Shown one piece after another: positions 1-64,000 of a stretch of 64,000 bases of DNA. Within the stretch, counting starts at the first letter, position 1; each line of letters begins with the position of its first letter. The notes beneath the pieces were generated by a model. The model saw nothing but the letters and a program-made list of their open reading frames with translations. It made no database searches and was not told the DNA's origin. Origin of the DNA: Vermamoeba vermiformis (taxonomy: Eukaryota); contig JBEWZL010000099.1 in NCBI GenBank assembly GCA_045837725.1, forward strand, positions 1 through 64,000, given 5' to 3'. A program made the position numbers and the translations under genes.

Positions 1-3000
1 TCAATTTTTATTCAAGCGCCAAGCTCGATCCGAATTTCAGAATTTTTTTAACTTTAATAAAGATTTTAAATTCGAATTTAACGGTATAATATCGTTGTAT
101 TATATTAATTCATTCATGTAAATTTGCTTACGTTAAATTCCATCGTGTACGGCGCACTCGATCGCGCCATCAAGATCCATGTGTCTTCTATTGGCTGCAA
201 TGACGCCAAATACGCGTAGGTACGGACGAACCATATTAAGATATCGTATTCCGACCATTGGTGGTCGGGATCTCGCGCATCGAAAGTAGTTGAAACTTTC
301 GTTCGCGATAAAATTTTGTAACAATAATCTAAATAAAAAATTACGCGTTAGTACGTTGCATTTGATATAGTTTAATCGTTATTAATTAAAAATCCGGATA
401 AAATCCGAGCACTAAGCTGGATCCGGATCTGACAACTTATTAATTGAAAATTTAAAAAATGAAATTGTGAGATAATAATGTTGTAAATGGCGGAGGGATA
501 TATAAAAAATTATTACCTTAAAAAACTTAAAATTGCTCGTGTAAGATCCAGAAGCGTCAAATTGCTAAGTCCCGATCCTGGAAGGAAACGGCATCAGTTA
601 CATTAACCTATCGAAAAATAATTAATCAATACAAATGTAAATATAATACATATTGCGTTGTACTTACCTTTTGCGATAGACGCACTATATTAACTCCTGA
701 GGACGGATCGAGTCTCAATCCGCACCTATTCGTGCAATCAGCTCCGTGAGCAAATCTGAGTTACAAAATTGTTAGTAATTCGTATATATAACGCGTTATA
801 CTTACCTTTGGAGCACTCGATGCGCTTAATTAAATGTTGAATCGCTGCTGGATCGCGGATATTCGTACTCCTCAAAGGTTTCTTCAAGGGTCAATTAGAC
901 CGTATCTGTAATTACAACGCGTTAGTAATACTGTATTAATATCGATCTATAGTATTGATATGGCGAACTTACCCTTCTATATAAATTTTTTATCGCGTGA
1001 AGATCGCGATCTAGATCCGTTCTGGGTTTTTCTTAAGACTTAAGTAATCAATATTAAAACATCACATATTTATTGAATAACTATAGAGAAGCACTTACAT
1101 GTCAAGAGAACTTGTCCCGTCACGGATCGAGTTTTCGAATCACGTATCCGGTCTGCGTCCGCTCCTTTTGAGTAATAACCTGTAAATTTATTATTAATAA
1201 AATATATTAACGATAAAATAACCAGTTATTTAACTTTGGTTCAAGCGCAAAGCTCGATCCGAATAATTTGAATTATTTTTTCTTTATCTGTAATTTTAAA
1301 TGTCAAAATGATGCATTCATTGCATCATATTCATTATTTTTAGTAATATAAAATAACTTACGAATTATTTCGATGCGTCCAACGCATCTGATCACAGACA
1401 AATCGCCGACTCGTACACCGCGCTGCAACGACGCTGAATATCGTTGGGCACGTGTATAATATACACAGTGAACTAAATACTGTTAATAATTCGACCCTTG
1501 TGGTCGATCTGATGCGAATCCAAGTTCGCATCGACTTCAAATCAAAATAACTCGCGCTGAACGGCCGTTGTGGCCGTGGCGCGTAACTATCTGCTGTTAA
1601 TTAACGATTTTTAATGAATATTTCGACCCTTGTGGTCGATCTGTCAAAGTTTTAAGATCTAAAAAGAACGGCCCCAGATCTTTGTGTTCCCTCCCGCGGG
1701 AGATTTTTATCAATTTTATTTTGTAAAGAATTCGCGTAATTAAATTAGCATTTATTATTATGTCTAGACAATTTTATCTTTTTGCTCGTGGATGCGTTCT
1801 ACATGCTAACAGTCAGATCTGCAACTTGTCCACTACGTCGGTCTCGTGCTATCAAACTATAATAAAAGAGATATTAATATTATATGATAGATTTGTACGC
1901 TTTGAACTTACTTTCGGCGCAATTGATGCGCAGCGTTAGATCTTATTAAAGCACTCGATCGAGTGCCGCAAGCGAGCCGATCTCATCCTTTAAATCCTAA
2001 ATAAGAATAATCATTAATATTGGCGTTTATATTAATTTTTTAAGCATTGTACTTACTTTCGACGCAATCGATGCGTCACTGACCTTTCTGAGAGATCGGG
2101 ATGTCGGGTCCCGATCTCTGGCCCCCGCTCTGTGTAATCTCTTTGATGTAAAATTAGTATAAATGAGTTAATATATAAACATATAAGATATACCACTTAC
2201 CTGTAAGGCAATCGATGCCCTACATTGATATTTTAGCGGATCGAGACGCGTTGGATCCCGATCTCGTAAATGTTCATCAGAAGTCTCCTTCGCCATTTCT
2301 ATTAATATAATGCGTTAGCAATGAATAGTTTCTACCTGTGTATGTACTTACCGGTCCATTACAAGCATTCGAGATCCGTCACCGTGAATTTGTAACACTA
2401 TATACCTAACACCTAAATAAAACGCATTAGAGTATTAATAATAATGAGATAAAAGAAATAAACTACTTACTCTCTATTCAGCACTGGTCATCGAGCGATC
2501 TACTTCGTGCCCGATCTAACTCGCGTCTTGGCTCTGACGTTGCAATATCTATTAAATAAGGATTAGCATATTGTTTTAATTATAAAATAAACAATAATTG
2601 GAAAGCCAGCGTACCATGAAACGACCATTGGTGGTAGGGATCGCGCATCTGATTTTTTAATTGAAAATTTAAAAATTGAATTTACGATATTCTAATTATA
2701 AATGGTGGAAGGATATTTAAGAAAATATTACCTTGAATATTCTCAGTCTCTGCCCCGAGATTTTGTTCGCATTTTGTTCGCGATCTTAACGCCGCGCTGT
2801 AACGACGCTGAATATCGTTGGGCACGTGTGTAATATACACAGCGGACTAAATACTATTAATAATTCGACCCTTGTGGTCGATCTGATGCGAATCCAAGTT
2901 CGCATCGACTTCCAATCCAAATAACTCGCGCTGAACGGCCGTGGCGACCGTGGCGCGTCACTGTCTGCTGTTCATAATCAACAATAAATAATATTACGAC

Positions 3001-3175
3001 CCTTGTGGTCGATCTGTTGCATTGCTAATGCAAAATAACACGGCTCAACCGTTTTCGCATCAGCTCTTAGATCCAAATAACTCGCGCTGGAACGGCTCTT
3101 ATGCCGTGGCGCGTTACTTTCAGCTGTAATAACAATAAACAAATAACTCGACCCTTGGGGTCGATCTGTCAAAGT
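1..3175 (-). repeat. Internally duplicated repeat family punctuated by minus-strand splice-like signals; related copy at ~10285-11100
   Basis: 1416-1640 is nearly identical to 2790-3020; 1-60 resembles 1230-1290; motif CGACCCTTGTGGTCGATCTG (one variant base at 3149) at 1492, 1624, 2866, 2997, 3149 and 10421; TAAATGGnGGAnGGATAT..TTACCTT at ~484, ~2699, ~10862; regularly spaced ACTTAC (GTAAGT on minus strand). Confidence 0.7.
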
Positions 3176-4145
3176 TTTTTCGGTTATTAATTGCCTCCAA
3201 CGGTCACTTCCTTATTTAGTCAATGCAGAGAAAACCGACCTGCGTCGAGGTGAAAACCGACGTGGGTCGAACAACACGTGCTGCCAAAAAATTGTTTGTG
3301 CTGGGATAAATCCGGGCACGACGGACAAATGCACAGTGAACCGTTGCAGAAATACCCACCAACACGATCACCACAATGGTCGTGTAATCAATTTTATTTT
3401 GATTTTCTCGCGCTTATCGTTGCGTTGTTGAACTCAACGCAGGCCAAGTTTACCGTTGCGGACGATCGGCTGTCTGTTGCACTAACTTGTGCTCGTACAG
3501 TGCGTAGAGCACTGAGGTGAGTTTAGTTAATTAATACCTCAGGAGAGAATTAAAATTAATATTAATTTCGGTAGGTTTTTCGGCTGATCGGTTATGCAAC
3601 TCGAGCTCACTGCTGCGTACAGACTGGTGCATCCGTGCCTCAATTCAAAGAGGCATGGTTTTAGGATGTAGCTCACAAGCAGGCAGCGTTTTTATGGTGC
3701 TAGCCAACAAGTATGCTGCGTTTGGTAAGTAAAATAATTTAAATCCGTAATTTTCGATGCGCGGGATCTAATTTTTATTGTTTAAATAGTGCTGCTGGCC
3801 TCCTTATTTACTCCCAGCGTTCTATGATATTAAATTGGACTGCCCACTAGTGGCAACCTGATGAGGTAAGTCAGATTCGGTTGTCTTAATGATCTAACGA
3901 ATCTCATCCAGGATTTTCCGTGTGCTCCCTCTCCCTGTCCCCATGACCAGGAGCGCGCTTTCTTGCCTATGACCAGCTGCTCGTGCTCTCCCTCTGTGGC
4001 TGGTCATGCTCCCTCTCTTGCCTGGTCGTGTTCTCCCTCCGTGACCAGCTGGACACACAGCAGTCGCATGCGGTGCAAGCCATGCCGAATTGGCATGCTA
4101 TTTGTAATAAATAACATATCATACATTTCTGTCCCTTTGTTTGCC

Positions 4146-4490
4146 GGACTACACCCTTGTTCTGCAGAAAGGCGTAGTTTCGAGGACTACGCCCCCGTTC
4201 TGTTTCGCAAGGGTGTAGTTTCGAGGACTACGCCACCATTCTGTTTCGCAAGGGCGTAGTTTCGAGGACTATGCCCCCGTTCTGTTTCACAAGGGCGTAG
4301 TTTCGAGGACTACGCCCCCGTTCTGTTTCGCAAGGGCGTAGTTTCGAGGACTACGCCCCCGTTCTGTTTTGCAAGGGCGTAGTTTCGAGGACTACGCCCC
4401 CGTTCTGTTTCGCAAGGGTGTAGTTTTGAGGACTACACCCCCGTTCTGTTTTGCAAGGGCATAGTTTCGAGGACTACAACCCTGTTCTGC
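4146..4490. repeat. 41-bp minisatellite (~8 copies) with a palindromic unit
   Basis: Unit TTCTGTTTCGCAAGGGCGTAGTTTCGAGGACTACGCCCCCG; stem GGGCGTAGT/ACTACGCCC. Confidence 0.95.
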
Positions 4491-5383
4491 AATGGTAGGG
4501 TGTTCTATGCCCTTCAGAACGCGAAACCCTAAACTGTAGTAACCTAATAATTACTATAAACCGACATTCGTCGACCACAAGTGAAACCGACACTGCTAGA
4601 CAGGACAGCGTTTGTGTCGGGAAATAACCTGGCACGACGTGAAAACGTTTTCACACACAAAACGCACCAATACAACAACTCCGTAACAATACGACCACAA
4701 GCTGGCCTAATAATTTGATTGTTTATTTATTGTTGGCTTCGCGGCACGGAGGTGCTTAGTTTTGCTGCAGCAGACCCTGTCGCGAATAAGATCGTCGTGC
4801 TGCTAATTGTGCTCTGCCCTCGTATCGATAATCATTAGCGAAAGTAAGGCTTAATATTTAATTCAATATTAAATATAATATTGATTACTTTCACAGTCAA
4901 TTTATTAATTTTCTGTCAGGGAGCCGATCAACGACGCACAATATTGTTTTCACGTGAAGAAATTGCCACCTTCGCCGAGAACGTTACTGGTAAACTCAAT
5001 AATGTAAGTAATGGGTTGTTTATCAACCTGCAATTTTATTTACGTTTAAAACTAATTTCAATCGCAGATACGACGGCAGATTTTGACATACAACCTGTCT
5101 TTGGGATCGCATTGCCGCGTCTTTGCGTGGTACAGAGGTGATGGGTGATGCAAACGCTGGTAAAACAAGTGGTAAGTGATATTTAATACTAGTTTATTTT
5201 TAAATCAAATGCGCGGCATCTCACCGTTTTTGTTCTCGCAGCACTCCTGGCTTGAACCCGTGTGGGTATTTTCAATGATGATTCACAGAAAAGGCAGCCT
5301 TGCAATGTTTGAGTAAGTACTCTCTGATTTTAAATTGAGTTTAAACTAATCCGATCATCAGTTCTTCCAACAGCTGCGTGGCA

Positions 5384-6185
5384 CACCGTCCAGTTATTGG
5401 ACGGTTCCCTTTGTGTCACACCCTCACGTGACACCGCCCAGTTATTGGACGGTCCCTCCAGTGCGTGGCTCGCACCGTCCAAGTCTTGGACGCTTTATTG
5501 GTCGTACCTTGCACCGTCCAGTTATTGGACGGTCCCAGTGCCAAGTAGAACCGTCCAAGGCTTGGACGCTTGGCTCAAACCGTCCAAATTCTGGACGCTT
5601 TTTTTCCAGCACGGCTCGACACGGTCCGCTCTGCCCTCAGTGTGCCACCGTCCAGTTATTGGACGGTTCCCGCTGCACCGTGCCTCAGCTCGACACCGTC
5701 CAGTTATTGGACGCTTGGCTGGTACCGTCCGGCTTGGACGCTTTATCGGACAGTCCCCTCAGTGCGTGGCTCACACTGTCCAGTCTTGGACGCTCGGCCA
5801 AACCGTCCAAATTCTGGACGCTTTTTTCAGCGTGGCTTGCACCGTTCCCTCTGCTCTCAGTGCCACCGTCCAGTTATTGGACGGTTCCCTTCATGCTGCA
5901 CCTTCACGTGACACCGTCCAGTTATTGGACAGTCCCTTCAGTGCGTGGCTCGCACGGTTCAAGTCTTGCTTGGCTCAAACTGTCCAAATTCTGGACACTT
6001 TTTTCAGCGTGGCTTGCACTGTTCCCTCTGCTCTCAGTGTGCCACCGTCCAGTTATTGGACGGTTCCCTCTGTGCCTCAGCTCAGTGTGGCTCGCACCGT
6101 CCAGAACCTGGACGCTTGGCTGGTGCTGCATGGCTTGGTGAGTAGATTGCACCATCCAAGACTTGCCAAGGTCCTGGACATGTTT
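5384..6185. repeat. Complex minisatellite of CCGTCCA-n5/6-TGGACG palindromes with higher-order periodicity
   Basis: Many copies of CACCGTCCAGTTATTGGACGG, ACCGTCCAAGTCTTGGACGC and ACCGTCCAAATTCTGGACGC. Confidence 0.95.
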
Positions 6186-6239
6186 GCAATTGTAAAATAA
6201 AGTTTTGTTTTTACAAATAGCTCCTTTATTGGGTTTGTG

Positions 6240-6500
6240 AGGGGGCGTACAGCATGCTGTACAGGGGTGTACAGGGTGTACAGCGTGCTGTATGGGGGTG
6301 TGATGGGCATACAGCATGCTGTACGGGGGTGTGATGGGTGTACAGCATGCCGTACGGGGGTGCGAGGGGGCGTACAGTGTGCCGTACGGGGGTGTACAGT
6401 GTGCCGTACGGGGGTGTGAGGGGGCGTACAGTGTGCCGTACGGGGGTGTACAGCGTGCCGTACGGGGGTGCGAGGGGGCGTACAGCATGCCGTATGGGGG
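6240..6500. repeat. G-rich minisatellite (GTACAG-YRTG-CCGTACGGGGG units)
   Basis: Tandem 21-31 bp units visible directly. Confidence 0.9.
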
Positions 6501-6540
6501 AAAAAATCCTAGCCCCAGCCCTAAATCCTATAAAGTACAT

Positions 6541-6787
6541 TTTGTAAATTTGTAAATAAATGCATTATTTATTCTAGCTTTTATTTATTATTTGTCGTGC
6601 CTATTTCACTGTGCAATTTTTCAACAAAATTAAGCATTCATATACTGCTATATATATAAGTTCATTTACTATGTACAAATTCCTAAATAAACAAATTTTG
6701 CAGCAAAAAAGTTTGACAAAATATGAGTTTAAAGCCTCTTTAAACTCTATAACCTGCGGGTTTTTATAACCCAGAAGCCTACTATAG
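6541..6787. repeat. Dispersed ~245-bp repeat (probable element terminus), copy 1; copy 2 at 11655-11898
   Basis: Colinear high similarity to 11655-11898, including AATAAA, hairpin GAGTTTAAAG-CCT-CTTTAAACTC and GGGTTTTTRTAACCC. Confidence 0.85.
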
Positions 6788-7105
6788 TCTGACGCACCCC
6801 CCTGTCCCAAGGCCGTCAGACCGTCTGATGCACCCCCTCCTTGCCTGAGGCCGTCAGGCTGTCTGACGCACCCCCCCTGTCCCAAGGCAGTCAGACCGTC
6901 TGATGCACCCCCCTGTCCCAAGGCCGTCAGACCGTCTGACGCCCTTTGCTGTTGCAGTGCATGACTGAGGGTGCAGGTGCAGGTGCAGGTGCAATGCCTT
7001 TGCACCTGAGGCTGTCAGACTGTCTGACGCACCCCCCATCCCAAGGCCGTCAGACCGTCTGATGCACCTCCCATCCCTAGGCCGTCAGACCATCTGACGC
7101 CCTCC
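6787..7105. repeat. ~36-bp minisatellite with GTCAGACCGTCTGAC palindrome, plus a (TGCAGG)n tract
   Basis: Repeated CCCCTGTCCCAAGGCCGTCAGACCGTCTGAYGCACC. Confidence 0.9.
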
Positions 7106-7559
7106 TGCTGCACCAAGAACAAGGTTACCCATGTTTGAAGTACAATTTTATTTTAAAAACTGGCCAGCCCTGGCCCTAAACACCCTTTAATTCTTCAAAA
7201 GTTTTAGGGTACTACCATCCCAGCCCTAGCCTTTTAAGTAGAATAGTTTTTTTGTGAGATCGTCTCCGCGTGGAGATGACCCCTGCGGACTTTGTTTTTT
7301 CTTGAGATCGTCTCCGTGTGGAGACGACCCCTGTGGACTTTGATTTTTAATAAGACGGTCCACTGAGACTTCATTTTTTCAAATTCTCCAACTTACGCTG
7401 CTGGGTCAATTTTTCTTAAGTAAAAATTTCTTAAGTAGAAAATTTCCTAAGTAAAATTTTTCCTAAGTAAAAAATCACTAAGCAAAAGTCCTTCCAAAGT
7501 CCATTTATCGTCAGGTTCTACAGGGCTAGCCCTATATGGCCAAGCCCTTTTACATATAT

Positions 7560-8218
7560 GAATTCTGTATTTGACCATAGTCCTTGGACTATGGTTAGTC
7601 GAGAATTCTGCATTTGACCGTAGTCTTCAGACTACGCTCAAAGTATACAGTATAACCCTGACCAGTTGTCAGAAATTCTGCATTTGAGCGTAGTCCTTGG
7701 ACTACGGTTAGTCGAGAACTCTGCATTTGACCGTAGTCCTTGGACTATGCTCAGTCAGGAATTCTGTATTTGACTGTAGTCCTTGGACAACGGTTAGTTG
7801 AGAATTCTGTATTTGACCGTAGTCCTTGGACTACACTCGAAGAATTGTTCAAGTCAATGTAGTGCCCAATGACAATGCATAGACACTATATTTTTTTGCA
7901 TATTCAAAATATTGACATTCTCCAGGAGATACTCAGATGGAGTTGGATTCGGTCGCTGCAAGTTCCCACCACCCGCTGTAGACGACTTGCCCACAGGTAG
8001 AAATGAATATACATTTTACTATTTTGCATATTCAAATATTCTGACCATTCATTATTAGTCAGGTACACATCAGGTCTTCAAGAATTCTTCGTTTGAGCAT
8101 AGTCCTCAGACTACGGTTGTTGGGAATTCTGCATTTGACTGTAGGCCTCTGACTACGCTCAACTGAGAATTCTGTGTTTGAGTGTAGTCCTTGGACTACG
8201 GTTGATCAAGAATTCTGT
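7560..8218. repeat. ~43-bp palindromic minisatellite in two blocks (7560-7845, 8083-8218)
   Basis: Unit AATTCTGCATTTGACCGTAGTCCTTGGACTACGGTTAGTCGAG; stem ACCGTAGTCC/GGACTACGGT; shares the CGTAGT..GGACTACG core with the 41-bp array. Confidence 0.9.
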
Positions 8219-8237
8219 ACTGGTTGGACGTGCATAT

Positions 8238-9987
8238 GAGGGTTGGAATGACTATTAGTCAAGTTGACCTGACCGAAACTTTAAAAAAATTGGAATTATT
8301 CACGTAATATAGCACTGAGCTCAATATTCAATAGAATGATTATTATTAAGAATATTACGTTTAACAACTATAATATTAGTGTTATTTTCTTGCAGCATTC
8401 TCAAAAATTAAGATTTCTTGTGATCTGTCTTCTGCCGCTTTCGCTTGGGACTTGAGGACAGTTTGGGTGAACCCTGTGGCAGTGCTGAGGCACTGTCATG
8501 GGGGACAGGATTGTCCTCATTCCCTTCCTCTGAGCTTTCATCTGATAAAATGTACGCGTACTTTCGTGCCTAAAAATAGAAGTGGTGAGCGATCTCCTGC
8601 TCGGACAAAAGCAATATATTCGATGGTATCATATTGTCCGTATTTAAGTAATGTAGCTATTGAATTGCTTATTTGAATTTCGATCTCAAGATCAACCTAC
8701 AAAAACCAAAAATTCGACAAAAACTTACGCCTTTGTTTCCTGTCTTTTCAAATTCTAGCCGCACTACTGGTCCAGTCCACTCATTTGAGTAATTCCTCGG
8801 GCTGTATTCATACTCTGCTATCTCGTTATGCAATGCAAAGCAGAATCGGACATAATCATTAAGGTCTTTTCGGTCACCATGGTACTTGTGCTTGCAGATC
8901 CGGAACACAGATTTGACCTTATCAAAGCCTAATTCTATGAATTGCCTCGATTCTTCTACTTTGATGTTAAATAGATCATCTTCTTTTGATAGAGGGTGGT
9001 TGACAGCAGCTCGCTTCTTAATGTGAAATTGACAGCCACGATCCAATCTGTCAAAACTCAAATATCCGGTATCCAATGCTAGGCAATCCTTCTTTGTGAT
9101 ATTGTCTTCAATATTTGGCCAGCATTGTTTTAATCGATATATATCATGGTGGGCATAAGGAACAGCATCTGAGACAAAACCGAAACGGTGCGATAGATCC
9201 ATGATGCAGGTGACCTTGTATGCTAATGAATGATAAGGATTAGCCTCGAAAAGGTTTGTAATTATTAGATTGCATCGAATTGTATCACAGCTTACCCAGT
9301 CCTTTGAGCTTTTTGCACCACGTTCCTTGATCTCCTGATCTTTCCTCATTGTGAGTCCACTCAAGTGGTATGGGCGTCGAATCTCCCACTAATGTAATAT
9401 CATCGACTTTGTGCTTATATCAAGAGTGAAATGACTTGGCTGCAGTGCGGCGATAGTCATAATTTTTGAAATTAATGACATGATCGGAAAATGGCTTCAG
9501 GAACGGAATAACCTTTCGATGGAGAGTGCCAATATTGGAGTGAGGGTACCCGAATAGCTTCTCTAAAAATAATATATCATTATTAATATGACATGCAATT
9601 GAATTATATAATAATTAATTTCTTAATTCTCGAAAATCTTAAAATATTTACCTTGGTATGTCTCGGGATCGTATTCTATAAGCCAATATAAAAAAAAGCT
9701 AACTGCTGTATCTCCATCAAGCGCACCATGGAATCGTACCTCAGGGTTTTTCTCGAGACATTTCCTGAAGTAAAATCGGATCTTTTGCTCAACAGGCTCT
9801 GGTAGAGCCTGCTTTATAGCTTGTAATAGAAGACCTTGATTGCGTAATGCAATCAAGCCTTCGTCGCGCGAATCGTCACTGGTGTTATTCATAAAAATTT
9901 AATTATCAAAATTTCAATTTAAAGTTCGGTCAGGTCCACCTAACTGTTTTGTTGGGTTGGATTGAATTTCAGGTTATATCAACCCTC
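8238..9987 (-). mobile_element. PIF/Harbinger-superfamily (ISL2EU-like) DNA transposon, ~1.75 kb
   Basis: Termini GAGGGTTG (8238) and CAACCCTC (9987) flanked by AT(AT) on both sides; inner inverted repeat GACCTGACCGAA(A)CTTTAAA at 8257-8285 and 9918-9945; contains a DDE_Tnp_4-type transposase. Confidence 0.75.
8669..9892 (-). pseudogene. DDE_Tnp_4 (Harbinger/ISL2-type) transposase with one in-frame stop in the core
   Basis: Exons 9892-9652, 9562-9296, 9222-~8729 give ...EKLFGYP (HTH)...LVGDSTPIP...WCKKLKGLAYKV...HHD...ALDTGY...RQFIELGFDKVKSVF...CFALHN; TGA at 9420-9422. Confidence 0.85.
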
Positions 9988-10419
9988 ATATAAATGAATA
10001 GACATTTTGTAAGTATGCATATTCAAAATAGTTACCCAATGAAACTAAGTTCCTTAACTTTAGGCTCAGTCTTCATCGTAAACCTGCCAAGGCAAATGGA
10101 TGGGAAAACAATGTTTGTGATTCACAATTGGGAAAACAAAGATAGTACTGATTTTAGGCATAATTGTATATTCAAAAATAAACAATGTTTATTCAAATCA
10201 TGGGTTTTATTCAAAAATATGACATTTTCCAGGCTTTAGGCCTATAAGCCTTAAATTAGCTAAGCCTAACTATATATATAATTATCAGATTAGACAAACC
10301 GACCCTTGCAGCCAATCTGTCGCGAATCCGAGTTCACATCTAATAACTCGCGCTGAACAGCCGTGGCGACTGTGGCGCATCACTTTCTGCTGTAAATAAA
10401 CAAAAGAGTAATAAATATT

Positions 10420-10605
10420 ACGACCCTTGTGGTCGATCTGTTCACGGATTAACTTATAATGGAATGGGCAGATCTTTGTGTGATTCCCTCCCGCGGGAGC
10501 TCGTTTATCAATTTTATTAAGAGGGTGAAATTTCAGCCCCTCAAAAGTTCTCCTTCCTTTTCGCTCCTCCCCGCAAGGCGCACAGTTAGCTGTTACGGGC
10601 CACAA
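10420..10605 (-). pseudogene. THAP-like C2CH zinc-finger segment within the cassette repeat family
   Basis: CAPC...GLKFHPL...KICPFHY spacing resembles THAP; decayed homologues at ~1675-1735 and ~11030-11075. Confidence 0.35.
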
Positions 10606-11654
10606 GCGTACAACTTGAGTAAAATAAATAGCTTTTTTATTAATTTACATATTTTGGCCAACAAGATCTTAAATCCTCCACATCCGTCGCTTTGTTGTCA
10701 TTAACCTGGAAACTATGTTATAATGGTAAGAAATATTATATTAAGTTATATTTAACAAAAAATCCAGGTAAAATCCAAGCACTAAGCTCAATCCGTACCA
10801 TGATATTTTTGATCTTGCACCAAAAAGATTAAATAATGCTATTTAAAAGATACAATATTTATAAATGGGGGAGGGATATTTAAAATTATATTACCTTAAT
10901 TAATTTCGGACTCTGCACCGAGATTCGAACTGTGACTTTTGGTTGCGCTGAGTTTCGCACTGGAACAACAGATGCATGACATTTGACGCGTGTTGCCTAT
11001 CAGTTTTGAAAAATCCGGTTGAGAATCTTGCCTTTGGTCCTCCCACGGGAGCACGTTTATTAATTTTATTTTTTGAAATTTCTCCAACTGCGCCATCAGA
11101 TTTCCATCAAAGTGACACGATTGGCCAAATTTTTTTTTGTTCACTAATTTAGCACAACAACAAAAATTTGCCATCGCAATCTATTCCTCCCCAAAATCTC
11201 CTGCCCACACCACAACTCATGCACGCAGAGGAGCACAGTGTAGTGACCACCAGTTGAGTGCCTGGGCACTCCTGTTTGTCACTACGCTCTGCACGTCTGT
11301 GCAACCAGGTTGCTGATTGACGTGTCATTCTTTCGATCTGCTGTGTTTGGTAAGTGATTTTGATTATATTGTTAGCAGCACTGCTTGCTATTATTTTGTA
11401 AATTAATTTTTACTTGCCCTTGGCTCAACTCAAAAAAAAAGTCAAATCTGGATTTTTTTCAGTAAATTTCTCCTTTATTGTTTTGGCCAGGTTTCCAGTG
11501 GAATCGACCCTTGTTTGGACTTAGTTTTTTTCTAGGGGTGGTTTCACGTGATACCACCCCTTGCTGGACTTTGTTTTTTAACTTCTTTACTAGGACTTTC
11601 ACTAGCCCATGCCTTATTAGTCTTGCTAGCTTGCCCTGTAACTCCTTTGTACTC

Positions 11655-11898
11655 TTTGTAACTTTGTAAATAAATGTTTTTTTAACCCTAGCTTTTGTTT
11701 ATTATTTGTCATGCCTATTTTACTGTGAAATTTTACTACAAAATAAAGCATTCATGTACTGCTTTGTATAAGTTTGTTTACTATGTACAAATTCCTAGAT
11801 AAATGAATTTTTCGGCCAAAAAATTCGACAAAAAATGAGTTTAAAGCCTCTTTAAACTCTATAACCAGTGGGTTTTTGTAACCCAGAAGCCTTCTATA
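11655..11898. repeat. Dispersed ~245-bp repeat, copy 2
   Basis: Similar to 6541-6787. Confidence 0.85.
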
Positions 11899-12370
11899 AT
11901 TAAGGTATTTTTATTTTCATGTTTTTACACAAAAACAGCTTCTTTTGTACCCTAACTCCTAGGAAACAGGTTTTTCCACATATTAAATTTTATTATCATT
12001 GCACAATTTTTTAAAAATATTTAAAAATTAGTATTACCTCAACCGAATAATTAGCAGTGATTTTGATTTGACCAAGCCAATTAATAAGCAACCTGGTAAC
12101 CACGTCGAAAAACAATTTCCGAGTCGGTTAAAATGCATCAATAATGGTTTTGTGGAAAATCTATTAGTGGTGTGGTATTATATGATGTGTTTCGCAAGCG
12201 TCTTAACAATCAGCAACATGCTCAAAAAGTTAAAGTTCCCGGCATGTGCTGTTCTATAGGTGTTTTAAAACTGTTCTATAGGTGGCTTAAAACTGTTCTA
12301 ATACTACCTGCGATACTGCACTGTTTAATCTAGTTTTATTGTTAGATCAAGCGAAATTCAACTGAGTAAC

Positions 12371-14440
12371 TCAAGAGGAGCCCACTGCAGCTGCTCGGCC
12401 TAGAAGTACTAACAAAAAGAGTAAGTTCCTTTCATTATAATTGCCATAATAGTAATTTGCTCGAGTAGAAAAGAAAAAGCCAAAAACGATCTCAAATTGT
12501 GGAAGAAGAACAAGAAAAGGAAAATGAAAGCGATGGTGAAGTTCACACAGTAACCGCCGAAGGTTTAGCACTTGAGAGCTGACGTAGATTTTAGCCAGTA
12601 TTTTTTGCTGGTCCTCTGTGCTTTTGATGTGGGTGAAGCTACAGATCTTTATCTTGGTAGCATCATCTTGGATGAACATAGCAAACTTACTTATTCTCTT
12701 CTTCGCACAGCTTGACATCCAGCAAACAGAGTTGGCATGTGCCCTACTAGTAAGTTAGTGCAAGCTTTTTAGCAAACAAGTATCTGACCTGGCATCAGGC
12801 ACATGCGGAGCCATTTGATATGGGACTTGCACAAACTGGGCCTGTTCATGCACTTGTTGTACAACTTGTTGTATGACTTGTTGAGGTGCTTGCATTTGTG
12901 CTTGAGGAGGTACCTGCACTAGTATTTGAGGTGATTGTTGAGGCTGTGCTTGCACTTGCACTTGGGGCACTTGCTGAGGTGGCACTTGCAGTTGAGCTTG
13001 AGGTACATGCACTTGAGGAGTCAGGACTTGTGGCTGAGATACCAGCACTTGTGAAGGAGACATTTGCACTTCACACACTTGTTTGTACAGAAGCTCTGCA
13101 GAGTGTTGCTTTGGCTTCACAACAGATTGTCGTGTCCACTCTGAGGAAAGGCCATTGGTTCAGTACTCTGCTCCCCACAATGGCACATGCAACTTCACAC
13201 ATACTCATTAGAAAACATATGTACTAATAAATTACTTACTCCTTCTCTATTTGCAACAGTTGGAATGCATTGAAGCGGATGCGTTACTACTGACTCCAGG
13301 TATTGAACTGAAGAACTCAAGAAGTACATCTCTTGACACAAGGGACAACCCTAATAACTTATTAACCGCCTTGAGTATGTTAACTTACTATCAGATTGTT
13401 CAGATGTGATTGAGAGTGCTCCAGGCATCTCTTTTTGCTCGGCAATGGTTGATCTTCAGTCTTTTGTTTTCCCCACTTTTGCATCTAGCAAAGACAATTT
13501 GGTCACATGAGCATATCTTCACTGAGCCATGAAATATTGACAACACAGGCACCACATACTTGCGATATTGGCAAGGCACGGCCAAAAGCAAGCTCTGCAT
13601 CATTGCACGCATCCTTCAATACTCTTCAAATCACTCCACTTGCTGTTGGTCTTTTTTCCTGATAAGATATGCTTTGATCTGATTATGCACAACAACTTTA
13701 AACGTGATCAGCTAGTGAGTGACAAGTCGATAGCACTCATAAAGAAGGAACAAGCACAAGTGATTGTGAAGGGACCCAAGATAACTGGTAAAAAGCCTCT
13801 GGCTTGCACTGCTACTGAGCCCTTGCACCTAAGAAAAAAAGTAGTCATTAACTGATTTTAACTACTTTCTAGCCCGCAAAGAAGCCACTAGCAGATGCAG
13901 AAGACACCGAAAAAGAGCCCCTGCAGAAAGAGAAGTTGTCACTCAACGAAGTGTGACACAGTTCAAAAGCAGAACAAGGCATTGGAGAAGAAGTACAATG
14001 ACATTGAAGCCAGACACAAGTCCCTTCATAGTCGATACGACCAAAAAAAGCAGGACCTAAATCATAGACAGGGACTCTGTGCAACTTCAAGTACAGCTTG
14101 CATCGGTGACAGAAGAAAATGACCCACTCCACGAGAAGCTTATGATTACCCAAAGCATCTGCACAACATGGAGCTCATGGCAACCGATTTACAGGAACAA
14201 GTGCGTCGTCAAAAGTAGTCGTTATTCTCGTTTCTCGGAAGGAGTGTGCCTGCGACTCAAAGATTGTCAAGTACAAAGAAGAACAGAAGAAAGCAACCTC
14301 TGCACAAATGAGTCAATTAGCTGCAACCTCAAGGCCTCCAGTGATAATTAATCCAGGTATGATGGCCCTGCAAAATCAAATGATGTACTCACCTGGTCAT
14401 GGCCCCTTTGTGCCATTCTACCCTCACTATCCAAGTTGTT
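12371..14440. pseudogene. CpG-decayed pseudogene remnants: minus-strand Q/P/V-rich and basic ORF, plus-strand coiled-coil ORF
   Basis: Minus frame ~13700-13400 reads QQVE*FEEY*RMRAMMQ...NHI*TI*, with TGA stops and many Cys in an Arg-rich context; Q-rich ORF 12755-13120; region nearly devoid of CpG. Confidence 0.5.
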
Positions 14441-14841
14441 AGCAGTTGGTTCAGTCACTCAAGCCACTTTCATAAAAAATAAATTTTGTTATTTTAACCA
14501 ATACAGCTTTTTATGTTACAAAATATGAGCAAGATCATGCCTCCACTCGTTGCAAACATGATGCACCAGTCAAATTCCATTGAATGTTAAGTGAACTATC
14601 CAAAAAAACCAACCTGGCCAGGTAATACTGCTGTGCATGTGCCTGTTCACTTCCAGTGATAGCCTGGAGCCAACTTCCTCTGGCTGCATTTTGGATGCTC
14701 AAGTTCAGTGCTACAGTTGTTAAGTTGTCAGAGAAGAAAGCATATTGGTTTTTGAGTACAAAAGATTCTGAGCCAAAGTATATCTCAAACACAAGGATTA
14801 AGGTAAATAATTATTTATTGTCAACAAACTAAGATGTTAAA

Positions 14842-16562
14842 TTAAAGAGAAAGCAAGGCAGCAAAACACACTACACCAAATCCAATACGAACTGAGTCGC
14901 TAGGTGAAACCAAGTTGGACTTCGGAGCGGCACCGGGTCCGGAAGCGGGAGTATTGCCAGTGCTAGGCGTGTTTACGTCGGGACTGTTTCCAACAGTAGG
15001 AGTGCCTGAAGGAGTGCTTTGGCTAGGCGTATCGCTCGGGGTATTAGAACCCTGGGGTTGACTGCCGGGAATAGCAGTGCAGCCGTTAGGACCCTCGCCA
15101 TTACCAGAGAAACCAGGGTTACACTGGCACGTGTAGGTCAAACCACCCACTGATGTGCAAGATGCATCGGGGCTGCAAGGAGTACTGTCGCACAAGTCAA
15201 TCACTAAGAAAATAACATTAATACGGTTTCAAAAATAGCACCTTCCATTTTAAGTAACAGAATCTCGCGTTACTTAATTGGCACGTAAAGTACTTACACG
15301 TGCAGCCATTGCCAGAGAACGTTCCGTCGCCGGTGTATCCATTTGGGCATTGGCATGTAAAGCCAGGCTGCTTGTTGATGCACGTAGCTGATTCGACGCA
15401 CGGATAATTAACAACTAATGAGCATTCATTGATGTCTACACGGTTCGTTAGACCTAATAAATATACCGACAAAGGCGTACCTTCGCAAGTAACCTCCTGT
15501 GGTGAGCCTGAATTGCCAGTATAACCGTCGGGGCAATAGCAGTAAAAAGAACCATCGGTATTACCGCACACAGAGGGAGTAGGACAATTTCCGTTTGGGA
15601 TTTCGGCGCATTCATTTACATCTGCAAAATAAAATTAGATTAAATATTATTTGTCGACGAACAATTGTTGAACACAAAAAGAGAAAACTTTATCGTACCA
15701 GTGCATCCGTTGGGGCCAATACCGTCGCCAGTGTATCCTGATTTACAAGTACATTGTACTGCGTTATTGACGTTAGCGCACGTGGCCTTAGGGCTGCATT
15801 GGCCAAGCAAACACTCATCAAAATCTAAAATTAATTAGTAAAAATTAAAAATTGGCCTATTTTTAGCAACTTACCTGCACAACCCGAACCATTCCAATAG
15901 TTACCGTCTCCGCATCCCGTGCGCCACTGAATATTGTCTGCCGCAAAAAAGCCTCCGTTGATTTCTAGTTTTTTGATCTGTCGGCTAGTCGCGCGCCACC
16001 CAGCTTCCAAATAGTAATTGGAACCACCAAAATTTTGTTTGTTGCCCATTTCAACACAAGTAATGAATTTGTCCACGCTGTCATAGATATTAGCCACCGC
16101 AACCACTTCACTTGCGCGATTATAACGGAACCAAATCTCGGAGATCGGGGGAGAAAAAGTGATTAGGCAAGTAGATTCGTAAATTAGTTGTGATCCATCT
16201 GATACACCTCCAAAGTAATAGCCAGGCTTGCCGTTCTCTTGACCACCCTGCCACCCAGCTGCCCCATTCCAAACAGTTCCACTACCAGTGCTATCCATCG
16301 ACAATATGTAGTCGGAGGCAGTACAAGAAATGCCGGAGAATGTAATACTTTGAGAACCCACTGTAATAGTGTGCGGACTGGCCTCATAGTCGCGAGGGGC
16401 TGAGTAACTGAGGTCGTCAAGTGTGATCGTGGCCGTTGGGTTAGGGATGATATTTGGAAGAGTAGTTGCTTGGTTCTGAACCGGAGTACAAGAAGCTGCT
16501 TCGGATGCGGCTATGATAGCTGCAATAAATACAATAATTGCGCCAAGTGTTTGTGCTCGCAT
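14842..16562 (-). CDS. Secreted, probably GPI-anchored protein with ~4 calcium-binding EGF repeats and an S/T/P-rich stalk
   Basis: Signal peptide MRAQTLGAIIVFIAAIIAASEA; DINEC..C..C.N..GFTCQC..GYTGDG repeats in separate exons; hydrophobic C-terminus VRIGFGVVCFAALLSL. Confidence 0.85.
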
Positions 16563-17219
16563 GATTGCAAAACGTAAAATAAAACGGAAACCGAAAAATC
16601 TTTTTAATTTCTATTTATAGGGTTGGTTAGTAACAAATTTCAATTAATTATATTCCCAAGAGTAGGGGATTAAATATATGACCCATGAATTGTCGGTTTT
16701 TGTTTTCAAATAAACTTGTAGTAACAACTTTTTTCATAGATTACCAAAATTGGAAAATTGTAGGTCTTCATTAAAATATATTGGTAATATGAAAAACAAT
16801 AAGGAACGTTAACGAGGTGTGTTTTCGGTTCTTATTGTCGTCGAGAAATAAGTCGTCGACGTAGAGAATAAAATTAGAATGCAAGATCTATTAAATTTAT
16901 CCTGATCCAGGATCGGTTGAAAACGTTTTCGCAATACTATTCCTACCTTTCGGCGGCATATTTGTAAAGAGAGAAAAGTATGACGCAATACTCAGCCAAA
17001 AGTCTTAAAAAGGGAAGCTAAATTGATTTGAGTCAGTGACTTCGTTGAGATGACTCTTTGTTACTTACGGAACGCACGGGCAATGTCAAAGCGATAGGTG
17101 CTACTCATGCAACAGCTTAATCTTGCAATATATATGTTAGTGTTTAACTGAAATTTACGAGCCGCAGCTAAGTAATATGAAGGATAGGACTGCTGTTTAT
17201 TACCAGGCGAACTGAATTG

Positions 17220-18799
17220 TTATGTAGATTTGGTCGAGCTCAATTTCATCTCACGCTCGGCTAGGCTCTTTGCTTCGTCTATATCGCGAATAAGCTCGTC
17301 AATCTAATAATAGGAAAGTTTGAGTCATGTTTCAGCGATTGGACGGGTTAAGAGTCAATACCTTTCCATGCACTACAATGTCAGCTTCGTTATCAATATC
17401 AGTAGCCTCTTCATTTATGAATATAACCTTTGCTCCATAAGATCTGAAACAACGTTAGAACGGCGCGCAAGACATTTCATGATTATCTTCGTACCTGGCC
17501 AGACCTGGCAGTAAATCCGAAGGCTCAGCCTGCAAATTGCTATTAGAACAATATATAGCCGTTGTAATCAACCTACCAAACCATGGAATCCGATGCCGAG
17601 GAAAACTTGAGGTGCGGATTTCATTTCGTTTAAGGCAATCATATGCGGCAATCCCTTCCTCGGTTCATTATGTAGTGGTATCTAATTGAAGCACTCGAGT
17701 CAATACTACGGCAAACAAATCGTTAATCTTAACCTACATCGAACTTAAGCGGTCCGAAGCAACGCGAGCACAACGGCGTCTTGATCACTTTTACATATTT
17801 CTTGTCGTCCTCGCTCATAAACGCAGGGTCATCGGGCAAACTGTAATCAACAGCAAGTTGCTCCTTTTCAGCCGGCGGTAGATAAACCATCTTCTCTGGC
17901 TGATCGACGACAAATTAGAACGGGCAAGAAAAATTAATTAATCGATGCTCACTGCAGCTTGTAATAGCTTTTGCTCCACGTAAGGTCGTTTGTGATGTGT
18001 TCCGCAGTTTAAACAGGTCGCAAAGAACGTAGATCCCTCCAGTTCAATCAATTTTTCCAGCGCTACGAAACATTTTAGGTTCTAGGACTAGCTAACCATA
18101 TTCTAGTAACGTACCGGCTTTATCGTTTGCTGAGTCGTAGTTTTGCGTGATTATAGCACCGAGTTTGCCTTCGACTTGCCAATGTCCTAAGATTTCATGT
18201 ATAATGTTGGGTTTCACCTTCGATACCGCTTTATCTATTTCAGGCCACTAATAGAAAGAATTGGAAACGCTGTAATATTATTAAAAGGCCGGAGGTGCGT
18301 ACCAATCGCCACAGTAACTCGGGCTGTCTCTGAAATAGTTTGTAATCCCATATTTTGTAATTGTATTTTTTCCATAAGTCGTGTGTTGGATCTCGTAAAT
18401 CTTTAAAACCGCTAAGAGTACTGACTCCAGGTCCCGTTAATGCGATCTGAGATGGCCAATCCGTTAGAACAAACTGTTTAATAACAGCGCTATTTTTAAA
18501 ACGTACGTAGCTTTTTGATGACGCAAGGACACGACCAATTTCTGAAATCACTTCCTCTGAGGAGAAATAAAAAATATTTGTGAGTGAATTCAGTGGATTT
18601 TTTACAGACGATGTTTAGATTGTAATTTTGCCTTAACTACTTTACTTATAAATTACGCATATCAAACACGTAAGGACTACGTACTAGTGGGTTTGGGAGG
18701 AGAAAAAATGGATGATCTGGGCTTACGCGCCCTGCGAAAAAATATTCGGCATTTCGAAGTGAATGCCTTCCACGTTAAATTACTGTTGTTGATAGACAT
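17220..18799 (-). CDS. Sirtuin (SIR2)-family protein with divergent active site
   Basis: Spliced: LTGPGVSTLSGFKDLR, KPNIIHEIL, IITQNYD, IELEGS..ATCLNC, CSRCFG, GAKVIFINEEAT..ADIVVHGK; start codon tentative. Confidence 0.8.
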
Positions 18800-19208
18800 T
18801 GAGCTTGCAAAGAGACGGGGCTTGCGACAGACCAACTTTTCTTTTTTTTTTTTCTTTTTCTTTTTTTTTTCACGCTTGGTTTTTTTTTATGCGGGCTAAG
18901 ATTTTCGTCGTCGGTTTTTGCTTCTTCGTCCATTCTTCCTCCCTTCTTTTGTTAGCGCATCGCATCCAACGTTAATACATAAGGTATGCATAATAATTGA
19001 TCCGGATAGCATCTTAAACGTCAGATGGCGATGAACGATGATCGTAGCACTCACAAAGCTCCACATCTTATTATCACGCATCCACATCTCCATTTAATAG
19101 CCAATTATTATTGGAATAAATATAACTCTACAACAAATACGAATAATTATTCTATAATTTACATTCAGCCAAATGGACGAATATAATAATAATTATTTAT
19201 TTTAAAGA

Positions 19209-19547
19209 ATGGCCAAATCAAAGAACCACACCAACCATAACCAAACCAAGAAGAACCACCGAAACGGTATTCTTAAGCCCAAGAAACACAGACAAACTTC
19301 CACCAAGGGTGTAAGTAAAATAATATTTTAATTTTGTCTAATAGCTATTATTTGTAAAATAATCATCTTAAACGTGTTATTATAATGTATATCTATTGAA
19401 ATTTCTCTTTGCCCGAGCATAGATGATAACATAATTTTGTAGATGGACACCAAGTTTTTGAAGAACCAAAGATTTGCTCGCAAATGGAACAACGTTAAGG
19501 GTGGTCGCGCTGCCGGCGAGGGTGCCATGGAAGTTGAGAAGAAATAA
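19209..19547 (+). CDS. RPL29: 60S ribosomal protein L29 (eL29), two exons
   Basis: [25 protein letters not shown]...KG | [14 protein letters not shown]; absent from the ORF track. Confidence 0.95.
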
Positions 19548-19620
19548 TTTGTCTTTGGCCTATTATAATAAATCTTTATAATTGAAAAATAACAGCGATC
19601 AGCCCAAACCGTTACAGCCT

Positions 19621-20520
19621 TTAGATTGAATGCGCGAACAGAAGCTGGGCTGAAAAATACAATGGATAGACGACTAACGCATTAACTACACGATTGCTGT
19701 TCGGCTCGAACACCTGACGTGATACGAACATGTCACTGGTTACGAACATGATTGCAGCGTACAGTAGGTACGAGTGTGGCATGTTCTTCGTCGCGCCCAC
19801 GGCAAACACCATCATGAGCATAATTATGTACGTGTAGCTCTCTATTAGCAGCCTGGTGTTGCTGAATTAGTTGGTGCTACAAAATGTTGTCACGGGCTTT
19901 CTACATACCGCATATCTCGTGGTACGCCAGGTCTAACCATAAAGTAGTAGACAATTAAAAACGGGACGGCTCCAACAGCGGCAAGGACCGTATAAGACCA
20001 AGATTGACCGATCAGGAGGAAAGCAATCAGGTAGCACAGGTGGCCAATGAAAAAGCTGATAACTCCTTTTTTGAACCAATCCATGTTCTTTCTAATATTA
20101 ATATTTATCTAGTTAGTCATATTAGTATAATTGAGGCCGTTCGCGCTAGATTTCTGAGACTGAGCCGTCAAATAATTTAAAAAATAACGAATTTACAAAC
20201 AAAATGGAAATTAGAGTCAAAATATTAATTTATACTTGACTTAGTCGCAACTGTTCGGTCACGTCTACGTACCTCGGGATTAAAAACACATCCCCAAAAG
20301 CACCCGCTATTAGGCCGACGAAAATGAAGAAATGCTGGCCGCTAGCAAGATTCGATGCAAAATGTCCGAAAAATCTTAGCGTGGCCAGCGACACAAAGCC
20401 CAAAGCGGCCAGAGGCTTCCCGATCCACATTAAAAAGTGCTCAGGACCAAGAAATATCTCGATGGATAATGTTGCTAAGCTAGCAAAAGCAACCCAAGTT
20501 GTGTGGAATGTGTCCATCAT
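19621..20520 (-). CDS. YhhN/TMEM86 lysoplasmalogenase-family membrane protein
   Basis: GKPLA, AFGDVFLI, FFIGHLCY, FVTSDMFV, YFSAQLLFA motifs across three exons. Confidence 0.9.
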
Positions 20521-20939
20521 GTTCGATCGTTGTAAAAAGTAACGAGGACCATTTTTTCATTAACGCGTTCATTTGTTCACCACTGCAGGCACCAAAACTA
20601 ACCCAACATTAACAAAGTCTAAATTATTGCCGAGCATACAATGGTACGTTGTCTGCCGATATCCTCAGCGATCAGCGTTTTTGGCGCCAGATGTTGCTAA
20701 TGATTCATTCAAAAGTGAACTAATATTTTTCTATCGCATACGTAGAGTCAAAGAAAACGATCCAGACGTATAGCAGTAAGTCCTTGCAAGAACAATTTAA
20801 AACAATTATTAATTATTAAATTAATTGGAAAAATCAGCGGGGTTCAAAGCCAAGACTAACTTAAGGATACAATATCTTATAATCAATTAATCAATTCGAA
20901 TTTATTATTTTCAAAAATCTAATTTTTTTTGTAAGAGCG

Positions 20940-22302
20940 ATGAATCGGAAGAAGACGTCAGTCAAGGTAATAGGCGCACTAGTTGAAGCATTAAATATAA
21001 CCACGCGTTCAGATGCACCGCGTAGTCAGAAGCGTCGAAAAGTTGACAGCGATGACGAAGGAGACACACAAGGTACCCAAGGTACGCAAAAGAAGCTACA
21101 GATCACGCACCAGGTATGGCTCTATTCAACTTACATAGCAATTCCTTATTCGTACCGGCATCTCCTAGGAGAGGCAAAAGCTCATTGGTGAGATGATGCG
21201 ATTCATGTTGTTCTCGGAGTCACACAAGAAGCCACTACGAAAGGATGAAGTCAACAAACACGTTATGAAGAACTATAAAAATAGAAAGCTTTACGACGAA
21301 ATTTTCGCCGAAGCAAAGTACCAATTGCTAAATACATTCGGATATGAGGTAGTCGAACTGGTGCCGGAAGGAAGTACGAACCGCAGTGTTATTTGACGAG
21401 CGTTGATACTAATCCTTTGCCGATAGAAAAGACTAGCAATACTCAATACGCAATGATCAACAAGCTAGCCGGCAACCCACTCCTGTTAGAATACGTTGAA
21501 ACACCAGACGCGCAAGAGCTCACATTACTAACAACAATACTCGACATGATTTACATAAACGATGAGCTGCTAGATCACGGTATGGTCTCCTTGATGACTT
21601 ATGTCGTTTTAATTGTAGCCGCAGACCTACTTCATGAACAGCTGGGAGTATTGGGCCTGCACAAAGGCGAGCATCACCCAGTGTTTGGAGACTGGGACAA
21701 GATGCTAAACAATTGGATTCGCCAAGGGTACGATAACCACTGTACTTACACATCTAATTAACTAACAACTGCTAGATATATTACTAAGAAACGAAATGAC
21801 ACTGCTCGAGAGGGTCAAGTCACGTACGAATATACCTTAGGTCCCAGAGCGTTGCACGTGGTTACGCGGAAGAATCTCTTAAAGCATGTCGCTGTGGTAT
21901 GTAATCGCTCCAAAATGCAATGGGACGAGTGCTAATCACAAAGCTAGGTATTGAACGAAGAGGTTGATCCAATCCGAGCAAAGGAGCTCGAAGACAAAGA
22001 ACGTGAGTACTTAAATTTACTAACTGAGTGAACGAATTTAATTGTTGCTTAACGCAGGTGAGAACCAGAAAAACAACAATAACGCTGAAAATGAGAAGAC
22101 CGCAGAGGACGACAACAATGAAGTCCAAGAATCGAGTCAACCTGTGCAACGGGCAAGTAATAACAATACCAATGCTTTCAGACCCATGGTCGGTGCTCTA
22201 CCTAGCGGATCGAATGCAGGCAGGGCAAGCACGGCCACGTACTCGAAGAAGGGTCGTTCTGCACAACGAACAAGAGACAGTACGGCTGATGACGACGATT
22301 GA
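20940..22302 (+). CDS. NSE3: MAGE-domain protein, NSE3-like Smc5/6 subunit
   Basis: MRFMLF..KPLRK..EIFAEAKYQL..FGYEVVE; LLTTILDMI; HPVFGDWDK..WIRQGY; YEYTLGPRA. Confidence 0.85.
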
Positions 22303-22644
22303 TGTAAATAGACCGATGATGTAAAGTGTTTTTTAAAAAAATCTGTGTTTCGATAGGCATTTGGTGTGTCAAGAGCATGGGCACGCTTGTCGCTTCCTTC
22401 TACGTTCACGAAGTCCGATCCTTGTCAACTCCGCTTACTGAACTTACGAATATTGTGTCGTCATTTTGTTGTTGAATTATCCCGTACTTGCGTTTCACAT
22501 GCTTTTTGTCCGTAATGCTTCGTCATCTGAAGTTAACCGTGAATTCATTCAATATTAATTTAGATAAATTTATTTCAGGCATATTAACAATGTAATTTGT
22601 ACAAAAATACATAATTTTTATGTATATTATTTTTTGGAACGTTA

Positions 22645-22902
22645 TTAGAGATATTCAGCGTACTCAACAGGATTGGCTGTCACGCACTCTCGCATTGCTG
22701 CAAACTTCTCCAAGCATTCCGCACCGTCTTTATTCTTGCTTAAATAAAAGCAAGAGAAGGCAGCGACCATTTGAGGGCCGCAGGAACCTTTCTTCAGTTT
22801 TTGGAGACACGGACTGCACCACATCTCTTCAAGTCGATCTTCGTCCGTCTTGACTGTTTGGGAGGGCTTAACCCAAAAAGTGATATTCTTAGTGGCGCTC
22901 AT
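22645..22902 (-). CDS. Mia40/CHCHD4-like twin CX9C protein
   Basis: WCSPCL..GSCGPQMVAAFSCF..GAECLEKFAAMREC..NP aligns with the Mia40 core. Confidence 0.75.
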   Translation of the reverse strand: MSATKNITFWVKPSQTVKTDEDRLEEMWCSPCLQKLKKGSCGPQMVAAFSCFYLSKNKDGAECLEKFAAMRECVTANPVEYAEYL

Positions 22903-23077
22903 TGTGTGTTTACGGTTAACCTGTTAACAAAACAAGGCCACGCGATCCAGGGCGGGTTTTTTTCTGCGGAGGAAAATTGTTGCGTGCCAAAAACCAAGCC
23001 AGCAGTAACTTCTCAAACATTCAAGATTTTCAGACACATTCTCATACGAACAACAACAAAGGTCTCAATTTTAAAGA

Positions 23078-24369
23078 ATGAGCAACTCACGAAAGAAAGT
23101 TTTATTGAAGGTTATCATTTTGGGAGATTCTGGGTACGGCTTGATCAAGCATTGCTCAGCTCTAAACACCAATTCTAACAGCTGCTTTTATTATATTACA
23201 GCGTCGGCAAGACTTCTTTGATGAACCAATATCCTTTTCAAACTTGCGTCCTGATTTAATAATATTTTTTAATTGACTAACGTATTTGCGTATTTAATTC
23301 ATTGGCCTCTATTATCCCTTAACACATAGATACATATGTCAACAAAAAATTCAGCAACCAATACAAAGCCACCATCGGTGCCGACTTTTTGACGAAGGAT
23401 GTTATGGTCGATGATCGCTTCGTTACTATGCAGGTTAGTTTCTAGTAATCACATTTAAATAATATCAAGATAAGAATTGTGCTCGTGTATTTTCATATCG
23501 AATGGAAGTATAACCATTCAACAGCACGCCGATTAGAATTGGGTCTGGTCGTTTCGATCCACATAAGAATTTTCTATTTATTGTTCTTATTTATTGGTAC
23601 TTATTTTATGTTGATTATCGGAAATAATTACGTTCTACTTACTTGATGTTAATTTCTTTCTTCTCATTAAGCCCAAAGTTAATTATAATTTGTGCAACGT
23701 AGTAATAACTGATCGTGTAGATTTGGGATACTGCTGGTCAAGAACGCTTCCAATCTTTGGGTGTTGCTTTCTACAGAGGAGCTGATTGCTGCGTTTTGGT
23801 TTACGACGTCAATGTCGCCAAGACTTTCGAAAATCTGGAATCTTGGAGAGACGAATTTTTGATTCAAGTATGTACTTGCCAAGCTACGAGCATTCGCAAA
23901 AATATTATCTATTATGTGAGGATGTTTTTTTAATTTATTATTTATTTAGGCTGCTCCTCGCGATCCGGACAACTTCCCTTTCGTCGTTATCGGCAACAAG
24001 ATCGATTTGGACCACCAACGTGTTGTCAGCCAAAAGAGAGCTATGGCTTGGTGCCAACAAAAGGGTGACATTCCTTACTTCGAGACTAGGTAAGGCGCGC
24101 ACAATAACTAGCACGGTTTGCACGCAAGCTAACACGAGCCTTTGTACAGTGCCAAAGAAGCCATCAACGTCGAACAAGCCTTCCAACACGTTGCCAAGTT
24201 GGCTCTTAAGCAAGAACAAGACAACGACGTTCCGTAAGTACCTTGCTTCGAGCACTTAACACGTGGCAAGCAGTTGTGATCTGATCGTTTATCTCGCTTT
24301 AGTTTCGTTCCTGATGGCGTCCAATTGACCAACACTGAGCCTAAAGAAGACGGTGGCTGCCGTTGCTAA
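23078..24369 (+). CDS. RAB7: Rab7 GTPase
   Basis: [71 protein letters not shown]-terminal CRC. Confidence 0.97.
23229..23333 (+). other. U12-type AT-AC minor intron in RAB7
   Basis: 5' ATATCCTTTT, branch CCCTTAAC, 3' AC; removal restores MNQ-YVNKKF. Confidence 0.93.
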
Positions 24370-24902
24370 GGCGACTCACGTGACGAGTGCGAAGAGAGAA
24401 CAAAGAGGGCTGATTGAATGACTACATTTCATTTATTTTCGTGAGTGGCTTTGTACGTCACTCACTTGTTTATTAATTCTTGTACAATTTGCCTGTATGT
24501 TATGTTGATCGGTTACTTCAAGTACTCCTTTCAAAAGGGTATAATTTTATATATAAAAACCATATTTAACGCAGATGCGATCAGTCTTTGGGATCCCGCT
24601 CAAATTCGAAAAAGGGAATAAATATTGAATATCTAAGTGTAAATTAGTTTTCATTGAGTTGTAACGTGGTATTGGGTTACTCGGTACCAAAATGCAGATT
24701 GCCGCGCTTTTTTTCTGGACCGCCTGTGCGGTTGATTCGTTGCAGTTTTTTTGCTTGCAATTAAATTTTATTACCAGCGGCTACTTGACTAACACTAAGC
24801 CCTTTAGAACGCTAAACAACATTCGCTTGTAGTTTAGTGTTATTGTATACTAGTTTATTAGTGTTTGTTTGGAATCGAATGAATTATTATTGTTAAATCT
24901 AG

Positions 24903-26854
<1,952 letters not shown>

Positions 26855-27047
26855 TGAATTTAGTTTTAGTTTAATAACAACAAAAACTAAAGAATTTTTT
26901 TTTCGTCATCACTTTGTAACTAGTATTATGTGATTATAAAGTAAATTTTTAACTTAATTGCTCGCACGTAATATTAAAATACACAAAGAATTGCTAACGG
27001 TTTTAGTTTAACAGTTCAAAATTTTATTATACACAAGGTTGATTGTT

Positions 27048-29189
27048 TTAGTTGTTGCCCTTCAACATGCGTTGCATATCGACGGCAGCTGTTCCGATAC
27101 CGCGCAACTGGAACTTTTCTTGAAGAATGGAGAGCATGGTCGGTGTGCAGAAAGCAGGCAAGTGAGGACCGAGGTGAATGTTCTTGATGCCCAAGTGCAA
27201 CAAAGTCAACAGAACGGCGACGGCCTTTTGTTCGAACCATGAAACGACGAACGACAAAGGTAAGCCGTTGACGTCAGTGTTGAAAGCCTTGGCTAATCCA
27301 CTCGCGATTTGAATAGCAGAGTAGGCGTCGTTACATTGACCAACGTCGAGCAAACGAGGAATGCCACCAATGTCACCAAACTCGTACTTGTTGAAGCGAT
27401 ACTTGCCGCAAGCCAGAGTCAGAATGACGGAGTCCTTGGGAGCGTTCAAAGCCATATCCTTGAAGTAGTTTCGTTCACCTTCAGCACCGTCGCAACCACC
27501 GATGAGGAAGAAGTGCTTGATGGCACCGCTCTTGACGGCCTCGAAGACCTTGTCATCGACACCCAAAACTGCATTTCTGCCAAAGCCGACAGTGACGTAC
27601 TTGGGCTTCTCGTCTTGTTCGAAACCTTTCATTTCCTTGGCAATCTTGATGACCTCAGAGAAGTCGTCGCCTTGGATGTGCTTGACGCCGGGCCAGCCGA
27701 CGACGTTGCGAGTGAAGATGCGATCCTTGTAGCCTTTCTTGGGCTCAATGATGCAGTTGGTGGTCACAACGATGGGACCAGGGAAGGCGCTGAACTCGAG
27801 CTTTTGCAATTGCCAAGCACCTCCGTAGTTGCCGACCAAGTGCTTGTACTTCTTCAAGCCAGGGTAGCCGTGAGCGGGCAACAACTCGCCGTGAGTGTAG
27901 ACGTTAATGCCAGTGCCTTCAGTCTGCTTCAAGATGTTCTCGAGGTCCTTCAAGTCGTGACCGGAGACCAAGATGCACTTGCCCTTAACAGCGTGAATAG
28001 GAACGCGAGTAGGAGTGGGGTGACCGAATTGTTCAGTAGCACCGGCGTCCAAGATTTCCACTGAGACAACACGTAAGTCAACTATGTTTAAATGGCTCAT
28101 ATTATACTACTTACTAATCTTTAAGTTGAGTTCTCCGACCTTCATAGCCATGCCCAAGTACTCCTCGACGGTTGCATTTTCGCGTGCCAAAAAGTCGAGG
28201 ACTTCGTGGACCATAGTGTAGATCACGTCGCTCTCCTTGCCCAAGATTTCAGCGTGCTCGGCGTAAGCAGCGGCACCCTTCAAGCCGTAGGTAATCAATT
28301 CTTGCAAACCAACAACGTCGTTGCCGTATTTGACTTGGCGGGGCTTGATACCAACTTCATTGCCTTGTTCAGTCATCTTCTCGACGTCGGCTTTGTCGGC
28401 GAGCTTGAATTGAGCGGGGCCAGTGAGGCGTTCAGGCACTTTGCCTTGTTTCATGCAAGCTTCTTCGTACATAGTTCTGGCCTTGTTCAAAAGTCGCTCG
28501 GCAGTGTTCAAGTATTGTACGAATCGATCGGCATCGAAGTTAACGTTGGTAAGTGTAGCAAAGAGCGATTTCAAAATGAAGATGTCGATCTCGTGATCTT
28601 TGATGTTCTGAAATTTTTCATGATTAGGGTCCGAAACTTGCTATAGTAAGACCTCGTACCATTTCTCTCAACTTCTTGGCATACATAGAGATACCCTTGT
28701 CGGCGTAGACTAAGAGATCTTGCAATGCGGCAACATCCGGTGTTTTGCCACAGACGCCGATTGTGGTGCAGCCTTTAACATCGCGAGTTTGTTCGCATTG
28801 GAAGCAGAACATAGGTTCTACGGTAAAGAGTTAATATTGATTAATCGAGTTAAACTAATTGTTGTTAAACTAATTGTTCCGTACCTTCAGATGTGTACAA
28901 CTTCTTGGTGGCAGTCTGGCCAGCAGGGACAGACTTCATCCATTTGTTCGAAGTGCTGATAGATCGCTTCTGTTGATTGATCTTGGTAGCAGCTGATTGG
29001 AACAGAGTACGGCTATTACGAGATGTAACAGAAGAAGTTGTTGATTTCTAAAAGAAAGGGTAAGCATTACTGCTAATAACTCAAAATCGACTACTAAGGT
29101 AAATCGACAATAGAATTTCCTCAAAAGGAGCAAGATGAGCGACTTACCAACAAACTACGGAGAGCAGCGCGCGATACGTTCAAAGCCAT
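27048..29189 (-). CDS. hcp: Hybrid cluster protein (prismane, hydroxylamine/NO reductase) with N-terminal mitochondrial-type presequence
   Basis: [19 protein letters not shown] cubane motif; GHD, HGE, TTNC, GGCDG, LACGK, WFEQKA; two 5' exons add [50 protein letters not shown]. Confidence 0.95.
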
Positions 29190-29512
29190 CTGGAAAAGTG
29201 AAGAAGGAGCTCTTGTGGTCTATTGATGCTAAATCAGAAGTGATTTGTCTTCGGACCCCCTCCGACGATTTTATCTTGGACGTCTCCGGAAAAAGTTGCT
29301 TTTTTTCACTGAACCGTCCGATTTCATATTTATTTGGGCCAATCAGGACGATGCAATCAAACCTGACGGGATTATTTTCCAGCATTGCAGCGGTATTTAA
29401 CGAGGAGTCATGAAAACGCTCCTTGTTTAGTTATTAATTTATCGTGATCTCGGAACTACATCCGAAGTCATACGTTTTTATCAACAATTTTATTGCTCAG
29501 TAACGCTAAACA
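29190..29512. promoter_or_regulatory. Putative bidirectional promoter between hcp and the diflavin reductase
   Basis: 323 bp between the divergent ATGs at 29189 (-) and 29513 (+); no specific motif identified. Confidence 0.55.
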
Positions 29513-32083
29513 ATGAGCTTCAGCTTAATAGTAAAGCGATGCGTAGGCCTAGCCAAACCATCCGGTGCCACTCAACATGCCAGGAATTCGTTCAGAATCG
29601 GATCGACATTCAGAAGATGCAGCACGCAGGTGAGATAGGTTTACCTTAATTTCATAACTTTTAAATTTTAATGCTTGCTGGCAGGTGGCTGCAGCTAAAC
29701 CTCCATTGAAAATATTTTTCGGCTCGCAGACTGGCACTGCGACTTTATTTAGCAATATGCTGGCAAAAGAAGCAAAAGATAAATCATGGGACTCAGCTGT
29801 GGTTGATATGGACGAATATGATCCGGTAAGTTTCAGAAATCCAATCTGAAAATTTGTTGCGTTTTTTTGCTAACGATCGTTTCAGGAAAATTTAAGTAAC
29901 GAAAAATTAGTTGTGTTTGTTACATCGTGCTTTGGACGCGGAGAGCCTACAGATAATGCGAGGAAGATGTATAACTGGCTAATGGTACGCATCCGGATTT
30001 AGTTTATTCCTAATTGGGACTTATCGTAACGGTAGGCGAAGGATGCAAGCAACAAGCCTTTACAAGGAGTAAAATATGCTGTGTTTGGCTTGGGTAGCTC
30101 AGCGTACGACTGCGACAGGTAATAGCTTTTTTTCAGCGTGCGCGATCTAGTTTCCATACTAATGCACGTGATAGATTTCAAGCAGTTGGTCGCGCAATCG
30201 ATAAAAAGATGCAAGAGCTCGGAGCTGAACAAGTTTGTCCTCGAGGTGAAGGTGATGACGCCAATGAGTAAGTACAATCATTTCGACAACTGTGGTACGC
30301 ACGTTGCTAAACTGACCACTCCTTCAGCATTGATGAAGATTGGGAGAAATGGACTCCGACTCTATGGGACCATTTATCGACCAAGTTTATGGTTGATAAA
30401 GAAGAGGCCACTCAAAGCACAAGCGCACCAAAAGAATCAGATCCGCATGTTATCTTTGCGGCTAAAAGCGCAGAAGACAAGTCCCCGAGCAAAGTCACAT
30501 ACTACAAACAGTTCAACGAGAAGGTTTTCGACATTAAGAACCCTTATGTATCTCGCGTGGACTTGTCTGAAGAGTTGCATACCCCGCTCAGTGGCAGGTA
30601 GGTAACGCTTACCCTTTTCATTTTTGAAGCTTGTGTATATTAATTAAACCGTACTTAACTTAGATCTTGCAAACACATCGCATTTGACATCAAGAATACG
30701 AATATTACGTATCAGGCTGGCGATTATTTGGGCGTATTTCCTAAGAACGAGCAGCCTCTTGTCGCAGCCGCAGCCGAGTATTTAAAGAAGGATTTGGATG
30801 CCGAGTTTTCGTTGACTCAAGCCGGCCTGAACGGTAGGATTTTAGCCGGATCTAAACTTTTGCTAACTGGATTACAGAACTGTTGCCCAAGATTCCACAC
30901 ACGTTCCCCAATCCTTGCACTGTCCGCGAAGCGTTGACGGAATATTGTGACCTAACGTCACCTCCTCGCAAATCGTTCTTGCGTGCAATGGCAGATCTCG
31001 CCGAAGATCCTCGCGAGAAAGAGAGCTTGAATTATTTAGCCTCATTGGACTTTGCCACCAAACGAGAGGAGATTGAGCGAGCTCTGTATTACAAGAACTT
31101 GCTTGAGTTTTTGAGCCAATACCCGAGTGTCAAAATGTCATTCGACAAGTTGCTCGAGTTGACACCTGCTTTGCAATGCCGATACTACTCTATCTCATCC
31201 TCGCCGTTGGTAAGCTTGTCGGTCACAATACTAAAACACAATTGCTAATACAATGGCTGGTTTTCAGGTCGTGCCCGATCACGTCGAAATTACCTGCGTC
31301 CGACATCTGTTCACATCGCCTTACGAAAACAAATCAATGCGCGGCTTGTGCTCGAATTATTTGACGAGCTTGCACACCGGAGATCAGATCAAAATGTTCG
31401 TCAAGCCATCGTTGTTCAAGTTGCCTGGTACGTACACCATGGACCACATCCGATCCGTGTTTGAAAGTAATTCTCAGGATTAACCTATTTATTCTATTAG
31501 ACGATCCTATGAGGCCTATCGTTATGTTCGCTGCTGGCACTGGTCTTGCGCCATTCAGAGGATTCATGCAAGAGCGATCATTCATCTACAATAAGATTGG
31601 TTAGTACCTGTTACTTAGCTAATTTAGAGCAACTACTAATATACACTATAATATTTAGGCAAGATCGGCAAGAATTTGTTGTTCTTTGGCTGCTTTGATA
31701 GAAAGAAGGACTTTATCTACGCCAACGAATTGAAGAAGTACCAAGATATGGGCATTCTGGACTTAGTCACTGCATTCTCGCACGAACAAGAAGAGCGCAT
31801 ATTCGTCCAACATCGAATGAAGCAACACGCAGCCGAGATCTGGCGCCTGATCAGCAAAGAAAACGCTATCATCTACGTTTGTGGGTGAGTTTAAGCATCG
31901 CAATATGTATAATAGTAATGTGACTAATGTATTGGCAATAGATCTAAGCCTATGGGCGATGGTGTAAATACGACGCTGGCACAAATTATTATCGCTGAAG
32001 GAGGGCTGTCAAATGACCAAACGCGTGAATTCATCGCTAATATGATCAACGAGCACTTGTATCAGGTCGACGTCTTCGAATAA
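29513..32083 (+). CDS. Diflavin (FMN/FAD/NAD(P)H) oxidoreductase, cytochrome P450 reductase-like, lacking the ER anchor
   Basis: FFGSQTGTA, SCFGRGEPTDNA, YAVFGLG, YQAGDYLGVFP, RYYSISSSP, GLCSNYL, AAGTGLAPFRGF, IYVCG, YQVDVFE*; exon 1 MSFSLIVKRCVGLAKPSGATQHARNSFRIGSTFRRCSTQ. Confidence 0.9.
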
Positions 32084-32444
32084 TGTAATGTAATAATAAT
32101 TTTAATTGTAAATACATAAAAACTGTCTTGTAACCTCCTACGATTTGTGATCCGTCGTATTTCATTTTTACGAATAAAACGGAGTGCAGTAGCACTTCAT
32201 ACGAGGAGTAATTCAATGAGCTGGTTCGATGATTATCTGCACCAAATTGAAGCCTCATTTACCTTATTGCAAATATTTCGGATCTTGGGCTTGGTTCAAT
32301 TTCCGCTCTCACGATTAATATGCTTTATAATATTACGTAATAAAGTTAAAAATAATGATAAATTTAAAGCTAAGTATTGTCGGTAAGTTTGTCACTTTAC
32401 AATCGGATTTAGCTTGGATCTGTCAATACAAACATTCATTAATC

Positions 32445-33121
32445 ATGACATTTAGGGATACAGTGCTCAGTGTTTTAAGAATATTTTTTATGGTTAGTGC
32501 AATCATAATCGCAACTTTGTCCTTTGTCTTAAAAGAACAGATTCTCGCAGATTGACGTCGAGCCAGTAAGACGCCAAATTTCTGCACAATTATTCGTTAA
32601 ATAATTCTATTAAATAGAGGTTCATAGTAATCTTTGCTTGCGTTGGAGCGGCAATCGTGTCAAGCGGCTGTGTCCTTTTGTACTACGCAACTTTTACTCT
32701 GATCAGGGCAGCCAAACAGCACGATTTACCTGTAAGCGTAAAGCATTATATAGACATGATACAAATATTGATATTCGACTAGAATTTAGTATCTTGGGGA
32801 CCGTTTCGTCTCATGCGACATCCAATGCACGGCTCGTTTCTTTTCTTTGTGATAGGAGGCCTAGCACTGCGCTTGAATTGGTTATTCGTGAGCTTGATGT
32901 TCATGAGCTGGATATGTGGCGTACTTGCCTTGCGGAGTGAGGAAGAGAGGCTGGTGGCGAAGTACAAAGATGACTACATCCGTTACAAATTACAAGTCGG
33001 TGCTTTTTTACCTTGCACTGCGTGGGATTGTGGCATACCCTTTGAAGACGCGCATTTGATTGCTATTAACGGTGATGTAACGAGTCCATTGCTAGCGGAT
33101 TCCAGGCAAGGAATAAATTAA
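32445..33121 (+). CDS. ICMT/PEMT-family membrane methyltransferase-like protein
   Basis: WGPFRLMRHPMH, EEERLVAKYKDDYIRYKLQVGAFLP. Confidence 0.7.
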
Positions 33122-33513
33122 CTCGATCGGATCCAATGTGTCACTACATATTAGGAGCTCTATAATCTTATTAGTCGACTTGCATATTGCATATGCTGCT
33201 TTGAATATCAGAAACTACGCTGGTTGCCGACTAGCGTTTATGTTTGATCCAGATCTGAAACAAACGGACCTCCGAACAATAACCCCGTTCTGCCGTAATT
33301 CCTTGCGCGCAATATTTAAAAAAGCTTCCAACCAACGGCGAGCGATATTGGAACCTTCTATCACCTTCCTTATAAGGAAGAAACGAGATTGCATAAGTAT
33401 ACAATCCAATCGCTAGAAGACTGCTAGAAGATTTCGGTAACAACTATAAATACCATTGCCGAGTCATCAATCAGTTCATTGACCTCCTAATATCAACCAC
33501 ACCACTTCCACTC

Positions 33514-34220
33514 ATGTCTCAACTCACTGTTTTTGGATTGCGCGGCGCTACGTGCACTCGACGCGTCTTGGCTACGCTAGAAGAGATCGGATTGCCTTAT
33601 CAATTCGAGACTACTGGCATGGACAAGATTAAAACGCCGGATTACCTTGCCAATATGCACCCCTTCGGCAAAGTTCCGGTTCTTCGAGATGGCGACTACC
33701 AAATCTACGAATCTCGTGCCATTGCTCGCTACATTGCCTCTGCTTATGATAGGACCGGTACTCTATATCCTAACGATGCTAAAGCTCGCGGAATTATCGA
33801 GCAGTGGATCTCTGTCGAGCAATCGTATTACAACGCAGCTGAAGAAGTCGTTGCTCAAACTATCTTTGCTAAATTTAGAGGCGTACCTACCGACGAAGCC
33901 AAGCTCAAGGACGCTGAGAAGCGTTTGGCTGACACACTTGTTGTTCTCGACGCTCACTTGGCTAAATCCAAGTTCTTCGCTGGCGAAAACTTTACCGTGG
34001 CCGGTAAGCAATGAATTATGGACCTAAAAGACGTAATTAGCATATTTATAACATTATTGCTTATTTAGATATTGTTTACTTGCCTTACACGCATCTTATT
34101 GTGAATGCGCTTCCTCAGTACGCAGATTTGTTGGGTAAACACAAAAACTTCATGCGCTGGTGGCAAGACGTATCAAGTAGACCTTCGTGGAAGAAAGCGT
34201 CGTCTGCTTCTGAGTGGTAA
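33514..34220 (+). CDS. Glutathione S-transferase, Phi-like
   Basis: ATCTRRVL, HPFGKVP, YESRAIARYIA, FFAGENFTVAD, WWQDVSSRPSW. Confidence 0.92.
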
Positions 34221-34657
34221 CGAACAACTGTAGCGTTTGTTACGAAAATAAAGTAAAAATACTTCTGATCCAGACCCCAAAAAATCTAAAAAAATCTAAT
34301 AATCATGCAAATCAGAGGATAAATTCGGTAAAAAATTAATTTAATTAAACTACCTTTCCAAATATTCCATTAGCTGTAATTAATCGTTCAAAAATGGTTC
34401 GGTGATTGAATCTACATTATCCTCACCATTTGCATTGGTGGCTCTGTCGTGGTAACACCGGTCATGAGTCCACTAAATTGAGTATTCGAAATTTACGGGT
34501 CAAAATCTGGTAGATTTTAACCGACACAAATGCAAGTTAAATTTGATAAACTGGAAATTTGGCTTGTTTTCGCTGACATAAATATCCGCCGAGGTCAAAT
34601 TCGTTAATTTACCAACTTATCAACGCCACACATCTCAGTCGAAGCACCAACACCTAA

Positions 34658-36090
34658 ATGAAATTCGTTGCGGTCCTTTTGTTCGCTTTGGTGGTCTCCA
34701 CATTCGCCCACAACGGTAAATAGTTTAAATTCAAACCGTTAGCCCTTATATTCACATATTAACGATCACTTATATAGGCCATAAAGTTCACAAGGTCGTA
34801 CAATTAAGCAGCGAACCATCGATCAAAGGACCGTTGACTTACAACGCGATCCCCATTAGCATCTTCTCTGACGGCACTGTTGTTTTTACTGTCGCTCCTG
34901 CTAACTCCAAAAATTCTTTGGACTTCGAGGAGACTGACCGCGCCGCCAGACAAGTGCTTACAGGAAAGGTTGATTTGGACAATTTGGCAGATCTTCTTAT
35001 GCACGCTGTCGACAATGAATATACTAAGCTCGAGGTATGTATTGGAGTTCATTACTACGAAATTGCCACTTTTTCTTATAATTGTCGGTTTTTCTGAAAT
35101 GGCAAGAAACTGATTTTTGGATTTAACAGAACTCTTATGCCACTGAGAACGAGAAGCCTAATGACAGCGCTACCTGCTTGACTATCTACGACAAGCACGG
35201 AGCTACTCAATCTTGCGAATTGAACACGAACGCTGCTCCCAAATTGTTCCAAGATCTCGTTTGCAAGGTGAGTTTAGAACAATAAACCGACTTAGTGTCA
35301 CGTTATTAACGTTTCTAATAACAGATTCGTGCTCTCATTGCCTCTGCCGAAGAAGTCAAGCCTTTTGTCCCCGAGTCAGCCTACATCCGCGCGTACTCGA
35401 TCAGCAAAAAGGGTGTTGCTCTCGCTTCGATCTGGGAAGGAAAACAACTCTTAGTCGACTCCGAGAAGGGAGTCTGGCTCCACAAGAAGGATGCTGCTAT
35501 GGCATTCGAAGCTGCAGTTAAGGGCACCGTGTTCGACTATCAAGGTCAATACGTTGAACTTACTGCTCAAGTTCACGGCGTTTCGCTCGTTGATCCGATG
35601 AACAAGGAGGAACAAGTTGAGGCTCAAAATGGTAAATAGCCTTATGAACGGACAGATCTGCTATTATTACAGTTCTAACGTAATTTTGTTAGCTGCTAAC
35701 GCCGCCAAGTTCCACATTGCCATGATCATTGTTATGGCAGCGGTTGCCGCTTTTATCATTGCCGCTGTTGTCTTCTTCATGGTCTCTTGCTGCTCTAAGG
35801 TGGTCAAGGCCTACGAGAGCGACGAGCACCTCTGCGACGAAGAAGAGGGCGGTTATTCTGCTCGCGAAGAAGACGAGTCGGATGAGGAACGTCCCGAAGA
35901 AGAAACTCCGTTCTTGTCTGTCCACACCGAAGAGCCCGTTCAAACTATTGCCGAGCCTACGCAATATTTCTACGTCATTCCTCAAAATCAAGTCGTGTTC
36001 CCGACTGGCGCTGAGCATTACTTGTTGCCCAACAACTTTGGTCCTTTTCCTCAAGCTTTGTCGTACAATCCCCATGAACAACAGCAATAA
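34658..36090 (+). CDS. Type I membrane protein of unknown function
   Basis: Signal peptide MKFVAVLLFALVVSTFA; multi-exon ectodomain; one TM segment (IAMIIVMAAVAAFIIAAVVFFMVSCC); acidic tail. Confidence 0.75.
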
Positions 36091-36132
36091 GTTGTATATT
36101 ATATAAATTTGTCTATTTATAACTGGTACTAG

Positions 36133-39100
36133 TTACATCGCGCTTTTTCCTTGAGTGGATCCAGCACCACCGTGAGGCGAGTCGATAGAGGTAGAAGTGG
36201 GACTAACAATCATAGATACTGGACGTGTTGATCGTTGTCTAGTTAGCATATTAAATTAGTTATTGAGCGTGTTAGAAGTGCTAAGACGTACTGCTTAATG
36301 AGGGCATCCGGAGCTCGATCCGCTGGGAATTTGAAGATGTAGTAGACAATGCGGCCAAATATGACGAATAGTGTTATCGTAAATATCATGATAATACCCA
36401 AAGTAATTAAGATCCACCACACGACGTAAAAGTCCGAGATCACGTACAGGATCGAGATGAAGATCGCGGCTGTTACAAAGAAGCTGTAAATCTATAAAGA
36501 TATTAGTACTACTCTTATAATGCGCTTATATATGGTCTTACTGAGATGCCAACGAACTTCGATTCACGATAGAAAGTGATCGCTTTGCGTGTTTTGATTG
36601 ACAAGTAAACTCCGAAGCCCATTAATACGGCCTATAATATTAATATATGAATTAGAATACGAGGTGTGGGTATATTAATCATTACCTTTGCGAATAGCGA
36701 TACGGCAACAAAAGCGATTTGATTCCATTTGCAAACCACGGCTTGAGTCTGATCTTGAAGATTTTGCTGCAGAACGACCTCGGGCAAGTCAAATACTGTC
36801 CAGAGTACTAGCAAGACTATCTCGAAGAGGAGCAATAGGCCTAATAGTTTCAGTACTGCGACATCGGTCATTTTGAATTTCTTTAACTTCTTGTTCGAGA
36901 AGATCTTGTAGATTCGGAAATTCTTGAAGAACAAGCAGCTATGCAATATTATTAATATTATATATTTATACGAGCCATATTATACTTACCCGAATACTAA
37001 GACGAATCCAATGCTTGCAAGCCACAATCTGAAAGTGCATGAAACCACTGTTGGCACGCTCAAAAACGTGAATACAGTGCCGTAGCCAAACAAGACACCG
37101 AGCACAATAATCACGCAGAAGAGTAAGCTTGACGCCCTCACTATGAAGTGATCACGGCGAACTAAAAGAAGTATTCCGATAGCCAAAGCCAACGCTCTGA
37201 AGTACGTTAGTAAAAGTGAAAATTGGATCGCGCGAAAAATTTGTATTCTTACCCAAGTACGAGCGTTACAATAGCAATGCCAAGTCCAGCGGGGTGATTA
37301 AAGTCAATAAGGATGTCTTCGAATATTGCTGTTGAACAAAAAATTAGTTTTTTTAAATCCGTTACAAATCCAAAGAAGACTTACCGGTGTCAATTATATC
37401 GACAGAATAACTTATTTTAAAGCCTCTAAAGCCCAAATTGTTCGGAGAAAATGTCAAAAAGACACTAGTTGAATTAACCGTAATTGAAGGCGGAAGTATT
37501 TGGCCCGATAACGAAGTTAATTGGGTGCCAGTCGCTGATTCGCCTTCATATACATCTAAGTATAGAGTGTTAGTATATGAATATATGGGTTACATTAGCA
37601 ATACTTACTAACAGGGTTAGATCTTGCAACGTCGAAACGCAAAAAGTTCAAATTTAAATTTACTCCAAGAACTTTTCGCTTGCTGCTTTCAATTTGATCC
37701 AATGCCACGCTCGGTGATATGACCCAGTTGCATTGTACTGGTATTACAGGATTTTCAGCGTCGAAAGCAAATCCGTAGTTGCGATCTCCCCATCCGTTGT
37801 CAAAAATTCCGGAGTCTTTTGTCAATGTAACAGTTCCATTGCAGCCTATCAGCATAATTAATACGCGTATACGCATATCACGATGCCTTACCTAGCGAGC
37901 AATCATAAGAAAAAAATCCAAGTTCGCAATTGCAGATGCCGTTCTCATCGCAAGTTCCTGATTTGCAATCTCGTTCACAATTCCCTATAGAGATATTAAT
38001 ACACTACTATATTATGATATTCACGTACAATTTTCAGGCAAGCATTGAGCCCAATCGAGTACTTGGATCTGATAACTCGCCAACACTTCGTAACCATCAG
38101 CCGCGAATAAAAACAGCGTATAATTTCCTGGACGCCAGAATTGGAACGTGATACTATAATAAGAAATAGTATTAATATCGAGTTAATAATGACAATCCTG
38201 GTGTACCTTCCGGTTGGATTCGGTTGTCGGCCTGCGATTTTGACGCTGGGATTGCTCAAATAATACCATTCAGCTACATTATCCACAAGAGTATCGAGAT
38301 AGTAATCGCTATATAAGGCTATCCAATCGCTGAACAAAAAATTACTAAACTAAGAAAGAGGATCTAATTTTAAGTTTCGTACGTGTTCGTGGCTAATGAC
38401 TCTGGAATGTTCCAATATGCAGTAATGCTTTCATCACCACAATAAGGACCATATTTGTTCAATCTAAAGTCTAGTTGGGTCCGAACTTCAGTAAACCGGA
38501 TCGAGATCTGATTTTTAAAATTGACTTACTGATGTTGCAGGACTCGCCAAACCATTCATTTTCGCAACTACATTCACCGCGCACTTGATTGCACGTACCA
38601 TGCAAAGAACATTCGGCGGAACAACCTTGTCGGGAAGCATTTCGATTAGCAATTCAAAAAAATGATATTTCAAATATCAGATCAGAAAACTGCCGTACAC
38701 AAGATCATAATAAACGCAATATCGAGTGGAAATTAAATAAATGTTAAAATGGACTTACTTTGTACCCGGCATTCTTTCATCCAGTAAACGTTAAATTGTT
38801 CAAATCCACTAACTCCTTTCACTTCCCAAAACCAAACAATAATAGGAAAGGTATTTGCAGTGCAATTAAAACTTAAAGTGAAGTTTGTAACGCTACCTGC
38901 AGCGATAAATCCGTCAGATGGTAGCGACATCTCAAAACTAGACGACTCCACCGCTTAAATATGAGAAAATTAGCATAAAATACCAAATATTAAAGCAGAT
39001 ATAATACGAACACTTACTGAGCGGAACAGTAGTTAAACTGTAAGAATAATCTTGATCAGTTGAAAGACTGAACGTCACTGGTTGATCTTCAACGCGCAAA

Positions 39101-39279
39101 AATAAATTCGATTTAGCGCTCAATAAATCAGCGAAGTTTGCTTGTACTACGCCATTATTAATTAGTACAATTTCCGCTGAGTAAACTTGCGCTGTCAATG
39201 AGATGCTGCTTTTAACAGTTACAAAGAGCAAGCTCAACACTACCACGTGCACTATGTGTAAAGCACTAAGAGCAGCCAT
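36133..39279 (-). CDS. Family C (GABA-B/Grl-like) GPCR with EGF, SKICH-like and CUB ectodomain
   Basis: 7TM motifs IVRASSLLFC, CTFRLWL..GF.LVFG, KNFRIYKIF, FYRESKFVGISIY; EGF Cys patterns; CUB (CNWVI, FLRFDV, VYEG, GFRGFKISY). Confidence 0.85.
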
Positions 39280-39497
39280 AGTGGTGATCTTGTTAAATAA
39301 AATAAATTTTGAAATCGGAATTACAACGCGATTTATTGTCGAAAGACGATTTTGACGTGCACCAAAATGAATAAAAATTAATTCTAACTTTACTGCCGTA
39401 TACCATTGATGCCGATAAACAGGACACGCAGCGGCAAGCTTCGTGCACCGAAGGCAACTCTGGTTTATTTTTTTTTGTGCACAAAACGAGATCCAGT

Positions 39498-41000
39498 TCA
39501 CTTTTTCTTTGCTCGCTTTTTCGCTCTGTATTCATCGACATATCTTAGTAAATGCAGCTTTTCTGGACAATATACTCGCAAGTATTTCTCAATTGAGCAA
39601 GCGCTGTATGTATCGCCGACTCTATCCACAAATAGATCGTGTTCTATTAGCAGCTCTATCATCGGCTTATTTTCCGTGGTGAACGGTAAAAATATTGCAG
39701 GACAGAATGTGGAGGTTGTAGTTATCTGAAAATAATTGATACGATGTAACGATTCTCGATCTATAACATTCTTCTCTAACATCAGTTTGAACAATGACAA
39801 CGTTGTCGTACTTTCCTTTAATAGACAGTACTGAGTAAGTTGCGATGTGCGTGTTTCAGTTGGTAGATCAGTCGATCTTCGAAGAAATCTCGTTGCCCAA
39901 TTAAGGCAAGTTTCCGCAACGCTGGGAGGCAAATCTCTGTAGCATACTGCTTTCATCCTTAGTATGAAGTTTTTTTTGACCAATGAATAGCTTGGCAAGT
40001 CCCAATTCTTCCAAATAAGCGGAAAAATTTTCACAAGGTGTTCGTCTCTCGGTGATGAAAATATTCTGCCTGGAAATTTGTGAGTTTCGACCACCATATG
40101 CAAGACATCCCAATAAGGCGGCTCGTCAATATACTCATAGCTTAATATCTCGAGAATTATCTCTTTTGGGAGTTGCCTAAAAAGGCAATGTTGATCGTAC
40201 TTCCATGCCATCATAATCAACGTTCTTATTTTGTACGTGACTTCGCTGAACTTTTTTTGGGCAAGAGCGTTCAAAAAAGAGGAATCCTCAGGATAATATA
40301 CTTCAGTGCTGCTTAAGTAAGTTTTCCAACAAGCTGTCAAAGTGTCATATCGCGAACCTCGCGACATCAAGGCACGCAATGAAGGCCCATCTATGTGACA
40401 GCCTTTTTGAGGTATGAACTTAATCATATCATCATTGCACTTTGCAACCACTAACGAAAGCTGACTGCAAATTGAAGTTTTGTTAATAAAATTTTCGGTG
40501 TAATGACATAATATGTCATTAAATATTGTACCTTTTCTCCAATGGCATTCCATTTTCAACAAGCCAAATCAGCATGTCGTTATTAACTAGCTCTTGTTTA
40601 GTTGCTTTCAAGTACGATGAAATCATGTTGTCTGGTTGATCGAAGTAGACGTTCGTTTTGAGATCCAGATCTGCAAAAAAAATCATCACGGTCAGATTCA
40701 AACTGCTTATACTTTAACAAATTATAATAACACTGTCCATACGTACTATGTTCGGCAATTAACTGCTTGACTCGGTTTAACTTTCCTTCGTTAACAGCGT
40801 GACGCACCAAATGCTCCGCTAGTCCGATAATTTCACCGTTGTTATGAAGACCGATCATAAATTTCTCTTTAGGAAAGTATTCTAATATATTATGGTTGCG
40901 CAATTTCACTTTGTTGGGCAATTTTCGTGACGCCTTTGACGTTGTGAACGAGAGCCAAACTTCGTTCTCAGAACTGTACGTGAAAAACGTTGTATTGCTT
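39498..41000 (-). CDS. Intronless helical/ankyrin-like protein broken by two frameshifts (pseudogene or assembly errors)
   Basis: ORFs 40598-40921, 40519-40701 and 39498-40562 overlap and join by single-base changes in homopolymer runs; RQLPKEIILEILSY motif. Confidence 0.5.
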
Positions 41001-41113
41001 GGTGCATCTATTAAACCATATTAATATCAATATTATAATCTTTAATGTTGCTGATATTAGCTTGGGTCAAAGTGTCAAAAGGTAACTTTTGGCGTGACAT
41101 GTGTCATGTCAAA

Positions 41114-42490
41114 CTACCGGATCTTACCTGCGGCGAGAACTTTTCTAGCATATTCAGTTAGTATTCCTCGAAACCAAGGCTGTTGTTCGTACGGCAAGGC
41201 CACCAGTTCTTTAGTAACTGCTACGAACTGCTGCGAGTAACTGGAGAAAATGCGTTTGGCCAGAGTTGTCCGCAGAAGCAACTCGTTGACATTTTTTGTT
41301 TCAATTCCTTCATAGCAGTACGTAATTGACTTGCTATCGCCTGATTGGTCGATTTTTGTATCGATATCAATCTCGTGCACCGTGCCGCTCTGCTCTCGAT
41401 AAAAGAGTGACATTTGACTGTCGTTTCCTTTTTTGGTTTGGATAGTGAAATTGGTGGACCGGTGATGAAACGATTTCTTTTGCGATACTCTTTCCAAATT
41501 AGGAAATTCACCTTCAGGAACAATCACTGCTTGCTGATGCGCTTTTCTTTCGCCTTAATGAATCGCGAGTCAAGCTGTTTCTAATAATAATAATAACTTA
41601 CCGAATAACAAGCTCATTTTCTGATTTAATTGAGGTTCGTCAAATTTCAGCAGCACGAACTCCACCAACCGATGAAGCGCAGAAAAATCAAGCTTTTCGT
41701 GACCTCTCTCGAGCGCTTCCACAAGCTAAATACACATGTAATTGGTATTGCATATTGTGTTGTAAAGCTCGCTTTGACTCACCTTTTCTACGTTGGATGT
41801 GTTTAATGTAGACACGGGGTACAAAGGCAGCAAAAATGCAACCAATGCATTATCCTCTCGTTTGTATGCATATTGGAGGCATTTAAACCTCACCTCAGCA
41901 TTTAGGTAGTCGACAGGTTGGATCTGATGGTAAGCGGCAGTCAAAAACGGCAGATGTGCTTGTTGAACGGCAAGAGGAAGAAGTGCAACTAATCGCGTAA
42001 TAAATCCATGCTCTTGTTTGTGCTTTCTAGCGGTATCACGAACTGACAGAACGATGAGTACCTGTTAAAAGTTTGACACTTTACTTACACTTTTCAAGCT
42101 GCACTAAATCATTGATTTTGATTATATATTCTATTCTCCTTCGCAAAAATATTTTTCGGTAGCCCTCTGCATTTAATTAATTAGCGCATAATCTCCATCA
42201 AGTGAGAAAAATCTAAGATCTACTCACTGCTCGCCATATTTTCTATTTAATTAATAGAACATTATTTACGTACCCCAATCTGGCTTTCCAAGAGCGGAAA
42301 ACCAAAATTCATCGTTCAGCAGCTGATTTAATTTTTTGGACGCAGTTTTACAACGAAATATTTGCTTCAGTGTTGCTTTGTTATCTGCAACATAGCCAAC
42401 CGTGTATTTTTTCTTATGAGAAATATTTAAAATTGTCCTCCAAATTGAGATTGGCAGATCTGAGATCGAGATAGGTCCTGGAGCTTCCAT
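41114..42490 (-). CDS. F-box-like protein; exon structure uncertain
   Basis: N-terminal ISDLPISIWRTIL..CKTASKKLNQLLNDEFW followed by further minus-strand ORFs. Confidence 0.45.
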
Positions 42491-42790
42491 TAAAACTCCG
42501 TCTGCTTGATTGCTTTGCCGACAAAAACCTGTGGTAGAGTGTACAAGTATGCGCGTTGATAAAAAACAAGTGTTAGCAAAATTTGGCGGTGTCTGGCCCG
42601 TGACTTATGGTGGCAGGAACTTACTCACACTAAACGTTATAGTCCTGTTGATCGTTATAATAAAATAATCGCTGTTAAAATCCAGGTTTCAAAATGTGAA
42701 GCGATACTGGTGACCAACCAGGCGTAGATCAGGATTCGTCGCGAAGGTTAGTAAATTATTCAGAACCTTCCAAAGATAATTTTATATATG

Positions 42791-44175
42791 TTATGCTTGT
42801 TGATTCTTATCAAGCCACGCTTTGACAAGTTGATGTGCAATAGCAATCGGAGGAGGTAAACGCACCGCAGTAGATTTCAACCACGCATCCGTGACGAGTG
42901 CCGCTGAAACAGCGTCTTTGGCTTCTTGGTACGTGAACCAACGTGCATCTTCGAGCTCTTGAGCAATATCGCCCTCGCCTACGTTAATATTTTCGGACCT
43001 ACAAGTGAATTGTAAGTGAACTGATTGCAGATCTGATGCACGAACATCACTGCTTACTTGGCACGAGCGAAACAGCCGAGCATTAATTGGCCTCCGAAGG
43101 GCCAAGGCTGTGACGCGTAGTATTGTACTGAACGTACATCGACGTCAATATCACTTTCTTCCTTCACTTCTCGTGCCACTGCGTCTTCCATGCTTTCACC
43201 ACTGATGAACAAAGTTAGTTCACAAGATCTCGACTCCAAATTTGTCTTTGATGAACTTACGGTTCCATAAATCCAGCTATGCACGTGTAAATACCCTTAG
43301 GGAACTCTTTCTTACGGCCTAACAAGCAGCGTTGTCCGTCAGCAGATGTTACGAGAACAATTGCGACTGGATCTGTTCGAGGGTATAACGAAGTGCCACA
43401 ACCCGTGCATTTACGACGAGATCCACCTTCCTGACTTTCCGTCTTCGAGCCACAGATACCACAGTGCAAGTGGCGGGTGTGCCACTCAAAATAAGCACGT
43501 GCCTAAGGCTTGAAGTCAGTACTGACACGCAGATCCGATTTATCAGTAGAAGAAAATTAGTTTAATGCGTACCTGAGCCAATATAGCCGCATCTTCGTAT
43601 TTTAGTGTTGCGGCAGCTAATCGCATATCAGGAAACTCTTTGTTGGGATCTTGCTCGGCAAATTTGTTTGAAGTTTCTTCGTCGATATCAAAAGCGAAGT
43701 ACGCCTTATCTTCCAACGTGCCTAAGAACAATACTGTTCTATTTTTGGATTTGTCCTGAAGCAGAGCTGCAGCCTGATTTTGTGACAGCCACGCGAGGTC
43801 TCTCCGATCTGAAAATAGTTAGAATATCGCAGTCACAGCTATTATGATCATAAAACTTACTATCATGTGGCTTTGTTAAATATGGCCGTAGTTTGAAGAA
43901 TGGCAGAAATAAAGAAGTCGAGTTTTGTGTCAAGTCATCCACGTAATTTTGTTCTGTTCTTTTGTTATTCATTCGGTTCAGCGGATTATTACTGTAAAAT
44001 ATAGAGTGCAACGCTGAAGCACTTTTTTCCTGTAATCAATAGCGAATAAGTCAGATGTCGAAAATGAAATGCACCACGACAAATTGAAATATCTCTAGCT
44101 TAAAAATTCGGAGAATATCATATTAGTATTATACCGGTCAAAAAATTCACTTACCGAATTGTTGTTAGTAGCCAT
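42791..44175 (-). CDS. NAD(H) pyrophosphatase / NAD-cap decapping Nudix enzyme (NudC/NPY1/NUDT12 family)
   Basis: HCGICG..CTGC..YPRTDP, AGFMEPGESMEDAVAREVKEE Nudix box, SQPWPF. Confidence 0.93.
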
Positions 44176-44651
44176 CTTGAAAAGTTTTGCTGACTCGCGT
44201 TTATTTGCAACGGTGAAGCACTTAAATGAAAGCAATAGATTCCTAAGGGTATTTTATGTGTTATTTGACGCAGTAGGATCAAGATTATGCTTACGATTGG
44301 GTTTTTACCAGCGATCTAGAAACTCGGCCAAAATTTACCAGCCCGGACTGCAGCTTCCGCTTTTGCTCCGTCAATAAGTAATTACCGAATATGAGAAAAT
44401 AACAGGGCATGCATAACGAAGCCATCAACTTACAAACAGAACTCTGCTGTACATTTTCAAGCTCGAACTAAAAATCAAATTTGTGGCGCAGCGGAAACCC
44501 ATCACCCAAGCCTTGATTGACGTCAAATAGTACTTGCATTGCTGCATTGCTATTAGTATGAATGAGCGGTTTAATTACAAGTGTTAAGGTTTATTTGTCT
44601 AAAAGCCAAATCCAGACAAAGTTCGTTGTTTTGTATTGATGAGCTCCAAGA

Positions 44652-46306
<1,655 letters not shown>

Positions 46307-46468
46307 ATTTACAGTTGTGTATTTAAAATTTACAAAGTTAGATTGAATGGCGAGTCTTGGTCCGCAACAAAATTTAATGTGCGGACAGGAGATTTCGCAA
46401 AAGGGAGGTTTTTTTTTCAACTCTCAGGCTGCAGTAGTGTATCTACATAGTCAGTTAAATAACACAAT

Positions 46469-48023
46469 ATGTCACGCAAGCGAAAGTTCGAAGCTATTGA
46501 TTCAGACAACTCTGATGCAGATGAGCCAGTCCTTCCTCCTCAAAAGGAAGGAATCAATTTGGAAGACCTTCCTTACAGCAGACCTAACAACAGTCATATT
46601 AAAAATAAAATAAGAAATAAGTATCAACTCCATTATCAGCCGAAAATCGGGATTTGGATCGATCAGATCTCGAATCGCTGACAAAATTTAATTTATTCGT
46701 CATAATAGTACTAATATTATTTTATTTACGAATGGAAATGAACGCTGAATTAAAAAGAGAAAAAAGCCGTCAAAAGAGAAAAGCACAAGACAAGCGAAGG
46801 AAGATCGAGAAAGAAACAGGAGAGGCAAGTGCCAAAGCTATTATAGGCTTTTATTACTATTTTTGCACGTTTAAGCAATAATACTACTGATATTTTATAA
46901 CGATCTGCAACCTGTCACGATCAGCCGATCAGGTGCGATCTGTTGAAGTCTACAGCTTCATTTCTAACAATTTTGCTATTTTAGCCTGCACCTGGTCGCA
47001 CTCCCCAAAAGACGTTGGACAACATGCGAGAAATGGACGAGACTATTATTGTCGATCCCAACGACGAAGAGATCGCACAAGACGACGCACTCGATGAATT
47101 TGCTGCATATTTCTCTGGCGACAAGACACCGAAGATCTTGATTACATCTAGCGTTAACCCTTCGAGAGTAAGCTCGAGAAGTACTACATCCGCATCCTCG
47201 TTTTCTAATCCCGTTTATTTTGCTAGGTCGTTCATGAGTTTATTCAAGAGTTATTAACAGTGTTCCCGAACTCGGAGTTTAAGAAGAGAAGGAAATATCA
47301 TTTGAAAGAGATTGTTCAGTACTGCAAAAATCAAGGCGAATACACCGATGTGATGGTCATCAATGAGGACCAAAAAGAGCCGAGTAAGTATTCATCCATT
47401 CCAAATGTATATCGTCATCGTGTTATAGGTGCCATCTACTATTAGTATTATACTATGATATTAATATTAACTTATTAGACGGCATGCTGTTGTGTCATTT
47501 ACCTGATGGTCCGACCGCGTTTTTCAAGTTGTCTAGCCGCGTGTCCCGCAAGGATATTCCCGTATGAACCTTATTATTTTATATAAATCAATGCCTAATA
47601 TGACTATTTTAGGGTCACGGTAATCCTACTGGTCACTACCCCGAGTTAATTTTGAACAATTTTTCTACTCGAATTGGTCAACGTATGGCTCGTTTCTTCG
47701 CTTCGTTGTTCCCTCAAAAGCCCGAATTTGAAGGCAGAAGAGTAGTTACATTGCATAATCAACGTGATTTTATCTTCTTTAGACACCACAGGTAAGAAAC
47801 ATAAGCCGGATGTGGCTCGTGTAGCGGATCTTTTTAACGCTTCTTATTATCTAACAGATACATTATCGATGGCCCTGATAAGGCTAGATTACAAGAGCTT
47901 GGTCCCAGATTCACATTGAAATTGAAGTACTTGCAACACGGTACATTCGATAACAAGTACGGCGAGTACGAATGGATGCCAAAGAAAGAAAAGATTACGA
48001 GCAGAAGAAAGTTCTTCATGTAA
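46469..48023 (+). CDS. RPF1: Brix-domain ribosome production factor
   Basis: [64 protein letters not shown]. Confidence 0.92.
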
Positions 48024-48193
48024 ATTTTATGGTTATTATACGATTAAATATCATGTGTTGAATATATGACGACGGTATAACCTTTTGTACCTGTTCATGA
48101 AAATCTTTGCGCAACAAATTTAGTTCCTGCCTTGAAGCGTCAAAATTCAATTTGCAATTAATACTAACACTACAGTTGTATTAATCTTATATA

Positions 48194-49771
48194 ATGTGCT
48201 CAAGAATAGTTGCTAAAGCGGGCTCATTAAGCTTGATGCCCGTGTTATCACCTTTCTCATTCTTACTTGGCACTTGGGCGGGAACGGTAATTAATTTTAT
48301 TTAATTAGCGCCTAATATTAAACATTACGGATGATCATAATATGGGCCTGCAATTACGCCTATTAAATTTCTTTTTAGGCGATATTTTTCATGATTTTAT
48401 TCAATTTTAAATTTTATTTGAGACGACCATATATTGCGTTTACATTTAATATAGCATTCATAATAGCATGCTAATTGTCGAAAAATTATTGGAATAAAAG
48501 AATATTAAATTTGTTTTATCATTAGGGAACTGGCAAGTACCCGACGATTTCTTCGTTTAAATATTATGAACGCACAACGTAAGTACAATAATATTATAAT
48601 ATGCAATTCGATCCAGCCTTGATGAGCTAAGATCTTTTGCTCGATCAGGTTCTCCGCTTACCCTGACAAGCCTTACATCGTCTACAACCAAAAGTCATTT
48701 GCAGTTGACGATCAGCACCACAAACCAATTTATGATAAGATTTTGCACGTTGAGAGTGGTAAGTTGATGAAGTTGCCTGGAGCTCCATCTCGCCTGCAAC
48801 GATTTTTTGAGTAGCTACTTACTCCTGACTTTGTAAATAGGTTTCTTGCGTGTAATTAATATGGAATCGTACAATAAGATCGAGCTAGTGATGGCAGATC
48901 CGGCAGGTAGCGTTCAATTGTACGAGGGACTCGTGGAATCGAAACCGGCCTCTGGCGAGAAGAAGCTCACATTTTTATCGAACAACGTCGTTACTACATC
49001 ATCTGCTAAGCAAGTTAAGCAAGTACGTTCAAGCTTGAATCATAATTACCTTTGAATTTGAGCATTTTTTGGAGTAACTCGATCTGGTTAGAAAACATGC
49101 TTACAATGCTTTAGGTCAATAGAATATTCACATACACGCCTGGCACACCAGATCTATTGCACTACGATCTGCAAATGAAAGCTGTGGGCCAACATTTACA
49201 ACCGCATCTGAGCGCTACATTGCACCGTGTCCGCGCCTCTAGTATCTTCGCAGAACCAGCTCAAATTACGCCTGAAGAACTAGCGAAGGACAAGAGAAGT
49301 TTTGATGCTATTGTAGATGTTAGAGAGGAACGAGAGTTCAATAACGGGCACATTGAAGGTACGCGATCTAATTTCCAAACGTTCACTGAACGAGTTCCGA
49401 AGGCACCGTATCTCGCAACTTGAAATTAATCTAGCACGTATTAAGTCCGTTTTAATAGGCGCTATTAACATTCCTATGGGCCACTTCATGGCGCAGTACG
49501 ACGGCAAAGACGAGCTGGTCACCGCATTGAAGGGCAAAAATATTGTAGTATATTGTCAAGCAGGCGTGCGATCGCAGATTGTTGCCGAGGCGATTAAAAA
49601 GGTGCGTCTATATTTTGATTCTAATTAGCATAATCAATGCAATAATTTTAAAATTGGTCTGCTGTTGTTAGTTTATGCATTAACTGATTACCTTTATTAT
49701 AGGCTGGCTTTAATGTTACTAACCTAATTGGCGGTTATAAAGCCTGGGCTGCTGAAGGTAACAAAACTTAA
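48194..49771 (+). CDS. Nitrobindin (THAP4/DUF1794 heme beta-barrel)-rhodanese fusion
   Basis: FLLGTWAGTGTGKYPTI, LHVESGFLR, LQPHLSATLHR, continuing in the same exon into IVDVREEREFNNGHIEGAINIP, VVYCQAGVRS, NLIGGYKAW. Confidence 0.88.
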
Positions 49772-50101
49772 GACCGGATGTAATAAACACCTTCAATTCA
49801 GAATTAAGCTGCTTGAAATATTATAACATAATTATATCCATTTGCAATTGCAATGCTGTTGCTTGTAGAATTCTGTTCCAAGTTTGGCTTTCAGAGAATA
49901 ATGTCACAATTGACAGCAACGCTGCGATTCTGTTATTTATTTTTTTCCATTGTATTGATCGTCAGCGCAATACACTTTCTTTGTTGCCTTATTGACTTTA
50001 GTAGCAAAATATGAGGTTTGACACCATTGACGGGTACATTGTTCTTTGAGCGCAAAAAAAATCGCCGATCAAATTTCGTGTTGGTTCATTTAGCACTAAA
50101 A

Positions 50102-51774
50102 ATGCGAACACACGCGAGGCGGAGGGACGTTCTTCGCGGAACTAACAGGCGAATTATTTTATTTGCTGTCGTAAGCAGCATTTTATTTATTGTTTTATAT
50201 TCGCACGCTGGATCGAGGTTGTCATCCGTAAGCGAGCCGAAAAATCAACCAAAAAATGAAGAAAGTAATATTGTAAATACTTATGACGAGAAAACTGATA
50301 AACAGCCCGGATCTGATCACACGAAAACCCCAAAAATCACCATTTTATTTTGGGAAGAGTCCGCTGTTTATTGGCTCGGCAAGCATATGTTAGTAAGTAT
50401 AATATAAATATTAAAATTAATAATTTGTGTTTTGGAAATAAAATTACGCCTAAAAATCTTTCGACTTTTCGGATCGCAACCAGACTGGCTCACAATTTAA
50501 TATTAATATTATAAACCTTCATAAAAGTGTTAATGCTCACAAATTTTAAGCAAGTTAATAATATTCTACATTAGGGTCAAGTTTCAAAATGCCCGATCCA
50601 TTGCAATTACACCATGGATAAGTCTCTTTTGCCAGATGTCGACGCGGTGTTATTTCATTTGCCTACTTATAATGGATTACCTTCTCAAAAATACGGAAAT
50701 CAGAAATACGTCGTAAGCACAACGAAATGCCTATTGAAATCTTAATGCTAACGGTACTTTGAAGGCTTTTTCTATGGAAAGCGAGGGATATTATAGTATA
50801 ATGAAGAGTAAGTATATTGATAGCAAGATTACGTTTTGCAAACGGTACTAACAAAATTGTTCCGCAGATCCGGAAGTCATGAGCAAATTCGATCTTACGA
50901 TGGTAAATTCGCATTCCTTGTTCATAAATATAAACGATTAGCTTATATAATACAACAATAGACGTACAAATTATCTTCTGACGTGCCTGCACCCTATTTC
51001 GGACCCAATGAGACGCGCTACTTAACTCCACCCCAAAATAAGGTCAGTTTAATTAAATATAGTACTCGATATATTCTAATCTTATTTAATAGACTGGCGA
51101 TGCACCTGTTGTGTTTATTGCATCCAATTGTGGTCCGCTTAATAATCGTAACGATTACGTAACGGAGCTAATGAAGCATATCAAAGTCGATTCGTACGGC
51201 AAATGCCTGCATAATAAAGTAAGTACTATTGATATAGCATTATTGTAGGTGTTTAACTGTTTTGTCAGGATTTTCCGGAAGGAGATCAAGGCGGTCGAAC
51301 TAAGTTGGAAATGATGGCTAAATACAAGTTCTATTTGGCCTTCGAGAATAATAACAATATCGATTACGTGACGGAGAAGTACTTTCAAGCGTTAGTTATG
51401 GGTACTGTGCCTGGTAAGAACCTTTTTGTAACGCGTTGACTTTTTTTGACCGCATCTGCCTTAGTTTACATGGGCGCGCCTAATATTGATACGTTCAAGC
51501 CTGCCGCACACTCTATTATCAAAGTAACGGATTTCGAGTCGCCAAAGCAATTGGCCGAGTACCTGACGCTGCTGGATCAAAATGACGGTAAATTTGAATT
51601 TCAGATTGAGAAAAATATGAGGACTAAGAGGTAATATTATTAGCGCTGTATAACGAGTTCTTAGCATGGAAGGTTGAAGGGCTATCAGCGTCGTTTAAGA
51701 AACTAATCAGCATTAACAAGTTAGATGCGCGGTGTAGATTGTGTTATAAGCTAGCAGGCATTGATCCGAACTAA
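50102..51774 (+). CDS. Alpha-1,3/4-fucosyltransferase (GT10)
   Basis: Type II TM anchor; [43 protein letters not shown]. Confidence 0.92.
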
Positions 51775-52070
51775 GATGTATAATACAGACGAGACAATAT
51801 AAATAACTTGTATAGGCCCAATTTTACAAAAGCGTTTACATCCGAACAAAGGTTTGTACCCGCTAGCTCTTAGGGTTGAGAGTCGGAGCCAGTGTACCAA
51901 GTAGGACCATTGGAAGGTCCATAATAAGGAGTCGGGCAGAAGGCACTTGGTTGGGCTGTTGTCGTACAAAGCTTGTGAATCTTATCGGAGATAGAGATCT
52001 CCTTCTGAAATGCAGGGAAAAGAAAAAGTTGCACGTGTTTCATTTGTTTATCTCTCTGTAGAATATTATA

Positions 52071-53139
52071 ATGCACAGTATAGCTCAAATCGTGGCACTG
52101 ATATTAACGGCCAGCGTAATTGCCCACGGTAAGTCTTCATTCAACGCAGGTTTACTTTAGCAACGACTCTTCTCCAATACCTACAATAATTTAAATATTA
52201 ATAGAATAATTATTGGCTATATTTGAATCTGTAAATTTTATACCGCAGCGAATCTTGAAAATCGTTGGAGATTCAAACATTTTTTAATTTACCTTTTAGG
52301 TTGCCAGTTTAACTGTTCCGTCGTGGATTATGCCCCGAAGAGTTTATGCACGTATTACAAACAAAACTCCGATTGGCTGCCTTCGGGCTACGTATCTGCC
52401 GCGAGCTGCATCTGCAGTGCCACATTGGGCAATAATCAAGATCTTTCGCTCAGCGTCTCCGAAAAGCATCATTACGATTCTATATGGAACGAAGTATTAT
52501 CACTTACAGAGTCCTTGACCACAGCTGAATTAGTCGAAGTCGAGATGCAGAAATTGCAGACGAAGAAAACCGCTTTGTTGGATAAATTAAGCGAATCTAT
52601 ACCATCAAAGGACTCTATGCACCTCGAAAATGAACGAATGGCCTCGCAAGATACAGCTGGATGCATTAGATCATATCTTTTAAAAGGTCATGCTTCGATC
52701 GGCAATGATATTAAGGATGAGTTGCGCGCTCGTAAAAATTCATCATGTACCGCGTAAGTACTCCTATATTTAAGTATTTTTACGGCTATAATCGCCCGCT
52801 GCGCGCAATCTGCAAGATTTTAAAATTTCAATTTGCCAGATCGCGGCTTTTTTTTTGGTTCCACGGTTCATGAAACTAAATCAAACGCAATAACTGACCC
52901 TATCTTATATTATTAGAGGCGGATATATTTGCTCTCCAAGCTACAACTCTTGGGTGCTGAAGAATTTCGTTCCGATCGCGTACACGCTGCATCTCGAAGC
53001 TTACAAGCACTGCTGTTGCTCTGGAACACCTGCGCCTGAATATGACTGGGCTTTGGTTACATTTTTTGGTTTTGCACCGTGCCCTGTATTGACTGCTAGT
53101 GTTAAGAAATGGGGATCTTGCGAGTGCGGTGGCTGGTAA
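52071..53139 (+). CDS. Secreted cysteine-rich protein of unknown function
   Basis: Signal peptide MHSIAQIVALILTASVIAHG; CIC, CCC and CEC motifs over three exons. Confidence 0.7.
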
Positions 53140-53588
53140 TGAAATATATCTTAGCTTAAGTAGCCTATCAACCGAAAGATAAGCTTATTTGATTGTAAAG
53201 GTAATTAAATTTGGCGAACGTGGTTGAACGACAACAAAAAATTGGCAGATTCGATAACGCACCATTCGTGCAACCACTCATGACACAAGCAGTCTTCTCA
53301 TAACTTCCGGGGTAACAAAAATATTTCAGGTAATAAAGCAAATCGCCGAAAGAATTCAGATTCGAATTAATTCAAATCTAAATCTGACACTGTCAACCAT
53401 TTTTTCACCGGGTATTTAATTATGCTTATATTTATAGCAAATAGATTTGGAAAGCAACAATTATTTTCGTAATTATGTTGCTAATAATTAGCAAAAGTGC
53501 AGATGTGCCAACGGGATAAATTTTGGTAGAAACTTGGCTTTCTGCAAGGAATTTATGACAATTAAATTAATATTTTAAATTTTGTAGC

Positions 53589-56500
53589 ATGTTGTCTGCG
53601 CAACTCAACGCATCCAGCAATGATAATCAAGAGCAACTCCACAGTAATTCAGAACGTCTTCCTAAAGACACCTCCGAAAAATTACTCGAAATAGAAGATG
53701 TAGAAATGAACACTGACCCGTAAGTCGGAGAGTTTCAATATTGAGCCGAATTAACGAAAATATCCCTTTGATCCCGGCGCACGAAAAAAAATTTATAAAT
53801 ATTGAAGGGACAATTATTTTAGCGGGTTATTAGCAACATTGATTTTTTGGTAGGGTATTTTAATTATTCTAAGCTTACAGTAATTTATGGCGAAGGGTGG
53901 TGCGGAGATCGGGTGAGGATCACTAAATCTGCCGTTGTAAGATGGTGTTTTCCATAATTTGGCATACGCAACGTTGAATTATTTATACCCATCGTTGTGT
54001 GTATGAGTAAAATCTTGTAGACAAAAATACAGTCCCGAATTTTTCCATTTATCTGTTTCTGGATGGAGGCGACAACACATGTGCACACTAGAGTTGTGGA
54101 ATGCGGACCGGACAATTCTGTTGACCGGTCTAGCGTCCGCCATGACTATAGGGTGGTTAGCTTGTCCGCCACCAGCCAAAACAAGATCGTTGGTGCAGCC
54201 TTTCGGCGTTTATTCAAAATTGATCCAGAAAATAAGAAAAATATTCCTCTAAGGTACGTATTTATTTCTTATTAGTTTTGGGAATTTGTTGCGTAAATTA
54301 AAATTTTAATTAATTAAATTAACTTAATTAGTAACGGCTAGTTTTTAGGGCGGTAATCTCGACCCTTTTAGCAGAGGAGCCCAATATTACAATGCCCTAC
54401 GGCAAGCTTGAGGAGTTCGTAAAGCAGATAATTGCTGGCGATTTGAAGGTGAAAAATTCAGATGGCGTTTTAGAGCGGTTCTACTCTTTAACTTGGAACT
54501 GCAGCCTGATTTGTACAAAACCAATTGAAATTGGTAAGTATTTATCGATAAATAGTATTGAGCAATTAAATCTAATGTCACAATTTTAGATTCACCGATC
54601 TACGACACCCTTAATGATACCGCCTTTATTGACTCCGAGCCTATTACTTGCTTTGAACAATTGATTGAGGAGAGTACGCATACTGAATTACCTGCGTAAG
54701 TAAGATTACCGTCAGTGGGGTTAATTATAATGATCTCGTGACACAGGGCTACGGAAATGGTCTCAGCTTTCGGCGTTGATATTCTGGTCTATCACCAGTT
54801 TTTTGACGAGTCTGAATACTCATCCTTTAAATCCTCGCTGTTCCAAGACATTTTGTTCTCACCAGAGGGCAAGATCAATGAACGGTTGACTGCAGTTACC
54901 AAACGGCTGTATGCAGTGTACGGAAATACAGGCACCGGTATCTCCTATAAGTATGATTCAATATATCAATTTTATTTATTCTAACAACTACTATGAAGCA
55001 ATTTCTACCGTGATTCTACGAATCAAACACCCGAGTGCATCCAGCTACTATTCCGAAAACTACGCGACTTTGGCTACTTTTGCAGTCACTCAACTTGTGT
55101 AATGTTTACTGCCTATCCGCCTTTATCGGAGGATGACATAGAACTAGCTCGGGCAAATAACCGAGAAGTATTCCCCGCCATGGGATCGCATGCTGATAGT
55201 ACGCAACAAACTATTGTTATTGCATTTGTATTTATTTTATCAATTAGATGACAAGTACTTGGGCAATGCAAGAGACGTTGTTGTGTTTACGGTCTCTGGT
55301 TTCGTAGATCCAGATGAATTGGTGGCTAACTGTGATGCCCCACCGGGGTGGCGCTTTGTGGTGCAGGAGCGTTCGCAGACTGGGACTCGTGAGTGCGTTA
55401 CCGTTTACGCAACAATTAATTTCTAATGCATTGTGCTTAGGGGATGTTGACATTCCGCTCGTGGACAATATGATGCTTTTACAACCAAAACGAATGCAAT
55501 CATACTTGAAACATCGAGTAGTCGGTGTATATTCCAGATTTATACGTTGGGTGGCGACAATTCGTAATGTAGATGTAAACATTTACGAGTCCGAGAAACG
55601 CAACTGTGGTAAGCTGTTAATATTTGGTCTGTACTTCCACTAATTATTTTATAGAGGCAAATACAACTCTTGGTTATTCTTTGTCGACCTGGACAACCAA
55701 CAAACAAAAGCTAATGCAGTGGAGGCGAGCACTGCGGCCTTCGACAAATGCCAAGAAACGAAAACTCTCGCGCAGTGGACTGGCTCGGAATACGGAACCT
55801 ATTAAGCCTTTGATTGATATATTTTTCCCCACCGGAGGTTGTTGGGCGTTTGCTCACTTGCTTTTGCACAACAATCAACTGTTGTATTGTGCGTCTTGCA
55901 AAGTTTTGCTCATCGAGCAGTTGCATGAATGTGCCGTTGGTAAATCATGTATCTTCGGCCCGAGAAAACATCTTAAAGTAAGTGACAATCTTGACGTTTA
56001 ATCACTTCAATCAAAATAACGAAAGCTCAGGTTGGGGAGCTGTATTCCAAGTTCGATTTGGCCAAAGCAGAATTTACTGGTGGCTTAACAATAGACTCCT
56101 CCTTTAATGGCCTCAGTCAAATAGGTAATTCCAATTCTGCAAATTAAACGGCGCGATGGATTAATTCACTCCAGGTTGTACGTCGATGTTACTTCGGAAA
56201 AATTTCCCTGGTAATAATTGGAGTAATTGGCGCGAGGGGGTTATAACAGTTGGTGGGGCGGGCGGCACGATGATTGATGGCTCATTTGTCGTCAATCGCG
56301 GGGCAGATTCAGCAAGGAATGACATGGTGCGGCTCAATTGTTATCACTGTCTTCCTCTCGAAATTGCGGTTGAATATCAAGAAGATGTCTTCCAATTCAT
56401 CGGTAAGCAACTTTCGCACTGTGTCAATTTGTGTAATGATTCATTAGGCACGTGGTTTGTTCGTCGAGTGAACCTGGATGCATACACTGAATTCTCCGTC

Positions 56501-56889
56501 GAGCCGTTCTACACATTTGAGCTATTCAATCGTCATAAATTCCTACGCGAACACCCCTTGGCTCATTCAGTACCAACGATCAGTAAGAGGAGTCATTTTT
56601 ATCATGCACTTTGTTGACACTGAGTTTCGCAGATCCATTGCTGGTCCAAGTTTGCGAATTGTACCAACGAGTTGCCGGTGTCGTGGATGAGTTAGAGTTA
56701 AGTGACGCAGGCGGGCTTGCTATGGCGACAATATTTGGCGAGCAGCCACTGGATCTGGTGCTACAGTACCTACAGCTCCATTATGAAGTGTTGCTTTGCT
56801 CGCTTGGACTTTTTGAAGTTCCTGAGTTCGATCCCAATGCATTCATTGCCGCTTTCAACCAGCTGAGTGATCTCGATGGAATTCCTTGA
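53589..56889 (+). CDS. Multi-exon protein with an AlkB-like 2OG-Fe(II) dioxygenase domain plus unassigned regions; start uncertain
   Basis: LVYHQFFDESEY..KRLYAVYG..MGSHADNDKYLG..VVVFTVSG..MQSYLKHRV..RWVATIR; HxD at 55189-55197, distal His at 55512. Confidence 0.7.
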
Positions 56890-57143
56890 AATAAATACTC
56901 ACGTGCTTTTTCTGCAGTAATTCGCCATTTTCTGTTTTGAACCAGTTCGATGCTTATGTTGTTGCAAGATACCACCAATTGCCGGCCTTCAGTAGGGTAA
57001 ATGAACCCGATCCTAATTTGTCATCGAATTTTCATATTTTTTATTTTACCTAAACGGCGAAAATCTCAATTAAATTTGGACGTTCTAGAGTAATTTACTA
57101 CATTTTTTAGCCAATACTAAGGTACTATTTTTTTTGGATGCAG

Positions 57144-60100
57144 ATGTCGCTTGTTCGTGTCTTTTCGGGTAAGGCTATGTTATTTGCGCTATTAAAAATT
57201 TATTTTTAATGTGTCGTATCTTCAGACACCGATCTACAACGTTTTATAGCTTCTCCAAATGTCATGCAGTCGTTGATCCACTTCCACGAAACAAATGAGC
57301 GTGGTCTCTCAATGGGCGACATTCACTGGGTCTACGAAGCATATCACGGCAATATAGCAAAAGATGAATTTATTGCGATCATTAATAACATTTTAAAGTA
57401 AGAAAATTCGACGGTCGATCTGTCTTCTGTGCTAACAAATTTACAGCCAGCCAAAAAATAGAGGCAATTTTACTTCGCATAAGATAGGAAAGATACAATT
57501 ATATCCATTTGAATTTGAGGTAAGAATAATAATCTTGTGCAGTGTAATCCTAATTTTCTGCGATAGTCTCCGCTGTTTAAATTTGGGTTTGTTAACCCAA
57601 GTGTTCGTTGTTTTCTGCACGTATGCTTGGTACTTATTGCAAAGGTCCCGTGTCTACGGCAACTGTTTGAACAGTCAACTACCGAGATTGCAATGCTAGT
57701 CAACGAGTATTTACTCAAATTCATTGAACAAAGCCAACCGGTCGATGCTGCAGTTCTGTTTGAAAGACTAGCAACTACTCTCGCTATCAATTCTAATGTA
57801 CGAACAATTGTGCAAGCTGGACAACAAGACGCTACCCTATTGTTACAAGATTTGTTAAATTTGGTAGATTCGCGGCGAGAACTAGCTATCCAATTCAGTA
57901 CGGCGATATTTGATGAAAATTCTACCCAAGTGAACGACGGAAGAGTGGAGCAGATCAACTGTACGTATTGTTTTTGCGACACATAACTAATGTAGTACAG
58001 GGATCGACATCTACTTCAAGCCATCCGTTCAGAGTGTTCAACAAGGAATTGACGATTTTTTTGCTCCGGAAGTGGTAGAATATCAAGCAAAGGTAATTAT
58101 TATCAATGTTTGTTAACGAAGTACTCGATCTAATGATAAAAAGGATTGCCAATTACGCAAACAGGTGTTGAACCACCCAAAACTGTTATTGATTCGAATC
58201 AATCGTTTCTCCGAGCTCGATGAACACAAGCAAGTTCGACGTTTGACAATCGAAACATCCGTTCACTTTGAAGGAACTTTGTACCTACTTTATGGTGTAA
58301 TTTGGCACGATGGAAAAACTCGCAATAATGGACATTATGGAGTTGTTGTCAACGAACGCTGTGCTTTACATTGGAACAATTATAATGATGCTAAAGTTAC
58401 ACGGGTATGTTTTTTCCAACAAGCGATCTCGGACTAAATGTCAAGTAGGAGCGTGTTGCTATTCTTTCGCAGTTAAGCGGTGGTGTTCGCTCCGCCAGTG
58501 CAGTGGTTTACATTAAACAAGCCGAAGTCGGCATTCAATTTCCGTTGAAGACTGCCGTTCCTGCTTCCTGTACGATGCAAACAAGGAAACGTAAAATCAG
58601 TGTCGCTTGCGACCTGTTGGAAACAGAAGACAACTTAATTGCTCCTCCTAAAAAAAGTAAGTGCAACGCGGCTAATTTAATTCTAATGCACCGTTAAGAA
58701 CCCAAGCAATTGGAAAAAGGCCAACCAAAGCTTCAGACACCTTCGATAGATAAGGAGTGGCAGCTGCCAGACTCGCATATTGTTGTTAAGGCTGTAACCG
58801 ACGATCTCCTTATGGTGGATAAAGTGGCACCGGGAAGCAAAATAGCTCTTGAGCAAATCAAGTGCATTTACAAAGTACGCTTCCATAATGTATGTATGCG
58901 AGATAATCGAATGGTTGTCTTATTTTGGCTAGGATCTATGGGAATGGCTCATCGATTGGAAAAATAAGAAGGTGCAAACAAATTGGATATGCGAGTCGGA
59001 CATTCGGGCAAATGCACTATTAATAATGAATAAGTACTTCCAATCTCCGCATGCACTATCCAATCAAGGTTGGCAAATACGAGATAAAACAAGTAAAGGT
59101 TTTGTTCGTACCTCCTTTTGTACGTTGGATAGCGGGCCCACCAATAAGCAGCCTATGACCAACACTAGCATCTTTTCGCGCTTTTTGCCTGGTACGTATC
59201 ATTCATTCGAGCGTTGAATATTCTCAGAATTAATGAATACCGCAGAGCAAACCCGTTTACAGATGGTCGAAGATATAAACCGTTATGCCAGTCTTTCATT
59301 TTCTGAAGTTATGCAAGAACGAAAAACATGGCGTTTGAACAAAACTGCACAGCTCAAACTTTGGGCCGAGAAAATGCAACAAAAATACAAAGGTAAATAT
59401 TACATAAGCTAACGAGAAAACAAACATTCTGATCACAATTAGGATTGCTAACGGTACCAAGTTGGGTTTCAAACGTAAAGCATTTGGAAGAATATTTTAG
59501 TACCGAGTTTGAACCTTCCGAAGAAGACAAAGTTACTTTTCAAAAGCAAAGAACAAATTGGAAACCACTTACGCTGCCAGAATTTGATATATTCATTGCC
59601 ATTGGGATCGCAAGTCGTTGTGTTAAAGGTCGTCGCCTCAGAGATTACTGGACTATCAAAGATCCCTTGTATGGCAACGAATGGATATCGTCAAAAATGG
59701 GCCGAGATCGATTCGAACAGATTATGCATTATTTCCACTTTGATATTGACAAAGTTACTCAAGAAGTAGCTCAACGATGCCAAAAAAATTGGTCTCCATC
59801 TCAAAAAATTACCTTTGATGAAACCATCTTGCCGTTTTTGGGCCGCTTTTATGCCCGAGTAAGTACTTGTTATCGTTAGATAATACATTTTAACTAACGT
59901 AACTCAGCAATTCATTCCAAGCAAGCCACATCCAAACGGTGTCTTACTCTACTTGGCCGCCGATGAATCTTACTACATTTGGGACTTCGATATATTCTTG
60001 GGTCTATGTCTGCCTCCTAAATATCAGCTGTTAGAGCTAGCCGAGAAATTGAACAATCACAAGCCTGGCCACGTGATTATAACAGATAGCAAATGGGGTG

Positions 60101-61014
60101 CGGAAGAGACGGCTACTATTTTGGATGAACAAGGCATTAAATTCTTGTTGTCGGCAAAGAAAAATGCTCCTTCATATATATTTGGTACTTTGCAAAATCC
60201 TCTACAAGAACCAGGGCAACACTTGACGTTTGAAAAAGAAGGCACTGCTGGTCCGATTATTGCTCACTCTTTCCGCGATAACAATGCAATTATGAATCTC
60301 TATTCCAATTACGTCGATGGTTAGTTCAATATTAATCAAAGTGTTTATCTAATTTCATTGCAGCGTCATCAGCCGCAACAGATCTGTGTCAAGGAGTACC
60401 GTCGACTGCAGTAAGCTTCTTATGCTTGCGTCATTAAGTTACTAATTTAGTTGTAAATGCAGAGTACAAAGCCACTTATTGTCCAAGAATACACAAAGAC
60501 CAAAGGATTTGTCGACGAGGCGGCAAGACAAATTCATACGTTTGATTGGCCGTTCAGATTAACAAAATGGACACAAGTAGTATGGGAAAATATTATAAAT
60601 ATAATCACTTGGAATTCATACCAGTGCTATCGCTACTATAAGAAAGTTCAGAACAATGACGAAGATCAATTTCGAGATTTCTTGCAAATTTTAAAGGATG
60701 AACTTAGTCAAGAGCAGTCTGCACGCAACAAGAAAAATGCATCTCCGTTAACTAGACACAGATCTCTCAGAACCCGAAGAATAATTGTCGCAAAAGATCT
60801 GAAATCAAAAAGTCTCTCTTCTCATGTGCGAGTTCAGAGCGAAGATGTCTTTGAAAGACGAGTCAATGGTTTTTGCCTAACGTGCAACCCACGTAAACGA
60901 AAGCAAATTAGCACAGTATGTTGGAAATGCAGCTCCGACAAAAAAAGACCAATTTTTCTGTGCAGTACTTGTAAGAACACACACAAACCCGTTTGTCGTA
61001 AGCTTAAACTATAG
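57144..61014 (+). CDS. USP (peptidase C19)-chromodomain-like-piggyBac transposase fusion
   Basis: Continuous spliced frame: GFVNPSVRCF, GQQDA, LLIRINRF, GVIWHDG..GHY, YNDAKV; WEWLIDWKN..TNWICESDI; DYW, MGRDRF, TFDE, FIPSKP, ITDS, YTKTKGFVD, C-terminal Cys/His cluster. Confidence 0.88.
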
Positions 61015-61069
61015 AATTTGTTAACAAACTTGCTGTAGGTAGTATAATAAATACTGTTTGTAATACATC

Positions 61070-61405
61070 CGGCGTCTAAGGGTGAAGCCTTAGCGCCGCT
61101 ACAATGAGAAAGTTACGCGCTGATTCTCGACGATGTGGGTCAGAGTATGGTCTGGAGGTCGTGTTGCCTCGGCAACACCACTGGTTCGGAACAGCACTCT
61201 CACTGGCACTGAGTTGGATGGGCTAGAAAGTGACTTGTCACTTGCCGTAGCGGACACTCTTTTGTTGTACGGTCTCCTTTATGGAGGGGTGTCGCCTTGA
61301 TGCCTGCGACCTTTCTATTGATGAATCACATGGTTTTGGTCGTGTCAGTCACCTCAACGTGACTTCGACACTTGGATGGGTTAGGGCCCGGCCAAATTCC
61401 TCCCT
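61070..61405. other. GC-rich, hairpin-dense non-coding segment (candidate structured RNA)
   Basis: Stems at 61070-61098, 61161-61178, 61228-61243, 61342-61371; direct repeat TTGGATGGGYTAG at 61214 and 61372. Confidence 0.4.
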
Positions 61406-61543
61406 ATGAATACATGTGCTTGCTCAACCAAGTATTGTATTGTGATTAATCATTTTTTATTAATAATACAAAGAAATGAGCTGGGGGAAGTGGATCGGAT
61501 CTGGGGCCGATCCGGATCTACTCAGGGGTGTGGCGCACTGTCA

Positions 61544-63481
61544 ATGGACATCACCCAACAAAATTGTACCTTTTTTTGTACTACAGTCTCTTCTGGCGAT
61601 TACCAAAAATCAACGGTCCTGAATTTTTGTATAATTTTTATCTAAAAACATTGGCCGGCTGAAAAGGGATATAGGGAGATCCGCTACTTCCTTTCAAAAG
61701 CTTGGCCAAGTGCCGAAAAAATCAATGCTGATCAAGAAAAGATCATTCAAGCTGCTACACCCCTTCCAGAAAACCGCATAATCGCTCATAGTGGTACTTA
61801 CTGGTTTATTAGTCGAACTGAGCTCTGCCTTCGCAGTCTAGAGGAAGAATTGCCAGTGTTGCGTTCTGCTTTCGGACCATATCACATACACTACGTCTGG
61901 ATAGATTCGGTGATGTCTATTGATTTCTACGACAACGTTAAAGGAAAGTTTCTTGGCATCACGCTTGATTGTGTCACTAAGGACACCGAAGAAGAAAACA
62001 GCTCACCCTTCCAAGTGGATGATATCTTGTCCAATAGTAATTTGCAGGAGAATATGAGCGAAGAGTACGTTATCATTATTAGGATTTTATTAATACTATT
62101 TCTCAGATCAAAATTTAATGAGCAGACAAGTTCCAATCAGTTAATCTTTGACCCAAACAATAATAGGTAATGAGCTTTAAATGTAAACCTGCCTATTAAT
62201 GACTAGGAATACCAGACCTCGTATACGCTACATAAATCTTAAAGCTATTGGATCACGTTTGCCATTAGAAGCACAAGCCAACATGGCAATTGCAAGAGCT
62301 GTTCCTCTTCCTGCAAGTCATGAGTTAATAGGGCGTAACACATACTGGTTTGTCACCACTGAACCAGTAGAAGTTATTCATTCTTCAGGATCAAAAATGG
62401 AGGAGCAATTAACAAAAACAATTAGTACAACACTTTACCTTTTGCAAATCAGATTTCGAACAGTGAGAGCCCATCTGACCTTCAGGTTTGGTGATAAATC
62501 TGAAGTGCATATAAGGGCAACTAGGTGGATGGAGGTTGATAAAGACTTGTTAATGATACAAACACAATCTGAATATTTAGAACTTGGAAATGTTATTGGT
62601 GAAGGAAGTTTTGGAACTATTTACCTTGCTGAGTGGAAAGGAGTGAAGTATGCTGTCAAGAAGTTTAAATTGTATGACAACAAGAAGGAAGAAATTGAAA
62701 AAGAAGCTACAGCTTTGCAGTATGTAAACAGGTTCCACTCCTTGCAATAACTTCTCACACTTTTGACTACATAGACTTGTGCAACATGAATGCATTGTGA
62801 CACTGGCTAGCATTACACATGATCAGGATGGCAAAATAATGCTTGTCATGGAGTACATGGAAGATGGCTCCCTAGCAGACTTCTTAAAAAATAACAAGTT
62901 AACAAAAGAAGCTGCTATCCAAATAGCATTAGATGTAGCTGAAGGGCTGCAGTATCTCCATTCACAGAGGATTATTCATCGAGACCTCAAAAGTGCCAAT
63001 GTTTTGGTAAGATTGTCTTCCCCTAGTAATTACTAATTTTGATGGTTGCGTTAGCTGTATGCCAACAAGACACGTGCAAAGTTGACAGACTTTGGTACTG
63101 TCAGAATTTTTGGTGAGAGCTCAAAAGCAACTACTGTCCTTGGCACAGTTGGATTCATGGCACCTGAAATTATGCAAGAAGAACCTTACAATGCAAAAGC
63201 AGACATTTATTCGTAAGTTTCATTATATTTCAGTATTCTTCTAACTTTATCTTAGGTTTGGTGCATTAATGTTCCACATGCTCACCAACAAACTGTTGCC
63301 AGTGTTTTTTTCTGATAAAGTTCGTGCAAACAAGATCTCTGAAGTGCAGGACACTGAATTCCAGAACTTGATAAAACAATGTTGTGAAATTGAGCCAACA
63401 GCACGACCAACAATAGAACAGTGCATTCAGAAGTTGAATGAAATGAGACAACAAAGTTTGGAAAATAACAACAACATGTAA
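61544..63481 (+). CDS. TKL-group protein kinase with a duplicated N-terminal domain; 5' end uncertain
   Basis: GEGSFGTIY, AVKK, HRDLKSANVL, DFG, GTVGFMAPE, ADIYSFG. Confidence 0.85.
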
Positions 63482-63569
63482 ATTGCTGTTCACATGTCTT
63501 GCTGGAATAAAATGAAACACTTTAAGGGCATTTAAACTTCAAATGCAGATCTGCAGGGATCTACAAGAC

Positions 63570-64000
63570 TTAGAGAGTGATCTTGGTGCCCAAAGCCTTC
63601 AAAAACTCTCTCAACCAGGCAGGGTGACCAGGCCAAGCACATCCAGTGATGAATTTGCCGTTGTCACTCACCACGGCACCGTCGATAGCACATGCATCCA
63701 CAAAGATGGCACCGGCGGCAACCATTTCAGGCTAATTAGATACCGATCAATATTAAGGTGCTAGTAATAATATCGAATATATTACCTTGCAAGCGGGGTA
63801 AGCTGCAATCTTTTGGCCCTTGATCACGTCGGCAGCGGACAAGATCTGAGGTCCGTGGCAAATAGCAGCGATAGGCTTATTAGCAGCAGCAAAGTGTTGC
63901 GTCCATCGAATGATATGTTCCTAAATAATAGTAGTAGTTAATAATCGAACCTCGAAAAAAATTTATGAATCCGGATGTAGGCTTACATTCATGCGCAAGT
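63570..64000 (-). CDS. DJ-1/PfpI family protein, 3' part
   Basis: KPIAAICHGPQILSAADVIKG..AYPACK..AWPGHPAWLREFLKALG. Confidence 0.9.

What the first reader, a model, noticed from the sequence alone, without database searches (positions are those of the whole stretch)
57144..61014. Deubiquitinase (USP) and chromodomain-like module fused in frame to an intact piggyBac transposase
Seen: short GT-AG introns splice into one frame from a USP Cys box (Cys codon 57609), QQD and His box (GHY, His codon 58333; YND), through WEWLIDWKN..TNWICESDI, into a piggyBac transposase with all three catalytic Asp (59817, 60085, 60514) and a C-terminal Cys-rich domain. Known: some DNA transposons carry Ulp1/OTU proteases, and chromodomains target some integrases; I do not recognise a C19 USP-piggyBac fusion. 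Inference: the transposase may read and deubiquitinate chromatin, or protect itself from degradation. The chromodomain call is by eye and weaker.
Basis: partly seen in the sequence, partly recalled or inferred. Interest (0 to 1): 0.85.

Follow-up and report, generated by a model that had tools for sequence, protein, structure and literature searches.

The report
Deubiquitinase fused to piggyBac transposase
A single intron-rich eukaryotic gene appears to encode a ubiquitin-specific protease joined in frame to a catalytically intact piggyBac transposase, and the same arrangement is kept in a distant relative, so it looks like a new kind of host-transposase fusion.

Summary
A 14-exon model (57144-61014, +; 13 GT-AG introns of 40-58 nt) gives one 1082-aa frame. 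Pfam scans of single exons find UCH/USP on exons 4 and 6. They find piggyBac DDE_Tnp_1_7 on exons 11, 12 and 14, with colinear profile coordinates.

The main new evidence is comparative. Metagenome contig L001 encodes a colinear homologue (second half of the USP domain, linker, W-rich module, piggyBac, Cys-rich end). It has no stop in 968 codons and 52% identity, synonymous sites are saturated, and 8 of its 9 introns share column and phase with the window. So the fusion frame is under selection in both.

I found no TTAA-flanked inverted repeats, and the window holds one copy. The transposase part carries five introns. A non-coding element downstream is also conserved in L001. I therefore favour a domesticated, immobile gene over an active transposon, but this is not settled.

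The chromodomain call remains only a lead. No transcript evidence could be obtained. I found no USP-piggyBac fusion in the searches I could run. Verdict: real, a new variant of a known kind.

The parts
57144..61014 (+). Whole coding region, 14 exons: 57144-57168, 57226-57397, 57447-57519, 57567-57960, 58001-58092, 58144-58404, 58449-58656, 58699-58889, 58933-59191, 59246-59392, 59443-59858, 59908-60319, 60364-60410, 60463-61014 (stop TAG 61012-61014). Product 1082 aa.
   Evidence: the frame is open and every intron is GT..AG, 40-58 nt long. Exons 4-14 are colinear with L001. The exon 10/11 junction is supported by P0002-P0004, where the two parts are contiguous in one ORF. Exons 1-3 have no comparative support.
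57567..58520 (+). USP (peptidase C19, Pfam UCH) domain, spread over exons 4-7. It contains the Cys box, QQD, the His box and a closing strand ending VVYIKQ.
   Evidence: UCH on exon 4 (15.3 bits, profile 2-108) and on exon 6 (32.6 bits, profile 144-237); the His box aligns with Ubp6, USP2 and USP21 chains; the equivalent L001 exon scores 41.2 bits.
57609..57611 (+). Candidate catalytic Cys105 (VNPSVRC), with Asn five residues before it.
   Evidence: for position. The assignment is inferred from the Pfam profile coordinates. The Cys-box half is below the Pfam cut-off, had no USP hit in PDB, and is not covered by L001.
58333..58335 (+). Candidate catalytic His316 (GHY), followed by NNYND.
   Evidence: One search aligns it to the GHY...ND of Ubp6 (1vjv). 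Conserved in L001 as GHY...NNYDD.
58581..58595 (+). Basic motif TRKRK directly after the USP domain, in the same exon (7). Possibly a nuclear localisation signal (inference).
   Evidence: Conserved in the window and L001 (TRKRK) and, with one change (TRKHK), in the decayed copy L002.
58842..59040 (+). Conserved W-rich module (chromo-like, unverified). It spans the end of exon 8 and the start of exon 9, split by intron 8 (58890-58932).
   Evidence: DLWEWLIDWK is identical in L001 and xRFxN precedes it in both; the nearest named ESM-Atlas clusters are Chromo at 0.87-0.89, which is a lead only. No Pfam or PDB support.
59246..59546 (+). N-terminal region of this piggyBac clade (exon 10 and the first part of exon 11).
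   Evidence: Homologous and contiguous in P0002-P0004 and in L001.
59547..60621 (+). piggyBac DDE_Tnp_1_7 catalytic domain (exons 11-14). Asp codons at 59817-59819, 60085-60087 and 60514-60516.
   Evidence: All three Asp are conserved in L001. This domain has 67% amino-acid identity and dN 0.26 against L001.
60873..60996 (+). C-terminal Cys-rich domain (CxxC...CxxC...CxxC...H...C).
   Evidence: aligns with the C-terminal Cys-rich domain of T. ni piggyBac (6x67). The cysteines are conserved in L001.
61046..61051 (+). AATAAA 32 nt after the stop codon, a likely poly(A) signal (inference).
   Evidence: Read. The upstream gene also has AATAAA directly after its stop (56890-56895).
61076..61520 (.). 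Conserved non-coding element just downstream of the gene (50% G+C against 41% for the window). It holds near-identical islands, for example at 61379-61410.
   Evidence: it aligns with L001 3430-3880 at the same distance and orientation from the stop; the plus-strand consensus fold is -68 kcal/mol with 24 pairs changed on both sides (two sequences only). There is no Rfam match and no second copy in the window.

Best explanation
This is one protein-coding gene of an intron-rich eukaryote. Its 1082-aa product has, from N to C terminus:
- a divergent but apparently complete USP-type cysteine protease;
- a basic linker;
- a strongly conserved tryptophan-rich module, possibly chromo-like;
- a piggyBac transposase with its DDD triad and C-terminal Cys-rich zinc-finger domain.

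Shown: the domains, the single open frame, its conservation in a second organism across saturated synonymous divergence, and the absence of recognisable transposon ends.

Inferred: the gene is a domesticated, immobile piggyBac derivative that arose by joining host exons in front of a transposase. This is the route already known for PGBD1 and CSB-PGBD3. The piggyBac part still binds and probably cuts DNA. The USP part removes ubiquitin, either from chromatin at the site of action or from the protein and its partners, so that the nuclease is not degraded. The central module and basic motif bring the protein to the nucleus and chromatin.
For: - Exon-wise Pfam hits are colinear along both profiles.
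- Catalytic residues are in place: the His box aligns to USP structures, and the three Asp fall in the family's acidic columns and align to solved piggyBac transposases.
- L001 carries the same order of parts on one strand with no stop in 968 codons.
- 8 of 9 L001 introns are at the identical alignment column and phase. The ninth has the same phase and lies 6 columns off, beside an alignment gap.
- Fourfold-degenerate sites match in 49 of 157 cases (0.31) against 0.27 expected from composition alone. Amino-acid identity is nevertheless 52% overall, with 49% in the USP part and 67% in the DDE part. Both halves and the link are therefore under purifying selection.
- The last USP strand and the basic linker lie in one exon in the window, L001 and L002.

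For domestication specifically:
- No TTAA-flanked inverted repeat beyond chance: the best is 10 of 16 matching bases, while 30 shuffles gave maxima of 9-12.
- No inverted repeat between the two intergenic flanks: score 23, against a shuffle 95th percentile of 24.
- One copy in the 64 kb window.
- Five introns lie inside the transposase-derived part. In the passages I read of PMC5381638, introns in the transposase-derived sequence are described only for domesticated genes (PGBD5, PGM, TPB2).
- A flanking non-coding element is conserved in L001 at the same place.
Against: - There is no transcript evidence, so the splices are inferred. Exons 1-3 and the Cys box have no comparative support because L001 is cut off at its 5' end.
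- The Cys-box half of the USP domain is weak. It scores 15.3 bits, below Pfam's 23.9 cut-off, and had no USP hit in PDB. Protease activity is therefore uncertain.
- An intact DDD triad and Cys-rich domain fit an active transposase equally well.
- A decayed, internally deleted copy exists in another organism (L002 = L003), as expected of a mobile family.
- The conserved downstream element could be part of a transposon rather than a sign of shared position.
- Copy number in the genome is unknown because no genome is held.
- Only one intact relative was available.
Confidence: 0.6

Rival explanations
1. It is the transposase gene of an autonomous piggyBac-superfamily transposon family that has captured a USP domain, much as Helentrons carry OTU, VTD or UCH domains. 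The deubiquitinase would help transposition, for instance by shielding the transposase from the proteasome. The ends of this copy are either lost or too short or divergent to recognise.
For: - The DDD triad and the Cys-rich domain, which binds the transposon ends in T. ni piggyBac (recalled), are intact.
- Several diverged lineages exist in metagenomes: P0001 at 77%, L001 at 63% and P0002-P0004 at 43-46% identity on exon 11.
- A decayed, internally deleted copy sits in an unrelated context (L002 = L003).
- DUB domains in DNA transposons have precedent: UCH in HLE2 Helitron-like elements (PMC11417382, passages read) and VTD/OTU in Helitrons (PMC9741609, passages read).
- Homology with L001 downstream of the gene stops abruptly after about 500 nt, at a GGG.
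Against: - No TTAA-flanked inverted repeats, and no inverted repeat between the flanks, beyond chance.
- The reverse complement of the sequence at the downstream homology boundary is absent from the 255-nt upstream intergenic region.
- There are thirteen introns, five of them inside the transposase part, with conserved positions.
- The window holds one copy.
- The gene is tightly packed between other genes, and an AATAAA follows the stop before the conserved element begins.
Confidence: 0.28
2. There are two neighbouring genes on one strand, a small USP gene and a piggyBac-derived gene. The single frame would then be an artefact of choosing splice sites that keep it open.
For: Splice sites were picked by hand to keep the frame open. 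No RNA evidence exists. Exon 8 contains a Met codon in both species, and the linker is the least conserved part (32% identity).
Against: - The linking exons 7-10 are open, colinear and split at the same positions and phases in L001, although synonymous sites are saturated.
- The linker has dN/dS of about 0.34.
- Exon 7 joins the last USP strand to the basic linker without a stop in three lineages.
- No conserved internal start codon, and no room for a promoter or terminator, was seen between the parts (read).
Confidence: 0.08
3. It is a decaying relic: the frame is open by chance and the protein does nothing.
For: The USP half is divergent. A decayed relative exists (L002).
Against: There are 1082 codons without a stop in the window and 968 in L001. 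Identity is 52% where neutral sites are saturated, and the catalytic residues of both enzymes are kept.
Confidence: 0.03

Closest known systems
PGBD1 (SCAN-piggyBac) and CSB-PGBD3: host exons fused in front of a piggyBac transposase
   Same: An N-terminal host-type domain is spliced in frame to a complete piggyBac transposase-derived region. The product is conserved under purifying selection and is no longer recognisable as a mobile element. (PMC5381638, passages read. PMC3459987, abstract in a search listing.)
   Different: The partner here is an enzyme, a C19 ubiquitin-specific protease, plus a W-rich module, not a SCAN domain or part of a SWI/SNF ATPase. The organism is an unidentified intron-rich non-vertebrate eukaryote. 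All three catalytic Asp and the Cys-rich domain are kept, whereas the table in PMC5381638 shows PGBD1 with an altered motif and no Cys-rich domain.
PiggyMac (Paramecium), Tpb2 (Tetrahymena) and PGBD5: catalytically competent domesticated piggyBac genes with introns
   Same: Intron-containing and transposase-derived, with the catalytic core retained. In ciliates these proteins work on chromatin-marked DNA. (Abstracts of PMC3861120 and PMC6143343 in search listings. Intron counts from passages of PMC5381638.)
   Different: No USP domain is reported for them in what I read. There is no sign here of a ciliate, since the standard stop codons are used. Whether this organism eliminates DNA is unknown.
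Deubiquitinase domains carried by Helitron-like transposons (OTU, VTD, UCH)
   Same: A ubiquitin-cleaving cysteine protease is joined to the enzyme that moves or cuts DNA. The UCH (PF00443) domain is reported enriched in HLE2 subgroups (PMC11417382, passages read). VTD and OTU domains are found in Helitron open reading frames, and some became domesticated (PMC9741609, passages read).
   Different: Those partners are RepHel rolling-circle proteins, not DDD cut-and-paste transposases. In those papers and in my searches no piggyBac element or derivative with a USP domain appeared.
Chromodomain-bearing integrases of Ty3/gypsy 'chromoviruses' (recalled, not checked here)
   Same: If the W-rich module is chromo-like, a histone-mark reader would sit on a DDE-type DNA-joining enzyme.
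   Different: The chromodomain assignment here was not confirmed by any profile or structure test. The module lies N-terminal to the catalytic domain, not C-terminal.

Membership tests
Ubiquitin-specific protease, peptidase C19 (Pfam UCH, PF00443) | Profile match above the curated cut-off | tested here: met
   Exon 6 scores 32.6 bits against a cut-off of 23.9. The L001 equivalent scores 41.2 bits. Only exon pieces could be scanned, not the spliced protein.
Ubiquitin-specific protease, peptidase C19 (Pfam UCH, PF00443) | Cys box with the catalytic Cys and the preceding Asn | tested here: inconclusive
   Exon 4 matches profile positions 2-108 at only 15.3 bits, E 0.015. It had no USP hit in PDB. 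Cys105 with Asn at -5 is present. That this is the catalytic column is inferred. L001 does not cover it.
Ubiquitin-specific protease, peptidase C19 (Pfam UCH, PF00443) | His box (GHY ... ND) with the catalytic His and Asp/Asn | tested here: met
   Aligned to Ubp6 chain 1vjv and to USP2/USP21 chains. Conserved in L001.
Ubiquitin-specific protease, peptidase C19 (Pfam UCH, PF00443) | Cleaves ubiquitin conjugates | not testable with these tools
   Needs a biochemical assay.
piggyBac superfamily transposase (Pfam DDE_Tnp_1_7, PF13843) | Profile match above the curated cut-off | tested here: met
   Exon 11 scores 61.9 bits and exon 12 scores 30.8 bits, against a cut-off of 22.4. Exon 14 scores 20.5 bits. 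Profile coordinates are colinear: 28-141, 145-282, 298-349.
piggyBac superfamily transposase (Pfam DDE_Tnp_1_7, PF13843) | DDD catalytic triad | tested here: met
   The three Asp fall in the columns where 20, 20 and 18 of 22 full-length relatives have Asp. They align to piggyBat and T. ni structures.
piggyBac superfamily transposase (Pfam DDE_Tnp_1_7, PF13843) | C-terminal Cys-rich domain | tested here: met
   Aligned with the C-terminus of chain 6x67. No Pfam zf-Tnp_2 hit was listed for exon 14.
Mobile piggyBac-like element | Terminal inverted repeats flanked by TTAA target duplications | tested here: not met
   nothing beyond what shuffled sequence gives, within 4 kb upstream and 3 kb downstream.
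Mobile piggyBac-like element | Several similar copies in the genome | not testable with these tools
   No genome is held. The 64 kb window has one copy.
Domesticated piggyBac-derived gene (PGBD / PiggyMac type) | Conserved under purifying selection between species | tested here: met
   Against L001: dN is 0.26-0.46 in the domains, with synonymous sites saturated. This rests on one intact relative.
Domesticated piggyBac-derived gene (PGBD / PiggyMac type) | Same chromosomal position in related species | tested here: inconclusive
   A downstream non-coding element is shared with L001. However, L001 is only 3989 nt and holds no neighbouring gene, and the element could belong to a transposon.
Domesticated piggyBac-derived gene (PGBD / PiggyMac type) | Expressed as a host gene | not testable with these tools
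   The RNA runs offered put 0, 1 and 0 reads on 6.6 kb that include neighbouring genes, which the tool calls no test.
Chromodomain (Pfam Chromo, PF00385) | Profile match | tested here: not met
   No hit at E up to 10 on the exon 8 or exon 9 pieces of the window or L001. The module is split by an intron, so only halves could be scanned.
Chromodomain (Pfam Chromo, PF00385) | Three-stranded sheet plus helix fold with an aromatic cage | tested here: inconclusive
   The AlphaFold model of the exon 9 piece alone had mean pLDDT 51 and predicted helices, so it is unusable. ESM-Atlas nearest named clusters are Chromo at 0.87-0.89, a lead only.

The most novel reading that the evidence does not exclude
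A lineage of free-living eukaryotes outside the ciliates keeps a catalytically active piggyBac nuclease physically coupled to a deubiquitinase and a histone-mark reader. It would use this protein for programmed cutting or rearrangement of its own chromatin-marked DNA, with removal of histone ubiquitin built into the same polypeptide.
Probability: 0.1. Interest if true: 0.9.

Novelty: new variant of a known kind. Interest (0 to 1): 0.62.

Why it matters
Host-transposase fusions are a known route to new genes, and deubiquitinase domains are known passengers of Helitron-type transposons. I did not find a cut-and-paste piggyBac transposase joined to a USP deubiquitinase in any search I could run. 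Both enzymes here keep their catalytic residues, and selection has held them in one frame over a long time, which suggests that the two activities are used together. If the protein is active, it would link ubiquitin signalling directly to DNA cleavage or transposition. It would also give a testable case for the old idea that mobile-element enzymes need protection from, or access through, the ubiquitin system. It is also a natural example of a piggyBac transposase that tolerates a large N-terminal enzymatic fusion.

Tried and rejected
- RNA evidence: no RNA holder was listed. Three RNA-seq runs with the same species label put 0, 1 and 0 reads on window 56000-62600, which includes neighbouring genes. 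The tool marks this as no test.
- Whole genome: none is held, so copy number and ends in other copies could not be examined. The record behind L001 is not held either.
- Word-indexed protein searches found nothing: exon 11 with longer lengths (28 candidates, none scored), USP exon 4 with longer lengths (501 candidates, none scored), and exon 9 with near lengths (no candidate).
- Scans of viral contigs and genome contigs with the exon 11 alignment found no relative.
- Chromodomain tests that gave nothing:
  - Pfam on exon pieces.
  - PDB by sequence with exon 9 and with the two-sequence profile.
  - An AlphaFold model of exon 9 with mean pLDDT 51. I did not send it to fold search because a low-confidence model gives meaningless matches.
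All such tests were run exon by exon.
- Terminal repeats gave nothing beyond chance: general inverted repeats, TTAA-anchored ends, flank-against-flank alignment, and the reverse complement of the downstream homology boundary.
- Rfam on the window at gathering thresholds found 0 matches. On 61000-61700 at E up to 5 it found two weak, irrelevant matches. No tRNA genes were found.
- Earlier findings of this scan: nothing by place, words or sequence.
- Cluster look-up of P0001-P0006 showed single-member clusters from metagenome sources, with no informative name.
- Considered and rejected: a ciliate origin, because TAA, TAG and TGA all behave as stops here. Also a giant composite element with distant ends, because no ends were found within the searched 4 kb and 3 kb.
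Full report
**What is in the sequence.** I read 56400-61800 and the stop-to-stop frames, then built a gene model from exon coordinates. It has fourteen exons joined by thirteen GT-AG introns of 40-58 nt. They give one open frame from the ATG at 57144 to the TAG at 61012-61014.
- 57609 is Cys105, in VNPSVRC.
- 58333 is the His of GHY.
- 59817, 60085 and 60514 are Asp.

The window is 40.6% G+C with no N. Other genes in the window, scanned as single open frames, include a Prismane/hybrid-cluster protein, a GST, a kinase and a Harbinger-type DDE ORF. This is a eukaryotic chromosome stretch. No genome is held for it.

**Domain identity.** Of 10 exon pieces:
- UCH/USP matched exon 4 (E 0.015, 15.3 bits, below the 23.9 cut-off, profile 2-108) and exon 6 (8.2e-8, 32.6 bits, profile 144-237).
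- DDE_Tnp_1_7 matched exon 11 (8.8e-17, profile 28-141), exon 12 (2.5e-7, 145-282) and exon 14 (3.3e-4, 298-349).
- Five pieces had no hit.

The colinear profile coordinates across introns are themselves support for the splices.
- USP part: the His box aligns with Ubp6, USP2 and USP21 chains. The Cys-box exon had no USP hit in PDB, so that half is divergent and the catalytic Cys is inferred.
- piggyBac part: exon 11 aligns with piggyBat (9c0f), including the first DE. Exon 14 aligns with T. ni piggyBac (6x67) residues 432-593, which places the third Asp on D447 and the C-terminal cysteines on its Cys-rich domain.
- In an alignment with 22 full-length piggyBac relatives, the three Asp fall in columns where 20, 20 and 18 of the 22 have Asp.

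**Is the single frame real?** No RNA test was possible (see tried and rejected), so I looked for relatives.
- A full HMMER search with exon 11 found 352 proteins at E up to 1e-3, 7 at up to 1e-10 and 3 at up to 1e-30.
- The best are short ORF-level pieces from metagenomes: P0001 at 77%, and P0002-P0004 at 43-46% identity.
- In P0002-P0004 the parts matching exons 10 and 11 are contiguous, which confirms that junction. Each ORF runs out just after the FYA motif, where the window has intron 11.

A scan of metagenome contigs returned three loci (326 pattern matches, 3 confirmed). L001 (3989 nt) matches the spliced model colinearly from residue 141 to 1068. Its own model, ten exons with GT-AG introns of 44-63 nt, has 968 codons without a stop. 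It covers the second half of the USP domain, the basic linker, the W-rich module, the piggyBac domain and the Cys-rich end.
- Eight of its nine introns sit at the identical alignment column and phase as window introns. The ninth has the same phase and lies six columns off, next to an alignment gap.
- The window has one extra intron (13) in the shared part.
- Comparison with L001 also moved the donor of window intron 8 by 15 nt, keeping a conserved xRFxN.

**Selection.** Over 940 aligned codons, amino-acid identity is 52%:

| Region | Identity |
|---|---|
| USP part | 49% |
| Linker | 32% |
| W-rich module | 49% |
| DDE domain | 67% |

- The Nei-Gojobori dS is undefined (saturated) for all regions but the linker, where dN/dS is 0.34.
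- At fourfold-degenerate sites of identical residues, 49 of 157 third bases agree (0.31), against 0.27 expected from composition.

Neutral sites have therefore been randomised, while the frame, the intron positions and the catalytic residues of both enzymes were kept. That is hard to reconcile with two unrelated neighbouring genes or with a relic.

L002 and L003 are the same sequence, 99.7% identical over 1992 nt. They hold a decayed copy in which an exon-7-like piece (last USP strand plus the basic motif) is followed directly by exon-11- and exon-12-like pieces with frameshifts. There is no USP core upstream. So the USP end and the transposase are linked in a third lineage too, and copies of this family can decay.

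**Transposon or domesticated gene?**
- I found no terminal inverted repeats. The general search lists only short chance-level pairs.
- Among 33 upstream and 22 downstream TTAA sites, the best inverted ends match at 10 of 16 bases, while 30 shuffles gave maxima of 9-12.
- The best inverted alignment between the 254-nt upstream and 646-nt downstream flanks scores 23, against a shuffle median of 18 and 95th percentile of 24.
- The window holds one copy.
- The gene lies 255 nt after the stop of the upstream gene, and an AATAAA follows its own stop by 32 nt.
- Downstream, 61076-61520 aligns with L001 at the same distance from the stop, with near-identical islands. The two-sequence consensus fold on the plus strand is -68 kcal/mol with 24 doubly changed pairs, against -31 kcal/mol on the minus strand. 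It has no Rfam match and no other copy in the window.

If that element is a separate RNA gene, its shared position argues for vertical inheritance of a resident gene. If it is the transposon's own tail, it argues the other way. In the passages I read of PMC5381638, introns within the transposase-derived sequence are described only for domesticated genes (PGBD5, PGM, TPB2), and piggyBac is described as a natural exon trap giving N-terminal fusions. On balance I favour domestication, at roughly 2 to 1.

**The chromo-like module.** DLWEWLIDWK is identical in both species and is the best-conserved stretch outside the transposase. However:
- No Pfam Chromo hit appears on any piece.
- There is no PDB sequence hit.
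- The fragment model is unusable.
- The ESM-Atlas nearest named clusters are Chromo for both the window and the L001 piece, at 0.87-0.89. By the tool's own calibration that is only a lead.

The module is split by an intron in both species, so only halves could be tested.

**Known or new?**
- None of 148 scanned proteins among the 150 best piggyBac relatives carries UCH or Chromo. P0147 and P0148 were left out for a size limit. 146 of the 148 carry DDE_Tnp_1_7.
- Eight literature searches returned no USP-piggyBac fusion.
- The nearest precedents are PGBD1 and CSB-PGBD3 (PMC5381638, passages read), UCH domains in Helitron-like HLE2 elements (PMC11417382, passages read), and VTD/OTU deubiquitinases in Helitrons, some of them domesticated (PMC9741609, passages read).
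- PMC12062965 screened 10 million proteins for co-occurrence of transposon and host domains. Its main text does not mention this pair, and its supplements were closed.
- InterPro could not be queried.

**Verdict.** It is a new variant of a known kind, a host-domain-piggyBac fusion gene with a deubiquitinase as partner. Its function is inferred only.

Noticed in passing
window 61076-61520: A non-coding block of about 50% G+C directly after the gene's likely poly(A) signal is conserved with L001, although neutral sites are saturated. It has near-identical islands (for example 61379-61410, which includes GGGTTAGGG) and many doubly changed pairs in a two-sequence consensus fold on the plus strand. 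It has no Rfam family and is not repeated in the window. It may be an undescribed structured RNA gene, a conserved 3' UTR, or a transposon tail. On the minus strand the island reads as one and a half telomere-type repeats, which is only a curiosity for now.
   Followed up: partly
L002 1597-2440 (= L003 119-960): A decayed, internally deleted relative of the gene in a lower-GC organism. An exon-7-like piece is followed at once by exon-11- and exon-12-like pieces with frameshifts, and there is no USP core upstream. The same sequence occurs in two metagenome records, 99.7% identical over 1992 nt.
   Followed up: partly
window 56000-62600, runs X20-X23: Three RNA-seq runs with the same species label as the best DNA holder put almost no reads on four genes' worth of sequence. 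A 2017 DNA run of that label holds next to none of the words, while water, wastewater, biofilm and bioreactor metagenomes hold parts of it. The labelled species may not be the organism that carries this DNA.
   Followed up: no
window 8672-9388 (-): An open frame with a DDE_Tnp_4 / plant-transposon-type (Harbinger/PIF-like) nuclease domain (E 3.4e-8). This is a second, unrelated transposase-derived sequence in the window.
   Followed up: no
window 27051-28640 (-): A hybrid-cluster (Prismane) protein gene, E 5.6e-121 on its larger exon, interrupted by one short GTAAGT...CAG intron around 28060-28113. This is an anaerobe-type enzyme in an intron-rich eukaryote.
   Followed up: partly
window 61646-62750 (+): Two consecutive open frames share an N-terminal motif (…PLPxxxxIxxxxTYWFxxxxE…). 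The second runs into a protein kinase domain, so this looks like a tandemly repeated module in front of a kinase.
   Followed up: no
window 5334-7014 (both strands): Long overlapping open frames on both strands made of short proline/serine/tyrosine-rich repeats. This is probably a tandem repeat rather than genes.
   Followed up: no
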